Source: an uncultured Micavibrio sp. (GTDB lineage Bacteria; Pseudomonadota; Alphaproteobacteria; Micavibrionales; UBA1664). Taken from it: a stretch of DNA of 53,942 bases. This document shows, in pieces, positions 1 through 53,942 of the stretch. The translations under genes and the position numbers were made by a program. Under the pieces are notes generated by a model that was not told where the DNA came from, searched no databases, and worked only from the letters and a program-made list of their open reading frames with translations. The stretch is from NCBI GenBank assembly GCA_964350795.1, contig CAYGLI010000005.1, positions 1 to 53,942 of the forward strand. The letters are read 5' to 3'. The first letter of the stretch is position 1, and each line of letters begins with the position of its first letter.

Positions 1-156
1 ACATTACGATTTTTGATTGAGGATAATAAGGATTTATCAATGGCGCATTTGGCGTTGGTTAGCGCGGTTAAAACCACAATTGCATCGGCACTTGACGTTA
101 TTGGCGTTGAACCTCTCAATGAATTGCGCGGTGATTTAAAGGATGAGGCGGCGTAA
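1..156 (+). CDS. argS: Arginine--tRNA ligase, C-terminal fragment (truncated by window edge)
   Basis: Frame 1 reads TLRFLIEDNKDLSMAHLALVSAVKTTIASALDVIGVEPLNELR...*, like the DALR anticodon-binding end of ArgS; argS normally precedes the SPOR-nagZ-scpAB cluster. Confidence 0.85.
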   Translation, partial: TLRFLIEDNKDLSMAHLALVSAVKTTIASALDVIGVEPLNELRGDLKDEAA

Positions 157-218
157 TTTCTGTGGCTATTCATTAAAAAAGAATAGCGTCCTCCAGGTGA
201 CTCGCATAATCATATAGC

Positions 219-1175
219 ATGGCCAGAACACTTCCAATCAGATTGAGAACAATTGCCGCCGCGGTTGTCGTCATCGCCAGCGGTTTAATTATATGGAATG
301 CTTATCAATCCATTATTGGGTCAAGCGATGTGACCAATGCAACCTTGCCAATTATTAAGGCCGACACCGAACCATTCCGCGTTTTGCCTGATAATCCAGG
401 TGGGGCGGAGATTCCAAATCAGGGCAGCACACTTTACAATGTTTTGAAATCTGAAAATGCCGATGAAATGGCGTTGGACGGCGTAAATATCCCCGCCAGT
501 GATGAAAAAGAACCCATCACAATATTTGAAGACGCGCCCACAATGACAACGGGATTTGAATTGCCAGAAATCCCTGAAAAACGGACAGAGAGCCTGTACG
601 GTGTTTTGGCGGAATTAGAGCAAAAATCAGAAGTGGCCGATGTCCAAGAAATAGACATTGTCGAAATGGCTGGTGAAGAAAAAACAGAATTAAAAGAAAA
701 ATTAAAGGCCGCGATTGAGAAGGTTGAGGAAAAATTGCCTGAGCCTTTAATTCCTAATGAGGTGTCAAAACCACAAGTCACAACACAAGAAGAGAGTGAC
801 AAAAATGTTATAATCGTTGTAAAGCCCTCAAAAAAACCACCTTATACAAAATCTGTTCAAAAGACAGCGCCCGCAAAAAAAGAATTTTCATTGGATGCTG
901 TTTTGTCAACACCACCGACCAAGGAACGCCATTACATTCAATTGGCCAGTTTAAGGGGCGAAGAATTGGCGCGCACAACCTACGCCAAAATCCGTGATAA
1001 TTTCCCGAGGTTGGTTGAGGGATTGAGCGTATCCTTCCCTCAGGTTGATTTGGGTGCACGCGGTATATTTACCCGTATTCAAATCGGCCCAATGGACGCC
1101 GCCGAGGCAAGATCACGATGCGCCCAATACACAACCTCACCAAAGGGAGGCACGTGCCTTGTTATTTCACGTTAG
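219..1175 (+). CDS. SPOR-domain cell division protein (FtsN-like)
   Basis: N-terminal TM, PIIKADTEPFRVLPDNPGG motif, long linker, C-terminal SPOR (YIQLAS...GIFTRIQIGP...C..C). Confidence 0.85.
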   Translation: MARTLPIRLRTIAAAVVVIASGLIIWNAYQSIIGSSDVTNATLPIIKADTEPFRVLPDNPGGAEIPNQGSTLYNVLKSENADEMALDGVNIPASDEKEPITIFEDAPTMTTGFELPEIPEKRTESLYGVLAELEQKSEVADVQEIDIVEMAGEEKTELKEKLKAAIEKVEEKLPEPLIPNEVSKPQVTTQEESDKNVIIVVKPSKKPPYTKSVQKTAPAKKEFSLDAVLSTPPTKERHYIQLASLRGEELARTTYAKIRDNFPRLVEGLSVSFPQVDLGARGIFTRIQIGPMDAAEARSRCAQYTTSPKGGTCLVISR

Positions 1176-1184
1176 AGGTGCAAT

Positions 1185-1736
1185 ATGATTTTCGATCACT
1201 CACATATTAACCCTATGTCTTGGGATGAGTTTGATAGAATTATTGATGGCATAGTTCGCAAAATAAAAGATATTGGCATTCAATATGATGCGGTAGCACC
1301 AATTTTGCGTAGTGGTGGAATTCCTGCAATGATGATAGCGAACAAGTTGAAAATCATCCCAACGATTCCAATTCAGGTGAAATATAAATATAATCCTACA
1401 GTTGTGGAAACGTTAATCGATCCTCAATGCCCAAACAATAAAGACCCTGGTGAGATGAAAAATATTTTGGTTGTGGATGCCAATACAGGATCTGGGCGAT
1501 CTGCCGAATTGGTTGCATCCCTTTTAAAGCAGAACTTTCCTGATTCAAAATTGTGTTTTGCGACAGTTACAAAGGTCTATAAAAAAGAAAATATTGTCCG
1601 TGGTTACGATGCCTCTATATATGGTCGCGTTACGAATGAAGATTTTTTAGACAATGCACCTGATGACGCGCGCTATGGTATTACAATTTTTCCTTGGGAA
1701 AACCCAGACGCAGAATTGGCGGATATAAATGCATAG
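1185..1736 (+). CDS. Type I phosphoribosyltransferase family protein
   Basis: ILRSGG, PRPP loop ILVVDANTGSGRS, terminal IFPWE. Confidence 0.8.
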   Translation: MIFDHSHINPMSWDEFDRIIDGIVRKIKDIGIQYDAVAPILRSGGIPAMMIANKLKIIPTIPIQVKYKYNPTVVETLIDPQCPNNKDPGEMKNILVVDANTGSGRSAELVASLLKQNFPDSKLCFATVTKVYKKENIVRGYDASIYGRVTNEDFLDNAPDDARYGITIFPWENPDAELADINA

Positions 1737-2601
1737 AGTGGGAACGAAAAAACCAGTCATGTTAACACCCTTGGGCGCGGTATTAAGTGAGGATGAAAAA
1801 GACCTTTATGCCAAACACAAACCATATGGGTTTTGTTTGTTTGGAAAACATTGTGAAAACCCAGACCAATTACAAAAATTATGCGCCGACCTGCGTGCCT
1901 GTGCGGGCGCGGATGTTGTGATTTCAATTGACCAAGAGGGCGGACGCGTGGCGCGGATGCGTGAACCTGAATGGACTAATTTCCCTGCGGCTGCCAACAT
2001 GGATGATGTCTATCAAACCTATTTTGACCTTGGGAAAATGTTGCACGCCAACGGTATCACCATGAATTTCGCGCCATGTTTGGATGTTGTGCCAGATGGC
2101 GGAAAATGCGATGCGATAGGAGATAGATGTTTTTCATCTGACCCTAAAATCGCGGGTGAAAAGGGGGTGGATTCTATTCGCGGATTGTTAGACGCAGGTA
2201 TAACCCCCGTCATCAAACACATGCCCGGCCATGGTCGCGCGGAAGAGGACAGTCATTATTTTTTACCTGTCGTTAAGGCAACCGCCGAAGAATTACAAAA
2301 CGACCTCATCCCATTTAAAATGAATGCGGACAACAAACATGGCATGACATGCCACGTGATTTACGAGGCATGGGACGCGCACCATCCCGCGACATTATCC
2401 AAAACCATAATTCAAAATATCATCCGTGATGAAATCGGATTTAAAGGATTGTTATTCTCCGATGATTTGGCGATGAAGGCTCTTGATCGTTACGGCGATA
2501 TGGTCGCGCGTGTTAAGTTATGTTTGGACGCAGGATGCGATATTGCCCTTCCGTGTCACACAACATTGGACGAAAGCCGTATGATTTTAGAGTCACTTTA
2601 A
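1729..2601 (+). CDS. nagZ: Beta-N-acetylhexosaminidase (GH3)
   Basis: IDQEGGRV, KHMPGHG, DSH and SDDLAM motifs; conserved position. Confidence 0.92.
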   Translation: MHRVGTKKPVMLTPLGAVLSEDEKDLYAKHKPYGFCLFGKHCENPDQLQKLCADLRACAGADVVISIDQEGGRVARMREPEWTNFPAAANMDDVYQTYFDLGKMLHANGITMNFAPCLDVVPDGGKCDAIGDRCFSSDPKIAGEKGVDSIRGLLDAGITPVIKHMPGHGRAEEDSHYFLPVVKATAEELQNDLIPFKMNADNKHGMTCHVIYEAWDAHHPATLSKTIIQNIIRDEIGFKGLLFSDDLAMKALDRYGDMVARVKLCLDAGCDIALPCHTTLDESRMILESL

Positions 2602-3378
2602 AAAAGGCTTTGTCCAGAAATTGGCAAGACCGATATAACGAATAAGAAAAATGTAGAACGAAGCAATACAAGCAATATATAGTCCATGAAAAAAGATAAA
2701 TAGGATGAATAAGTCACTCCATTTAAATTTTTCGAAATAAGCATTTATTGTTTCTGCTACAAAATCAAAATAAGATTTAGTTAAAAAATCACGGCCACTA
2801 TCAATCTCTTTGAAAACAAAATAAATTAAAAAGGCATAAAAAATATAAAGAAACGTACCAACTATAAAAATAAAATATGGTTTTATAGTTTTGTATTTTG
2901 AGTGTGTTTTTGAAATAATATGTTTGCAAATTTGATGGCAAAAATAGAAGGCATAAGCTTGGTTCGCAAACATAAAGTAGACGGTTAATAAGGAGAGAAA
3001 GCTCGATCGGGGTCGCGTGGCGTAGCTTGTAAGTAATGAAAAAATTATCATTATAATAAAAATAAAAGTGAACATAATGTAAAGTAGCTTTTGTGCCGTT
3101 ATAATTTTCGTCTCTTTCTCCATTGTTTTTTTGTTTTTACGAACATAGAGTATATGCGTGATTGTGGATGATATTATCGGGCTTAAGGGTATCAAACAGA
3201 TACAAAACAGAGCGATATACATTGAATAGTCTGACCGACTATTTAAAATGAAAAGTGGACTTATTCCGAGGCATAATATTCCAGTAATTATTAGAATAAA
3301 TATAATAACAAATGATTTAATTGTCATGATTGTTTCCTTAAGAAAATAGTTTAACACAGAGTTCTGTATGTTCTTCAT
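2593..3378 (-). CDS. Hypothetical multi-pass membrane protein (start may be downstream, MTIKSF)
   Basis: Long, very AT-rich ORF with ~6 hydrophobic segments; no recognised family. Confidence 0.6.
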   Translation of the reverse strand: MKNIQNSVLNYFLKETIMTIKSFVIIFILIITGILCLGISPLFILNSRSDYSMYIALFCICLIPLSPIISSTITHILYVRKNKKTMEKETKIITAQKLLYIMFTFIFIIMIIFSLLTSYATRPRSSFLSLLTVYFMFANQAYAFYFCHQICKHIISKTHSKYKTIKPYFIFIVGTFLYIFYAFLIYFVFKEIDSGRDFLTKSYFDFVAETINAYFEKFKWSDLFILFIFFHGLYIACIASFYIFLIRYIGLANFWTKPFLK

Positions 3379-3442
3379 AAAAACATGGATTACAGGTGTT
3401 TTGCTATCGCAAAAACCTGTAATGACGTGCTATTAGTGAATA

Positions 3443-4249
3443 ATGGAATTCCAAGAAGATAATCCTGCCTTGCCACAGGCTTTGAACCCCGAAGACCTCA
3501 TGCTCAATCTCGATGGGTATGAAGGGCCGATTGATTTGCTTTTGACGCTTGCCCGTGATCAGAAGGTGGATTTAGCGAAATTATCAATTTTGCAATTGGC
3601 GGTTCAATATCTGAATTTCATTGATCGTGCGAAAAATCTTAAATTGGAAATCGCCGCCGATTATTTGGTGATGGCGGCGTGGTTGGCGTATTTGAAATCC
3701 AAATTGCTTGTGCCATCCACTGATGATGAAGCGGAAGAAGAATTATCGGGTGAGGCATTGGCGGATGCGCTGGCCTATCAATTAAAACGTCTTGAGGGCA
3801 TGCAACAGGCGGCGGGGTGGTTGTTTGACCTGCCACAAATGGGGCGCGATATTTTTGCGCGCGGTGCGCCTGATAATGCCGATATTGTCACCAAACCAAT
3901 TTGGACGGCAGATTTATATGATGTCCTCTCCGCTTATGGCTCTATCGCACGTCGTCAAGAGGCCGCGCACTACACACCCAAAACATGGGAATTAATGTCC
4001 ACGGATGAGGCGTATAAACGCTTGTCGGTCATGTTAGGGAAATTGCCACGCAAAGATGGACAGAGCGTGTGGGCGGTGTTGGATAGTTTTTTGCCAGAGG
4101 ATTTAACCGATGCCCTGATGCAAAAATCATCCAAGGCATCGATGTTCACATCCGCATTGGAAATGGCAAAACAAGGCAACGTGGATATCCGCCAAGACGG
4201 CCTTTTCAAACCCGTTTATATCAGGCAAAAAGAGAGTGAAGAGGATTAA
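3443..4249 (+). CDS. scpA: Segregation and condensation protein A
   Basis: YEGPIDLLLTLARDQKVDL, AADYLVMAAWLAYLKS. Confidence 0.95.
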   Translation: MEFQEDNPALPQALNPEDLMLNLDGYEGPIDLLLTLARDQKVDLAKLSILQLAVQYLNFIDRAKNLKLEIAADYLVMAAWLAYLKSKLLVPSTDDEAEEELSGEALADALAYQLKRLEGMQQAAGWLFDLPQMGRDIFARGAPDNADIVTKPIWTADLYDVLSAYGSIARRQEAAHYTPKTWELMSTDEAYKRLSVMLGKLPRKDGQSVWAVLDSFLPEDLTDALMQKSSKASMFTSALEMAKQGNVDIRQDGLFKPVYIRQKESEED

Positions 4250-4251
4250 AT

Positions 4252-4345
4252 GGTTTCACACGGAGGTCACAAAGAAAACACAGAGGTCACGGGGAATAAT
4301 ATTTTTTGTGACCTCCGTGAATCCCCTGTGTTCTCAGTGTGAACC
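4252..4345. repeat. Palindromic element, family C (CACAGAG...CTCTGTG arms)
   Basis: Left arm TTTCACACGGAGGTCACAAAGAAAACACAGAGGTCAC pairs imperfectly with right arm GTGACCTCCGTGAATCCCCTGTGTTCTCAGTGTGAA. Confidence 0.8.
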
Positions 4346-4360
4346 AAGAAAAATAAAAAT

Positions 4361-4960
4361 ATGAATAACGATATACGATTATTAGAAGCCCTTATTTTTG
4401 CATCCGACAAACCGTTGCAGGTGTCGGAGATGATGCAATGGTTTCCAAGCATGCAGGACGTGGAAATTCATGCGACGCTCAAATCCTTAAAACAGGATTA
4501 CGCAGGGCGTGGGATGGAATTACATGATAATGGCGGGTTTTGGTCATTCAAAACCGCCGCCGATTTGGGTGAGGCATTGAATATGGAGGTCGAGGTTGAA
4601 CGCAAATTATCCCGTGCCGCCATGGAAACGCTCGCCATTATTGCCTATCACCAACCATTAACGCGTGCAGAGATTGAAAATATTCGCGGTGTCGCAACGG
4701 GGCGTGGGACATTGGATATTTTAATCGAAAGCGGTTGGGTGAAACCCGGACGTCGTCGTGAAACGCCTGGGCGTCCGCTCACTTGGGTGACAACATCACA
4801 ATTTTTGTCTCATTTTGGCCTTGAAACTATTACTGACCTCCCTGGAATTGATGATTTGAAATCCGCAGGATTGTTGGATCGTAAACCCGCGGTGCAGGTT
4901 ACGCCTTTGTCTGGAGAATTGTTTGATGAAGGCGATGAAGAAAATGAACTACAGAGATAA
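4361..4960 (+). CDS. scpB: Segregation and condensation protein B
   Basis: LEALIFAS, LSRAAMETLAIIAYHQPLTRAEIENIRGV, TPGRP. Confidence 0.95.
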   Translation: MNNDIRLLEALIFASDKPLQVSEMMQWFPSMQDVEIHATLKSLKQDYAGRGMELHDNGGFWSFKTAADLGEALNMEVEVERKLSRAAMETLAIIAYHQPLTRAEIENIRGVATGRGTLDILIESGWVKPGRRRETPGRPLTWVTTSQFLSHFGLETITDLPGIDDLKSAGLLDRKPAVQVTPLSGELFDEGDEENELQR

Positions 4961-5021
4961 ACAGAGGAACACAGAGGGGTAAATATAAAAAACTCTGTAT
5001 CCCTCTGTCTTACTCTGTAGT
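4948..5021. repeat. Palindromic element, family C, overlapping the scpB stop
   Basis: ACTACAGAG..ACAGAG..ACAGAG / CTCTGT..CTCTGT..CTCTGTAGT. Confidence 0.8.
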
Positions 5022-5051
5022 AAAATTAAAAAAAATATAAAGGAAAATCTT

Positions 5052-5225
5052 ATGTCTCTTGGAATTTGGCAAATATTATTAATCGTTGTTTTGGTGTTGT
5101 TGTTATTTGGCGCGGGGAAGTTACCATCCGTCATGGGTGACCTTGCAAAGGGCGTAAAGAATTTTAAAAAAGGTCTGGATGATGATAGCGACGAAAAATC
5201 ATCCGATGACAAAAAGGAAAAATAG
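5052..5225 (+). CDS. tatA: Twin-arginine translocase TatA/TatE (57 aa, absent from the ORF track)
   Basis: [42 protein letters not shown]...; AAGGA RBS; directly upstream of tatB-tatC. Confidence 0.95.
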
Positions 5226-5241
5226 ATGTGTGATAACACGC

Positions 5242-5303
5242 CGTCATTGCACGGCTTGTCCGTGCAATCTATTTCTGGATTACACGCACGGGGGCGTGTA
5301 ACG
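5242..5303. repeat. Palindromic element, family A (GTCAT... double hairpin)
   Basis: CGTCATTGCACGGCTTGTCCGTGCAATC ... GATTACACGCACGGGGGCGTGTAACG. Confidence 0.75.
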
Positions 5304-5304
5304 A

Positions 5305-5679
5305 GTGTTTGATTTTGGCTGGGCCGAAATATTAATTATTGGGGCGATTGCATTATTTGTAATCGGGCCACAAGATATCCCAAAAATTGCCTACCAAGTC
5401 GGTAAATTTTTCCGCCGTATCAAATATATGCAATATGCCATCACGGGGCAATTCGACGATTTCATGAAATCCGCCGAAGGCAAGGAAGAGAAGTCTAAGC
5501 CATCCAAAGAAGAATTAGATCACGACCCCATGGACGAGGCCGAAGCAGACGCGGAGTTGTTGGAAATGATGCCGTTGCCAGAAAATCAAACATCGTCATC
5601 CTCCGACTTGATCGGGGGATCTTCTCAATCCAGGGATCCTTTGGTCAAGCCAAAGGATGACGGTGAGGGTGCGAAATGA
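5305..5679 (+). CDS. tatB: Twin-arginine translocase TatB
   Basis: [26 protein letters not shown]. Confidence 0.92.
5594..5662. repeat. Family A palindromic element inside the tatB 3' coding region
   Basis: CGTCATCCTCCGACTTGATCGGGGGATC...GATCCTTTGGTCAAGCCAAAGGATGACG, read as [22 protein letters not shown]. Confidence 0.85.
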
Positions 5680-6440
5680 ACCAAGAAACCTTATCCCACA
5701 TCGCTGAACTCCGCACGCGACTCATGATATGCACGGGGTTTATTCTTGTATTGATGGTGGGGGCGTATCAATTTTCGGATCAAATTTTATCTTTCCTTAT
5801 TCAACCGCTTGCGGATGTTATGGGCGAGGAAAGTACGAAACGCCTGATTTTCACAACCTTGACCGAGGCATTTTTGACCAATATTAAATTGGCTTTCTAC
5901 ACCGCGATGTTTATTGGATTACCGATTATTTTAACACAAGTATGGTTGTTCGTTGCGCCGGGGTTGTATGACCAAGAAAAGGGCGCGTTTATGCTATTTT
6001 TTATGGCGACACCTGTCCTGTTTCTGGCGGGTGCGGCGATGGTGTATTACGTGATTATGCCCACGGCTTGGGGGTTCTTCCTTGGGTTTCAAACCAGCGG
6101 TGATGAAACGATTTTACCGATTCAGTTAGAGGCCCGCATGGCCGATTACTTGTCTCTGATTATCACGCTTATATTTGCGTTTGGGATTTGTTTTCAATTG
6201 CCCGTGTTGTTGACATTGTTAGGGCGCGCAGGGATTGTGACCGCCGATCAATTGGCCTCAAAACGAAAATATATGATCATTGCCGCCTTTGCCGTTGGTG
6301 CCTTTTTAACACCACCTGATGTTATTTCGCAGGTGTTATTAGCATTACCGATTGCGGTTTTATATGAGGTTTCGATTGTTCTGATAAGAATGACGGCGAA
6401 GGAAAAGGCTCTACCACGAAGTAGCGAAGAAGCGAAGTAG
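5676..6440 (+). CDS. tatC: Twin-arginine translocase TatC
   Basis: [38 protein letters not shown]. Confidence 0.96.
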
Positions 6441-6460
6441 TCGCGAAGTTTCCTATTATT

Positions 6461-6527
6461 GTCTTCCCCGCCCACGTGCGGGGATCCTGATCCCCTTACA
6501 ATTTGCTATGCAAATTCAGGGGATGAC
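6461..6527. repeat. Family A palindromic element between convergent tatC and ispB (may also act as terminator)
   Basis: GTCTTCCCCGCCCACGTGCGGGGATC..GATCCCCTTACAATTTGCTATGCAAATTCAGGGGATGAC. Confidence 0.8.
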
Positions 6528-6539
6528 GAAATAGGGTTT

Positions 6540-7535
6540 TTAAATAACACGATTTAAAATTGATTGTGGTAATTCGATCAAATTATCCAATATACATCCT
6601 GAAACAAGTTCAGGGTGACTGCTTAGAGCGTCACTCGCTTGGTTTGAATAATCCTGCGCGATTTTGATTGAGGTATTAAATCCATCGTATTTTTTGATGA
6701 TGTCCATAAATTGATCAAGTGTGTCCAATGACGGATTGGCGATGGATTTTATGATAAAGTCCCTATCCTCATCACTCGCGTTTTCCAATGCGATAATGAC
6801 GGGCAATGTAATTTTACCCTCCATGAAATCGTCGCCCTTGTTCTTGCCCATTTTGGGGGAGGTGTAATCCATGACGTCGTCAACGATTTGAAACGCCATG
6901 CCCAACCCATGCCCATAGGTCGTAAATGGTGTTGGATCGATATTTTTTAGGATGGGCGCAACCTCGCATGCGGCGGAAAAAAGCGCGGCGGTTTTGGCCT
7001 CAATAACCTTGAAATATTGATCGCGTGTGATGGATGTTTCGCCAATGAGGGACATTTGCAACACTTCACCTTCGGTTATAACCGATGATGCTTTTGCCAA
7101 TGAATTCAATGCACTTAAACTGTTTGTTTCAACCATTAGCTCAAACGCGCGGGCGAATAAGAAATCACCAACAAGGACACTGGCCTGATTACCAAAAACG
7201 GCATTGGCGGTGTCTTGTCCTCGGCGTTGATCTGACCCATCGACGACATCATCATGCAATAATGTGGCGGTATGGATGAACTCAACAGCCGCCGCCAACT
7301 TCTTTGGGTTGTCGCTTTCATCATTGCATAGAGATGCACATGCAAGGGTGAGAAGGGGGCGAATACGTTTTCCACCTGCGGCAATTAAATATCCCGCCAA
7401 TTGCGGAATCATCGGCACATGCGATTCCATGCGATTAAGAATAATGCCATTCACATCCGTCATGTCACCGTGCAATTGCGTACCCAAATTTTCGATGGGG
7501 GATTGGGTGTCATGGTGTTTTGCGAGATTATTCAT
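6540..7535 (-). CDS. ispB: Octaprenyl/decaprenyl diphosphate synthase
   Basis: GGKRIRP, LLHDDVVD, FQIVDD, GKITLP. Confidence 0.9.
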   Translation of the reverse strand: MNNLAKHHDTQSPIENLGTQLHGDMTDVNGIILNRMESHVPMIPQLAGYLIAAGGKRIRPLLTLACASLCNDESDNPKKLAAAVEFIHTATLLHDDVVDGSDQRRGQDTANAVFGNQASVLVGDFLFARAFELMVETNSLSALNSLAKASSVITEGEVLQMSLIGETSITRDQYFKVIEAKTAALFSAACEVAPILKNIDPTPFTTYGHGLGMAFQIVDDVMDYTSPKMGKNKGDDFMEGKITLPVIIALENASDEDRDFIIKSIANPSLDTLDQFMDIIKKYDGFNTSIKIAQDYSNQASDALSSHPELVSGCILDNLIELPQSILNRVI

Positions 7536-7577
7536 TAATCATGACTTTAAGGCGATTATATTCAAAAGCAATGAAAT

Positions 7578-7671
7578 TTTTCACCACAGAGATCACGAAG
7601 AACACAAAGGTTTCACAGAGATTTTTCTCTGTGATAAATCTCTGCGAACACTGTGCTCTCTGTGGTGAAAT
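7578..7671. repeat. Palindromic element, family C
   Basis: TTTCACCACAGAG...CACAGAG / CTCTGTG...CTCTGTGGTGAAA. Confidence 0.85.
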
Positions 7672-7724
7672 TTAAGTTTGATAATTTAACAATATTTTAT
7701 ATCGTTTTGTGTTAAGAAAAATAT

Positions 7725-8462
7725 ATGAATTGTGAACACACAACATTACTGGATGGGCGCGTGACGTTGATGCAATCAATAGACGGGTTGCGCGCCAGTA
7801 TGGATAGCGTGTTATTGGCATCCGCCGTAATGGCGCAACCAAATGAATCCATTTTGGATATGGGATGTGGAACGGGTTCTGTTGGGTTATGTGTGCATGC
7901 TCGCAATCCAGAAATTCAATTAAGTGGCATTGATATTCAATCGCAAATGATTGATTTGGCACAACAAAATGCAGTCGGAAATGATTTGAGTAACGCAAAT
8001 TATATTTGCGGGGATGTCGCGGATAAATCGATGTTTGACGCCGAAGCGTTCGATCACATTGTCATGAACCCACCCTATTATAAAGACGGAGAGCGCCAGG
8101 CCAGCCCAGATGGTGCACGTGAAACGGCCTATTCAGGGGATTTGGATGTATGGATGGCATCGGCACTCTATTGGGCGCGGCAGGGCGGTTCACTCACGCT
8201 TATTCATCGTGCGGATAAATTGGATGAGATATTGGCGTTGAGCCATAAAAAGTTTGGTGCGATAGAGGTGTGGCCGATTCATTCAAAGGCACATGATCCC
8301 GCCATCCGCGTCATCGTTAAAATGATCCGTAATCGTAAAACACCACTGACATTGCATCCGCCAATCATATTGTTTGATGATAATGGTGAGCCAAGCCAAC
8401 AATCGGATGCTATTTTACGACGAGCGCAGCCATTATCACCCCTCCCTGAGGGAGGGGATTAA
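7725..8462 (+). CDS. tRNA1(Val) A37 N6-methyltransferase-like SAM methyltransferase
   Basis: DSVLLAS, LDMGCGTG, NPPYY; divergent from ispB as in other alphaproteobacteria. Confidence 0.85.
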   Translation: MNCEHTTLLDGRVTLMQSIDGLRASMDSVLLASAVMAQPNESILDMGCGTGSVGLCVHARNPEIQLSGIDIQSQMIDLAQQNAVGNDLSNANYICGDVADKSMFDAEAFDHIVMNPPYYKDGERQASPDGARETAYSGDLDVWMASALYWARQGGSLTLIHRADKLDEILALSHKKFGAIEVWPIHSKAHDPAIRVIVKMIRNRKTPLTLHPPIILFDDNGEPSQQSDAILRRAQPLSPLPEGGD

Positions 8463-8535
8463 GGGGAGGGTTTATAATGCTTAATAAGAAACACCGTAAA
8501 CCCCCATCCTAGCCTTCCCCCTTAGGGGGAAGGGA
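8439..8535. repeat. Palindromic element, family B (CCCCTC...GAGGG), overlapping the methyltransferase stop
   Basis: CCCCTCCCTGAGGGAGGGG..GGGGAGGG ... CCCCCATCCTAGCCTTCCCCCTTAGGGGGAAGGG. Confidence 0.8.
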
Positions 8536-8576
8536 TTATGCTTTTTTTAATTTTCTAATGTGCTAAAAATATCTTC

Positions 8577-9461
8577 ATGAAAAACGAAATTAAATCAAAA
8601 CCATCTGTTATGCGCCAAATTGCAACGGGCGTATCGTCAATTCCACTGATCGGTAAGGCCGTTGAGATTAAGGATAAGGTCGCGGTGGTGCGCCTATCTG
8701 GCGTTATTGCCGATCAAGGGTCAAAGGGAGGCATTTCATGGCATCGTTATGTTGGTTTGATTGAAAAGGCATTTAATATCCCTGACGTGGACGAGGTATG
8801 TTTGGTGATTAATTCCCCCGGCGGGTCGCCCGCGCAATGCTCGCTTCTCTCAACATTGATCCGTGATTTGGCCAAGGAAAAAGACGTGCCTGTGACCGCC
8901 TTTGTCGAGGATGTCGCGGCATCGGGCGGATATTGGTTGGCGTGCGCCGCCGATCAAATTTATATTCAACAATCCTCCATCGTGGGTTCAATCGGCGTGA
9001 TTGCCGCGATGTTTGGGTTTGATAAGGCGATAAAACAATATGGCGTGGAACGTCGTGTGTATACCGCAGGCGACCAAAAATCATTCATGGACCCATTCCA
9101 ACCCGAAGACGACAAGGCGATTAAACGCCTAAAAGATATGCAATCGGAAATCCACAAAACATTCATTGATTGGGTAAAAACACGCCGTGGCGATAAATTA
9201 AAAGGCACGGCCAAAACATTGTTCGAGGGGCAAACCTATGTCGGTGAAACCGCCATTGAAAAAGGGTTAGCCGATGAAATTGGTGATGTCTGGACCGTCA
9301 TGCGCGCCAAACATGGGAAAAAGGTGAAATTCATTCCCGTTGAGCCAAATAAACCATTATTACAAAACCTTGACCCTGGTGTGTCGGCGTCAATACCATC
9401 TGCGGATGATATGATAACGGCATTGGAAAACCGCACGATGTGGAATCGTTGGGGGTTGTAG
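8577..9461 (+). CDS. S49 family peptidase (SppA/SohB-like)
   Basis: INSPGGS, AASGGYWLA, SIVGSIGV. Confidence 0.92.
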   Translation: MKNEIKSKPSVMRQIATGVSSIPLIGKAVEIKDKVAVVRLSGVIADQGSKGGISWHRYVGLIEKAFNIPDVDEVCLVINSPGGSPAQCSLLSTLIRDLAKEKDVPVTAFVEDVAASGGYWLACAADQIYIQQSSIVGSIGVIAAMFGFDKAIKQYGVERRVYTAGDQKSFMDPFQPEDDKAIKRLKDMQSEIHKTFIDWVKTRRGDKLKGTAKTLFEGQTYVGETAIEKGLADEIGDVWTVMRAKHGKKVKFIPVEPNKPLLQNLDPGVSASIPSADDMITALENRTMWNRWGL

Positions 9462-9490
9462 GGTTTTGAAAACGTTTAACCTCACTACCT

Positions 9491-9530
9491 TGTCATCCCC
9501 TGAATTTGCAACAGCAAATTGTAAGGGGAT
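9491..9530. repeat. Family A half element
   Basis: TGTCATCCCCTGAATTTGCAACAGCAAATTGTAAGGGGAT, near reverse complement of 6489-6527. Confidence 0.8.
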
Positions 9531-9567
9531 ATTTACCGTAATATCGCCGAATGGGATCAATAAATTT

Positions 9568-9599
9568 TTAAACCGCAGAGACGCAGAGGCGCAGAGATT
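9568..9599 (+). repeat. Family C left arm; inverted partner at 10507-10538
   Basis: TTAAACCGCAGAGACGCAGAGGCGCAGAGATT; 28/32 match to the reverse complement of 10507-10538. Confidence 0.85.
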
Positions 9600-9602
9600 C
9601 AT

Positions 9603-10499
9603 ATGTGGCTAATATTTGCACTCATTAGTATGTTTTTTATGGCGTTTGCTAATTATTCAGATGAATATTTGACGCATTCAAGCGCATCTAAGGAATCCAA
9701 AAACATTCACGAACGCATTGGTGGTGTTCTAATGATGTCTGTGGGGTTAACTTTAATTGGTATTACTGCATGTTATTTTTTATCGGAAACGATATTTATT
9801 GATAGCCGAGCGATATATTTTTCGATTTTGGCGTCTGTTCCAATGTTGTTGTGTTGGACAGGTTATTTCTATCTGTTTCAAAAATATTCTGCGCATCAGG
9901 TTGTTCCGTTGTTTGGGTTGTCAAGTTTATGGCTGCTTGGAATAGAGTTGTCGCTTGGTGAAACAATAACTCTGATATCATTATGTGGTGTTATCTTGCT
10001 TATTATATGTGCCTATACATTGGATAATGGGTCTTTAAAATGGAAAATACCATCCAGCCTTTTTGTCTCTATGCTTTTTATTAGTTTATCTTGGGCTTTG
10101 ACTGGCTATTTATGGCGCATGGCAATGGAGGTGCAAGATGCATCATTTGCGATTTATTTTTGGCATTTGCTAGCAATATTTTTTATGGGTTTCTTTCTAT
10201 TTCTGATTTCGCCATATCGACGCGGTGTTATTCACCGTATCAAGACAGAAAAAATGCATTTTGTGGGGCATTGTTTTTTTAATGAAACATGTGTTCAAAT
10301 ATCATTTTATTTTTCTGTTTTGGCTTTTGCCGCAGCGCCTTTGGCGACATATGTAACGGCAAGCGGAGGCATTCAGAGCATTATGCTATTAGCTTTATTT
10401 TACTTTTTTCCATTAGAGGAAAGGAACAAAATTTCATGGATACAAATGTTATCTATTGTTGGAATAGGGGTTGGTATCTGTTTGTTAGAAATATTTTAA
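9603..10499 (+). CDS. EamA/DMT-superfamily membrane transporter
   Basis: ~10 TM helices in two repeats, MWLIFAL start, V.PLF..S..W....LGETIT motif; AT-rich. Confidence 0.7.
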   Translation: MWLIFALISMFFMAFANYSDEYLTHSSASKESKNIHERIGGVLMMSVGLTLIGITACYFLSETIFIDSRAIYFSILASVPMLLCWTGYFYLFQKYSAHQVVPLFGLSSLWLLGIELSLGETITLISLCGVILLIICAYTLDNGSLKWKIPSSLFVSMLFISLSWALTGYLWRMAMEVQDASFAIYFWHLLAIFFMGFFLFLISPYRRGVIHRIKTEKMHFVGHCFFNETCVQISFYFSVLAFAAAPLATYVTASGGIQSIMLLALFYFFPLEERNKISWIQMLSIVGIGVGICLLEIF

Positions 10500-10506
10500 A
10501 TGATTA

Positions 10507-10538
10507 AACCTCTGCGTCCCTGCGCCTCTGCGGTTTAA
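10507..10538 (-). repeat. Family C right arm; inverted partner at 9568-9599
   Basis: AACCTCTGCGTCCCTGCGCCTCTGCGGTTTAA. Confidence 0.85.
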
Positions 10539-10540
10539 CA

Positions 10541-10569
10541 TTGACAATATAGGAAAATTATCCTATATT
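10541..10569 (+). promoter_or_regulatory. Sigma70-type promoter with an overlapping inverted repeat
   Basis: TTGACA-N17-TATATT; AATATAGGA-aaatta-TCCTATATT palindrome spans the spacer. Confidence 0.65.
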
Positions 10570-10675
10570 AAAAATAAAAAAGAAAGACAAAACAGTGCAA
10601 AAAAACAAAAAGTTACAAACGAACTAAATGAAACGAATTTTATAAAATAAAAACAATAGGTTAGAAGGCCAAAAA

Positions 10676-11170
10676 ATGACAGAACGCATTGGAATATACC
10701 CCGGAACATACGACCCCATTACAAAGGGGCATTTGCACATTATTGAACGTGCATCGAAATTGGTCGACAAGCTGATTATCGGTGTTGCCGAAAACCCAGG
10801 GAAAAACCCTCTGTTTTCATTAGAGGAACGGTTGGACATGGTGCAAACCGATATCGGCAATATGCATGACAAACATTGTCCGATAGAGGTGGTGAGCTTT
10901 AAAAACCTCCTGATTGATTTTGCCCGTGATCACAAGGCCGCGTGCATGTTTCGTGGCCTTCGGGCGTCATCGGATTTTGAATATGAATTTCAAATGACGG
11001 GGATGAATATTCGCCTTGCCCCCGATATTGAAACGGTGTTTTTGATGTCATCGGACAAATGGCAATTTGTGTCATCATCCTTCATTAAGGAGATTTCAAA
11101 ATTAAACGGGGATATTAGCGAATTTGTTACCCCTAACGTTTTGTCGCGTTTAAAAGAGAAACAAAGCTGA
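10676..11170 (+). CDS. coaD: Phosphopantetheine adenylyltransferase
   Basis: YPGTYDPITKGH, RGLRASSDFEYE, VSSS. Confidence 0.97.
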   Translation: MTERIGIYPGTYDPITKGHLHIIERASKLVDKLIIGVAENPGKNPLFSLEERLDMVQTDIGNMHDKHCPIEVVSFKNLLIDFARDHKAACMFRGLRASSDFEYEFQMTGMNIRLAPDIETVFLMSSDKWQFVSSSFIKEISKLNGDISEFVTPNVLSRLKEKQS

Positions 11171-11318
11171 ATTTACCGATTTTATCTTTGGTATGAACGT
11201 TGCGTGCAATTTCAATATCGCTGTCGGATACCATGTCGCCGGCCATGCTGAAACCACTTAAAATTGCGGCATATTCCAGTGATTGAGGGTTTTTTGGTGG
11301 TGTGTATTCTTGTTTCAT
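11133..11318 (-). CDS. Small hypothetical protein (weak VbhA-antitoxin-like look)
   Basis: 61 aa with AAAGGA RBS; 3' end overlaps coaD. Confidence 0.4.
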   Translation of the reverse strand: MKQEYTPPKNPQSLEYAAILSGFSMAGDMVSDSDIEIARNVHTKDKIGKFSFVSLLNATKR

Positions 11319-11470
11319 GATGTGTCCTTTTGTTGTGTTGTGATTTGTAATTTAGAGTCCAAATCAGGCCGCATCATGTGCGAATAAAGGCAATATTGAG
11401 AAATAAATAAAAAATATCAAAAAACGCTTGAAATCATATGCGTGTTGCGGGTATATATAGCCCTCATGTT

Positions 11471-11546
11471 GACCGTGTAGCTCAGTTGGTAGAGCAACTG
11501 GCTTTTAACCAGTTGGTCCGGGGTTCGAGCCCCCGCGCGGTCACCA
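11471..11546 (+). tRNA. tRNA-Lys (UUU)
   Basis: Acceptor GACCGTG/CGCGGTC, D arm TAGCTCAGTTGGTAGAGC, anticodon arm ACTGG-CTTTTAA-CCAGT, GGTTCGAGCC T loop, encoded CCA. Confidence 0.97.
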
Positions 11547-11565
11547 TTTTCTTCTTTAAACTTTA

Positions 11566-12546
11566 TTAATTATAATTCATCATTTCGGATATTAATTCAT
11601 CCAGTGATATTTCATGGCTCCATCCAAGAATGTTTTTTGCCTTGGACGCATCGCCAATAAGTGAATGAAGTTCGTTTGGACGATAGAGGTTAGGATTAAC
11701 ACGAACCATAATTTCCTGTGTTTTTTTGTTTATTCCAATTTCGTCTAATCCAGAATTTTTCCATTCAATATCGACACCAATATGGGCAAAACAGCGCGTT
11801 GTAAATTCACGAACGCTATATGATTGTCCTGTGGCCAAGATATAGTCACCGGGTGTGTCTTGTTGCAACATGAGCCACATGCCACGGACGTAATCTTGCG
11901 CATGCCCCCAATCACGCTTGGCGTTGAGGTTGCCGAGCTCTAGAATTTCACCAGAATTAACAGTGTTTGTGATTTTACGAGTTACAAAGTCTTCACCGCG
12001 GATTGGGCTTTCATGATTAAATAAAATACCATTACTGGCGTGCATGTCGTAGCTGTCGCGATAGATTTTAACCATATTATGCGCATATGTTTTTGCGGCG
12101 GCATATGGCGAACAAGGATTAAGTGGCGTGTCTTCACTTTGTGGTGCGGCGGCATTGCCAAAAATTTCCGAACTGGATGCCTGATAAAATTTTGTATTAA
12201 GGTTGAGAATGCGGATGGATTCTAAAATATTAAGTGTGCCTATCGCATTCACTTGCGCGGTATAGTGTGGCATGTCAAACGATATACCAACATGGCTTTG
12301 CCCCGCCAAATTATAAATTTCGTTGGGTTGGGTTTGGCTTAAAATATGCGTGATGTTATTAGCATCCGTCATATCACCATGAATCAATTGAATTTCGTTT
12401 TTTAAGTAATCAATATTTTGAGTGTTGGGCGTAGCAGATAATTGTTGAAGACCAATGACTTTATAATTTTTTTCAAGCAAAAATTGCGCAAGATAGGCAC
12501 CGTCTTGTCCCGTGATTCCAGTGATTAATGCTGTTTTTTGTTGCAT
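11566..12546 (-). CDS. gmd: GDP-mannose 4,6-dehydratase
   Basis: ALITGITGQDGAYL, YNLAGQSHV, GILFNHESP, RDWGHA; start set at MQQK. Confidence 0.96.
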   Translation of the reverse strand: MQQKTALITGITGQDGAYLAQFLLEKNYKVIGLQQLSATPNTQNIDYLKNEIQLIHGDMTDANNITHILSQTQPNEIYNLAGQSHVGISFDMPHYTAQVNAIGTLNILESIRILNLNTKFYQASSSEIFGNAAAPQSEDTPLNPCSPYAAAKTYAHNMVKIYRDSYDMHASNGILFNHESPIRGEDFVTRKITNTVNSGEILELGNLNAKRDWGHAQDYVRGMWLMLQQDTPGDYILATGQSYSVREFTTRCFAHIGVDIEWKNSGLDEIGINKKTQEIMVRVNPNLYRPNELHSLIGDASKAKNILGWSHEISLDELISEMMNYN

Positions 12547-12548
12547 AA

Positions 12549-13484
12549 TTATTTTTGGCGCAGATTGCCTTGGTTGGCAAGAAACCATTTATAGAAATCC
12601 ACTAAACCTTTTTCAAGTGGGATAGCTGACCGCCATCCCAAATCATTTAATTTTGAACAATCCAATAATTTGCGCGGCGTTCCATCTGGTTTTGAGAGGT
12701 CGTGTTCAATGTTTCCTTCATATCCCACGATATCTTTGATAACGCTCGCAAAATCGACAATAGAAATTTCTTCGCCTGAACCAATGTTAATAGGGGCGTT
12801 ATCATTATAATGTTGCATGACAAATACACAGGCATCCGCCATATCATCGATATGCATGAATTCACGTTTTGTGTTTCCCGTTCCCCATAAAATGATACTT
12901 CGGTCGTTATTGATTTTCGCATGATGAAACCGCGATAAGAATGCCGCGGGAACATGTGAATTTTGATCGTGAAAATTATCATGTGGGCCATAGAGATTGG
13001 TTGGTAACACAGATATATACCGCCGCCCATATTGGCGATTATAGGATTTGCACATTTCCATGCCTGCCAATTTCGCCATGGCGTAGGGGGCGTTTGTTGG
13101 TTCTAATTCTCCTGTCATGAGCATATCTTCGCGCATGGGCTGGGGGCAATCGCGTGGGTAAATACACGATGATCCTAAAAATAATAAATCCTGAATATCT
13201 GCTAAATGACATCCATGAATGACATTATTTTGAATGGATAAATTATCCGAGATGAATTCAGCAGGGTAAGTATTATTCGCGTGAATACCACCAACTTTTG
13301 CTGCGGCTAAAAAAACTATATCTGGTCTTTCTTGTGCAATAAAATCATATGTTTTTGATTGATTGCGCAGGTCAATATCACCGGCAATGATTTCACAATC
13401 ATCACCCAGACGACGGACAAGGGCGTTGCCGACCAACCCCGTATGACCCGCAATCCAAACGCGTTTGTTTTTAACATTATGCAT
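12549..13484 (-). CDS. fcl: GDP-L-fucose synthase
   Basis: GHTGLVG, AAAKVGGI, LGSSCIYP, PTNLYGP, KPDGTPRK. Confidence 0.96.
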   Translation of the reverse strand: MHNVKNKRVWIAGHTGLVGNALVRRLGDDCEIIAGDIDLRNQSKTYDFIAQERPDIVFLAAAKVGGIHANNTYPAEFISDNLSIQNNVIHGCHLADIQDLLFLGSSCIYPRDCPQPMREDMLMTGELEPTNAPYAMAKLAGMEMCKSYNRQYGRRYISVLPTNLYGPHDNFHDQNSHVPAAFLSRFHHAKINNDRSIILWGTGNTKREFMHIDDMADACVFVMQHYNDNAPINIGSGEEISIVDFASVIKDIVGYEGNIEHDLSKPDGTPRKLLDCSKLNDLGWRSAIPLEKGLVDFYKWFLANQGNLRQK

Positions 13485-13527
13485 GTTTAAATAGTGGCAT
13501 AAATGTTGATTGCTGTCATTGGCTTAT

Positions 13528-13625
13528 CCCCTCTACTTGAGGAGAGGGCAGGGTGAGGGGGCACCAAACATCCCCCTCATCCGTCAAAGCGTTCCTCTTT
13601 GCCACCTTCTCCCGAGAGAGAAGGG
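13528..13625. repeat. Palindromic element, family B
   Basis: CCCCTCT..GGAGAGGGCAGGGTGAGGGG ... CCCCCTCATCCG...CACCTTCTCCC..GAGAAGGG; inverted relative of 24533-24631. Confidence 0.8.
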
Positions 13626-13670
13626 TTTTCCCGCATGACAATATAATATTTTCTCTATAAAATAACTCTC

Positions 13671-14648
13671 ATGAAAGTTATTGTCACAGGCGCCGCAGGG
13701 TTTATTGGTTTTCACGTTTCAAACGCGTTAATGGCGCGTGGGGATACGGTGGTTGGCATTGATAATTTAAATGATTATTATGATGTGCATTTAAAACACG
13801 CGCGTCTTGATATTTTAAACGCACAAGATGGTTTCACATTTCACAAAGCTGATTTAGCTAACGCGGATGCAATCAACAAAACATTCGATGATGCCAAGGC
13901 TGATAAGGTTATTCATCTGGCGGCGCAAGCGGGGGTTCGATATTCCATCCAAAATCCACATGCCTATATTCAATCCAACATCGTTGGCCATTTAAATATT
14001 CTTGAGGCTTGCCGTTATTCAGAAACAATTCAAAATTCTGTATATGCATCATCTTCATCCGTTTATGGCATGAATGAAAATAAACCATTTAAAACTGATG
14101 ATTTTGTCGATAATCCTATATCACTTTATGCCGCGACAAAAAAGAGTGATGAGTTAATGTCGTATTGTTACTCGCACCTTTATAATATTCCGTTGACTGG
14201 ATTACGGTTTTTCACCGTTTACGGCCCTTATGGCCGTCCCGACATGGCGTATTTTTCATTTACCAAGGATATTTTGGAAGGCCGCACGATTAAGGTGTTT
14301 AACCACGGAAAGATGAAACGTGATTTCACCTATATTGATGATATTGTGGCGGGCGTGATTGGCGCGCTGGACAATCCACCGCAAAAGGTTGCAAAAGGCG
14401 TCGCGCATAAAATTTATAATTTGGGGAATAATAAGTCCGAAAATTTGGGTGATTTCATCGAAACAATCGAAACCGCACTGGGGCAGGTCGCGGACAAAGA
14501 AATGCTACCCATGCAAGACGGCGACGTTGTCGAAACATTCGCGGATATCACCGAGAGCCAAAAAGATTTAGGATACGCCCCAACCACAAAAATCAGCGAA
14601 GGCATTCCGAAATTTGTTGAATGGTATAAGGGATTTTACAAGGCTTAA
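13671..14648 (+). CDS. UDP-glucuronate 4-epimerase-like NAD-dependent epimerase
   Basis: TGAAGFIG, HLAAQAGVRYS, YAATK, GLRFFTVYGPYGRPDMA. Confidence 0.92.
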   Translation: MKVIVTGAAGFIGFHVSNALMARGDTVVGIDNLNDYYDVHLKHARLDILNAQDGFTFHKADLANADAINKTFDDAKADKVIHLAAQAGVRYSIQNPHAYIQSNIVGHLNILEACRYSETIQNSVYASSSSVYGMNENKPFKTDDFVDNPISLYAATKKSDELMSYCYSHLYNIPLTGLRFFTVYGPYGRPDMAYFSFTKDILEGRTIKVFNHGKMKRDFTYIDDIVAGVIGALDNPPQKVAKGVAHKIYNLGNNKSENLGDFIETIETALGQVADKEMLPMQDGDVVETFADITESQKDLGYAPTTKISEGIPKFVEWYKGFYKA

Positions 14649-15452
14649 TCACCATCGCATAGGTTTTTCCAGTTTTATGGTCTCGCCTGTTATTGTTTCG
14701 GCGGTTGATTGATAGGAACTTGTGATATCACTCACAATATATTTCATGGTGCCATCCATTGTTAATCGGTCTTGCATGTTGTTATGTCGTTTGAGGTAAT
14801 CTTCTAATTTTTTCGGTATAATATCATCTTGGGAAATGATTTTTACGTCCGCACCAACGCGCGATTTTATTTCTGATTTTAATAATGGGTAATGGGTGCA
14901 ACCCAAAATCAAGCTATCAACATTATGGGGAATAATATCCGATAGGTAATGGTCAAGAATTGGTGCAATCCATTCCTGTCCTTTGTTTTCAATCATGGGG
15001 ACGAGCAAAGGCGATGCCTTACCAAAAAATTCAATATCAGGGTCTAATTTTTTTAATTCCTCTTGATAGACCATGCTCTCAATCATGCCCGCGGTGGCCA
15101 ACATGCCGATGCGTTTGCACCCTTGTTCATGGGCATTTTCCAATGTCGGAATCACAACGCCTAAAATGCGATTGTTGGGAAAGGCACGTACCAGATAAAA
15201 TTGTTGCAATAAACGTCCACAATGTGCGGTGGCGGTGTTACAGGCAATAATCACAACCGCACATTTTTCCTGTCGCATTAAATAATCCATGGCGCGTTCG
15301 GTATGTGTGTAAACCGCCTGTTTCGACCGCCCACCATAGGGCACATGCAACGTATCCCCAAAATAAACATAGTCATATTGGGGCAAATGTTTGCGAATGG
15401 CCTGTGCAATCACCAATCCGCCTAACCCTGAATCAAAAATACCTATACGCAT
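14649..15452 (-). CDS. murI: Glutamate racemase
   Basis: IGIFDSGLGG, ACNTA, LGCTHY. Confidence 0.96.
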   Translation of the reverse strand: MRIGIFDSGLGGLVIAQAIRKHLPQYDYVYFGDTLHVPYGGRSKQAVYTHTERAMDYLMRQEKCAVVIIACNTATAHCGRLLQQFYLVRAFPNNRILGVVIPTLENAHEQGCKRIGMLATAGMIESMVYQEELKKLDPDIEFFGKASPLLVPMIENKGQEWIAPILDHYLSDIIPHNVDSLILGCTHYPLLKSEIKSRVGADVKIISQDDIIPKKLEDYLKRHNNMQDRLTMDGTMKYIVSDITSSYQSTAETITGETIKLEKPMRW

Positions 15453-15480
15453 AAATCAATATGTACTATATCTTGATGCC

Positions 15481-16149
15481 ATGAGCGAAGAAAAAATTAC
15501 AGTTGAACCACCCAAAAGATCATTTTTAGCGAAAATCCGTGCGTATTTTATTACGGGGATATTGGTTGTTGCACCCATTACAATCACGGCGTGGCTAACC
15601 ATTGCCATTATTAATTTCATTGATAATCGGGTTGAACGTTTGATCCCACCGCAATATAACCCTGAACAATATTTGCCGTTCTCTCTGCCCGGTATTGGCG
15701 TGATTGCGATGTTGTTGTTCCTTATTTTTGTAGGGATGTTGGCGACAAATTTTCTTGGTCGATATTTTGTCAAAATGGGTGAAAACATCCTTGATCGGCT
15801 GCCCGTTGTTCGGTCGTTATATGGTGCAACAAAACAAATTTTTGAAACAGTTTTTGCTAATCAATCTGATGCCTTCCGCGAGGTGGTGATGGTTGAATAC
15901 CCTCGCAAAGATATGTGGGTGATTGGATTTTTAACAGGGCGAACAAAAGGCGAGGTGCAGAAAAAAACATCCGAAGATGTTGTGAATATCTTTGTTCCAA
16001 CAACCCCAAACCCAACGTCTGGATTTTTATTATTTGTCCCTGAAAAAGACGTTATTCGCTTGGCCATGACGGTGGAGGAAGGGATAAAACTTGTTGTTTC
16101 TGCGGGGATTGTGACACCAGATAAATTGGAGAAATTACAGAAGAAGTAA
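15481..16149 (+). CDS. DUF502 membrane protein
   Basis: VEYPRK, FVPTTPNPTSGF, VVSAG; start set at MSEEK. Confidence 0.9.
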   Translation: MSEEKITVEPPKRSFLAKIRAYFITGILVVAPITITAWLTIAIINFIDNRVERLIPPQYNPEQYLPFSLPGIGVIAMLLFLIFVGMLATNFLGRYFVKMGENILDRLPVVRSLYGATKQIFETVFANQSDAFREVVMVEYPRKDMWVIGFLTGRTKGEVQKKTSEDVVNIFVPTTPNPTSGFLLFVPEKDVIRLAMTVEEGIKLVVSAGIVTPDKLEKLQKK

Positions 16150-16215
16150 AAAACTAAGTGAACTTTGTAAATCTTTTTCACAGGAAGACGCAAAGATGGA
16201 GGGTTCTATTTTTAT

Positions 16216-16292
16216 GCATCCCCGTGCTTGACACGGGGCCTATCGTATTTGAATTTTAAATTGAATGGGCCCCGTTTTTCAACGGGGTTTCG
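16216..16292. repeat. Family A-like double hairpin between convergent genes
   Basis: CCCCGTGCTTGACACGGGG ... CCCCGTTTTTCAACGGGG. Confidence 0.7.
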
Positions 16293-16318
16293 TTTTTATC
16301 CTCCGGCTGTTCACCCGT

Positions 16319-18403
16319 TCACCCACTCCCCAATGTCTTCACGGCCTCATCTTGTTCGAACAGATAGAGGAGTGTTCGCAACGCCTCGCCACGGCGGGTT
16401 TTTAGGTCGCTGTCTTTCTCAACGATTAATCGTGCGTCCATATGTGCTATTTGCATTAAATCGCGGTGCGTGTCCAGATTGATAAAATGCATGGCGGGAA
16501 GGCCACTTTGTTTTGTGCCTAACACTTCGCCCGCGCCGCGTAATTCCAAATCCTTTTCCGCAATTTCAAATCCGTCTTCAGATCGCTTCATAATTTGCAG
16601 TCGTTCTTTCGCTGTTTCGGATAGGGGGGCGTTATACATCAAAATACAGGACGATTTATCGCTACCCCGTCCAACGCGTCCGCGGAGTTGGTGGAGTTGT
16701 GATAGACCAAATCGTTCGGCATGTTCGATAATCATGACCGTTGCGGCGGGGACATTGACCCCAACCTCAATCACGGTTGTTGCAACCAAAATATCCAGAT
16801 CGCCATTCGCAAATTTTTGCATGACCATATCCTTTTCCAATGGCTTCATGCGTCCATGCACCAACCCAACGCGATCACCGTAAATTTGGGATAGTAATGT
16901 ATGGCGATCTTCGGCATTGGCGAGATCAATTTTTTCGGATTCCTCAACCAAGGGGCACACCCAATAAATGCGTTCACCCTCGGCAATTTTACGTTTTAAC
17001 CCTTCCGCAATATCGGCCAATCGATCATTGGAAATCAAAACCGTTTCAATGGGTTTTCGCCCCGGTGGTTTTTCATCCAATCGTGATACATCCATATCGC
17101 CGAATAATGATAATGTGAGCGTGCGTGGAATAGGGGTGGCGGTCATGACCAACACATCGGGAGCGATCCCTTTGTCGGATAATGACAATCTTTGATGCAC
17201 ACCAAAACGATGTTGTTCATCAATAACAACGCATCCTAAATTTTTAAAATTCACGGTATCTTGGAATATGGCGTGCGTGCCAATGACAATTTGCGCGTCA
17301 CCATTTTCGATTTTATCGAGGATGGCTTGGCGATCATTGCCTTTGTCCCGACCTGTCAGCGTAATCATACTCACGCCTATTGCATCGCATAATGGTTGCA
17401 AGGTTTCGGCATGTTGACGCGCCAGTATTTCCGTTGGGGCCATCATTGCACCTTGAAACCCATCGGCAATGACATTGAGTAATGTTCCAAGTGCAACAAC
17501 GGTTTTACCGCTTCCGACGTCGCCTTGTAAAAGACGAAGCATGCGTGTTGGTGCATTCATATCCGCATCAATTTCGGATAATGATCGCAATTGCGCGCCC
17601 GTTAAATCAAAGGGTAGAGCACTTAACATCTTTTGGCGTAGGTCGTCAGAACAAGAAAACGCAATTCCCTTTTTCTTTTTAAATTTTGCACGAACCAATT
17701 GCATCGCCAATTGGCGTGCAAGCGCCTCGTCATACGCCAAACGTGTGCGGATAAGATTATCGGGTAATGTTTCCGCCGATGATTGGGGGTTGTGCAGGGC
17801 GATCATGCATTGTGTCCATCTATCCCATCCATATTTTTTCAACATGGTTTCATCAATCCATTCGGGCAGGTCGGGTAGATGTTTCACCGCACCTGCTAAT
17901 GTTTTATTGAGTAATTTCGGGCTTAGCCCCGCCGTCATTGGGTATATAGGATCGAATGCCTTTATCTCATTCTTCTTATCGGGCGTAACGGCGTAATCGG
18001 GATGGAGCATTTGAATTTTATCATTATAAAATTCGATTTTTCCGCTAATGATAACCTCTTTCCCAATTGGATAAGTGTCCTTTAACCATTGGCCGGGCGC
18101 ATTAAAATAGACGATATCCATTGGTTGCCCGTCATCCGTCCCACTAATCCGATACGGCGTACCACGACGACGAGATGGGGAATGAGATGTGACCGTCATT
18201 TTTGTTGTGGCGATACCTTCGGTCATGATTTTTGAGAGTGGTTTGACTTCACCACGGTGAATGCAATCAATTGGTTTGTGACGCAACAGATCGAGAATTT
18301 TTTCACCACCCAATAATTTTTCAAACACGCTCGCCGATTTTGGCCCCACACCATCAAGTGTGCGAACGGATTTAAATAATAGATCGAGGATTAATGGTCT
18401 CAT
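16319..18403 (-). CDS. recG: ATP-dependent DNA helicase RecG
   Basis: LQGDVGSGKT, DEQHRFG, MTATPIPRT, QLRGRVGRG; start set at MRPLIL. Confidence 0.97.
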   Translation of the reverse strand: MRPLILDLLFKSVRTLDGVGPKSASVFEKLLGGEKILDLLRHKPIDCIHRGEVKPLSKIMTEGIATTKMTVTSHSPSRRRGTPYRISGTDDGQPMDIVYFNAPGQWLKDTYPIGKEVIISGKIEFYNDKIQMLHPDYAVTPDKKNEIKAFDPIYPMTAGLSPKLLNKTLAGAVKHLPDLPEWIDETMLKKYGWDRWTQCMIALHNPQSSAETLPDNLIRTRLAYDEALARQLAMQLVRAKFKKKKGIAFSCSDDLRQKMLSALPFDLTGAQLRSLSEIDADMNAPTRMLRLLQGDVGSGKTVVALGTLLNVIADGFQGAMMAPTEILARQHAETLQPLCDAIGVSMITLTGRDKGNDRQAILDKIENGDAQIVIGTHAIFQDTVNFKNLGCVVIDEQHRFGVHQRLSLSDKGIAPDVLVMTATPIPRTLTLSLFGDMDVSRLDEKPPGRKPIETVLISNDRLADIAEGLKRKIAEGERIYWVCPLVEESEKIDLANAEDRHTLLSQIYGDRVGLVHGRMKPLEKDMVMQKFANGDLDILVATTVIEVGVNVPAATVMIIEHAERFGLSQLHQLRGRVGRGSDKSSCILMYNAPLSETAKERLQIMKRSEDGFEIAEKDLELRGAGEVLGTKQSGLPAMHFINLDTHRDLMQIAHMDARLIVEKDSDLKTRRGEALRTLLYLFEQDEAVKTLGSG

Positions 18404-18412
18404 GGGTAATAG

Positions 18413-18527
18413 TTTTAACAGGAAGGCACAAAGACGCAAAGATACTTTCGTTATTACGCGACTTGTCCATGCAATGACGTTGTTTTGAAAAAACTTTGTG
18501 TGACATTGTGTCCTTTGTGGTTTAAAA
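18413..18527. repeat. Nested repeat: degenerate family C arms around a family A remnant
   Basis: TTAACAGGAAGGCACAAAGACGCAAAG [CGTTATTACGCGACTTGTCCATGCAATGACG] CTTTGTGTGACATTGTGTCCTTTGTGGTTTAA. Confidence 0.65.
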
Positions 18528-18533
18528 TTCTTT

Positions 18534-18785
18534 ATGAACGCACAACGTAGAAAATTATTATTTCGCTCAGAACATCGTGGAACAAAGGAAATGGACGTTA
18601 TCCTTGGTACGTTTGCACGTGGGTTTTTGCCCAATGCAACGGATGAGCAGGCAAATCATTACGCCGAAGTTTTGGAGGAAAACGACCCTGACCTTTATAA
18701 TTGGATATCAGAGCGCGAGCCATTACCAAACGATAAAACCAATCCAGTTTTAAAATCATTAATTGGATATCAGGTTAAAAACTAA
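18534..18785 (+). CDS. sdhE: Succinate dehydrogenase flavinylation factor
   Basis: RGTKEMD (RGxxE), DPDLYNWI; conserved recG-sdhE-mfd order. Confidence 0.92.
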   Translation: MNAQRRKLLFRSEHRGTKEMDVILGTFARGFLPNATDEQANHYAEVLEENDPDLYNWISEREPLPNDKTNPVLKSLIGYQVKN

Positions 18786-18842
18786 TTGTCGTGCACGCCC
18801 ACAAGCGGGCATCCGGATCCCCGCATAAAGCGGGGATGACAA
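18786..18842. repeat. Family A palindromic element
   Basis: TTGTCGTGCACGCCCACAAGCGGGCATCCGGATCCCCGCATAAAGCGGGGATGACAA. Confidence 0.85.
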
Positions 18843-18871
18843 AAGTGTTTTTAATCTCTATATAAAACTTC

Positions 18872-21800
18872 ATGTCTAAACCATCAATCATTCACGGTGC
18901 GCCCGAAGGGCAGGATGCGTTTGTTTTAAAACAACGCGCTGATGACGCACAACGCCGTGGCGGGGCGGTGGCGTGCCATATTGCGATGGATGATGCACGT
19001 GCGCAAACGCTTATGGATTTACTTGCCTTTTTTGCACCTGATGTTGATGTCATTTATTTTCCTACCTGGGATTGTTTGCCGTATGACCGTGTGTCGCCCA
19101 ACACCCAAATTATCGGACAACGGATGAAGGCCCTAGGTCAATTAAAATCCCGCATGGACTCAGACATTAAAAAATCATGTGTTGTCATCACAACGGTCAA
19201 TGCGGTTTTGCGAAAGGTGATGAAGCCAAGTGCATTAAATACCATGGGCGGATTAAACATCGCCATGGGTGGGCAATTGAATGAAAAGACACTAAAAGAA
19301 TTTTTAATGGGCAATGGATATGACCGTACGGACACTGTGCGCGATACGGGCGAATATGCCATTCGTGGTGGCATTGTTGATTTATGGCCCGCGACATTTG
19401 ATACACCCGTTCGAATTGATTTGTTTGGTGATGATGTCGAATCCATTCGTGAATTCGACCCGACCACACAAAAATCAGAAACAAAAATTAGCGCGCTATC
19501 CCTAAACCCCGCCACCGAAATTCCAATGGATAAAGAATCGATTCAACGGTTTCGATCTCAATATCGTGAATTATTCGGCACAGTCAATACGTCTGATCCG
19601 CTATACGAGGCGATTACAGATGGTCGTAAAATCGCAGGGACGGAACATTGGCAATCGCTGTTTTTTGATGAGATGGTCAGTGTATTTGATTATATGCCTG
19701 ATTCATCTGTATCCATGGATCATCAGGGTGATCAGGCGATGATCGAGGCATGGGAACAAATCGAAGATTTCTATCAATCCCGTCAAACCCTTGCGACCCA
19801 AACCGCACAGGCGAATAAAAAACAAAAGGGGCATGAACAACCCATTTACCATGCGGTTCCGATTAATGGTGCTTTTGATAAAATAATCCCTGTCTATAAA
19901 ATGCTGTCCCCATTTCAATCGGATGAAACACAGCCAAAACAAGGCCGTGATTTTGCAGACATCCGAGCATTACCCGATGGCAATGTGTTCGATGAATTAA
20001 AAAAATACCTTTCCAAATATTGTCATCCTGAGCGTAGCGAAGGATCGCGAGCTTCTTCGCCTTTGGCTCAGAATGACAAGAATGGGCGCAAAGCCATCAT
20101 CAATGCTTATTCTGACGGTGCACGCGAGCGCCTAAAGGGGTTGTTAGAGGCGCATGACATTACAAATATCAAAATTTGCGATACATTTGACGAAGCCATA
20201 AAATTAAAGCAATCGTCAATCGCGCTGGTCACTTTGCCATTGGAGCGCGGATTCATCAATGACCGCATTATCATGGTGACGGAAACCGAAATTTTAGGTG
20301 ACCGATTGGTGCGTAAAACCAAAAAACGCAAACGCAAAGCCGATGCATTTTTGCGCGAAGTGTCATCATTATCGACTGGTGATTTTGTTGTCCATATGGA
20401 ACACGGAATTGGTCGTTTTGAAGGGCTAGAAACCCTAGACGTTTTTGGTGCAAAACATGATTGCGTTCGCCTTATTTACGATGGTGGTGACAAACTCTAT
20501 GTCCCTGTTGAAAATATAGAAGTCCTAAGCCGTTATGGCGATGCCGATTCAATTGTCAATTTGGATAAATTGGGCGGCGCGAGGTGGCAGGCACGCCGTG
20601 CCAAGGTTAAGAAAAACTTGCTTGAAATGGCAGGAAAATTAATCGATATCGCCGCCGCGCGTGCATTGCAAACCGCGGACACATTCCAAATTCAACCCGA
20701 GGTGTACAACGAATTTGCCGCGCGTTTTCCCTACCACGAAACCGAAGACCAACAATCATCCATCGATGCCGTGTTGGATGATTTGGCATGTGGTAAACCA
20801 ATGGACAGGTTGGTGTGTGGTGACGTTGGATTTGGTAAAACCGAAATCGCCATCCGCGCCGCGTACGTTACCGCCATGGCGGGTGGACAGGTGGCAATCA
20901 TCGCCCCAACAACATTATTGGCACGCCAACATTACGAAAATTTCTGCAACCGTTTTAAGGGAACGCCATTACGGTTGGCACAATTATCCCGATTGGTAAG
21001 CGCGAAAGATCAAAAATTAGCCAAAGATGGATTAAAGGATGGTTCAGTCAATATCGTGATTGGTACACATGCATTATTGGCCGAGAGTTTGGTGTTTAAT
21101 TCACTCGGCCTCGTTATTGTTGACGAAGAACAACGTTTTGGCGTCAAGCAAAAAGAACGGTTAAAAGACCTTAAGGCCGATGTCCATGTCCTCACCCTTA
21201 CCGCAACGCCCATCCCACGCACATTGCAAATGTCTCTGACGGGGGTTCGGGATATGTCGTTGATTACAACACCGCCCGTGGACCGCCTGTCCATTCGATC
21301 ATTCGTTTTGCCGTTTGACCCGATGATTGTGCGAGAGGCATTGTTGAGAGAACATCACCGCGGCGGGCAGAGCTTTATCGTTTGTCCACGCGTCAAGGAT
21401 ATCCGCGAAATGCGGGATTTGATTGCCGAATTGGTGCCAGAGGTAAAATTAATTGCCGCGCACGGGCAATTATCGGCTGGTGATTTAGAAGACCGCATGA
21501 CCGCATTCTACGAAAAACAATATGATGTGTTATTGGCCACCAATATCATTGAATCGGGGATTGATGTGCCATCGGCAAACACAATGATTGTGCACCGTGC
21601 GGATATGTTTGGGCTAGCACAATTATACCAAATTCGTGGACGCATCGGACGGTCAAAAATCCGCGCGTACGCGTACCTAACCTACCAACAAAACAAGGTT
21701 TTATCCGAAATTGCTATGAAACGATTGGAAATTATCGGTCAACTCGACACGCTTGGCGCTGGGTTCCAATTGGCATCGCATGACATGGATTTACGCGGGG

Positions 21801-22378
21801 CAGGGAATTTGGTTGGTGAACAACAATCAGGCCATATCAAGGAAGTCGGGGTCGAGCTGTACCAACAAATGTTAGAAGAGGCCGTGGCCGAGGCGCGCGC
21901 AGGTGGTCAAGATAAACACGCGGTTGAACAGGTCGAATTTTCACCCGAAATTAATTTGGGCGCATCCATCCTTATTCCCGAAAATTACGTTGAGGATTTA
22001 AGCGTTCGGATGTCATTGTACCGCCGTATCGCGACATTAATGGATAAGGGTGAAATTGAATCATTCGCCGCGGAAATGATTGACCGTTTTGGATCGCTCC
22101 CTGACGAGGTTGAAAATTTGCTCCAACTCATCACAATCAAACAACAATGCAAGGCCGCGAATATCAGCCATGTTGAGGCAGGGCCAAAGGGCGTTTTGGT
22201 CACATATTACAACAACGCCCCCCACAACCCAGCGGGATTAATGGCGTTTATTCAGGAAAAGGCCGGTACGGTCAGGTTGCGTCCAGATCAAAAATTATTC
22301 TTCCCCCGCGGATGGACATCCACGGCACAAAGAATGGCAGGGACAAAATCTATAGTTCGGGAGCTTTGCGCGCTATAG
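18872..22378 (+). CDS. mfd: Transcription-repair coupling factor
   Basis: WDCLPYDRVSP, CarD-like VVHMEHGIG, CGDVGFGKTE, DEEQRFG, TRCF C-terminus. Confidence 0.98.
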   Translation: MSKPSIIHGAPEGQDAFVLKQRADDAQRRGGAVACHIAMDDARAQTLMDLLAFFAPDVDVIYFPTWDCLPYDRVSPNTQIIGQRMKALGQLKSRMDSDIKKSCVVITTVNAVLRKVMKPSALNTMGGLNIAMGGQLNEKTLKEFLMGNGYDRTDTVRDTGEYAIRGGIVDLWPATFDTPVRIDLFGDDVESIREFDPTTQKSETKISALSLNPATEIPMDKESIQRFRSQYRELFGTVNTSDPLYEAITDGRKIAGTEHWQSLFFDEMVSVFDYMPDSSVSMDHQGDQAMIEAWEQIEDFYQSRQTLATQTAQANKKQKGHEQPIYHAVPINGAFDKIIPVYKMLSPFQSDETQPKQGRDFADIRALPDGNVFDELKKYLSKYCHPERSEGSRASSPLAQNDKNGRKAIINAYSDGARERLKGLLEAHDITNIKICDTFDEAIKLKQSSIALVTLPLERGFINDRIIMVTETEILGDRLVRKTKKRKRKADAFLREVSSLSTGDFVVHMEHGIGRFEGLETLDVFGAKHDCVRLIYDGGDKLYVPVENIEVLSRYGDADSIVNLDKLGGARWQARRAKVKKNLLEMAGKLIDIAAARALQTADTFQIQPEVYNEFAARFPYHETEDQQSSIDAVLDDLACGKPMDRLVCGDVGFGKTEIAIRAAYVTAMAGGQVAIIAPTTLLARQHYENFCNRFKGTPLRLAQLSRLVSAKDQKLAKDGLKDGSVNIVIGTHALLAESLVFNSLGLVIVDEEQRFGVKQKERLKDLKADVHVLTLTATPIPRTLQMSLTGVRDMSLITTPPVDRLSIRSFVLPFDPMIVREALLREHHRGGQSFIVCPRVKDIREMRDLIAELVPEVKLIAAHGQLSAGDLEDRMTAFYEKQYDVLLATNIIESGIDVPSANTMIVHRADMFGLAQLYQIRGRIGRSKIRAYAYLTYQQNKVLSEIAMKRLEIIGQLDTLGAGFQLASHDMDLRGAGNLVGEQQSGHIKEVGVELYQQMLEEAVAEARAGGQDKHAVEQVEFSPEINLGASILIPENYVEDLSVRMSLYRRIATLMDKGEIESFAAEMIDRFGSLPDEVENLLQLITIKQQCKAANISHVEAGPKGVLVTYYNNAPHNPAGLMAFIQEKAGTVRLRPDQKLFFPRGWTSTAQRMAGTKSIVRELCAL
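20020..20079. repeat. Family A palindromic element in frame inside mfd
   Basis: TTGTCATCCTGAGCGTAGCGAAGGATC...CTTCTTCGCCTTTGGCTCAGAATGACAA (60 bp), read as CHPERSEGSRASSPLAQND. Confidence 0.9.
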
Positions 22379-22766
22379 AGATTTTTAAAGATTCTTGTGC
22401 TCTGTTTTTAATTTGACCAAGAATCATTTTTATAAAATCGGCCTTAATTGATCCATCAGGGTTTTGTTCGATATTGAATTTATCAACTGCCTTATTATCC
22501 AGATTATTTGTTATTGATAATGTTGCGGGGCGGTCATGTGGATGCCCTGATAAACGCATACGCATATCGTTTATAGGGAAACTTTTTTGTTTTGATTTTT
22601 GCGCAGTTTGTGCGGCCTGAAAAAAGATAAAACACTGTCCCTTATGCTTTGTTTTTTTGTCGGTTAATGCATAAGTAATCTTGTTACCTTTAAGAGTTAT
22701 ATTTGCCCCAGCCGTCGCTGATTTGAATGCGGAAAAGACATCATGAATAGTTAATTTTTCCATCAT
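22350..22766 (-). CDS. Hypothetical protein
   Basis: 138-aa ORF filling the gap between mfd and a divergent ORF. Confidence 0.55.
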   Translation of the reverse strand: MMEKLTIHDVFSAFKSATAGANITLKGNKITYALTDKKTKHKGQCFIFFQAAQTAQKSKQKSFPINDMRMRLSGHPHDRPATLSITNNLDNKAVDKFNIEQNPDGSIKADFIKMILGQIKNRAQESLKISIARKAPEL

Positions 22767-22882
22767 TCTTCATTTTAATATAGTGTCCTAAGCAAAGCAA
22801 ATTGTTTATAATTCCATAATTTAATTGACTTTATATCACTCTACTTGCTACCAATAAATAAAAAGGACAGGGAAATAAATAT

Positions 22883-24061
22883 ATGAGTGATACTCAAACC
22901 CAAAACAATAAAGAAGAATTTCAATATCCAAAGGAATTTGAAATCGCGGTATCACAAATTTTTGTGAATGTTCCTCATTATGTTTTGGGAAATAAAAAAG
23001 ACTACTCTGCAAAAGTCTTACGCAACGATGATGCTGTCAAATTGGATATATCATTTCATGTTAAAGATGATTCTGAAGACATAGCAGAAGTTTCACAACA
23101 AATTTTTAATTTTATAGAGTTTGTTAATAATCAAAAATTAGAGGGTATAGTTTTTGATTACGATAACGGCATTATGACGTTTGATAATGCGGGGTATGTT
23201 GTTGCCGCATTACAGGAATATATTGATCAAAATCCTGATGGCTTGGACGAAGAAACGCTGGATGGGTTGGATGACATGCTTATGAAAGCATTTCAAGACC
23301 ATGTGCCGGAACTTATTCATCTGGATAATAATGAACCAGATTTTAAATATCCACGATGTGCCGATGCAATCGTTTCTGGTTTTTACAGTTATCGCGCCTA
23401 TAAAGATTACGAGAATTTCGGGATTGCTTATAAAGAATTGAAAGATAAATCACATAGAATTCAATTTGTTTGTCCAAACATGAAAGGCGAAGATTTTCCT
23501 GACCCAGATGACGTAGGTAAATTAGAAGAAATTTATGATGAACTAAGTGCGCTCGCATCAAGTGGTGTCTCCGTAAAATTGACTAACAATCGTCAAATTG
23601 TTGAAGTGACTTCGTCTCATCCATTAAAAACATACGAATTGATCGAATCAATCTATGAAGAAAACGGGATGAGAGGGCAAGAGGATGTTTTGAAACAATG
23701 GGATAATGATGTTTTGCTCGACAGGCTATTGGGTGCTTCAAAGCAAAAAATTCTTTCTGATGACATGTTGGATCAAAATCCGTCTGATTATGAAAGATTG
23801 AAAAAATCTATTTTGGCTAACTATTACAGAAAAATGGCTATCGCGGGTTTAGATAACATTGGTGAATACGCAAGTGATGATGGTGATGAATTAAGAATAG
23901 TTCCAATGGGCGTTTTCAATTCGATAAGTGATTTAGCAATGCATGCAGCAATATCAAGTAATGCAAATTGTTACTGTTCTTTAGATGAAATAGAAAGCAT
24001 CATAAGATTAGAGTTGAAATTGCCTACAACAGCCAGTCAAAAAAAATATGCGTTACACTAA
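22883..24061 (+). CDS. Hypothetical acidic protein
   Basis: 392-aa ORF, purine-rich RBS-like stretch upstream, AT-rich. Confidence 0.7.
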   Translation: MSDTQTQNNKEEFQYPKEFEIAVSQIFVNVPHYVLGNKKDYSAKVLRNDDAVKLDISFHVKDDSEDIAEVSQQIFNFIEFVNNQKLEGIVFDYDNGIMTFDNAGYVVAALQEYIDQNPDGLDEETLDGLDDMLMKAFQDHVPELIHLDNNEPDFKYPRCADAIVSGFYSYRAYKDYENFGIAYKELKDKSHRIQFVCPNMKGEDFPDPDDVGKLEEIYDELSALASSGVSVKLTNNRQIVEVTSSHPLKTYELIESIYEENGMRGQEDVLKQWDNDVLLDRLLGASKQKILSDDMLDQNPSDYERLKKSILANYYRKMAIAGLDNIGEYASDDGDELRIVPMGVFNSISDLAMHAAISSNANCYCSLDEIESIIRLELKLPTTASQKKYALH

Positions 24062-24102
24062 AATTTCCAATTTATTAAACTCTGTGTCATACTCTATCTA
24101 TT

Positions 24103-24525
24103 ATGAGTATTAATTACACCGAAAACCGTATCAAAGAGGCATTGCGCCTGCATAATGGAAATACAAATGATGCAAAGAAACAGATTTTTGCATGGTTGTA
24201 CGAGGATCATAAATTATTGTTGGATATTACGCGCCCGCACCTAAACGGGATTGTCGCCTATGCGGTTCAGCGCACGCTTAATCGTATGCTTAAAACCGAT
24301 GATGAAATTTTGGAGGAAGAGGCGCACGAGGCGGCCAATTCATCCAGTAAAAAAGATCAAGTTGGTAAGGATATCCTCAAGGGATTTATATCCAAGGAAG
24401 CCGCGCAATTTGGTCAGGAAGCATACGCCATTCCGCTTAAGAAAAAGGCCGCGTCACAAAAACATGTTGATGTTATGCATATGTTGGCGGCGACCTCTAA
24501 AAAGAAATTGGGTGATGTGGATTAA
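24103..24525 (+). CDS. Hypothetical protein
   Basis: 140-aa ORF with core-like codon usage. Confidence 0.7.
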   Translation: MSINYTENRIKEALRLHNGNTNDAKKQIFAWLYEDHKLLLDITRPHLNGIVAYAVQRTLNRMLKTDDEILEEEAHEAANSSSKKDQVGKDILKGFISKEAAQFGQEAYAIPLKKKAASQKHVDVMHMLAATSKKKLGDVD

Positions 24526-24532
24526 AAGTTCG

Positions 24533-24631
24533 CTTCTCCCATGGGAGAAGGTGGTTTTGCAACGCAAAATCGGATGAGGGGATAGCGCGGGGTTTGCCCC
24601 TCACCCCAACCCTCTCCCGAGGGAGAGGGGG
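24533..24631. repeat. Palindromic element, family B, between convergent genes
   Basis: CTTCTCCCATGGGAGAAGG...CGGATGAGGGG ... CCCCTCACCCCAACCCTCTCCCGAGGGAGAGGGG. Confidence 0.85.
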
Positions 24632-24634
24632 TAT

Positions 24635-26026
24635 TTACTTAGGTTTAATCATTTCCGCGGGTTTAATCCATTTATCAAATTGGTCTTCGGTCAATAATTT
24701 CAATGCGATACCTGCCTCTTTTAATGTTGTTCCATCGGCATGCGCCTTTTTGGCAATCTTGGCGGCATTATCATAGCCGATATGAGGGTTAAGCGCGGTG
24801 ACCAACATCAGGGATTCATTCAATAATTTGTTAATACGGTCTTCATTGGCCTTGATTCCAACGACACAATTATCGGTAAAACTGTGGCAACTATCGCTTA
24901 TTAACCGGATGGATTGCAGGACATTGTAAATCATAACGGGTTTAAACACGTTCAATTCAAAATGTCCGTTTGATCCGCCAACGGTGACGGCAACATGATT
25001 GCCCATGACCTGCGCGCAAACCTGCGTCATCGCCTCGGACTGTGTTGGGTTGACCTTGCCGGGCATGATGGATGATCCCGGTTCGTTGGCGGGTAAATCC
25101 AATTCACCAATTCCACATCGAGGGCCAGAGCCGAGGAGGCGAATATCATTTGCAATTTTCATCAACGATGCGGCGATTGTATTCAACGCGCCCGAAACCT
25201 CAACCAAGGCGTCATGCGCGGCGAGGGCTTCGAATTTATTCCGGGCGGTTTTGAATTTTAACCCTGTAATTTTTGATGCCTTTTCGGCGAATTTTTTATC
25301 GAATCCTTTTTTGGAATTAATGCCTGTTCCAACGGCGGTTCCACCCTGTGCCAATAACATTAATCGCGGCAAGGTGGCCTTGACGCGTTCGATGGAATAT
25401 TTCATTTGTTGGGCGTATCCAGAAAATTCCTGACCCAATGTTAATGGCGTGGCATCCTGTAAATGTGTACGACCAATTTTTACAATTTTGGAGTAGTCTT
25501 TTGATTTTTGGTTCAACGCATTATAAAGTTTTTCTAATGCAGGAATTAAAGATGAATGAACCTCAACCGCCGCGGCAATATGCATGGCGGTGGGGAACGT
25601 ATCGTTGGATGATTGCCCCATATTCACATGGTCATTGGGGTGCACGGGGTCTTTTGATCCAATTTTTCCACCCATCATTTCGATGGCGCGGTTGGCAATA
25701 ACCTCGTTTGTGTTCATGTTGGATTGCGTGCCCGATCCTGTTTGCCACACGACAAGTGGGAAATGGTCGATTAATGTACCGTCAATCACCTCGTCCGCGG
25801 CCTTTACGATTTGTGCGCCTATTTTTTTCGGGAGGACTTTCAAATCCATATTCGCCTGCGCCGCGGCTTTTTTAACAATGCCAAGGGCGCGGATGAGTGG
25901 TTCAGGTTGTTTTTCACCGCCAATTTTAAAATTCTCTAATGACCGTTGGGTTTGTGCGCCCCAATATTTGTCCGCAGAGACATTCATTTTGCCAAGAGAG
26001 TCAGTTTCGATACGTGTTTTTGTCAT
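24635..26026 (-). CDS. fumC: Class II fumarate hydratase
   Basis: [35 protein letters not shown]. Confidence 0.98.
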
Positions 26027-26207
26027 GTGATTTATCCTTAGAATTACAGACCCCTATGATAAAGATTCATGGCGAAATCGGAAAGACAAAATGAGGTGCC
26101 CGTAACGCATTGATTTTTAATGGATTTTTGTCGAAAACTCAGTTCGTTCCAGAGTTTGTGTTTTGTTTTGCCCTTTTTTTTGTTTTTGTGTTTAAATTTA
26201 TAGGGTT

Positions 26208-26236
26208 ATTATATGAATTTATTCCTATTTTGTCAA
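26208..26236 (-). promoter_or_regulatory. Consensus sigma70 promoter pointing toward fumC
   Basis: Minus strand TTGACA-aaataggaataaattca(17)-TATAAT. Confidence 0.7.
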
Positions 26237-26271
26237 GGGTGATTTTGAAACTCAAAGTCGTGAGGAGTTTT

Positions 26272-26478
26272 TTAAGCGATAATATCAGGAATTAGATTAC
26301 TCTCAATCTTACGAATCTCGTCCTTTAGGGCGAGTTTTCTTTTTTTGAGGCGTTGTAATTGAATGAAATCAACGGGCGGTGTTGTCATTAATTTGCTAAT
26401 GACTTGGTCTAGGTCGCTGTGTTCCTCTATCAGAATTGCAAGGCGTGCGCGCAATTCTTCTTCATATTCGCTATCCAT
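26272..26478 (-). CDS. DUF465 / YdcH family protein
   Basis: EHSDLD...LQRLKKRKLALKDEI...PDIIA. Confidence 0.9.
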   Translation of the reverse strand: MDSEYEEELRARLAILIEEHSDLDQVISKLMTTPPVDFIQLQRLKKRKLALKDEIRKIESNLIPDIIA

Positions 26479-26674
26479 TTATTTTCAAAACCTTAGTAAA
26501 AATTATTATTGCAATAGAATAACAGAAATTGACTAATTTTTTAAGATAATTATTTTGAATAAATCAAATTTCGTCATTGCGGTTAAGGTGGTAATCTATT
26601 TTACTGTGTAACGATTGTAATATTTATGGATTCTGGCCTTCGTCAGAATAGTGGCTTGAGGTATAGTATTGGGC

Positions 26675-27754
26675 ATGACAAAGAAAATTGGAATATTAAC
26701 GAGTGGCGGTGATTGCGCGGGGCTGAATGCGGTTATCCGATCGGTTGTGCATTACGCGGATCAATTGAATTGGGAAGTCTATGGTATTCTTAATGGAACG
26801 CATGGATTGATGTATGACCCACCAAAGGCACGCAAATTATCCGTTAAGGAATTTGATGGCACGGTTTTGCGTTTGGGTGGCACGATATTAGGCACAATGA
26901 ATAAGGGGAACCCATTTGCATTTCCATGTGCCGACGGTACAACGAAGGATTTATCCGAAGATATTTTAAAAGGCATTGAAACGCTGGGGCTTGATGCCAT
27001 TATTGGTATTGGTGGCGATGGGTCATTCGCCATTTTAAAACAATTGGCGGAACGCGGCGGGTTCAATATGGTTGGTGTACCCAAAACCATTGATAATGAT
27101 TTGGGGTGCACGGAAATGTCGGTTGGGTTTGATACAGCGGTAACCGTTGCGACCGAGGCATTGGACAGGTTGCAACCAACCGCCGCAAGCCATGACCGTG
27201 TGATGATTTTAGAGGTGATGGGTCGCGACGCAGGGCATATTGCGTTAAGCGCAGGAATTGCAGGTGGAGCGGATGTTATTTTAATTCCAGAAATTGCCTA
27301 TAATTTGGAGTCTATTGCCAAAAAGATACAGTCCGTCAAAGACAAAGGCCGCAATTTTGGACTTGTTGTTGTGTCAGAGGCGGTAAAGGATGAGCATGGA
27401 AACCCATTGCAAAAAACATTTGCCGATGGACAAAAACGTCTTGGCGGTATTGGCGATTATTTGGGTGAAAAAATCGCTCAGGTAACTGGATCTGAAACAC
27501 GGGTGACTGTCCTTGGGCATACACAACGCGGCGCGCAACCTACATATAGTGATAGAATGATTGCCGCCGCATTTGGTGTGCGTGCGGTTGATTTGATTAA
27601 GGAAGGCGCGTTTGGCCGCATGGTTGCATGGCAAAACCGCAAGGTTGTGGATGTGCCAATTGCCGATGCAATTGCAACATATCAAGATGTCGATACCGAT
27701 GGAACGCTTGTTCATACCGCCCGTGCGCTTGGTATTTGTTTGGGGGATAAGTAA
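26675..27754 (+). CDS. pfkA: 6-phosphofructokinase (group III type)
   Basis: TSGGDCAGLN, GGDGS, PKTIDND, EVMGRDAG, LGHTQRG. Confidence 0.95.
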   Translation: MTKKIGILTSGGDCAGLNAVIRSVVHYADQLNWEVYGILNGTHGLMYDPPKARKLSVKEFDGTVLRLGGTILGTMNKGNPFAFPCADGTTKDLSEDILKGIETLGLDAIIGIGGDGSFAILKQLAERGGFNMVGVPKTIDNDLGCTEMSVGFDTAVTVATEALDRLQPTAASHDRVMILEVMGRDAGHIALSAGIAGGADVILIPEIAYNLESIAKKIQSVKDKGRNFGLVVVSEAVKDEHGNPLQKTFADGQKRLGGIGDYLGEKIAQVTGSETRVTVLGHTQRGAQPTYSDRMIAAAFGVRAVDLIKEGAFGRMVAWQNRKVVDVPIADAIATYQDVDTDGTLVHTARALGICLGDK

Positions 27755-27760
27755 ACTTAA

Positions 27761-28372
27761 ATGCTTTATATCCAGCAATCATTAAACCCGAACGAAGAAA
27801 TTATTCGTATTGGTGAATTTCATTGGTGGTATACATTTAACGCCGCCATTTGGATTGTGATGGGCGTCGTTGGCATGGGGCTTGTGCTGTATGGTGGATA
27901 TTATTACGAGGTATTTCAAACCGTTCAACAATATGTGCCAGGCACAATGATTCATAACGCAAAATCATCGGGATATTGGGGTGCAGCGGTTGAATTTCGT
28001 GGTGGCGTTATTGATATTATTCAATCCATGCATTGGGGCATTAAATTAGGGGCGTTTGGTGTGCTTGTGCTTTGTATTTTGGCCTTTGTTCAAAAAATGA
28101 TTATAAAGCACACAACAGAAATTTGTATCACGACGGATCGATTGGTGTTGAAACGCGGGTTAATCTCACGTCATATGGCGGAAATTAATGTGGACAGGAT
28201 TGAGGGCGTCGACGTATCCCAAGGGATATTAGGGCGCATGATGAATTTTGGGTATGTCGCCGTGCGTGGTATGGGGGTTGGTGAAATTATGTTACCTCAA
28301 ATTTCAGAGCCCATCAACTTTCGCAAAGCGATTGAGCGGTCAAGATCACTTAAAAAAGGTGAGAATATTTAA
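27761..28372 (+). CDS. Membrane protein with bacterial PH (bPH_2) domain
   Basis: Two TMs then TEICITTDRLVLKRGLISR...IEGVDVSQGILGR..FG. Confidence 0.8.
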   Translation: MLYIQQSLNPNEEIIRIGEFHWWYTFNAAIWIVMGVVGMGLVLYGGYYYEVFQTVQQYVPGTMIHNAKSSGYWGAAVEFRGGVIDIIQSMHWGIKLGAFGVLVLCILAFVQKMIIKHTTEICITTDRLVLKRGLISRHMAEINVDRIEGVDVSQGILGRMMNFGYVAVRGMGVGEIMLPQISEPINFRKAIERSRSLKKGENI

Positions 28373-28377
28373 GGCTT

Positions 28378-29583
28378 ATGCGACTTTATTTTATTTTATT
28401 TATTTGTGCTTTCATTGTTTTTCCTCTTCAGTCTTTAAAGGCGAGTGATTTCAATTTGTTGCTATCCGCGCTGGAGGACAGATTGGTTGAGGTTGAAAAA
28501 AAGCTTTCTGATGATGAGCACACTGAATTCCCACAAATCACATTGACCAAGAGGTTTTTAAAGGAAGGGGACGTTGACCCTAATCTGCCGTTATTGCGCG
28601 CAAGGTTATCACATCTCATCATCCAAGACGTGTTGGATTTAGACCCTTATTTATATTCAAGTAATCTTGTTGAGGCGGTTAAACAATATCAACGTCAAAT
28701 GGGGTTGAAAGATGATGGAATTCTGGGTCAACAGACATTGGCGATTTTAAACCGAACATTAAATGATGAAAAAAAACAGATTGAGGTGAATATTCATCGC
28801 CTGAAACAACCTGAATGGTTAGGCCGCCCTGATTTGCGGATTGATGTCGATATCGCACGATATCATTTAACCGCGTATGAGGATAATGAAATAGCGTTTG
28901 AAATGCCAGTGGTTGTGGGGTCGAAAGAACGCCAAACAAATCGATTTACAACCGTCATGACGGGGGTTCGTTTAAACCCTGGATGGACATTGCCACCAAC
29001 GATTAAATCCGAGGATTATATCCCCAAATTGCGCGAAAACCCTGAGTGGGTGACGGAACAGGGCGTGATGATTTACGCCAGTTGGGATAGAGACGCAGAA
29101 CCAATTGACCCAACAACCATCGATTGGAATTTTTTATCTGATAATGAAATTAAGGCCATGCGGTTTTATAAAAACGCAGGGGATGCGAATCCATTGGGAC
29201 GATACAGGTTTTTAATGAATAACCGCTATGACATATATTTGCATGATACGAACCAAAAATATTTATTTAACCGCTCGGCAAGGGCGCGAAGCTCGGGTTG
29301 TGTTCGGGTGTTTGACCCTCACAAAATTGCCTTATTCTTGTTGAAAGATAACACTGGTTGGGACACTGAAAAAATTAATCAGGTTTTGGCCGAAGGTGAA
29401 ACATATAATGTAGGTGCGAAACGATCTATTCCTGTCTATTTTGATTACAAAACAGCGTGGTTGGACAATGACGGAGAATTGGTATTAGGGGTAGATATTT
29501 ACGATTTGGACGCGGACGAATATCGTGATATGATGAATGGAAGTCAAGTCGTGGAAACGAATCAAATAATGCTTGTGAATTAA
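28378..29583 (+). CDS. L,D-transpeptidase (YcbB-like) with peptidoglycan-binding domain
   Basis: AVKQYQRQMGLKDDG, NPGWTLP, IYLHDT, SSGCVRV. Confidence 0.9.
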   Translation: MRLYFILFICAFIVFPLQSLKASDFNLLLSALEDRLVEVEKKLSDDEHTEFPQITLTKRFLKEGDVDPNLPLLRARLSHLIIQDVLDLDPYLYSSNLVEAVKQYQRQMGLKDDGILGQQTLAILNRTLNDEKKQIEVNIHRLKQPEWLGRPDLRIDVDIARYHLTAYEDNEIAFEMPVVVGSKERQTNRFTTVMTGVRLNPGWTLPPTIKSEDYIPKLRENPEWVTEQGVMIYASWDRDAEPIDPTTIDWNFLSDNEIKAMRFYKNAGDANPLGRYRFLMNNRYDIYLHDTNQKYLFNRSARARSSGCVRVFDPHKIALFLLKDNTGWDTEKINQVLAEGETYNVGAKRSIPVYFDYKTAWLDNDGELVLGVDIYDLDADEYRDMMNGSQVVETNQIMLVN

Positions 29584-29662
29584 TAAATAATATTTATCTT
29601 GTGTTAACCAAATTGTGGCATCCTATAGGAATAATAAAAAGAAAATAATAAGAGTGGATAAA

Positions 29663-30220
29663 ATGAAGTTGAATAAAGCAAGACGCAAGTTCGTCTCCTT
29701 TTCCGTTGCGGGTATCGCACTTGTGGCCTCGGGCGCGCTTAAGGTTATGCCAGCATCGGCTCGTCAAACAATCGGACATGAAGTTTCCATCAGAAACGCC
29801 CACACCGGCGAAAGATTTAAGGGTGTTTACAGAATCGGTAGTTATTACGTACCATCGGCCTTTCGCCGCATTAACCGTGTTCTACGCGACCATCGTACGG
29901 GCGACATTCACCCAATTGATCCAGAATTAATTGATACATTGGCCCGCGTTCAACGTGATTGCCGTTGTGGTGACGCGATTGAGATACTCTCAGGATATCG
30001 TTCACCCAAAACAAATAACATGTTACGCCGTAACACCGGTGGTGTTGCCAAAAATTCATTCCATATGAAGGGGCAGGCCGCCGATATTCGTGTCCCAGGA
30101 TCATCACCATCAAGGGTTCGTAACGCCGCGCGCGCATTGCGCGTAGGTGGTGTTGGGTATTATCCACGCAGCGGATTTGTGCATGTTGATACGGGCAAAG
30201 TCCGCACGTGGACGTCTTAA
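29663..30220 (+). CDS. YcbK/DUF882 (MepK-like) M15A peptidase with Tat-like signal
   Basis: RRKF, SGYRSPKTN, SFHMKGQAAD, FVHVDTG; follows ycbB-like gene. Confidence 0.9.
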   Translation: MKLNKARRKFVSFSVAGIALVASGALKVMPASARQTIGHEVSIRNAHTGERFKGVYRIGSYYVPSAFRRINRVLRDHRTGDIHPIDPELIDTLARVQRDCRCGDAIEILSGYRSPKTNNMLRRNTGGVAKNSFHMKGQAADIRVPGSSPSRVRNAARALRVGGVGYYPRSGFVHVDTGKVRTWTS

Positions 30221-30363
30221 ATTATCGTTATTATCCCCTAGACATAAGTATTGAAAATTACGTGACAACATTATACGGCGTAGGCACTATTTGTGTGAGT
30301 TGTTTTGATTGATTTTTCAATCTTAACGCTATATTAAGACGGATACGAAACACTGAAATTAGG

Positions 30364-30378
30364 GAACATAATAAGAAC
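30364..30378 (+). promoter_or_regulatory. Alphaproteobacterial LexA (SOS)-type box
   Basis: GAAC-ATAATAA-GAAC just upstream of candidate promoter TTGTGT-N17-TATAAA (30385-30413). Confidence 0.6.
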
Positions 30379-30427
30379 AAAATCTTGTGTTTTTATAGGT
30401 AATGTGTTATAAATTAAGTGTGAAAGG

Positions 30428-30892
30428 ATGTGCAAAATGAAGTCAGCTATACAGGTGGCCGAATATATCTTGAGAAAAGCCAAAGAGGCTAATGATACAG
30501 TTACACCTATGCAAATGTTAAAACTTGTTTATATGTGCCACGGATGGATGCTAGGCCTTTACGGTAGGCAATTGATTAGAGAAGATGTAGAGGCGTGGAG
30601 ATATGGGCCAGTCATAAGGGAATTATACGAAAAAATCAGAAATTACAGGAGTCAGGCAATAACAGAGGTATTGACTGAAGAAGTCAATGTGTTTGATGAT
30701 TTTGAGAAACACATAATGAATCAAGTATATCTGAAATACGGGAACTTTTCAGGCCCCGCTTTATCAAGATTGACACACTTACAGGGTAGCCCTTGGGATA
30801 TGACATATCGTTATCACGGTCAGAACGGTGTTATTTCAAATGATTTGATTGAAGATTATTACAGTAAATTAGCAGCCACAAACTCAAATTGA
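30428..30892 (+). CDS. Panacea (DUF4065/SocA/GepA) antitoxin-domain protein
   Basis: TPMQMLKLVYMCHGW, EAWRYGPVI, LSRLTH..GSPW, ISNDLIEDYY. Confidence 0.9.
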   Translation: MCKMKSAIQVAEYILRKAKEANDTVTPMQMLKLVYMCHGWMLGLYGRQLIREDVEAWRYGPVIRELYEKIRNYRSQAITEVLTEEVNVFDDFEKHIMNQVYLKYGNFSGPALSRLTHLQGSPWDMTYRYHGQNGVISNDLIEDYYSKLAATNSN

Positions 30893-30893
30893 T

Positions 30894-31355
30894 ATGACAG
30901 AAAAACCCTCTTTAAAAGATGTTCCGGTAATAAATGTCCCAAAAGAGGATGATATAGATGATGCCGCATCAAAAGAGGCTGCAGCACTAGAAGATGGCAC
31001 ATTGTCTGTATGCGTTATGGGTTCCAGAAGAAGTATGGAAGCCTATACTATTACAGCAACAGAGCTAAAAGGCCTTAGTATATGGTCTGTTGTGGAAAAT
31101 AGAGCATATAACGTTGCCTCTGGTAGCGGTTCTTTTGCAATAGGCTTGTTATCACAGGCATTATTCACAAACTTTGAAGAATTGCCACCATTAGCGCAAG
31201 CTACATGCTACATAGGCATTCCATTTGGACTTGCGATAGCAATCATAAGTTTTCTAGTTGGAAAATATATCTCTTCACAAAAAGATGGATTAGAAAAATC
31301 GATTAAGGATGAAACTTCACATGACAACTCTCAAGGACGTACAAAAAGACCCTAA
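30894..31355 (+). CDS. Two-TM membrane protein, candidate PanT toxin
   Basis: Starts 1 nt after the Panacea stop; acidic N-terminus then two hydrophobic segments. Confidence 0.6.
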   Translation: MTEKPSLKDVPVINVPKEDDIDDAASKEAAALEDGTLSVCVMGSRRSMEAYTITATELKGLSIWSVVENRAYNVASGSGSFAIGLLSQALFTNFEELPPLAQATCYIGIPFGLAIAIISFLVGKYISSQKDGLEKSIKDETSHDNSQGRTKRP

Positions 31356-31482
31356 AAAGTTAGACCAGTTCATAAAAGAGCGTGAAAAAGACACGCCCCA
31401 TGCTGATAAAGATAAACTGGATAAGATTGTTAAATCTATGACCGAGGGAAAACAGTCAAAAGATCAAAAATCATCGCATTAG
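31321..31482 (+). CDS. Small charged ORF (53 aa) convergent on the transposase
   Basis: MTTLKDVQKDPKKLDQFIKEREKDTPHADKDKLDKIVKSM...; AAGGA upstream; absent from ORF track. Confidence 0.45.
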   Translation: MTTLKDVQKDPKKLDQFIKEREKDTPHADKDKLDKIVKSMTEGKQSKDQKSSH

Positions 31483-32299
31483 GCTTTTTGCGGTTGTTGT
31501 ATCTGTATTCAAATTCTTTTGAGTAGTTGCCTAGATATTCGCTTGACACATGAATGTGAGTTGAGCGTATGCCCTTTTTTAACATTGACCAGTAACCCTC
31601 TAATCCATTCACATGAATACCATTACGAGCATATTCGCCTTTGCCGTGTTCGACTGTTTGATGTGTATAGCCTTTCTTATCAAGACCTTTGTAAGCCCAC
31701 CATTCATCCGATTGAATTTCTGAACCTTGCGTTACGTTTTGCATGATATGTGGTTGTAGTGTCTTCGTTCTAGCGTTTGGTACAATCTTAGTCATGATTT
31801 TACCGTCACGTTCCAACATGCCAAAAACAACCGTCTTATTATCCGCACCACGTCCTCGCTTGCCTTTTGCTTTACCACCTACATAAGTTTCGTCGACTTC
31901 GATAATTCCTGATAATGGAGTTTCACCGTCAACATCCGCCATGTGCTTACGAATTTCATGTCCAATACGCCAAGCGCATTTATAAGTAACGCCTAATTGA
32001 CGTTCTAATTCCTTTGCAGATACGCCATGACGTGATGTAGCAAATAAATACATGGCATAGAACCAAGTTTGTAATGATGTGCGTGATTTTTCAAAAGGCG
32101 TTCCTACACATGGATAAACGTGGTCACCGCAAAACTGACAAGCAAAGGCACGTTGTGATGATACACGGCTAAATTTTGAATCACGTTCACACTTACGGCA
32201 TTTATGTTCCAAGCCGTAATTTACCTTCATAAGATGGCTTAAACAAGTGTCATCATCAGGGAAAAGTTTAAAAAATTCTTTGAATGTAAGGTGTTTCAT
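31436..32299 (-). CDS. IS1595-family DDE transposase
   Basis: N-terminal Zn ribbon, GVSAKELERQLGVTYKCAWR HTH, EVDETYVGG, SDEW, H.NGLEGYWS, EFEYRYN. Confidence 0.95.
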   Translation of the reverse strand: MKHLTFKEFFKLFPDDDTCLSHLMKVNYGLEHKCRKCERDSKFSRVSSQRAFACQFCGDHVYPCVGTPFEKSRTSLQTWFYAMYLFATSRHGVSAKELERQLGVTYKCAWRIGHEIRKHMADVDGETPLSGIIEVDETYVGGKAKGKRGRGADNKTVVFGMLERDGKIMTKIVPNARTKTLQPHIMQNVTQGSEIQSDEWWAYKGLDKKGYTHQTVEHGKGEYARNGIHVNGLEGYWSMLKKGIRSTHIHVSSEYLGNYSKEFEYRYNNRKKPNAMIFDLLTVFPRS

Positions 32300-32323
32300 T
32301 ATCTATCCTTTGTTTATAAGAAT

Positions 32324-32352
32324 AGTATATCAATTTACCTTACTTAGGTCAA
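32324..32352 (-). promoter_or_regulatory. Transposase promoter with -35 inside the TIR
   Basis: Minus strand TTGACC-N17-TATACT, 24 nt before the transposase ATG. Confidence 0.6.
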
Positions 32353-32380
32353 GGGGATAATAGCGTAAATTATTAATGTT

Positions 32381-33007
32381 TTAGATTTGTGACCAATCTG
32401 CCAATTCTTCGTGAATTCGGCCGCTTTTGATTGTGCAGATGTGAACATCCCAAGGGTATTGCCCTTTTGAAGGGATGAATTTCAATATTTGGCAATTTTT
32501 TACCTGTAGCGACCGTTGCGGAATGCCATAAATTGCATCAATGGCGTTTATAATTCGGCCATGAGCCACAATGAAAGGTATTTCATAATTATCAGTAATC
32601 AAAATATCGTTGAAGCATCGTTGAATACGGTTTTTAAACATATCGATATTTTCACCATTAATGGGCGTAAGGCCATCCGCCCATCGCGCTTTAGCCTCAG
32701 TATTGGATAACCCCGCCCAATCGCCAGCATCAACTTCGCGCAAGTCAGTTCGTTCAATCATAGGAAGAGATTTGTTTATGTTTAAAATACAAGCCGTATC
32801 CTTTGCTCGTGATAAATAAGAGTGAATAATATGCGTAGGGCTTGGTGATAACATATCAAATGTTGCTCGTGCATCTTGGGCTTGTATTATTCCTTTATCT
32901 GTTAAGGGTGTGTCTGTTTGCCCGCCGGCAAATTGATCAAGCGTATTCCATATAGATTCTCCATGGCGGATGAAATAAAAAGGCTTGGGATGGATATAGG
33001 ATTTCAT
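32381..33007 (-). CDS. Histidine phosphatase (phosphoglycerate mutase-like) family protein
   Basis: FIRHGES, SYLSRA, LREVDAG, VAHG; start set at MKSYIH. Confidence 0.88.
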   Translation of the reverse strand: MKSYIHPKPFYFIRHGESIWNTLDQFAGGQTDTPLTDKGIIQAQDARATFDMLSPSPTHIIHSYLSRAKDTACILNINKSLPMIERTDLREVDAGDWAGLSNTEAKARWADGLTPINGENIDMFKNRIQRCFNDILITDNYEIPFIVAHGRIINAIDAIYGIPQRSLQVKNCQILKFIPSKGQYPWDVHICTIKSGRIHEELADWSQI

Positions 33008-33022
33008 GGCATAATCATACCC

Positions 33023-33739
33023 ATGAATCAATTCGAAGACCAAGGTATAATATTGTCCGTTCGTGCGCATGGTGAGGGTGGGGCGGTTGTGCATGTTTTA
33101 TCCGAAAATAACGGAAAATGCGGTGGGTACGTGAATGGCGCACAAAGTTCATCCCGATTAAAATCATTCCTTCAGCAAGGCAATATCGTTTCGTTCGATT
33201 GGCAATCGAAAACGGATGGACAATTAGGGCGATTTGATTTGGAATTGGAAACGGATATCGCGCTATCGGTTATGGATGATGCGCGGGCATTATTGGCCTT
33301 GCGATCCGTATGCGGATTATTGGATATGTTTTTGCCAGAGCGCGAGGAACATCCCGCATTATTTCACGGCACATACGCATTTTTAAATATTTTACGCACC
33401 GATCAATGGCCTCCTACATATATTATGTGGGAAATGGCGTTTCTCAAGGAAATGGGTTATGGCATCGACATGACCAAATGTGCCGTGACCGGCGTAACCG
33501 ACAATTTAACCCATATTTCCCCAAAATCAGGTAGGGCAGTATGCGCGGCGGAGGCAGAACCTTATGCGTCCAAACTGCTTGAAATTCCTCAGTTTTTACA
33601 AGGTGAAGATTTGGCGGATGATGACATCGTCAAGGGGTTAAAACTCACAGGATATTTCCTGATGCATCGATTGTTACAACATTCATCCTTCGCCGAATTG
33701 CCGAGTGCGAGGGGGCAGTTGGAGGGGTTTTATTTCTAA
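33023..33739 (+). CDS. recO: DNA repair protein RecO
   Basis: DQGIILSVRAHGE, LPEREEHP, CAVTG, ISPKSGRAV; precedes parC; start set at MNQFED. Confidence 0.93.
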   Translation: MNQFEDQGIILSVRAHGEGGAVVHVLSENNGKCGGYVNGAQSSSRLKSFLQQGNIVSFDWQSKTDGQLGRFDLELETDIALSVMDDARALLALRSVCGLLDMFLPEREEHPALFHGTYAFLNILRTDQWPPTYIMWEMAFLKEMGYGIDMTKCAVTGVTDNLTHISPKSGRAVCAAEAEPYASKLLEIPQFLQGEDLADDDIVKGLKLTGYFLMHRLLQHSSFAELPSARGQLEGFYF

Positions 33740-33797
33740 AAAATATAAATTTATAAAAAAATTGACAAAACAATGAATTCTATGGTAATTAATTTTT

Positions 33798-34250
33798 ATG
33801 AATAAAATTTTACCATATGGTATCACAAAAAAACAACTAGGTGATTTTGTAAGATATCGCAGAATAACGATGGGGGTTAACCAAAGCCAGTTAGCAGAGC
33901 TATCAGGTTTAAGTCACTCTTTAATAAGCGGAATAGAAAAAAAGAGGTCAGAAAGTTACAGATCGACAACACTTAGTAAAATTACTGCGGTGTTTAAATG
34001 TACGTTAGAAGATATTAAAAATTTTGATTTCGAAAAAGAAGTTAATGTTAGTCCTAAATCAGTGCTAGCTAAAAAGGAAATTATTAGTGAACCTCAAGCT
34101 ACAGTGTCTGAGGTAGTAGTTAGCGGTGAAGCTAAACAAAAAAAATCATCATGGGAACCATTCCGTATGAATGCGCATGTCCGTGGACGCATGGATGATA
34201 AATTAGCGGTATCTTCATCACGTCGAAAATTACCAAAATTAAAACTTTAA
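33798..34250 (+). CDS. XRE-family HTH protein
   Basis: VRYRRITMGVNQSQLAELSGLSHSLISGIE...TLSKI. Confidence 0.8.
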   Translation: MNKILPYGITKKQLGDFVRYRRITMGVNQSQLAELSGLSHSLISGIEKKRSESYRSTTLSKITAVFKCTLEDIKNFDFEKEVNVSPKSVLAKKEIISEPQATVSEVVVSGEAKQKKSSWEPFRMNAHVRGRMDDKLAVSSSRRKLPKLKL

Positions 34251-34253
34251 AAA

Positions 34254-34342
34254 CTTAGTCAACTTTGTGTCATTAGTGGTGAAATAATTTTCTCATTGGA
34301 TATCATAAAAAAACCTCTGTATCTCTGCGTCTCTGCGGTTTA
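34254..34342. repeat. Two unpaired family C right arms
   Basis: CTTAGTCAACTTTGTGTCATTAGTGGTGAAA and AACCTCTGTATCTCTGCGTCTCTGCGGTTTA (cf. 10507-10538). Confidence 0.7.
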
Positions 34343-34352
34343 GATTAATGCC

Positions 34353-36557
34353 ATGAACAACATTGAAAACCGCAATATGGACGTGATTTTAAGTGAGAAA
34401 TATCTTGCTTATGCGCTATCCACCATTACGTCGCGGTCATTACCTGATGTGCGGGATGGTATGAAACCTGTTCACCGTCGTATTTTATATGCGATGCATC
34501 AATTGAAGCTTGACCCCAAACTCTCGCCAAAAAAATGTGCGCGTGTGGTTGGGGATGTGATTGGTAAATTTCACCCCCACGGTGATCAATCGGTTTATGA
34601 TGCGCTTGTGCGTTTGGCTCAGGAATTTTCCGTTCGCTATCCCATGGTTGATGGGCAGGGGAATTTCGGAAATATTGATGGCGATAATGCCGCGGCGATG
34701 CGTTATACCGAATCCCGCTTAACCGCCGTATCCATGTTGATGTTGGAAGGAATCGAGGAAAACGCCGTTGATTTTCGCCCTACATATGATGGCGAAACAA
34801 TGGAGCCCGTTGTGTTCCCCGCGGCCTTTCCAAATTTGCTTGCCAATGGGTCAAGCGGTATTGCCGTTGGTATGGCAACCAATATACCACCGCATAACGT
34901 GGATGAATTATGTTCCGCGATGGAAGATATTATCGAGAATAACCCAAGCGTTGAGGATTTAGTCCGCAATCATATTTCAGGCCCCGATTTTCCAACAGGC
35001 GGAACATTGGTTGAAAACCAAGACGACATCATCAACGCCTATGTCACGGGCAAGGGCGCATTCCGTGTGCGCGCCAAATGGCATAAGGAAGACTTAAAAC
35101 AAGGTCTATACGAAATTATCGTCACCGAAATTCCGTATCAGGTGGGTAAATCAAAACTCATCGAAAAAATTGCCGATTTGATTAATACCAAAAAAATTCC
35201 GATGTTGGATGATGTGCGCGATGAATCCGCCGAGGATATCCGCGTTGTGTTGGTGCCCAAAAACCGTAATGTCGAACCTGAAATTTTGATGGAGGCGTTG
35301 TACCGTCATTGCGATTTGGAATCCCGCTTTTCAATGAATTTGAATGTGTTGGAAGGCGGACGCATTCCACGCGTGATGGATTTAAAAGAAATTCTTCAGG
35401 CATTTCTTGATCACCGCCAAGAGGTCTTGGTACGTCGCTCGAACTTTCGTTTGGAAAAGGTCAAACATCGCCTTGAGGTTTTGGAAGGCTATCTGATTGC
35501 ATACCTTAATTTGGACGAGGTTATTCGCACTATACGTTACGAGGATAACCCCAAACAAGACATAATGAAGGCATTTGGCCTAACCGAAATTCAGGCAGAG
35601 GCGATATTGAATATGCGCCTGCGTGCCCTTCATAAACTTGAAGAATTCGAAATTAAAAAAGAACATGATGCGCTGTCTGCCGAGCGTGATTCCTTGGAAA
35701 AATTGATTGGGTCAGAGGCACGCCAATGGACAGCCATCAAAAAACAAATCCAAGAATTGCGAAAGACTTTTGCCAAGAATACTGAGTTAGGGGCAAGGCG
35801 TACCGTGATTGGGTCTGCGCCATCACTGATTACTGTGCCTGATGACGCCATGATTGAAAAAGAACCAATTATGGTTGTATGCTCCAAAATGGGATGGATT
35901 CGTGCGTTAAAAGGCCATGGCCATGATCCAAAAGATTTGAAATATAAAGATGGCGACAGCGGTTTATTCGTTTTTCCCGCGCAAACAACGGATAAGATTT
36001 TGGTGTTTGCGTCCAATGGTCGTTTTTATACGATTGGCGGGGATAAATTGCCCGCAGGGCGTGGTTTTGGTGAACCAATCCGATTGATGGTCGATTTGCC
36101 CAATGACGTTGATATTGTGGATATGAAACTCTATGCCGAGGGACAAAAAATGGTTGTGGCGGCGTCGACTGGGCATGGGTTTATTGTGCCAATGGCGGAT
36201 GTGTTGGCGCAAACAAAAGGTGGTAAGCAGGTGTTAAATGTTACCGATAAGGCAAAGGCCGCTGTTTGTTATATGGTTGATAACGGCGATGACCATATTG
36301 CCGTGATTGGTACAAACCGTAAATTCATCGTGTTTCCATTATCCGACATGCCCGAAATGGCCAAGGGTAAGGGGGTTATCCTGCAAAAATACAAGGGCGG
36401 CGCATTATCCGACCTAAAAACATTCAATCTTGAAACAGGATTACCATTTAAATATGGAAGCGGTGAGCGCATCGAAGATGTTAAACCATGGGTCATGGGT
36501 CGCGCAGGGCAAGGGAAATTACCGCCGAATGGGTTTCCGAAGAACAATAAATTTTAA
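34353..36557 (+). CDS. parC: DNA topoisomerase IV subunit A
   Basis: RSLPDVRDGMKPVHRR, FHPHGDQS, AAAMRYTE; short CTD without GyrA box. Confidence 0.96.
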   Translation: MNNIENRNMDVILSEKYLAYALSTITSRSLPDVRDGMKPVHRRILYAMHQLKLDPKLSPKKCARVVGDVIGKFHPHGDQSVYDALVRLAQEFSVRYPMVDGQGNFGNIDGDNAAAMRYTESRLTAVSMLMLEGIEENAVDFRPTYDGETMEPVVFPAAFPNLLANGSSGIAVGMATNIPPHNVDELCSAMEDIIENNPSVEDLVRNHISGPDFPTGGTLVENQDDIINAYVTGKGAFRVRAKWHKEDLKQGLYEIIVTEIPYQVGKSKLIEKIADLINTKKIPMLDDVRDESAEDIRVVLVPKNRNVEPEILMEALYRHCDLESRFSMNLNVLEGGRIPRVMDLKEILQAFLDHRQEVLVRRSNFRLEKVKHRLEVLEGYLIAYLNLDEVIRTIRYEDNPKQDIMKAFGLTEIQAEAILNMRLRALHKLEEFEIKKEHDALSAERDSLEKLIGSEARQWTAIKKQIQELRKTFAKNTELGARRTVIGSAPSLITVPDDAMIEKEPIMVVCSKMGWIRALKGHGHDPKDLKYKDGDSGLFVFPAQTTDKILVFASNGRFYTIGGDKLPAGRGFGEPIRLMVDLPNDVDIVDMKLYAEGQKMVVAASTGHGFIVPMADVLAQTKGGKQVLNVTDKAKAAVCYMVDNGDDHIAVIGTNRKFIVFPLSDMPEMAKGKGVILQKYKGGALSDLKTFNLETGLPFKYGSGERIEDVKPWVMGRAGQGKLPPNGFPKNNKF

Positions 36558-36672
36558 ATTATTATTTTATTTCTTTTTTTTGTTTTTATAATTTTATATC
36601 TTGAATTACTTTTAACTTGCATTAATCATAAGCAATACGTTATAAACAATAATAAAATAGACATAAGGTAAA

Positions 36673-37167
36673 GTGAAAAAATATATAATGCCTAGTTCAG
36701 TACATCAATTTCCCTCTGGCAGTAAAATCAGTTCAATAATTGCGGAGGCTAACGAAATTCAAATGCTTTATGCTCAAATTGAAGGGGGAGCTTGTCATTG
36801 TGCGATAGAAGATGAGTTGAAAATGATGAATAAAGAAAATATTTACAATATTGGTCACCCCCGTAATATTATTCGTAAATCTGATGTTAGAGCTGTTTTT
36901 GCTAAGGCCTTTCAACATTTAAAGTCAACTATAAGAAAACCAGTTAATGACCCACTTGTGAATGATATAAAAAGGTTTTTTTTATATGCATCCCTTGCAG
37001 GTTTTAAAACATCAAAAGATTTGGTAGAAGCCTTAGATGTTAGCGGCTTAGATTGCGATCATATTAAAAGTTTATCTTCAATAGCTATGGCCCAAAATAT
37101 AGTAAATAAAAAACGCCGTCAAAAAGGTCGTGAACTGCGAATAGCTATGAAAGGGTGGCTTTGTTAA
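36673..37167 (+). CDS. Hypothetical protein
   Basis: AT-rich 164-aa ORF, TAAGG RBS before GTG. Confidence 0.55.
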   Translation: MKKYIMPSSVHQFPSGSKISSIIAEANEIQMLYAQIEGGACHCAIEDELKMMNKENIYNIGHPRNIIRKSDVRAVFAKAFQHLKSTIRKPVNDPLVNDIKRFFLYASLAGFKTSKDLVEALDVSGLDCDHIKSLSSIAMAQNIVNKKRRQKGRELRIAMKGWLC

Positions 37168-37171
37168 GCGT

Positions 37172-38884
37172 TTACTGTCCCATCGCCACGCCCTCTCGTC
37201 GTGGGTCGGAAGAGCCAGTTATAAAACCATCCTTAATGTGAATGGCGGTGAGACCGCTGTTTAAATCTTTGACTTGAACGTCGTGGTTCTTTGATATCAA
37301 TAAATTGTCATTCTGAGCGCAGCGAAGAATCTTAGGGGGATTCTTCGTCGGCTTTGCCTCCTCAGAATGACAAGGTTCTATCTCTAATCCGTTTCCTCGG
37401 TCTAAAAATGAAGGCATCGCAAGGGCATCGTCAACATCCATTCCCCAATCCAATACGGCGATAATGCGTTGCAGGACGTATCCAATAATCCGCGAACCAC
37501 CTGCCGATCCGATGAGGAGGAGGGGCGATCCGTCCTTATCAAACACAATTGTTGGTGCCATGGATGATCGTGGGCGTTTACCTGCCTCAATCGCGTTGGC
37601 GACGGGCTTGCCATCTTTCATAGGTTCAAATGAAAAATCGGTCATTTCATTGTTTAATAAAAACCCGTTGGTCATGATTTTTGACCCGAATGCACTTTCG
37701 ATTGTTGAGGTCATGGAAATGGCGTTGCCCTGTTTATCAATCGCGACAATATGGGTTGTACCGTCCTCTATTTGTTTGGTTTGCGCGGCAAAAATATCGG
37801 TTAATGAGCCTGCGTTATAAGTTTGAGCAGTATCACTCATTAATGCGCGGCGTTTGGTGATGTAATCATCATTTAATAATGCAGTGTTGGGGGTATCAAC
37901 AAAATCAGGGTCGGCCATATACATGTTGCGGTCGGCAAAGGCCATTTTTGATGCCTCGGCAATGCGGTGGATTGTTTCAATGTCATCGCGTTTTAAATCA
38001 AACGGTTCTAAAATTTTTAAAATTTGTAGGATAGTTAGGCCACCACTGGATGGTTCATTCATTGAACAAATTTTATATCCGCGATAATCATCGCATACTG
38101 GTGCACGTTCAATGACTTTATAATTTTTTAAATCACCAGCATTGATGCGTCCGTCCGTTGCTTTTATAAGATGCCCGCCAATTAAATTATCATCATAAAA
38201 AATGGATGCCCCCATGGTTTGAAACAAACGCAAAGTTGATGCGTAATCTGGATTTTTTAAAATATCGTCAGAGGCATAAAAATAATCGCGTGTTGATTCA
38301 AACCGATCTAATTTCCCGTGATCTTCGGCGATCATTTGTTTGAGGCGCGGCGATTTTTCAAATCCATTATCGGCAAGGTCAATCGCGGTTGGAAATAAAT
38401 TTGTCCAAGGCAGAACACCATAATTTTTATGAAGTGTATCCAATAATTTTGGTGTTCCCGGTACGCCAACGGATTGTGCGCCAATCACCGCGTCCCAAAA
38501 TGGAATGGGTTGATCTGTTTCATCCAAAAACATGTCTGGCGTGGCGGAATGAGGTGCGGTTTCGCGTCCATCCCATGATGATAATTGTTGTGATTTTGCA
38601 TCGTAATAAAGTGCGAACGCACCACCACCCAAACCAGATGATTGTGGTTCAACCAAACCCAAAACCAATTGCGCCGTGATGGCGGCATCGGCGGCGCTGC
38701 CGCCATCTTTTAAAACTTCATATCCCGCCTTTGTTGCCAATGGATTGGCAGTGGCAATCATAAAATCGGTGCCTGTGGCTTTTGAAACGCTTTGTGTGCC
38801 TGTGCCTATTTCAGGTTCAGGGCGAAAGTCCTGAGCGAATGCAACACAAGGTAATAATAGCGCAAATATTAAAATGCGTCTCAT
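37172..38884 (-). CDS. ggt: Gamma-glutamyltransferase
   Basis: Signal peptide, VEPQSSGLGGG, DGRETAP, autocleavage TTH, NNEMTDF, RPRSSMAP. Confidence 0.95.
   Translation of the reverse strand: MRRILIFALLLPCVAFAQDFRPEPEIGTGTQSVSKATGTDFMIATANPLATKAGYEVLKDGGSAADAAITAQLVLGLVEPQSSGLGGGAFALYYDAKSQQLSSWDGRETAPHSATPDMFLDETDQPIPFWDAVIGAQSVGVPGTPKLLDTLHKNYGVLPWTNLFPTAIDLADNGFEKSPRLKQMIAEDHGKLDRFESTRDYFYASDDILKNPDYASTLRLFQTMGASIFYDDNLIGGHLIKATDGRINAGDLKNYKVIERAPVCDDYRGYKICSMNEPSSGGLTILQILKILEPFDLKRDDIETIHRIAEASKMAFADRNMYMADPDFVDTPNTALLNDDYITKRRALMSDTAQTYNAGSLTDIFAAQTKQIEDGTTHIVAIDKQGNAISMTSTIESAFGSKIMTNGFLLNNEMTDFSFEPMKDGKPVANAIEAGKRPRSSMAPTIVFDKDGSPLLLIGSAGGSRIIGYVLQRIIAVLDWGMDVDDALAMPSFLDRGNGLEIEPCHSEEAKPTKNPPKILRCAQNDNLLISKNHDVQVKDLNSGLTAIHIKDGFITGSSDPRREGVAMGQ
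37305..37373. repeat. Family A palindromic element in frame inside ggt
   Basis: TTGTCATTCTGAGCGCAGCGAAGAATC...GATTCTTCGTCGGCTTTGCCTCCTCAGAATGACAA (69 bp), read as CHSEEAKPTKNPPKILRCAQND. Confidence 0.9.
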
Positions 38885-40230
38885 GGGAATGTCAAAACCT
38901 GTCCATCGTTTAATGATGGGGTTGATGTGGGTGCAGATAGCGCAGGGGCACGGCGACGTTGTTCGTTTTGTTGTTGCAGTTTGCGAATTTCATCGGCGAC
39001 GGGGTCATCTGATTCAATGTCTTCTTGAACGGGCGCTTGATCGTTTGATTGATTATTTTCAATCATAAAATCAACAGGCCCTTCGATGGTTTGTTCAAGG
39101 GATGGAATATTTTCGCGGTCTTCGCTTTGCGCTCTTATTTTTTCCTGACGTTTTTTGATGGCATCGGCGGCGGCCTTGCGAATTTCGTCCGCATTATCCA
39201 ATGGTTGACGCAGCAAAATAACCGATATACGGCGGTTGCGCGGTGATAAGGGATCTTCGGGTAATAAATGTTCGCGGTCGGCCTTTCCAATGACATTTTC
39301 AACACGTGTCATGGGCAGGCCACTATCGAGAATGGCGCGTTGCGATGCGATAGCGCGGTCTGATGACAGGTTCCAGTTATTATAAGACGCGCCCTCTGGG
39401 TATGGTTTGCCGTCGGTATGTCCACGCACGGAAATTTGATTGGGTTGCGGGATGATAATTTGTGTGACCTTGGCAACCAATTCCTTCATGAAGGGGAACA
39501 TATTTGCCCGACCGATCGGGAACATAGAACGCCCCTCATTATCAATAATTTGAATGCGCAGGCCTTCTGGTGTGATATCAATCATCAGATTGTCCATTAA
39601 ATCAGCCAGTTCTGGTGATTTTGATACTTCTTCTAAAATCTGTTGTTTCACACCTTCGAAGTCTTCGTTTTGAAACGCCTCAATAACCGCTTCTAATTGT
39701 TCAATCTCCGCTTGTTCGATATCTTGGATCTCTTCAAAAATATTAAGGCCGTCTCGAAGGTCATTGCCATCCTCATTTGTTGATGCCGTTTTGTCTGTGT
39801 CTGATGCTTCGTTTCCATCCACCGTGGGGTCGAACGTATCACCCTCAAATTCGGATGTTCCTAATTGGTCACGTTGGTCACCCATGGCCATTCCAGAACG
39901 TGGTGTTGTCGGTGTTGCGGGCACGGCAACATCTTGAACATTTGAAACCTGCGCGCCCTCGGGTGACATGGTCATACCCCCAAGAATTCCACCAGATCCG
40001 CTTAGCTCGCTTGAAACACGAGGGTGGGTAGGGTCGAAATAATTTGAAATTGCGTTTTTTTGTTCTTCCGTCGTGACGTTTAATAACCACATTAATAAAA
40101 AGAACGCCATCATCGCCGTCACGAAATCGGCATAGGCAACCTTCCACGCGCCACCATGATGGCCATGCCCGCCTTTTTTAATCTTTTTAACGATTATTGG
40201 TGCTGGTATTTCATTATCGGTTGCGGCCAT
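38881..40230 (-). CDS. motB: Flagellar motor stator protein MotB
   Basis: HHGGAWKVAYADFVTAMMAFF, OmpA-like GHTD, NWNLSSDRA, RNRRI. Confidence 0.95.
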   Translation of the reverse strand: MAATDNEIPAPIIVKKIKKGGHGHHGGAWKVAYADFVTAMMAFFLLMWLLNVTTEEQKNAISNYFDPTHPRVSSELSGSGGILGGMTMSPEGAQVSNVQDVAVPATPTTPRSGMAMGDQRDQLGTSEFEGDTFDPTVDGNEASDTDKTASTNEDGNDLRDGLNIFEEIQDIEQAEIEQLEAVIEAFQNEDFEGVKQQILEEVSKSPELADLMDNLMIDITPEGLRIQIIDNEGRSMFPIGRANMFPFMKELVAKVTQIIIPQPNQISVRGHTDGKPYPEGASYNNWNLSSDRAIASQRAILDSGLPMTRVENVIGKADREHLLPEDPLSPRNRRISVILLRQPLDNADEIRKAAADAIKKRQEKIRAQSEDRENIPSLEQTIEGPVDFMIENNQSNDQAPVQEDIESDDPVADEIRKLQQQNEQRRRAPALSAPTSTPSLNDGQVLTFP

Positions 40231-40245
40231 TAAATTGCCCTCCCG

Positions 40246-41136
40246 TTATCCGAATGTCGGCGCGTTGTTTGTGGCTTCTTCAACCTCAGCAAAGGTTGGC
40301 TGAACATCGTGGTGAAGAATTTTTCGACCAAATTCAACGGACACTTGCGGCGCGCAACCTTGTAAAAACGCAAGCATTGTGACCTTCATCACAACATAAT
40401 ATTTGACTTCTGTTTCCGCACGCGCGCCCATCGCGGATGCCATAGGTCCAAAAATACCATAAGCCAGCCAAACACCAAGAAATGTACCGACAAGTGCGCC
40501 CCCAATTAACTTACCCAAAACCTCTGGCGGTTCAGAAATTGATGCCATGGTTTTAATAACCCCTAATACCGCAGCCACAATACCAAGTGCGGGAATACCG
40601 TCGGCCATGGTTTGAATGGCGTGTGATGGGTGCTCTTCACCTGTTTTGATGGTTTCAATTTCTTCATCCATCAACGCCTCAATCTCATGAGGGTTATCAT
40701 TCCCTAATGAAATGATACGCAGATAGTCACATAAAAAAGTTTCGGCGTGATGATTTTTTGTAAAATTGGGAAAGGCTTTGAAAATTTCACTTTCATGTGG
40801 GTTTTCAATATGTTGCTCTAACGCCAACCACCCTTTTGTCTTTGCCATTTTAAAAATAACAAAGAGAAGGGATAATAGCTCCATATAGTCTTCTTTAGAA
40901 TAGGCCTCAGGGTTTAACATTTTTTTCATGTATGTTCCCGTGGATTTAATTGTGTGCACGGAATTACCAATGATGAATGCGGCAATTGCAATCCCCATGA
41001 TAATAACCATCTCACCAGGTGTGGCAGGGCCAATAACACCTGTTAATAAGGCCATGGCCTTTTCGAAACCAGCGGTCATGATAAGCCCACCGACGGTACA
41101 TCCAAAAACCATTAAAAAGCCAAATATTTTTAACAT
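40246..41136 (-). CDS. motA: Flagellar motor stator protein MotA
   Basis: LEQHIENP, PALGIVAAVLGV, ALVGTFLG, VEFGRK. Confidence 0.95.
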   Translation of the reverse strand: MLKIFGFLMVFGCTVGGLIMTAGFEKAMALLTGVIGPATPGEMVIIMGIAIAAFIIGNSVHTIKSTGTYMKKMLNPEAYSKEDYMELLSLLFVIFKMAKTKGWLALEQHIENPHESEIFKAFPNFTKNHHAETFLCDYLRIISLGNDNPHEIEALMDEEIETIKTGEEHPSHAIQTMADGIPALGIVAAVLGVIKTMASISEPPEVLGKLIGGALVGTFLGVWLAYGIFGPMASAMGARAETEVKYYVVMKVTMLAFLQGCAPQVSVEFGRKILHHDVQPTFAEVEEATNNAPTFG

Positions 41137-41180
41137 GTTAGAATTGTACCTTCATTATGGGGTAAGACCAAGATGGTATT

Positions 41181-42191
41181 TTAGCCTTTTAACAACTTTG
41201 CGGCCTCGAGCGCGCTGTATGTCAAAATCCCATCCGCGCCGGCGCGTTTAAAGGCCAATAGCGATTCCATCATGGCGACATCGTAATCAATTGCCCCCGC
41301 GGCGGCGGCGTATTTCAACATGGCGTATTCACCGCTGACGTTATAAGCGAATGTTGGAATTTGGAATGTATCTTTGACATCCCTAAGGATATCCAGATAC
41401 GCCAAGCCAGGTTTGACCATGACCATATCGGCACCTTCGATAATATCTTGCTCAACCTCATGAATGGCCTCGCGGGCATTGGCGGGATCCATTTGATAGG
41501 TCTTGCGGTCTTTTGGCCCTTGTGACCCGCCAAGCGAACACCCCGCCGCATCACGAAATGGACCGTAAAACCCAGAGGCAAATTTCGCGCTGTAGGCCAT
41601 GATGGGTAAATGTTCGAAACCTGATTGGTTTAGGGCGGAGCGAATGGCATCAACCTGACCATCCATCATACCCGATGGGGCGATAATATCCGCGCCTGCC
41701 TCGGCGGCATTCACGGCCTGCATTGCAATATTTTCTAATGTACGGTCATTATCAACATCGGTTGAATTATCATTGAGGGGGCCACAATGCCCGTGGTCTG
41801 TATATTCACAAAAACAAACATCGGCAATCACCAACATATCGGGCGCGGTTTGTTTGGAGATATCAATCATGCGATAGAGCAAGCCACCCTTGCGCATAGA
41901 ATCTGACCCTATCGGGTCTTTGTTTTTTGACACACCAAACAGGATAATGGCGGGCAGGTTGGCGTCGTCACATTCCTTAACCTTTGTCACCAATGTTTCC
42001 TCGGTTTCACGAAAGACATCAGGCATGGATGAAATTTCTTCGCGGCCTCGTGCGCCTTCTTCAACAAAAATGGGTAGGATAAGGTCATCAACGGATAGGT
42101 GCGTTTCACGAACAAGGCGACGAATGGTGTCGTTTGCACGCAGGCGACGAAATCTTTTTTCTGGTTTTGGAATATCGAGATTGTTGACCAT
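41181..42191 (-). CDS. hemB: Porphobilinogen synthase
   Basis: DVCFCEYTDHGHCG, APSGMMDG, FYGPFRDA, MVKPG, YNVSGEY. Confidence 0.97.
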   Translation of the reverse strand: MVNNLDIPKPEKRFRRLRANDTIRRLVRETHLSVDDLILPIFVEEGARGREEISSMPDVFRETEETLVTKVKECDDANLPAIILFGVSKNKDPIGSDSMRKGGLLYRMIDISKQTAPDMLVIADVCFCEYTDHGHCGPLNDNSTDVDNDRTLENIAMQAVNAAEAGADIIAPSGMMDGQVDAIRSALNQSGFEHLPIMAYSAKFASGFYGPFRDAAGCSLGGSQGPKDRKTYQMDPANAREAIHEVEQDIIEGADMVMVKPGLAYLDILRDVKDTFQIPTFAYNVSGEYAMLKYAAAAGAIDYDVAMMESLLAFKRAGADGILTYSALEAAKLLKG

Positions 42192-42215
42192 GGCACTATC
42201 CTTTATAGTTTTGTG

Positions 42216-43208
42216 ATGTCTCTTATCTTAGTATCTGAAATCGAAAACGCAATCCATATTACACTCAACAGGCCAGAGGCCTTAAATGCCATTAATCATG
42301 ACATGGTTTTGGATATCACACGTGTTTTGAAGGAAACGGAAATGCGTGATGATGTTAAAGAAGTCATTTTCAAGGGTGGAGGGGATCGTGCCTTTTGCGC
42401 GGGCGGTGATATTAAATCCGTTTATTATCAGGGATTAAAAAATCCACGCGATGCCTTTCAATATTTTTACGATGAATATGAAATGAATAAAATCATCCAT
42501 GGATATTCCAAACCTATTATATCGATTTGTCATGGGTTTGTGATGGGCGGTGGGTATGGTGTTGCGGGTAATGGATCGCATATTATTGTTGATGGAACAA
42601 CAAAATTTGCCATGCCCGAAACCGCGATTGGGTTTTTCCCAGATGTTGGTATTGGGTGGAAGTTAGCACGCGCAGGGGCGTTGGGCATGTATATCGCCCT
42701 AACAGGTGACGTTTTCGACGCGGATATGATGATGGCAGCCGGATTGGCGACGCATAAGGTTGATGATGCCCAACAATTGTCATGCCCGCTTTATGCGGGT
42801 ATCTGGATCCCCGCTCAAGGCGTTGAAGACGTTTTTATTAAAAATAGGGACAAGATAGAAGAAATCTTTTCAAAAGAGAGTTTAGAAGATATTTGGCACG
42901 CGCTGGAAAAAGATAATAGCGATTTTGCACAAAAAACATTATCCACATTAAAAACACGATCCCCCATCAGTTTGCACGTGACCTTCAAACATTTAATAAT
43001 GGCGCGGGGCGAGACCTATAACCAATCAATCGCCCGTGATTATCGTTTGGCCTGTGCCTTTTTCACCAAGCCCGACATTTACGAGGGCATTCGCGCCGCA
43101 GTTATTGATAAAGATAAAAATCCAAAATGGTCGTCTTCATCAATTCTTAATATTTCACCTGTAGATATTGATTATTATTTACAATTCAGTGATGATAATA
43201 ATCATTAA
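42216..43208 (+). CDS. Enoyl-CoA hydratase / 3-hydroxyisobutyryl-CoA hydrolase family protein
   Basis: LNRPEALNA, AFCAGGDI, VMGGG, AMPETAIGFFPDVG, EGIRAAVIDKD.NPKW; start set at MSLILV. Confidence 0.9.
   Translation: MSLILVSEIENAIHITLNRPEALNAINHDMVLDITRVLKETEMRDDVKEVIFKGGGDRAFCAGGDIKSVYYQGLKNPRDAFQYFYDEYEMNKIIHGYSKPIISICHGFVMGGGYGVAGNGSHIIVDGTTKFAMPETAIGFFPDVGIGWKLARAGALGMYIALTGDVFDADMMMAAGLATHKVDDAQQLSCPLYAGIWIPAQGVEDVFIKNRDKIEEIFSKESLEDIWHALEKDNSDFAQKTLSTLKTRSPISLHVTFKHLIMARGETYNQSIARDYRLACAFFTKPDIYEGIRAAVIDKDKNPKWSSSSILNISPVDIDYYLQFSDDNNH
42777..42830. repeat. Family A palindromic element in frame inside the hydrolase gene
   Basis: TTGTCATGCCCGCTTTATGCGGGTATCTGGATCCCCGCTCAAGGCG.., close to revcomp of 18786-18842; read as LSCPLYAGIWIPAQG. 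Confidence 0.8.
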
Positions 43209-43242
43209 AGATATATTTTATTAAAAGGGAAGTAGGAAACAC

Positions 43243-43719
43243 ATGTTACCAACCGCATATCACGATTCCATCCAAATGATTGAACGCCTTCACCGTCGTT
43301 TTTTGGATGTTGTTAAATTAGAATTGGATAAATTACAGGTTCAGGACATTAATAACGTTCAGGCCATGATTTTATATAATATTGCCGAAGACGACATGAC
43401 CGTTGGTGAATTGACGCTTCGTGGATATTACCTTGGGTCAAACGTATCCTATAATGTTAAAAAGATGGTTGAAAATGATTTTGTTATTCAGGAACGATCT
43501 GTCCATGATAAACGATCGATCCGTGTGCGTTTAACCGATAAGGGGTTGGATTTATATCATCAATTATACAAAATGTTCGCCCGTCACGAGGAACAAATTC
43601 AAAATAGTGAATTAGACCAAGAACGTATTGTTGATTTCAATGACACAATGAAAATGATGGAACGTTTCTGGGCCTCGCAAACGAATTTCACTGGTTTGGA
43701 TTCGCTTGATTGGGATTAG
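43243..43719 (+). CDS. MarR-family regulator (LdtR-like)
   Basis: IERLHRRFLDVVK, RGYYLGSNVSYNVKK, DKRSIRVRLT. Confidence 0.9.
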   Translation: MLPTAYHDSIQMIERLHRRFLDVVKLELDKLQVQDINNVQAMILYNIAEDDMTVGELTLRGYYLGSNVSYNVKKMVENDFVIQERSVHDKRSIRVRLTDKGLDLYHQLYKMFARHEEQIQNSELDQERIVDFNDTMKMMERFWASQTNFTGLDSLDWD

Positions 43720-44048
43720 TTCAATCCCAAACGTTGTGCGCATGCGGTTCTAGGGTCGCTTTCATTTCCACGTAACCGACCTTCCATATCTATGGTGGTG
43801 TATTTAGCGCAATATTCACCACTATCTCCTAAATTTATTTCACTAATGTAAATAATACCGACGTCTATGCCTTCTGGATCAGCAATTGGTACATGACGAC
43901 GCAATATTGTATTTAAATCGTCTGTATTTGCAATTAAATCGCTTACAAATTCATTTGTTACTGATTTGCTCGGGTTATCGCACCCAGCTAAAGTTAAGGC
44001 GCCAGCTAGTAAAATTCCTGCACGTTTTGCAAATTTTGAAGTAACCAT
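43716..44048 (-). CDS. Hypothetical lipoprotein
   Basis: MVTSKFAKRAGILLAGALTLAGC lipobox; AAGGA RBS. Confidence 0.7.
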   Translation of the reverse strand: MVTSKFAKRAGILLAGALTLAGCDNPSKSVTNEFVSDLIANTDDLNTILRRHVPIADPEGIDVGIIYISEINLGDSGEYCAKYTTIDMEGRLRGNESDPRTACAQRLGLN

Positions 44049-44122
44049 AGTAAATTTTTCCTTATTTGTTAATTTTAAATACAATACATAATAAAAAACA
44101 ATAAGTCAAGTTATTTATGGAA

Positions 44123-45448
44123 TTATTTCATCGTCACTAATTCTTCTGCACTCGTCGGGTGGATACCGATTGTTTCATCGAACATGGCTTTTGTTGCGCC
44201 GGCCTTAATGGCAACGCCAAATCCTTGTAGCATTTCTGAGCTGTCTAATCCGCAAACATGCACGCCCAAAACCCTGTCGGTTTTTATATCAACAACCAAT
44301 TTCATGAATGTGCGTTCATCGCGCCCTGATAATGAATGCACCATCGGTTTGAAATGCGATGTGTAGCATTTGACGTCATGGCCTTTGTCCTTTGCCTGTG
44401 CCTCGGTTAATCCAACCGTTCCGATATTGGGACGTGAAAATACGGCGGTGGGGATGTTGTCGTATGATGGGGCGGGGCGGTTAATATTGCCGAATAATGT
44501 ATCGGCCAACCAATGTCCTTCCTTAATGGCAACAGGGGTCAACTCAACGCGTCCCGTGACATCACCCACGGCATAGATGTTGTCGATGGATGTTTGGTAA
44601 TGGTCATTCACCGTAATCGTGCCATCGGGTAATCCGATTGCATCTAAATTAAGGGAATCTGTTTTGGCGTCGCGTCCAATCGCGGCCATGGCCTTGTCAC
44701 ATTCAATGATTGTTCCATCGGATAAGGTCACGGATGTTTCTGTGGCCTTGACAATGGTTGTATTGAAACGAAAATCCACACCTTGTTTTATCATCTCATC
44801 ACGCAAATGCGCGCGGATATCATCGTCAAACCCACGCAGGATATTGTCGCCACGATGAATAAGCGTAACCTTTGCGCCAAGCCCGTGAAAAATATGGGCA
44901 AATTCAACGGCGATATATCCCGCGCCGTAAATCACAATGTGATTGGGCAATGCGTCTAAATAAAACGCATCATCAGACACAATCATATGCTCTGCACCTT
45001 CAAAATCAGGGCGACGAGGCGAACCACCAGTGGCAATCAGGACTTTATCGGCGGTGATTGTATCTTTCCCGACCTGAAGGGTGTTTTTATCAATAAAGGA
45101 TGCGTAATCCGCGTGAATTGTAACCCCTGCATTTCCAAGCAGGTTTTTGTAAATACCATTAAGGCGTTCAATTTCTGTATCTTTGTTTTGGATTAACGTT
45201 GACCAATTAAAGGATGGTGTTTCCTGTGACCAACCAAACCCAATGGCATCTTCAAATTGAGCATGATAATCCGCGGCATAGGCCATTAATTTTTTTGGGA
45301 CGCAACCAATATTCACGCATGTGCCACCCAAAAAACGCCCCTCGGCAACGCCCACCTTTGCGCCATGTCCCGCGGCAATGCGTGCTGACCTGACACCACC
45401 AGACCCCGCGCCAATAACAAAATAATCGTAATCAAATTCGTGTTTCAT
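44123..45448 (-). CDS. gor: Glutathione reductase
   Basis: GAGSGG, GGTCVNIGCVPKK, GAGYIAVE, IHPTSAEE. Confidence 0.95.
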   Translation of the reverse strand: MKHEFDYDYFVIGAGSGGVRSARIAAGHGAKVGVAEGRFLGGTCVNIGCVPKKLMAYAADYHAQFEDAIGFGWSQETPSFNWSTLIQNKDTEIERLNGIYKNLLGNAGVTIHADYASFIDKNTLQVGKDTITADKVLIATGGSPRRPDFEGAEHMIVSDDAFYLDALPNHIVIYGAGYIAVEFAHIFHGLGAKVTLIHRGDNILRGFDDDIRAHLRDEMIKQGVDFRFNTTIVKATETSVTLSDGTIIECDKAMAAIGRDAKTDSLNLDAIGLPDGTITVNDHYQTSIDNIYAVGDVTGRVELTPVAIKEGHWLADTLFGNINRPAPSYDNIPTAVFSRPNIGTVGLTEAQAKDKGHDVKCYTSHFKPMVHSLSGRDERTFMKLVVDIKTDRVLGVHVCGLDSSEMLQGFGVAIKAGATKAMFDETIGIHPTSAEELVTMK

Positions 45449-45465
45449 GTTTTCTCTCTTTTTTG

Positions 45466-45495
45466 AACTACAGAGGTTAAGGAGGAAAAGGAGTT
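45466..45495 (+). repeat. Family C-like left arm; inverted partner at 45736-45765
   Basis: AACTACAGAGGTTAAGGAGGAAAAGGAGTT; 26/30 match to revcomp of 45736-45765. Confidence 0.75.
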
Positions 45496-45502
45496 TTTAT
45501 TT

Positions 45503-45763
45503 ATGTGTTTGTATTATAAAATGACTCATATGGAATATCTAATTTATAACTCATTTTTTCTTTCAATATTGCTTTTTTGTTTTTATCAATTATTTCAGGC
45601 TGCTACAAAGAAAAAGATTTTTTTAACAATGGGTACAGCTAGTGGTACATATACTTATAAAAAAGATAAATTAATTTTTATTTTAACAATTTTTATGTAT
45701 CTGGGGATATCGTACCTATGTTTCTGGGCTATCTTAACTCCTTTTACTCCTTCCCCTCAGTAG
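45503..45763 (+). CDS. Small two-TM hypothetical protein
   Basis: Very AT-rich 86-aa ORF with two hydrophobic segments; AGGAG RBS supplied by the repeat arm. Confidence 0.55.
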   Translation: MCLYYKMTHMEYLIYNSFFLSILLFCFYQLFQAATKKKIFLTMGTASGTYTYKKDKLIFILTIFMYLGISYLCFWAILTPFTPSPQ

Positions 45764-45765
45764 TT
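45736..45765 (-). repeat. Family C-like right arm overlapping two stop codons
   Basis: AACTCCTTTTACTCCTTCCCCTCAGTAGTT. Confidence 0.75.
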
Positions 45766-46622
45766 TTAATCAAATCCTCTGGTTTCCAACGACGGTGTAG
45801 CCATAGCCATTGGTCTGGATATTCGCGTATGCATTGTTCTAATAATGTATGTGCGTCATTCAAAATATCCATGGTATCTCTGTTTTTTGTTGCCAATGGT
45901 GGGCGGACATCAATTAAAAATCCGTCTTTTTCACGCACACACCGTGCAGGCACAAGCGGACAATCGTATTTTTGCGCCATGTCAATGAAGGCTGTTGCCG
46001 TTTTGGCGTTCATTCCAAAAAATGGCGCGTCCACACCTTCGTTATATTTTTGGTCAATTAATAACCCTATATGCTCGCCAGATTTTAGCGCCTTTACCAT
46101 TCCCATCATACCCTGACGGGATTTTGAATATGGGATAAGGCGCCCTTCGGGTGAGCGATAGGCGTGAAGGCGTTTATCAACCATAGGGTTATTGGGTGCA
46201 CGGTAAACAGGATGCACAGCCAGATCAGCATGATGAAGGAAAGCATGAGGCAGAACCTCCCAATTGCCCAAGTGCGCGCCAAATAAGATACCGCATTGAC
46301 CGTCATCACGCATGCGCTCCAAATGCTCTAACCCTTGAAACCGAACATGATGCGTGGCTATTTTTTTAAGGTGAGGGTATTCCGCCATTACACGCCCTAA
46401 ATTATTCCAATGACGTCTCGATATATCCTTCGCAGTGTCTTCGTTGCACTCAAGCGCAGCGCGAATATGGCGCACGGCCTTGCGATTCATCGCCATGTTA
46501 GACCCAAGTATTTCAGCAATTTTTCCAAATAACGATGACGCCACAGTCCATGGCATAATTTTGCAAATCGTATGCAGGGAAAGAAGAAATAAATGTTCGA
46601 GCCAGTATCGGAATTGTTTCAT
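45744..46622 (-). CDS. Lipid A secondary acyltransferase (LpxL/HtrB family)
   Basis: AHLGNWE, YRAPNNP, LIDQK, PFFG, PDQWLWLHRRWK; start set at MKQFRY. Confidence 0.9.
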   Translation of the reverse strand: MKQFRYWLEHLFLLSLHTICKIMPWTVASSLFGKIAEILGSNMAMNRKAVRHIRAALECNEDTAKDISRRHWNNLGRVMAEYPHLKKIATHHVRFQGLEHLERMRDDGQCGILFGAHLGNWEVLPHAFLHHADLAVHPVYRAPNNPMVDKRLHAYRSPEGRLIPYSKSRQGMMGMVKALKSGEHIGLLIDQKYNEGVDAPFFGMNAKTATAFIDMAQKYDCPLVPARCVREKDGFLIDVRPPLATKNRDTMDILNDAHTLLEQCIREYPDQWLWLHRRWKPEDLIKTTEGKE

Positions 46623-46671
46623 GCATATTTTTACCATGAAGATACGATATTGCGAAGACAAAGAAAAAATA

Positions 46672-47547
46672 TTAAGGCGTGCTTAGTGTTACAGGTTTAG
46701 TAGGCCAAGCCCACTGACCTGGGTATTCCTTTACCCAGCTTTGTAGAAGAGATGAGACATCTTTTCCAATATCACTTAGCTCACGCTCTGATGTTGCTAT
46801 TGGAGGGCATACCTCAACAACAAATTCATTTCCTTGTCGAATACTACGGAGAGGAACCAGTGGGCAATTATATTGTTTTGCCAGTTTAATAAAGGTGGAA
46901 GATAATTTTGATTTTTGACCAAGAAAGTTAATGTCGATGCCACTCCTATACGTTTGGTCAATAACAAAGGCAAGACTTTGTCCATTTTTTAATTTTGTAA
47001 CAGCGTTTTTCAGCCCGCGCAAATTGTTAGGGATTGGTTCTATGCGACCATCTGATGAAGAGCGATAGGAATAGAGTAACTTATTTAATTGGGGATTTCT
47101 GATTGGTTGATAAATTGGATGAACAGCTAGGTTGAAATGGTGTAAAACTGAATGAGTTAGTATTTCCCAATTGCCGAAATGTCCTGAAAAAAATATAGCG
47201 GGCTGTTGTCTTTGCTGTAAGTCCAAAAGATGGCTTTCTCCTTTGAAGGTTGTTCTAATTCTAGAGAATTCTCTTTGGTGTGAGAGCTCGCCAATTATAC
47301 TTCCTATATTATTCATGCTATCTTTCGCAATTTGCTGGGCATCATTTTCAGATACCAATAGCATGCGTTGTATATTATGGATACGCCCAGAATTTTTCGC
47401 GGATGACGACAGTAAGGCGCTCATAAATTTTGCAGAAATAGAGGATGAACGGTCTGGTGATAAAAGACGGCATAATGCTAGGAAGGATTTCATAGCGATA
47501 AACTCTGTGGAGTGTTTGTGATTCATCTTACGCAAAATATACAACAT
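46672..47547 (-). CDS. Second lipid A acyltransferase (LpxL/HtrB family), divergent paralog
   Basis: GHFGNWE, YQPIRNP, VIDQ, PGQWAW. Confidence 0.85.
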   Translation of the reverse strand: MLYILRKMNHKHSTEFIAMKSFLALCRLLSPDRSSSISAKFMSALLSSSAKNSGRIHNIQRMLLVSENDAQQIAKDSMNNIGSIIGELSHQREFSRIRTTFKGESHLLDLQQRQQPAIFFSGHFGNWEILTHSVLHHFNLAVHPIYQPIRNPQLNKLLYSYRSSSDGRIEPIPNNLRGLKNAVTKLKNGQSLAFVIDQTYRSGIDINFLGQKSKLSSTFIKLAKQYNCPLVPLRSIRQGNEFVVEVCPPIATSERELSDIGKDVSSLLQSWVKEYPGQWAWPTKPVTLSTP

Positions 47548-47571
47548 AAAAAAATCTATGTAAATATTTAT

Positions 47572-48567
47572 TTATAGCCGATCTAAGAATTTATAAAGCG
47601 TTTTTTTGAAACGATCATCCAATTGAATTTTAATCTTAAGGTAGGAAATTTTGTTTTTCCAATGATCCGACAGGCGAATCCAATCTTTTTCCGTGGTGAT
47701 GATGGAGGCATTGGCTTGTTTTGCCTGTGCCTCAATTTTTTCAAGATCGGTGCGTTTGAAAACATAGTGATCGGGGAATGAATAATGCGCGTGAATTTTA
47801 TAGCCATTGGCCTCCAACGTATCATAAAATTTTTCAGGGCGGGCAATACCGGCAAAGGCGACAACCTTTTTACCTTCGTCTGGTCCGCCTTTATTCACCA
47901 ATTCGATTGACCCATCAAATTTTTTGAATTTGCCGAGTGCGGATAGGTTTGTTCCTTTATCACGATTGATAATAAGGGCGCCCCGTGCGCGTTTTAATGC
48001 CGATTGAACGGGTTCGCGCAATGGCCCTGAGGGGAAAACCAAACCATTACCAAATCCAAATCCGCCATCAATAACGATTAGGGATAAATCCTTTTTCAAT
48101 TGTGGATTTTGAAATCCATCATCCATGATAATCAGGTCATATCCTAATTGCTCGGCCAATATTGCGCCTTCATAACGGTCGCGTGATATGATTGTTGGGG
48201 CGTATCGTGCCTGCATCAAGGCTTCGTCCCCAACATTATAGGATGTGTGAATGGTTGTGTTGACCTGTATGGGGCCTTTTTCCGCGCCACCATACCCACG
48301 CATTAAAAAACAGGGTGTTTCAAATTTTCCGTGGTCTTTCACCAAATCCAAAATGGCGCGCGCCGTTGGGGTTTTCCCCGCACCACCAATGGTTATATTC
48401 CCAATACAAATCACGGGAAGAGGTGATTTTTTTTGCGATGTTATGGCGTGACGCAATTGTCCACCCCATTCATATAATTTAGATATGGGCCATAAAGCCT
48501 TGGATTTTAAGGGCGATCCATGATCGTCATTGGAATACCAAAATGATGGAATTTGAAGTTTGGCCAT
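47572..48567 (-). CDS. lpxK: Tetraacyldisaccharide 4'-kinase
   Basis: IGNITIGGAGKTP, RGYG, GDE, MDDGFQ, GPLRE, TTEKD. Confidence 0.96.
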   Translation of the reverse strand: MAKLQIPSFWYSNDDHGSPLKSKALWPISKLYEWGGQLRHAITSQKKSPLPVICIGNITIGGAGKTPTARAILDLVKDHGKFETPCFLMRGYGGAEKGPIQVNTTIHTSYNVGDEALMQARYAPTIISRDRYEGAILAEQLGYDLIIMDDGFQNPQLKKDLSLIVIDGGFGFGNGLVFPSGPLREPVQSALKRARGALIINRDKGTNLSALGKFKKFDGSIELVNKGGPDEGKKVVAFAGIARPEKFYDTLEANGYKIHAHYSFPDHYVFKRTDLEKIEAQAKQANASIITTEKDWIRLSDHWKNKISYLKIKIQLDDRFKKTLYKFLDRL

Positions 48568-48576
48568 ACAGGTAAG

Positions 48577-49863
48577 TTAAACTATTCCTGCCTTTTGACA
48601 AGTTGGTTTGATGGCCTCAATAATACTTTCCATGCCATCATTATATTTATTGATGGCGTAGGTTTGAGCATTATTTGAAAGCTCTAATTTTAAATTATAA
48701 TCATTCAATAATATTTTGAATTTATTATATAATTCATCGTTATTATTAACAATTAAGCAGGCGTTTTGTTTGGGCATTTCGCTGGCCTGAATTGAAAAAT
48801 TATGCAAGTCATCGCCACTGACGATTGCACATTGATGCCAGGCTGGTTCTAATAAATTATGCCCCCCACCTGGTTTCGTGCCCATGGAATTACCCACAAA
48901 TACGATAGGGCATAGATGATAAAACAACCCCAATTCGCCAATCGTATCGGCAACATAAATATCCGTATCCATGCGGCGGGACATTTTGAGAGATCGTCTT
49001 GCGATGTTTAACCCACTTTTGCTTAATTCATTGGCGATGCTTTCTCCGCGTTTGGGGTGTCGGGGGACGATAATTGATAATAAATTGGGGAAGTCGGTTT
49101 TGAGACGTTGATGAATTTCGAGCGCGATTCCTTCCTCGGGGTCATGTGTGCTGGCGAATAGCAAGCATGGTCGGGATTCAATAACAGCGCGAATATCATC
49201 GGCGGCGTGAATATCGAATGGTAGGGCAGGGGATAAATCTTTCAGGTTGCCTCTGGTTTCAACGGTCTCAATCCCAAGTGATTTTAAATTATCCGCATCA
49301 CGATGTGTTTGTGCTAAAATTGTATCAAAACAGGACAGCATATTTTGAAACCACAATCGTGCAATGGCCCATCGCTTAACGCTTTTATCCGATAGGCGCG
49401 CGTTCAAAAGCATGGATGGAATATTTTTATCCTTTATCGCCTTTAAATGATTTGGCCACAGCTCGGATTCAATCCAAATCACCATATCGGGATGCCAATG
49501 ATCGTGAAATTTTTCAATCCATTTGGGATGGTCATAGGGTATAAATTGATGCGTGACGTGGTCTGGCACGGTTCGTTTTTGGATCAATTGCGCCGATGTG
49601 ACCGTCATTGTTGTGATTAAAATATGCGGTGGATGATCCAGATTTTGAAAATAATCAATCAGGGGTAGGGCGGATAAGGCCTCTCCATTGCTTGCCGCGT
49701 GAATCCAGATGAGATTTCCATCAGGGCGTTTGATTTTTGATATCCCATATCGCTCGCTTAATCGTGATTTTATCTCTTTACCTTTTTGTACGCGGATAGA
49801 CCCTAACCCTTTTAATAATGGCCAAGACAGTGAAGTTAGGGATGAATAGAGACTTGAGAGCAA
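48577..49863 (-). CDS. waaA: Kdo transferase
   Basis: WIHAASNGE, ESELWPN, NARLS, VPRHP.RG, DTIGEL, GGHNLLEP. Confidence 0.96.
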   Translation of the reverse strand: MLSSLYSSLTSLSWPLLKGLGSIRVQKGKEIKSRLSERYGISKIKRPDGNLIWIHAASNGEALSALPLIDYFQNLDHPPHILITTMTVTSAQLIQKRTVPDHVTHQFIPYDHPKWIEKFHDHWHPDMVIWIESELWPNHLKAIKDKNIPSMLLNARLSDKSVKRWAIARLWFQNMLSCFDTILAQTHRDADNLKSLGIETVETRGNLKDLSPALPFDIHAADDIRAVIESRPCLLFASTHDPEEGIALEIHQRLKTDFPNLLSIIVPRHPKRGESIANELSKSGLNIARRSLKMSRRMDTDIYVADTIGELGLFYHLCPIVFVGNSMGTKPGGGHNLLEPAWHQCAIVSGDDLHNFSIQASEMPKQNACLIVNNNDELYNKFKILLNDYNLKLELSNNAQTYAINKYNDGMESIIEAIKPTCQKAGIV

Positions 49864-49906
49864 AAAATATGCACTTTCTTAATAGTGGTTTGGTATAATA
49901 TTATAT

Positions 49907-50104
49907 ATGAAACGTGTGTTTAGCTCAAAACAGAAACGAAAACAAGCCGAGGATGCCATTATCCGCGATATCGCAAAGATTCAAAAAACGTTGGAGGCGC
50001 ATCGTGAAAACAAGGACGAAGATGTTGATAAAAAACAAGTCATGTCCGTTTTAACGCGATTTATTCAGTTAAAGAAAAATACGAAATTATCAGTTAAAGA
50101 GTAG
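49907..50104 (+). CDS. Small hypothetical protein
   Basis: 65-aa charged helical ORF; TATAAT immediately upstream. Confidence 0.45.
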   Translation: MKRVFSSKQKRKQAEDAIIRDIAKIQKTLEAHRENKDEDVDKKQVMSVLTRFIQLKKNTKLSVKE

Positions 50105-50828
50105 TTCCAACAGAATTAACCGTATTATCAATGGCATCAACAGAATCAGATAATGGTTTGGTTAAGCCGTCTGCCATACTTTCAAAGGAGCTATTAACGT
50201 CGGCCGCATATGTCCCTAATTTACTTTTTACGCTTTGACAGGCCATATCAATCATACGTTGTGGCGCACTTGCGATTGCACCTGTGAGGGCATCAATTTG
50301 CCCGCCGATAAGGTCACTTATGGATGGTATATTGACGACAGGAAGACAATTAGGCATGTCCCATATCATTTCTTTTGTGGGGCAATCGATTGTTGGAACG
50401 GACAATCCGCCCCCTAAACCAGTGCTCCCTATGGCAGAGTGAAAAGATTTAGACACATTGGTGAATTGTTGATTGACCAAAGATGCGGCAGAACCAGCCA
50501 AATTACCTGTAAAAAATTGGCTCATTGTATCTTTTAATGGTTGTTGCACAACAGATGCAATGGATGTGTTAGGCTTTGTTTCATTTGAAAAGATCTTCAT
50601 GGGGGCTTTCCAAACCTCTGTCTGTTGATCAAGACATGTGCCCTGTTCAATTGGTGTTTGTGGCACTATTATCGCCTTCGCCGCCTCAATCTCTTGTTGT
50701 TGAAGGGCGTTTTTACGATTGTTTGACTGTTCATGAACGGCCTCCTCGCACCCAATAATGACGGCGTAGGATGGTTGAGACAAAACCATTATGATGGTGA
50801 AGAATGTTACAAAGATTGGTTTTGTCAT
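50094..50828 (-). CDS. Secreted Cys-containing protein; stand-alone paralog of the C-terminal domain of 50843-52168
   Basis: Signal peptide (..QPSYA), AAGGA RBS, homologous over its whole mature length to the upstream gene. Confidence 0.8.
   Translation of the reverse strand: MTKPIFVTFFTIIMVLSQPSYAVIIGCEEAVHEQSNNRKNALQQQEIEAAKAIIVPQTPIEQGTCLDQQTEVWKAPMKIFSNETKPNTSIASVVQQPLKDTMSQFFTGNLAGSAASLVNQQFTNVSKSFHSAIGSTGLGGGLSVPTIDCPTKEMIWDMPNCLPVVNIPSISDLIGGQIDALTGAIASAPQRMIDMACQSVKSKLGTYAADVNSSFESMADGLTKPLSDSVDAIDNTVNSVGTTL
50256..50699. repeat. Direct repeat copy 1 (444 bp)
   Basis: Matches 50987-51430 (offset 731); by eye only two differences (50283, 50294). Confidence 0.92.
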
Positions 50829-50842
50829 ATCGTTCTTTCCTT

Positions 50843-52168
50843 TTAATTCGTCGCGTTTGTTACGCTGGTGGCGGCGTCTGATAATGGTTGTGTTGCCTTT
50901 TTCGCGGCATTTTCAAAAACGTCAGTCGCGTCATTGATCTGTGCGCCTAATTTACTCTTAATACCCTGACAGGCCTTATCAAATAGACGTTGTGGCGCAC
51001 TTGCGATTGCACCAGTGAGGGCATTAATTTGCCCGCCGATAAGGTCACTTATGGATGGTATATTGACGACAGGAAGACAATTAGGCATGTCCCATATCAT
51101 TTCTTTTGTGGGGCAATCGATTGTTGGAACGGACAATCCGCCCCCTAAACCAGTGCTCCCTATGGCAGAGTGAAAAGATTTAGACACATTGGTGAATTGT
51201 TGATTGACCAAAGATGCGGCAGAACCAGCCAAATTACCTGTAAAAAATTGGCTCATTGTATCTTTTAATGGTTGTTGCACAACAGATGCAATGGATGTGT
51301 TAGGCTTTGTTTCATTTGAAAAGATCTTCATGGGGGCTTTCCAAACCTCTGTCTGTTGATCAAGACATGTGCCCTGTTCAATTGGTGTTTGTGGCACTAT
51401 TATCGCCTTCGCCGCCTCAATCTCTTGTTGACGCAGGGCATCGACCCTTGCTTTTGAAACATCCAATATAGCGGGGTCACAACCGATTAGGTTGTGCAGT
51501 CCATCAGCCTGCGCTTGTGCAAATACTCCCGCGGCATTGGGGACACCGCCACCACACGTGATTCCAGCCGGATCACCCATGATACCGTAACCTTGGAATT
51601 TTCCTGCATACGCCAATGCGGAGGTTCCTAATTGATCGCTAGAACCAGAGCTTGATGTTCGGATCATTCTGCGCGCTCCACCACATCCCGAAAGGTGGGC
51701 GGCGCCGACCAAGCCAGACATTGTTATTTGCACGCCGTTGATCGTTGTTCCAATTGCGTCTGTAGCCGGTGGATATGTTTTTCCACTTTTGGTTGTGTAA
51801 GGCTTACTTAAACAACTCGCATTGTTTGCAACAAATGTCTGTATTGTTTGTTCTTGCATTGCGGGGCTTTTAGAAAACGCGACAGGATCAATGCCCATAC
51901 CAACAAGTGTTTTTGGCATGAATTGATATTTCCCAATCGGTTTATCGCCATAGTGCATACTTTTAGGGTCGCTGATAGTTGGCCCCATACAATCATATTG
52001 ATTTGTTCCGCAACCGCCGCTTTCTGATTGGGCAAGAGCATCGTAAAAAGCGCCCGAGCTACAGGCTGCATTTCCTGCTATTGCCAAATCAGCGTCGGCA
52101 AGGGCATTACCCAGACCAAAACTGAATATGTATAAAGCAGCAATGATATAAATTTTATTTTTTATCAT
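50843..52168 (-). CDS. Secreted protein: lysozyme-like domain plus Cys-containing C-terminal domain
   Basis: Signal peptide; SESGG, GKYQF, F.KSPAMQE, INGVQITMSGLVGAAHL.G.GG, DQLGTS..Y..KF.GY; start set at MIKNK (ATGA overlap). Confidence 0.75.
   Translation of the reverse strand: MIKNKIYIIAALYIFSFGLGNALADADLAIAGNAACSSGAFYDALAQSESGGCGTNQYDCMGPTISDPKSMHYGDKPIGKYQFMPKTLVGMGIDPVAFSKSPAMQEQTIQTFVANNASCLSKPYTTKSGKTYPPATDAIGTTINGVQITMSGLVGAAHLSGCGGARRMIRTSSSGSSDQLGTSALAYAGKFQGYGIMGDPAGITCGGGVPNAAGVFAQAQADGLHNLIGCDPAILDVSKARVDALRQQEIEAAKAIIVPQTPIEQGTCLDQQTEVWKAPMKIFSNETKPNTSIASVVQQPLKDTMSQFFTGNLAGSAASLVNQQFTNVSKSFHSAIGSTGLGGGLSVPTIDCPTKEMIWDMPNCLPVVNIPSISDLIGGQINALTGAIASAPQRLFDKACQGIKSKLGAQINDATDVFENAAKKATQPLSDAATSVTNATN
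50987..51430. repeat. Direct repeat copy 2 (444 bp)
   Basis: See 50256-50699. Confidence 0.92.
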
Positions 52169-52704
52169 CTTTTTGCCTCTGTGTATTTTAAGCCATCCCA
52201 AAGCCAAATTTTCACTGATTTTTTGGCTTGTTCAATTGATGTTGAGATAATATTTGCAGAACTGTTTTTGGATGAATTTACATCAAAATAAACGGCATGA
52301 GCCTGTAAACTTAAAACTAAACTCCATTTGTTTCCACCGGATGATGCATAGATATAATATGGACAACCATAACTTGTGCAATAATACGATGTATTTTGAG
52401 CCGTGACAGCAAGAAATCGTTTTGGGTTTCTTGGGTCTAATCTTAGGTAAGATGCGTAAAAATCACCTTCTTCAAAACCGTCTTCTACTTCAAAAAATGC
52501 TGGATCTAATCTTTCTACTATTCTTAATGCCTCAGGATCGCTTGTTTGTTCATTCAAAACAATTTCCACCAATTTTGGTTTTGAATCTTGTGCATATGAT
52601 GGAGACACCATCAATGAGGCCATCAAAAAAACAGCCATAAACAGGATATTTAGAAATAAAATATGATTTGGAATGCGTGTAATCACGAAAAACTCTCTTG
52701 TCAT
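52165..52704 (-). CDS. Exported beta-rich protein with a CxxxGC motif (possible lysozyme inhibitor)
   Basis: Signal peptide (..SPSYA), YYCTSYGCPYYIY, terminal WLWDGLKY; stop overlaps next start. Confidence 0.65.
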   Translation of the reverse strand: MTREFFVITRIPNHILFLNILFMAVFLMASLMVSPSYAQDSKPKLVEIVLNEQTSDPEALRIVERLDPAFFEVEDGFEEGDFYASYLRLDPRNPKRFLAVTAQNTSYYCTSYGCPYYIYASSGGNKWSLVLSLQAHAVYFDVNSSKNSSANIISTSIEQAKKSVKIWLWDGLKYTEAKR

Positions 52705-52788
52705 TAATGGTTTTATACTCTCTCAGTATACCAAAAAAGATTAATAATTCATAAAATTTTATCTAAATTTTAACGATTATTATTGGTT

Positions 52789-53007
52789 TTAGGCAACTTC
52801 GTTCAAATCAATGTCCAAAATGGCCATGTTAAAGTCGTATGAAATCTCGCCTTCGTCTTCGTCTTTATACAAAACGCCTAAAAATTCACCTTTTAAGAGA
52901 ACCTCAACCGAATCGCCTGTTTTTCGCATACGAAGGATTAAATCAGGCTGGCCGAATTTTTGTTGCAGGTATTTTTGTACCTTTTGAATTTCGTTGGGTG
53001 ACATCAT
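52789..53007 (-). CDS. DUF3126 family protein
   Basis: DSVEV...EFLGVLYKDEDEGEISYDFNMAILDID. Confidence 0.88.
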   Translation of the reverse strand: MMSPNEIQKVQKYLQQKFGQPDLILRMRKTGDSVEVLLKGEFLGVLYKDEDEGEISYDFNMAILDIDLNEVA

Positions 53008-53070
53008 GGTTTTGTATCCTTTATTTTATATTTATTTATTAATAACGCCATGACACAGTGACGCCAAGGT

Positions 53071-53421
53071 TTATTTTAATAATTTTTCTTTATATTCAGT
53101 TTCGTTAAAACCCAAAATAATGGTGTCATCTTTGGCCACAATGGGACGTTTGATAACGGAAGGTTTTGCGTCGGCCAATAATTCGGCGCTTTTACGTGTC
53201 ATTGCGTTACGGTCATCTTCTGGGATTTGTCGCCATGTCATGCCGCGTTTATTAATAACATTTTCCCATCTATGGATGCCCATGGCCTTTGATAAAAAAT
53301 CAGCATCAACACCTGATTTTTTATAATCATGAAAATCATAGATGATGTTGTTGTCATCCAACCATTTGAACGCCTTTTTCATCGTATCGCAATTTTTGAT
53401 GCCGTAGATTTTACAAGCCAT
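53071..53421 (-). CDS. ArsC/Spx (YffB-like) reductase family protein
   Basis: IYGIKNCDTMKKA, FHDYKKSG, INKRGMTWR, IKRP; start set at MACKIYG. Confidence 0.9.
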   Translation of the reverse strand: MACKIYGIKNCDTMKKAFKWLDDNNIIYDFHDYKKSGVDADFLSKAMGIHRWENVINKRGMTWRQIPEDDRNAMTRKSAELLADAKPSVIKRPIVAKDDTIILGFNETEYKEKLLK

Positions 53422-53656
53422 CACCAGTCGTTCCAGCATTTTGTTGAATTCGTTCAAATCCCTGTGCCATGTAATCAGACTGACATGTAGCATCGTTGGA
53501 TTTTTGAATATGATAGCCAATTACGCCACCAACCATTGAACCTGTGGCGCTTCCTCCACAGTGAACGACTTGACCAGTTTCTGGATTTTTTAGCATAACT
53601 TTTGGTGTTGAGCAGGCTGTTAAGCCGATTACAGCTATTAATATTATTTTTTTCAT
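53411..53656 (-). CDS. Small lipoprotein with a glycine-zipper-like segment
   Basis: MKKIILIAVIGLTAC lipobox, LKNPETGQVVHC, GGVIG, C...Y...GF. Confidence 0.7.
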   Translation of the reverse strand: MKKIILIAVIGLTACSTPKVMLKNPETGQVVHCGGSATGSMVGGVIGYHIQKSNDATCQSDYMAQGFERIQQNAGTTGDGL

Positions 53657-53679
53657 TTGCTTACTTTCTTTATTTAAAT

Positions 53680-53942
53680 TTAAAATGGTGCCTTTGTTTC
53701 ATTATTCATGAATTCAATAAATTCATCTTGCGTTAATGTTTTGGTTTCTTGCGACCCCAGCGTCCTTAAGGATACTGTTTTGTCTTCGGCTTCACGGTTT
53801 CCAACAACACAAATATAAGGGATTTTTTTCATGCTGTGGTCACGAACCTTGTAATTAATTTTTTCGTTTCGTTTATCAATATCGACGCGTAATCCATTGT
53901 TTTTTAACTGGTTATAGATGCCTTCGGCATATGGCATCGCCT
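53680..53942 (-). CDS. thrS: Threonine--tRNA ligase, C-terminal fragment (truncated by window edge)
   Basis: RNEKINYKVRDHS..KIPY..VVGNRE anticodon-binding domain. Confidence 0.92.
   Translation of the reverse strand, partial: AMPYAEGIYNQLKNNGLRVDIDKRNEKINYKVRDHSMKKIPYICVVGNREAEDKTVSLRTLGSQETKTLTQDEFIEFMNNETKAPF

What the first reader, a model, noticed from the sequence alone, without database searches (positions are those of the whole stretch)
50094..52704. Three-gene secreted module: putative inhibitor, muramidase fused to a TraL-like domain, and a free copy of that domain
Seen: three co-oriented, tightly coupled genes (ATGA overlap at 52165-52168; 14-nt gap with RBS), all with signal peptides. 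The middle protein has a lysozyme-superfamily pattern (ESGG, GKYQF, SP.MQE, AAHL.G) followed by a ~220-aa domain with five Cys. That domain recurs alone as the third gene. Recalled resemblance: its C..E..A..CLD..PSISDL..ACQ..SK layout looks like TraL-type proteins of IncI/type IVB secretion loci, and CxxxGC beta proteins like the first gene often accompany lysozymes or their inhibitors. Inference: a cell-wall-lytic effector on a secretion carrier domain, with a cargo-less partner and a periplasmic immunity protein. It sits in the core chromosome, with no secretion-machine genes in this window, and could act in prey or competitor attack.
Basis: partly seen in the sequence, partly recalled or inferred. 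Interest (0 to 1): 0.78.

Follow-up and report, generated by a model that had tools for sequence, protein, structure and literature searches.

The report
Wall-cutting enzyme with plug and TraL-like tail
Three coupled genes in a Micavibrio-like bacterium encode a cell-wall-cutting enzyme joined to a domain that elsewhere belongs to type IVB secretion gene clusters, a small protein predicted to plug the enzyme's active site, and a spare copy of the domain, which looks like a guarded, exportable wall-degrading weapon.

Summary
In detail: three tightly coupled minus-strand genes. These are g1 (179 aa), g2 (441 aa) and g3 (244 aa).

- **Repeat:** g2's C-terminal 215 aa recur as g3 at 81% identity, including 405 nt of perfect DNA identity.
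- **g2 N-domain:** it has a lysozyme or lytic-transglycosylase fold (Z 8-9). The catalytic Glu49 is kept in 12 of 12 relatives.
- **g1:** a complex model places it over that active site (ipSAE 0.75, best control 0.00).
- **C-domain:** it matches no Pfam or NCBIfam family. In relatives it is also fused to M23 peptidases.
- **Conservation:** the trio is a local form of a conserved "small protein, paralog A, paralog B" module beside waaA. Its domain profile was found in 163 of 201 genomes of this Micavibrio-like order.
- **TraL link:** distant relatives outside the order lie inside Dot/Icm-type (type IVB) gene clusters. The domain shares IncI1 TraL's Cys-38-Cys spacing and PSLxDIL...VC motif (hhalign 63-77%).
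- **Machine:** the genome and 197 of 201 order genomes carry DotI/IcmL.

Best reading (about 0.5): a Sec-exported peptidoglycan hydrolase, held inactive by a cognate periplasmic inhibitor, riding on a type-IVB-associated domain. Export, target and enzyme activity are untested. I rate it a new variant of a known kind.

The parts
52165..52704 (-). g1: 179-aa secreted beta-rich protein, predicted plug or inhibitor of g2's glycosidase domain. The C109-x4-C114 loop (CTSYGC) lies in the predicted interface.
   Evidence: ORF. AF2 model pLDDT 90. Complex model ipSAE 0.75 against best control 0.00, with g1 contact residues 103-115. No Pfam, NCBIfam or PHROG family.
50843..52168 (-). g2: 441-aa fusion protein: signal peptide, lysozyme-fold domain, linker, Cys-containing C-domain. 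Its start overlaps the g1 stop (ATGA).
51554..52066 (-). g2 lysozyme or lytic-transglycosylase-fold domain (residues about 35-205) with Glu49 in ESGG and GKYQF at 79-83.
   Evidence: pLDDT above 90. VIA Z 8.9 destabilase, 8.8 Cj0843c, 8.7 MltC, 8.5 Slt, 8.3 MltE. E49 and Q82 kept in 12 of 12 relatives.
50846..51490 (-). g2 C-domain (residues 227-441): five Cys (230, 268, 352, 364, 400) and the NIPSISDLI motif. TraL-like, type-IVB-associated family.
   Evidence: Alignment invariants. hhalign to the TraL family 77%. AF2 confidence is low, pLDDT 30-45.
50094..50828 (-). g3: 244-aa free copy of the C-domain with its own signal peptide (paralog B of the order-wide module).
   Evidence: BLASTP 81% over 215 aa, E 3e-120. 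Free copies also occur in same-genus loci L003 and L006.
51026..51430 (-). 405-nt stretch in g2 that is letter-for-letter identical to 50295-50699 in g3 (gene-conversion tract).
   Evidence: A contig of exactly 50295-50699 at about twice the depth in run X1.
50295..50699 (-). Partner copy of the 405-nt identical stretch, in g3.
50829..50842 (-). 14-nt g2-g3 spacer with an AAGGAA ribosome-binding-like site.
48577..49863 (-). waaA (Kdo transferase), the conserved downstream neighbour of the module across the order. It is followed by lpxK (47572-48567) and a lipid A acyltransferase (46672-47547).
   Evidence: Pfam Glycos_transf_N 2.3e-55, LpxK 3.6e-82, Lip_A_acyltrans 1.5e-28. Same neighbour in L006, L007, L008, L013 and L016.

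Best explanation
g2 is a Sec-exported peptidoglycan glycosidase with a lysozyme or lytic-transglycosylase fold and Glu49 as the catalytic acid. It is fused to a roughly 215-aa disulfide-containing domain. That domain belongs to a family of periplasmic proteins associated with type IVB (Dot/Icm, IncI) secretion systems, of which IncI1 TraL looks like the minimal member.

g1 is translated just before g2 and is also exported. It binds over the glycosidase cleft with a disulfide-tied C-x4-C loop and keeps the enzyme silent in the producer's own periplasm. g3 is the cargo-less paralog of the tail domain.

The trio is the local form of an order-wide module (small protein, paralog A, paralog B) beside waaA. 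In this genus paralog A has picked up wall-degrading heads, either the glycosidase or an M23 endopeptidase, each preceded by a small protein of the same family.

Most likely the tail docks the enzyme to the order's core type IVB machine, or to a partner shared by all copies in one genome, for release at the cell surface or into a contacted cell, where the inhibitor is absent.

- **Shown:** anatomy, fold, conservation, genomic associations.
- **Modelled:** g1 to g2 binding.
- **Inferred:** enzyme activity, inhibition, docking, export, target.
For: **Fold and active site.** g2 residues 35-200 are modelled with pLDDT above 90. The top 10 VIA rows and 13 of the top 14 are lysozymes, lytic transglycosylases or phage lysins, Z 8.9-6.3 (the exception, row 11, is a chitinase catalytic domain). 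E49, G79 and Q82 are kept in 12 of 12 relatives that carry this domain. One N-domain relative passes Pfam SLT (P0033, 7.1e-6).

**Inhibitor.**
- The complex model scores ipSAE 0.75, with a best control of 0.00 among 3 controls.
- That mark was reached by 58 of 80 solved complexes and 2 of 110 mismatched pairs.
- The runs agree in at least 82% of contacts and the partner's pLDDT is at least 83.
- All confident g2 contacts lie at 47-53 (including E49), 60-87, 119-132 and 158-186. g1 contributes residues 103-115.
- Neither protein has a solved relative by sequence.
- The C-x4-C loop is present in 5 of 5 small proteins that precede glycosidase fusions and in 0 of 2 that precede M23 fusions.

**Modularity.**
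- The same C-domain carries Peptidase_M23 in 4 of 27 aligned relatives.
- Same-genus loci show small to glycosidase-C, small' to M23-C, and free C.
- Tandem C-domains within one genome are 90-99.5% identical at DNA level in 4 of 5 genomes, although orthologs between genomes are only 30-50% identical as protein.

**Type IVB link.**
- DotI/IcmL is in the own genome (E 5.9e-57). DotL, M, O, G, H, I, B and C homologs were found with R64 proteins.
- DotI is in 197 of 201 order genomes.
- Outside the order, the domain profile hit 5 of 398 class genomes. All 5 carry DotI, against 28 of 398 overall (one of the 28, G240, is unpublished and the claim does not need it).
- 4 of those 5 hits lie 0.4-7 kb from DotI genes, inside clusters with DotH, G, O, A and IcmX-like genes.
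- These embedded proteins match the family profile at hhalign 96.9%.

**TraL.**
- The Cys-38-Cys spacing is the same: g2 C230/C268, TraL C25/C63.
- hhalign A2 against the TraL family gives 77%, E 2e-5.
- The TraL HMM hits two same-genus C-domains at E 3.6e-8 and 8.3e-8 among 433 ORFs. The next four hits are also C-domains.
Against: - No enzyme activity, binding or export has been measured.
- In this order the module is not next to dot/icm genes. None of 21 R64 Tra/Trb proteins hits contig C5. In 5 of 5 genomes checked the module is far from every DotI copy, or on a different contig from it.
- Families f3 (0 of 10) and f4 (0 of 3) have DotI but no detectable module. So the machine does not need the module.
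- The TraL similarity rests on about 31-40 aligned columns. The TraL HMM does not rank g2 or g3 among the top 15 of 5259 ORFs of this genome. A3 against TraL is only 7.6%.
- The C-domain did not fold with confidence (pLDDT 30-45).
- Known type IV substrates are mostly cytoplasmic; these proteins carry Sec signals.
- The small-protein family also precedes paralogs with no hydrolase. Its link to the g1 clade is weak (hhalign 11-28%; HMM E 2-3e-4).
- A fixed core-genome site in one orientation with waaA-lpxK fits a housekeeping envelope role as well as a weapon.
- The lifestyle of this genus is unknown.
Confidence: 0.5

Rival explanations
1. Machine-assembly hydrolase. g2, and the M23 fusions in relatives, are the type IVB system's own 'space-making' wall enzymes, analogous to VirB1 or to the two-enzyme hydrolases of Gram-positive conjugation systems. 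The TraL-like domain tethers them to the machine and g1 restrains them until assembly. The target is the cell's own wall, not prey.
For: - IncI1 TraL is a component required for transfer (Table 2 of PMC4288162, probability 1.00).
- R64 has no lytic transglycosylase, while the related IncM system has TrbN (PMC6112013).
- The module has a core-genome position and is conserved order-wide.
- Relatives of the domain sit inside type IVB operons.
- Glycosidase and endopeptidase heads occur together in one genome (L005, L007). Conjugation hydrolases of Gram-positives also combine the two (title in the reference list of PMC12857230).
Against: - To my knowledge (recalled), dedicated tight inhibitors encoded in front of machine-assembly transglycosylases are not the rule. 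An upstream cognate blocker is typical of toxin-immunity pairs.
- Most families of the order have the module without any hydrolase head.
- Families f3 and f4 have DotI without the module.
- The module is not linked to dot/icm loci here.
Confidence: 0.25
2. Envelope housekeeping unrelated to secretion. The small/A/B module is a periplasmic or outer-membrane maintenance system co-transcribed with waaA-lpxK-lpxL. g2 is a regulated autolysin for growth or division, and the TraL-like resemblance is convergent or irrelevant.
For: - The order g1, g2, g3, waaA, lpxK, acyltransferase is the same and co-oriented here. The module sits directly upstream of waaA in L006, L007, L008, L013 and L016.
- GC content is like the rest of the contig.
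- Ivy-type inhibitors are reported to control the cell's own lytic transglycosylases (passage in PMC3660660).
Against: - 5 of 5 outside-order relatives are in DotI-bearing genomes, and 4 of 5 lie inside type IVB clusters.
- Heads are swapped between glycosidase and M23 on one tail, with concerted evolution of the tails. This is not typical of housekeeping autolysins.
- The module is missing from 38 of 201 order genomes.
Confidence: 0.12
3. The duplicated domain is an assembly artefact, or the genes are decaying remnants.
For: The genome is a fragmented bin (112 contigs, 88% complete). A perfect 405-nt repeat is the kind of thing assemblers mishandle.
Against: - All three frames are intact.
- The repeat contig has about twice the flanking depth in run X1.
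- The same tandem layouts occur in other genomes of the genus.
- Catalytic and Cys residues are conserved.
Confidence: 0.02

Closest known systems
IncI1 (R64/ColIb-P9) TraL, a small signal-peptide protein of the MPF-I / type IVB conjugation system
   Same: - Sec signal.
- First two Cys 38 residues apart, spanning a helix with an A..DAW.QRE-like motif.
- Then the (L/M)P.(F/I)PS(L/I).D(I/L) motif and a (Q/A)VC Cys, in the same order.
- Relatives of the window's domain sit beside dotI/traM, as traL does.
   Different: - TraL is 115 aa. The window's domain is about 215 aa, with a roughly 95-aa insert that carries two more Cys and a long Ser/Ala/Thr-rich tail.
- Here the domain is duplicated, fused to wall hydrolases, and placed beside waaA rather than dotI.
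- Statistical support is moderate only (hhalign 63-77%).
VirB1 of type IVA systems (lytic transglycosylase with a secreted C-terminal part)
   Same: A lysozyme-fold wall glycosidase with a Sec signal, joined to a C-terminal non-enzymatic part that belongs to a type IV secretion system (general knowledge; passage on VirB1 in PMC12857230).
   Different: - No sequence relation was found.
- The system here is type IVB, not IVA.
- A dedicated upstream inhibitor is predicted here.
- The head is exchangeable with M23, and a free tail paralog exists.
Xanthomonas/Lysobacter bacteria-killing type IV effectors with periplasmic immunity proteins (X-Tfe/X-Tfi)
   Same: Wall-degrading head, C-terminal delivery domain and a neighbouring periplasmic immunity protein with a partial propeller-like beta fold. 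A weak Foldseek row matches 4qtq, a 'Xanthomonas type IV secretion system related protein'. The papers were seen only as reference-list entries; the rest is recalled.
   Different: - Those effectors lack Sec signals and are recognised in the cytoplasm by VirD4 through XVIPCD (recalled).
- Here the proteins are Sec-exported and disulfide-containing, the system is type IVB, and the immunity-like gene is upstream.
Periplasmic proteinaceous lysozyme or transglycosylase inhibitors (Ivy, PliI, PliG) and type VI immunity proteins (Tsi1)
   Same: - A small exported beta-rich protein predicted to cover the glycosidase cleft.
- Its disulfide-tied C-x4-C loop recalls Ivy's conserved CKPHDC motif. Ivy is also reported to control bacterial lytic transglycosylases (passage in PMC3660660).
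- VIA rows for Tsi1 (Z 5.3) and PliI-Ah (Z 5.0).
   Different: - No sequence or profile match to any of these families.
- The fold scores are below the tool's noise mark of Z 8 and tie with many beta-propellers.
- The g1 family also accompanies non-hydrolase paralogs.

Membership tests
Lysozyme-like superfamily (GH23-type lytic transglycosylase / goose-type lysozyme fold) | Lysozyme-like alpha+beta fold of the catalytic domain | tested here: met
   AF2 pLDDT above 90 over residues about 35-200. VIA-align: destabilase Z 8.9 (rmsd 3.6, 117 aligned), Cj0843c 8.8, MltC 8.7, Slt 8.5, MltE 8.3, phi6 lysin 8.2, phiKZ gp144 8.0. Foldseek has no row at E <= 1e-3, but its top rows are the same families.
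Lysozyme-like superfamily (GH23-type lytic transglycosylase / goose-type lysozyme fold) | Catalytic Glu in an E-S motif at the end of the first helix | tested here: met
   E49-S50 in ESGG. E49 is kept in 12 of 12 relatives with this domain. Two M23 rows misaligned in these columns were dropped.
Lysozyme-like superfamily (GH23-type lytic transglycosylase / goose-type lysozyme fold) | Match to a curated profile (Pfam SLT or related) | tested here: not met
   g2 itself has no Pfam or NCBIfam family. Of 10 N-domain relatives scanned, 1 passes SLT (P0033, 26 bits against cut-off 21.3) and 2 hit Transglycosylas below cut-off.
Lysozyme-like superfamily (GH23-type lytic transglycosylase / goose-type lysozyme fold) | Peptidoglycan cleavage, and whether the products are hydrolytic or 1,6-anhydro | not testable with these tools
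   Needs an enzyme assay.
IncI1-type TraL (MPF-I conjugation protein) | Significant sequence or profile similarity to TraL | tested here: inconclusive
   - hhalign A2 against 25 TraL homologs: 77%, E 2e-5, 31 columns.
- A3 against TraL: 7.6%.
- TraL HMM: E 3.6e-8 and 8.3e-8 to two same-genus C-domains among 433 ORFs, but g2 and g3 are not in the top 15 of 5259 own-genome ORFs.
- tblastn against 72,556 plasmids: no match.
IncI1-type TraL (MPF-I conjugation protein) | Signal peptide and three Cys in the order C-38-C ... PSLxDIL ... VC | tested here: met
   g2 C230/C268 (spacing 38), NIPSISDLI, C400. TraL C25/C63/C92. The signal peptides were read by eye.
IncI1-type TraL (MPF-I conjugation protein) | Gene lies in a type IVB (tra/dot/icm) cluster next to traM/dotI | tested here: not met
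   The window's module is on C5 beside waaA; dot/icm homologs are on C2, C7, C18 and C31. The feature is met only for outside-order relatives (4 of 5).
IncI1-type TraL (MPF-I conjugation protein) | Small single-domain protein of about 115-170 aa | tested here: not met
   The domain is about 215 aa, with an insert and tail. In g2 it is fused to an enzyme. TraL is 115 aa in R64 and 170 aa in pCTX-M3.
Proteinaceous lysozyme/transglycosylase inhibitors and peptidoglycan-hydrolase immunity proteins (Ivy, PliC/I/G, Tsi, X-Tfi) | Homology by sequence, or a clear fold match to a known inhibitor family | tested here: inconclusive
   No Pfam, NCBIfam or PDB sequence match. VIA: CarG Z 5.8, Tsi1 5.3, PliI-Ah 5.0. 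All are tied with beta-propeller fragments and lie under the Z 8 mark.
Proteinaceous lysozyme/transglycosylase inhibitors and peptidoglycan-hydrolase immunity proteins (Ivy, PliC/I/G, Tsi, X-Tfi) | Binds the enzyme over its active site | tested here: met
   By model only. ipSAE 0.75 against best control 0.00 of 3. The mark was reached by 58 of 80 solved and 2 of 110 mismatched pairs. The interface includes E49 and Q82-M84. This is not a measurement.
Peptidase M23 (relatives only, not the window's genes) | Pfam PF01551 match N-terminal to the same C-domain | tested here: met
   4 of 27 members of alignment A1, best E 2.2e-18. None of the window's three proteins has it.

The most novel reading that the evidence does not exclude
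Micavibrio-like bacteria use their core chromosomal Dot/Icm-type machine against other bacteria. Sec-exported, disulfide-bonded wall hydrolases are held by cognate plugs in the periplasm. TraL-like tails dock them to the periplasmic part of the machine, and they are pushed across the outer membrane into the prey's wall. This would be a periplasm-entry route like that of pertussis toxin, and the first bacteria-directed type IVB system with a recognisable, swappable delivery domain.
Probability: 0.2. Interest if true: 0.88.

Novelty: new variant of a known kind. Interest (0 to 1): 0.68.

Why it matters
**Role of TraL-type proteins.** Type IVB systems are known from intracellular pathogens and IncI plasmids. 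No role is assigned to the TraL-type protein, although transfer needs it (PMC4288162, Table 2).

**What this locus adds.** A whole order related to the epibiotic predator Micavibrio carries a core type IVB system. The 2011 Micavibrio genome paper saw no type IV system (passage). A 2022 survey mentions seven Micavibrionales with one (passage; its Supplementary Data 11 could not be seen). In this order a TraL-like domain has become a duplicated, homogenised tail, and wall-degrading heads with cognate blockers are mounted on it.

**If the tail is a docking or delivery module**, three things follow:
- a handle for finding substrates of these machines by sequence;
- a testable route by which a non-invading predator breaches prey walls;
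- a first functional clue for TraL.

**If it is instead a machine-assembly hydrolase**, it would be the first such enzyme tied to a type IVB system together with its own inhibitor.

Tried and rejected
**Library and homology searches**
- Pfam, NCBIfam and PHROGs on g1, g2 and g3 found nothing above cut-off. The same held for 8 Micavibrionaceae-type module proteins and for 4 outside-order relatives.
- PDB sequence search: g2 gave 0 hits. g1 gave only weak compositional hits to designed TPR proteins.
- The search for homologous proteins with g3 returned only itself. With the g1 alignment it returned 9 proteins, none named.
- The search for related loci with g2 gave 0 confirmed hits.
- ESM Atlas returned only 'hypothetical protein' clusters for g3 and g1.
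- tblastn of g3 and of a Micavibrionaceae paralog B against plasmids gave no match.

**Fold searches**
- Foldseek PDB gave no row at E <= 1e-3 for either model.
- The C-domain's fold is unknown: AF2 pLDDT was 30-45, so no fold search of that part is meaningful.

**TraL and other R64 proteins**
- hhalign of A3 against 11 R64 Tra proteins gave 3.3% for TraL and 0.4% or less for the rest, including TraW and TraV.
- The TraL HMM against this genome's 5259 ORFs did not put g2 or g3 in the top 15.

**Other secretion machines in this genome**
- VirB4 (PF03135) was not found in this 88%-complete genome. It was found in 27 of 201 order genomes and 0 of 14 in family f1.
- T6SS VipB was not found.

**Signals and expression**
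- Promoter-like sites numbered 12 against 9.6 +/- 3.7 in shuffles. Terminator-like sites numbered 2 against 2.9 +/- 1.9. No operon boundary can be drawn from this.
- No RNA holder is listed among the public runs, so nothing can be said on expression.

**Earlier work and ideas dropped**
- Earlier findings of this scan hold nothing on this locus.
- I first took g1 to be a partner of the C-domain rather than of the enzyme, because its family accompanies non-hydrolase paralogs. The complex model places it wholly on the glycosidase domain, so I dropped that for g1 itself.

Full report
**1. What is there**

Three co-oriented minus-strand ORFs fill 50094-52704.
- g1: 52165-52704, 179 aa.
- g2: 50843-52168, 441 aa from the ATG whose first three bases precede the g1 stop in ATGA.
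- g3: 50094-50828, 244 aa, starting 14 nt after the g2 stop behind AAGGAA.

Each begins with a hydrophobic stretch and a small-residue cleavage-like site. I read these as Sec signals by eye; no predictor was run.

g2's last 215 residues recur in g3 at 81% identity, E 3e-120. At DNA level 405 consecutive bases are identical (51026-51430 and 50295-50699). The ends of the repeat are heavily diverged: all 98 mismatches of 645 bases lie outside the identical tract. In public run X1 a contig of exactly 50295-50699 has depth 23.1, against 10.7-14.2 beside it. So two copies exist and the tract is best read as gene conversion.

GC content matches the contig. The neighbours are ordinary core genes:
- downstream: waaA, lpxK and a lipid A acyltransferase;
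- upstream: DUF3126, an ArsC-family gene and the end of a class II tRNA synthetase.

**2. The enzyme head**

None of the three proteins matches Pfam, NCBIfam, PHROGs or any solved chain by sequence.

A search of 1.84 billion representatives found 220 relatives of g2 at E <= 1e-3 and 28 at E <= 1e-10. They include full-length fusions, free C-domains, and many proteins of about 200 aa that match only residues about 78-196.

With a 27-row alignment, AlphaFold models residues about 35-200 at pLDDT above 90. The C-domain reaches only 30-45.

VIA-align against 48,161 chains puts lysozyme-fold enzymes in the top 10 rows and in 13 of the top 14; row 11 is a chitinase catalytic domain:

| Chain | Z |
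|---|---|
| leech destabilase | 8.9 |
| Cj0843c | 8.8 |
| MltC | 8.7 |
| Slt | 8.5 |
| MltE | 8.3 |
| phi6 lysin | 8.2 |
| phiKZ gp144 | 8.0 |

Foldseek lists the same families, but none at E <= 1e-3.

Glu49 (ESGG), Gly79 and Gln82 (GKYQF) are kept in 12 of 12 relatives with this domain. Two M23 rows that MAFFT misaligned in these columns were left out.

I conclude that g2 has a lysozyme or lytic-transglycosylase-fold glycosidase head. Which of the two chemistries it uses cannot be told here.

**3. The small protein**

g1 folds confidently (pLDDT 90) into a helix followed by eight strands. Its best structural matches are fragments of beta-propellers (Z up to 6.5). CarG (5.8), Tsi1 (5.3) and PliI-Ah (5.0) are tied among them. 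All lie under the tool's own noise mark of Z 8, so fold alone decides nothing.

The decisive result is the complex model of g2 (27-441) with g1 (40-179):
- ipSAE was 0.76, 0.75 and 0.74 in three runs. The best of three controls was 0.00.
- That mark was reached by 58 of 80 solved complexes and 2 of 110 mismatched pairs. The tool notes these counts hold only roughly with my own alignments.
- The runs agree in at least 82% of contacts. The partner's pLDDT is at least 83.
- Every confident contact on g2 lies in the glycosidase head: 47-53 with Glu49, 60-87 with Gln82-Met84, 119-132 and 158-186. None lies in the tail.
- On g1 the centre of the interface is 103-115, the loop CTSYGC closed by Cys109 and Cys114.

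Neither protein has a solved relative by sequence, so the pass is unlikely to come from memory of a known complex.

The C-x4-C loop is present in all 5 small proteins that precede glycosidase fusions and in neither of the 2 that precede M23 fusions. It recalls the CKPHDC loop of Ivy. One review passage also credits Ivy with control of bacterial lytic transglycosylases (PMC3660660).

**4. The trio is a local form of an order-wide module**

A profile of the C-domain matched 163 of 201 genomes sampled from the window's order, and 140 of 165 high-quality ones:

| Family | With a match / searched |
|---|---|
| f1 | 8 / 14 |
| f5 | 104 / 118 |
| f7 | 9 / 9 |
| f8 | 40 / 42 |
| f6 | 1 / 3 |
| f3 | 0 / 10 |
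| f4 | 0 / 3 |
| f2 | 0 / 1 |

Record titles of relatives name Alphaproteobacteria, and one names 'uncultured Micavibrio sp.'. I therefore call the order Micavibrio-like. The order name is my inference.

The same-genus loci vary:
- small protein, then glycosidase-tail;
- a second small protein, then M23-tail;
- free tails.
Three of these five loci (L006, L007, L008) show waaA directly downstream.

In the other families the layout is a small protein (150-210 aa), paralog A (330-520 aa, no recognisable enzyme) and paralog B (about 290-320 aa). This layout is again directly upstream of waaA in L013 and L016.

Evidence that the small proteins form one family:
- jackhmmer from g1 links all the upstream small proteins.
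- Taken apart, M23-associated against Micavibrionaceae small proteins is solid (hhalign 96.9%).
- The g1 clade's link to either group is weak (11-28%; reversed-sequence controls 0.2-0.7%).
- A g1-clade HMM finds exactly two extra ORFs among 433, and both are positional equivalents (E 2-3e-4).

So the small-protein family travels with the tail family. Its members seem to adapt to whatever head the next gene carries.

Peptidase_M23 sits on the same tail in 4 of 27 aligned relatives. In those rows the second metal motif reads HLD where I recall HxH, so their activity is open.

Within one genome the tandem tails are 90-99.5% identical in DNA in 4 of 5 genomes, including tails under different heads. 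Orthologs between genomes are only about 30-50% identical as protein. This concerted evolution suggests that all tails of a cell must fit one common partner.

**5. The type IVB connection**

*Machines in this genome.* I first found no VirB4 and no T6SS sheath. There are five PilB/GspE-family ATPases and three secretins. A short 49%-GC contig carries a VirB11-like ATPase, Fic and VirD4, and looks mobile.

- PF11393 (DotI/IcmL) hits G000:C2:37515-38048 at E 5.9e-57.
- R64 Tra/Trb proteins find homologs of DotL, DotM, DotO, DotG, DotH, DotI, DotB and DotC on C2, C7, C18 and C31.
- DotI is present in 197 of 201 genomes of the order.
- VirB4 of the IVA type is in 27 of 201.

*What is in print.* The 2011 M. 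aeruginosavorus genome paper states there is no evidence of a type III or IV system (passage). A 2022 survey of marine genomes mentions 'seven Micavibrionales' with the Dot/Icm-like subtype (passage). Its Supplementary Data 11 could not be seen.

*No physical link inside the order.* The module is not next to dot/icm genes here. No R64 protein hits C5. In five genomes (four closed, one in nine contigs) the module lies far from every DotI copy, or on a different contig from it.

*Outside the order.* Here the link is physical.
- The family profile hit only 5 of 398 other alphaproteobacterial genomes, all weakly and over the N-terminal half.
- All 5 carry DotI, against 28 of 398 in the same sample. 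Those 28 include one unpublished genome, G240, which the claim does not need.
- The 5 genomes are in five different families.
- Four of the five hits lie 0.4-7 kb from DotI genes, inside clusters with DotH, DotG, DotO, DotA and an IcmX/TraW-like gene.
- Those embedded proteins match the family at hhalign 96.9%, E 1.9e-10 over 91 columns.

**6. Is it TraL-like?**

In R64, traL (115 aa) lies directly upstream of traM/dotI. Its product has a signal peptide and three conserved Cys at 25, 63 and 92.

The window's domain keeps the same order of features:
- Cys230 and Cys268 are 38 residues apart, as are Cys25 and Cys63 in TraL.
- The intervening helix has an A..A..Q.E pattern.
- A (M/L)P.(I/F)PS(I/L)xD(L/I) motif follows, then a (A/Q)(V)C Cys (C400).
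- An insert of about 95 residues with two extra Cys separates the halves.

The statistics are moderate:

| Comparison | Result |
|---|---|
| hhalign, genus-level alignment against 25 TraL homologs | 77%, E 2e-5, 31 columns |
| hhalign, embedded relatives against TraL | 63% |
| TraL HMM on 433 ORFs, two same-genus tails | E 3.6e-8 and 8.3e-8; next four hits are also tails |
| hhalign, broader alignment A3 against TraL | 7.6% |
| TraL HMM on this genome's 5259 ORFs | g2 and g3 not in the top 15 |
| tblastn against plasmids | no match |

I rate membership in a TraL-like superfamily at about 0.6. Association of the family with type IVB systems is stronger, at about 0.85.

TraL itself is scored 'required for transfer' (1.00) in a transposon screen of an IncI1 plasmid (Table 2 of PMC4288162). 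It has no assigned function in the passages I read (PMC6112013).

**7. How it most likely works**

*Shown:* a lysozyme-fold head with a conserved catalytic Glu; a Cys-rich tail shared with a free paralog; exchangeable heads; a conserved upstream small protein; a core type IVB system in the genome.

*Modelled:* the small protein covers the active site.

*Inferred:*
- g1 and g2 are made together and meet in the periplasm, where g1 blocks g2.
- The tail brings g2, perhaps together with g3, to a partner common to all tails.
- That partner is plausibly the periplasmic part of the type IVB machine.
- The enzyme acts where g1 is absent, at or beyond the outer membrane.

Swappable heads, each with a cognate blocker, and homogenised tails fit an effector-immunity logic better than a machine-assembly enzyme. 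The assembly reading (0.25) and a housekeeping envelope role tied to the waaA operon (0.12) are not excluded. Nothing shows export or a prey target, and the lifestyle of this genus is unknown.

**8. Novelty**

Wall-degrading effectors with immunity proteins, and secretion-system-tethered transglycosylases, are both known kinds. The following appear new in the libraries and papers I searched:
- the undescribed tail family and its tie to type IVB clusters and TraL;
- its duplication and homogenisation;
- the mounting of two kinds of wall hydrolase on it, with a family of upstream small proteins;
- the setting in an order with a universal Dot/Icm-like system.

My searches cover open-access full text only, so an earlier description elsewhere cannot be excluded.

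Noticed in passing
G000:C2:33725-38231 (DotG/H/I), C7:1653-5927 (DotL/M), C18:20143-23154 (DotO), C31:7800-9760 (DotB/C); order-wide: A Dot/Icm-type type IVB system is scattered over at least four loci of this genome. DotI/IcmL is in 197 of 201 genomes of the order, often in 2-6 copies. The 2011 Micavibrio genome paper reported no type IV system.
   Followed up: partly
G000:C93:1-4670: A short 49%-GC contig (the genome is about 42%) carries a VirB11-like ATPase, a Fic-domain protein and a VirD4/TraG coupling protein. It is probably a fragment of a mobile element or a binning stray.
   Followed up: partly
window 51981-52051: In run X1 a 71-nt contig covering this piece of g2's enzyme head has about twice the flanking depth (22.3). 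Contigs with loose ends leave it on both sides. So the stretch is shared with another sequence in that sample, either a paralog or a related strain.
   Followed up: no
window 49907-50104 (+): A 65-aa ORF on the opposite strand overlaps the end of g3 by 11 nt, in the 230-nt gap before waaA. It matches no family and may not be a gene.
   Followed up: no
L050:5414-6577 (= G000:C2:38414-39577, +) and L046:3604-5037 (-): A 387-aa signal-peptide protein is encoded divergently from dotI in this genome. It has a weak relative (E 3.4e-4) lying next to the TraL-like gene in the type IVB cluster of an unrelated alphaproteobacterium. Neither matches Pfam. It is possibly another unrecognised type IVB component.
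   Followed up: partly
G056:C1:196571-198485; G110:C4:227768-229695; G114:C5:272177-274587; G090:C2:2029-3969: Genomes of family f8 carry three tandem genes matching the tail profile (frames of 236-415 aa) instead of two.
   Followed up: no
L047:9023-11939 (G420:C4): Four DotI/IcmL paralogs in a row precede DotH and DotG in one alphaproteobacterial type IVB cluster.
   Followed up: no
window 51678-52517: A run from a second study and another habitat label (X3) holds a contig about 94-95% like g1 and the g2 head (43 other letters and 9 gaps over 840 nt). So a close relative of this organism occurs elsewhere.
   Followed up: no
P0014, P0019, P0024, P0029 (alignment A1): In the M23-tail fusions the second metal-binding motif reads H-L-D where I recall H-x-H for this family. 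They may be variant or inactive peptidases.
   Followed up: no
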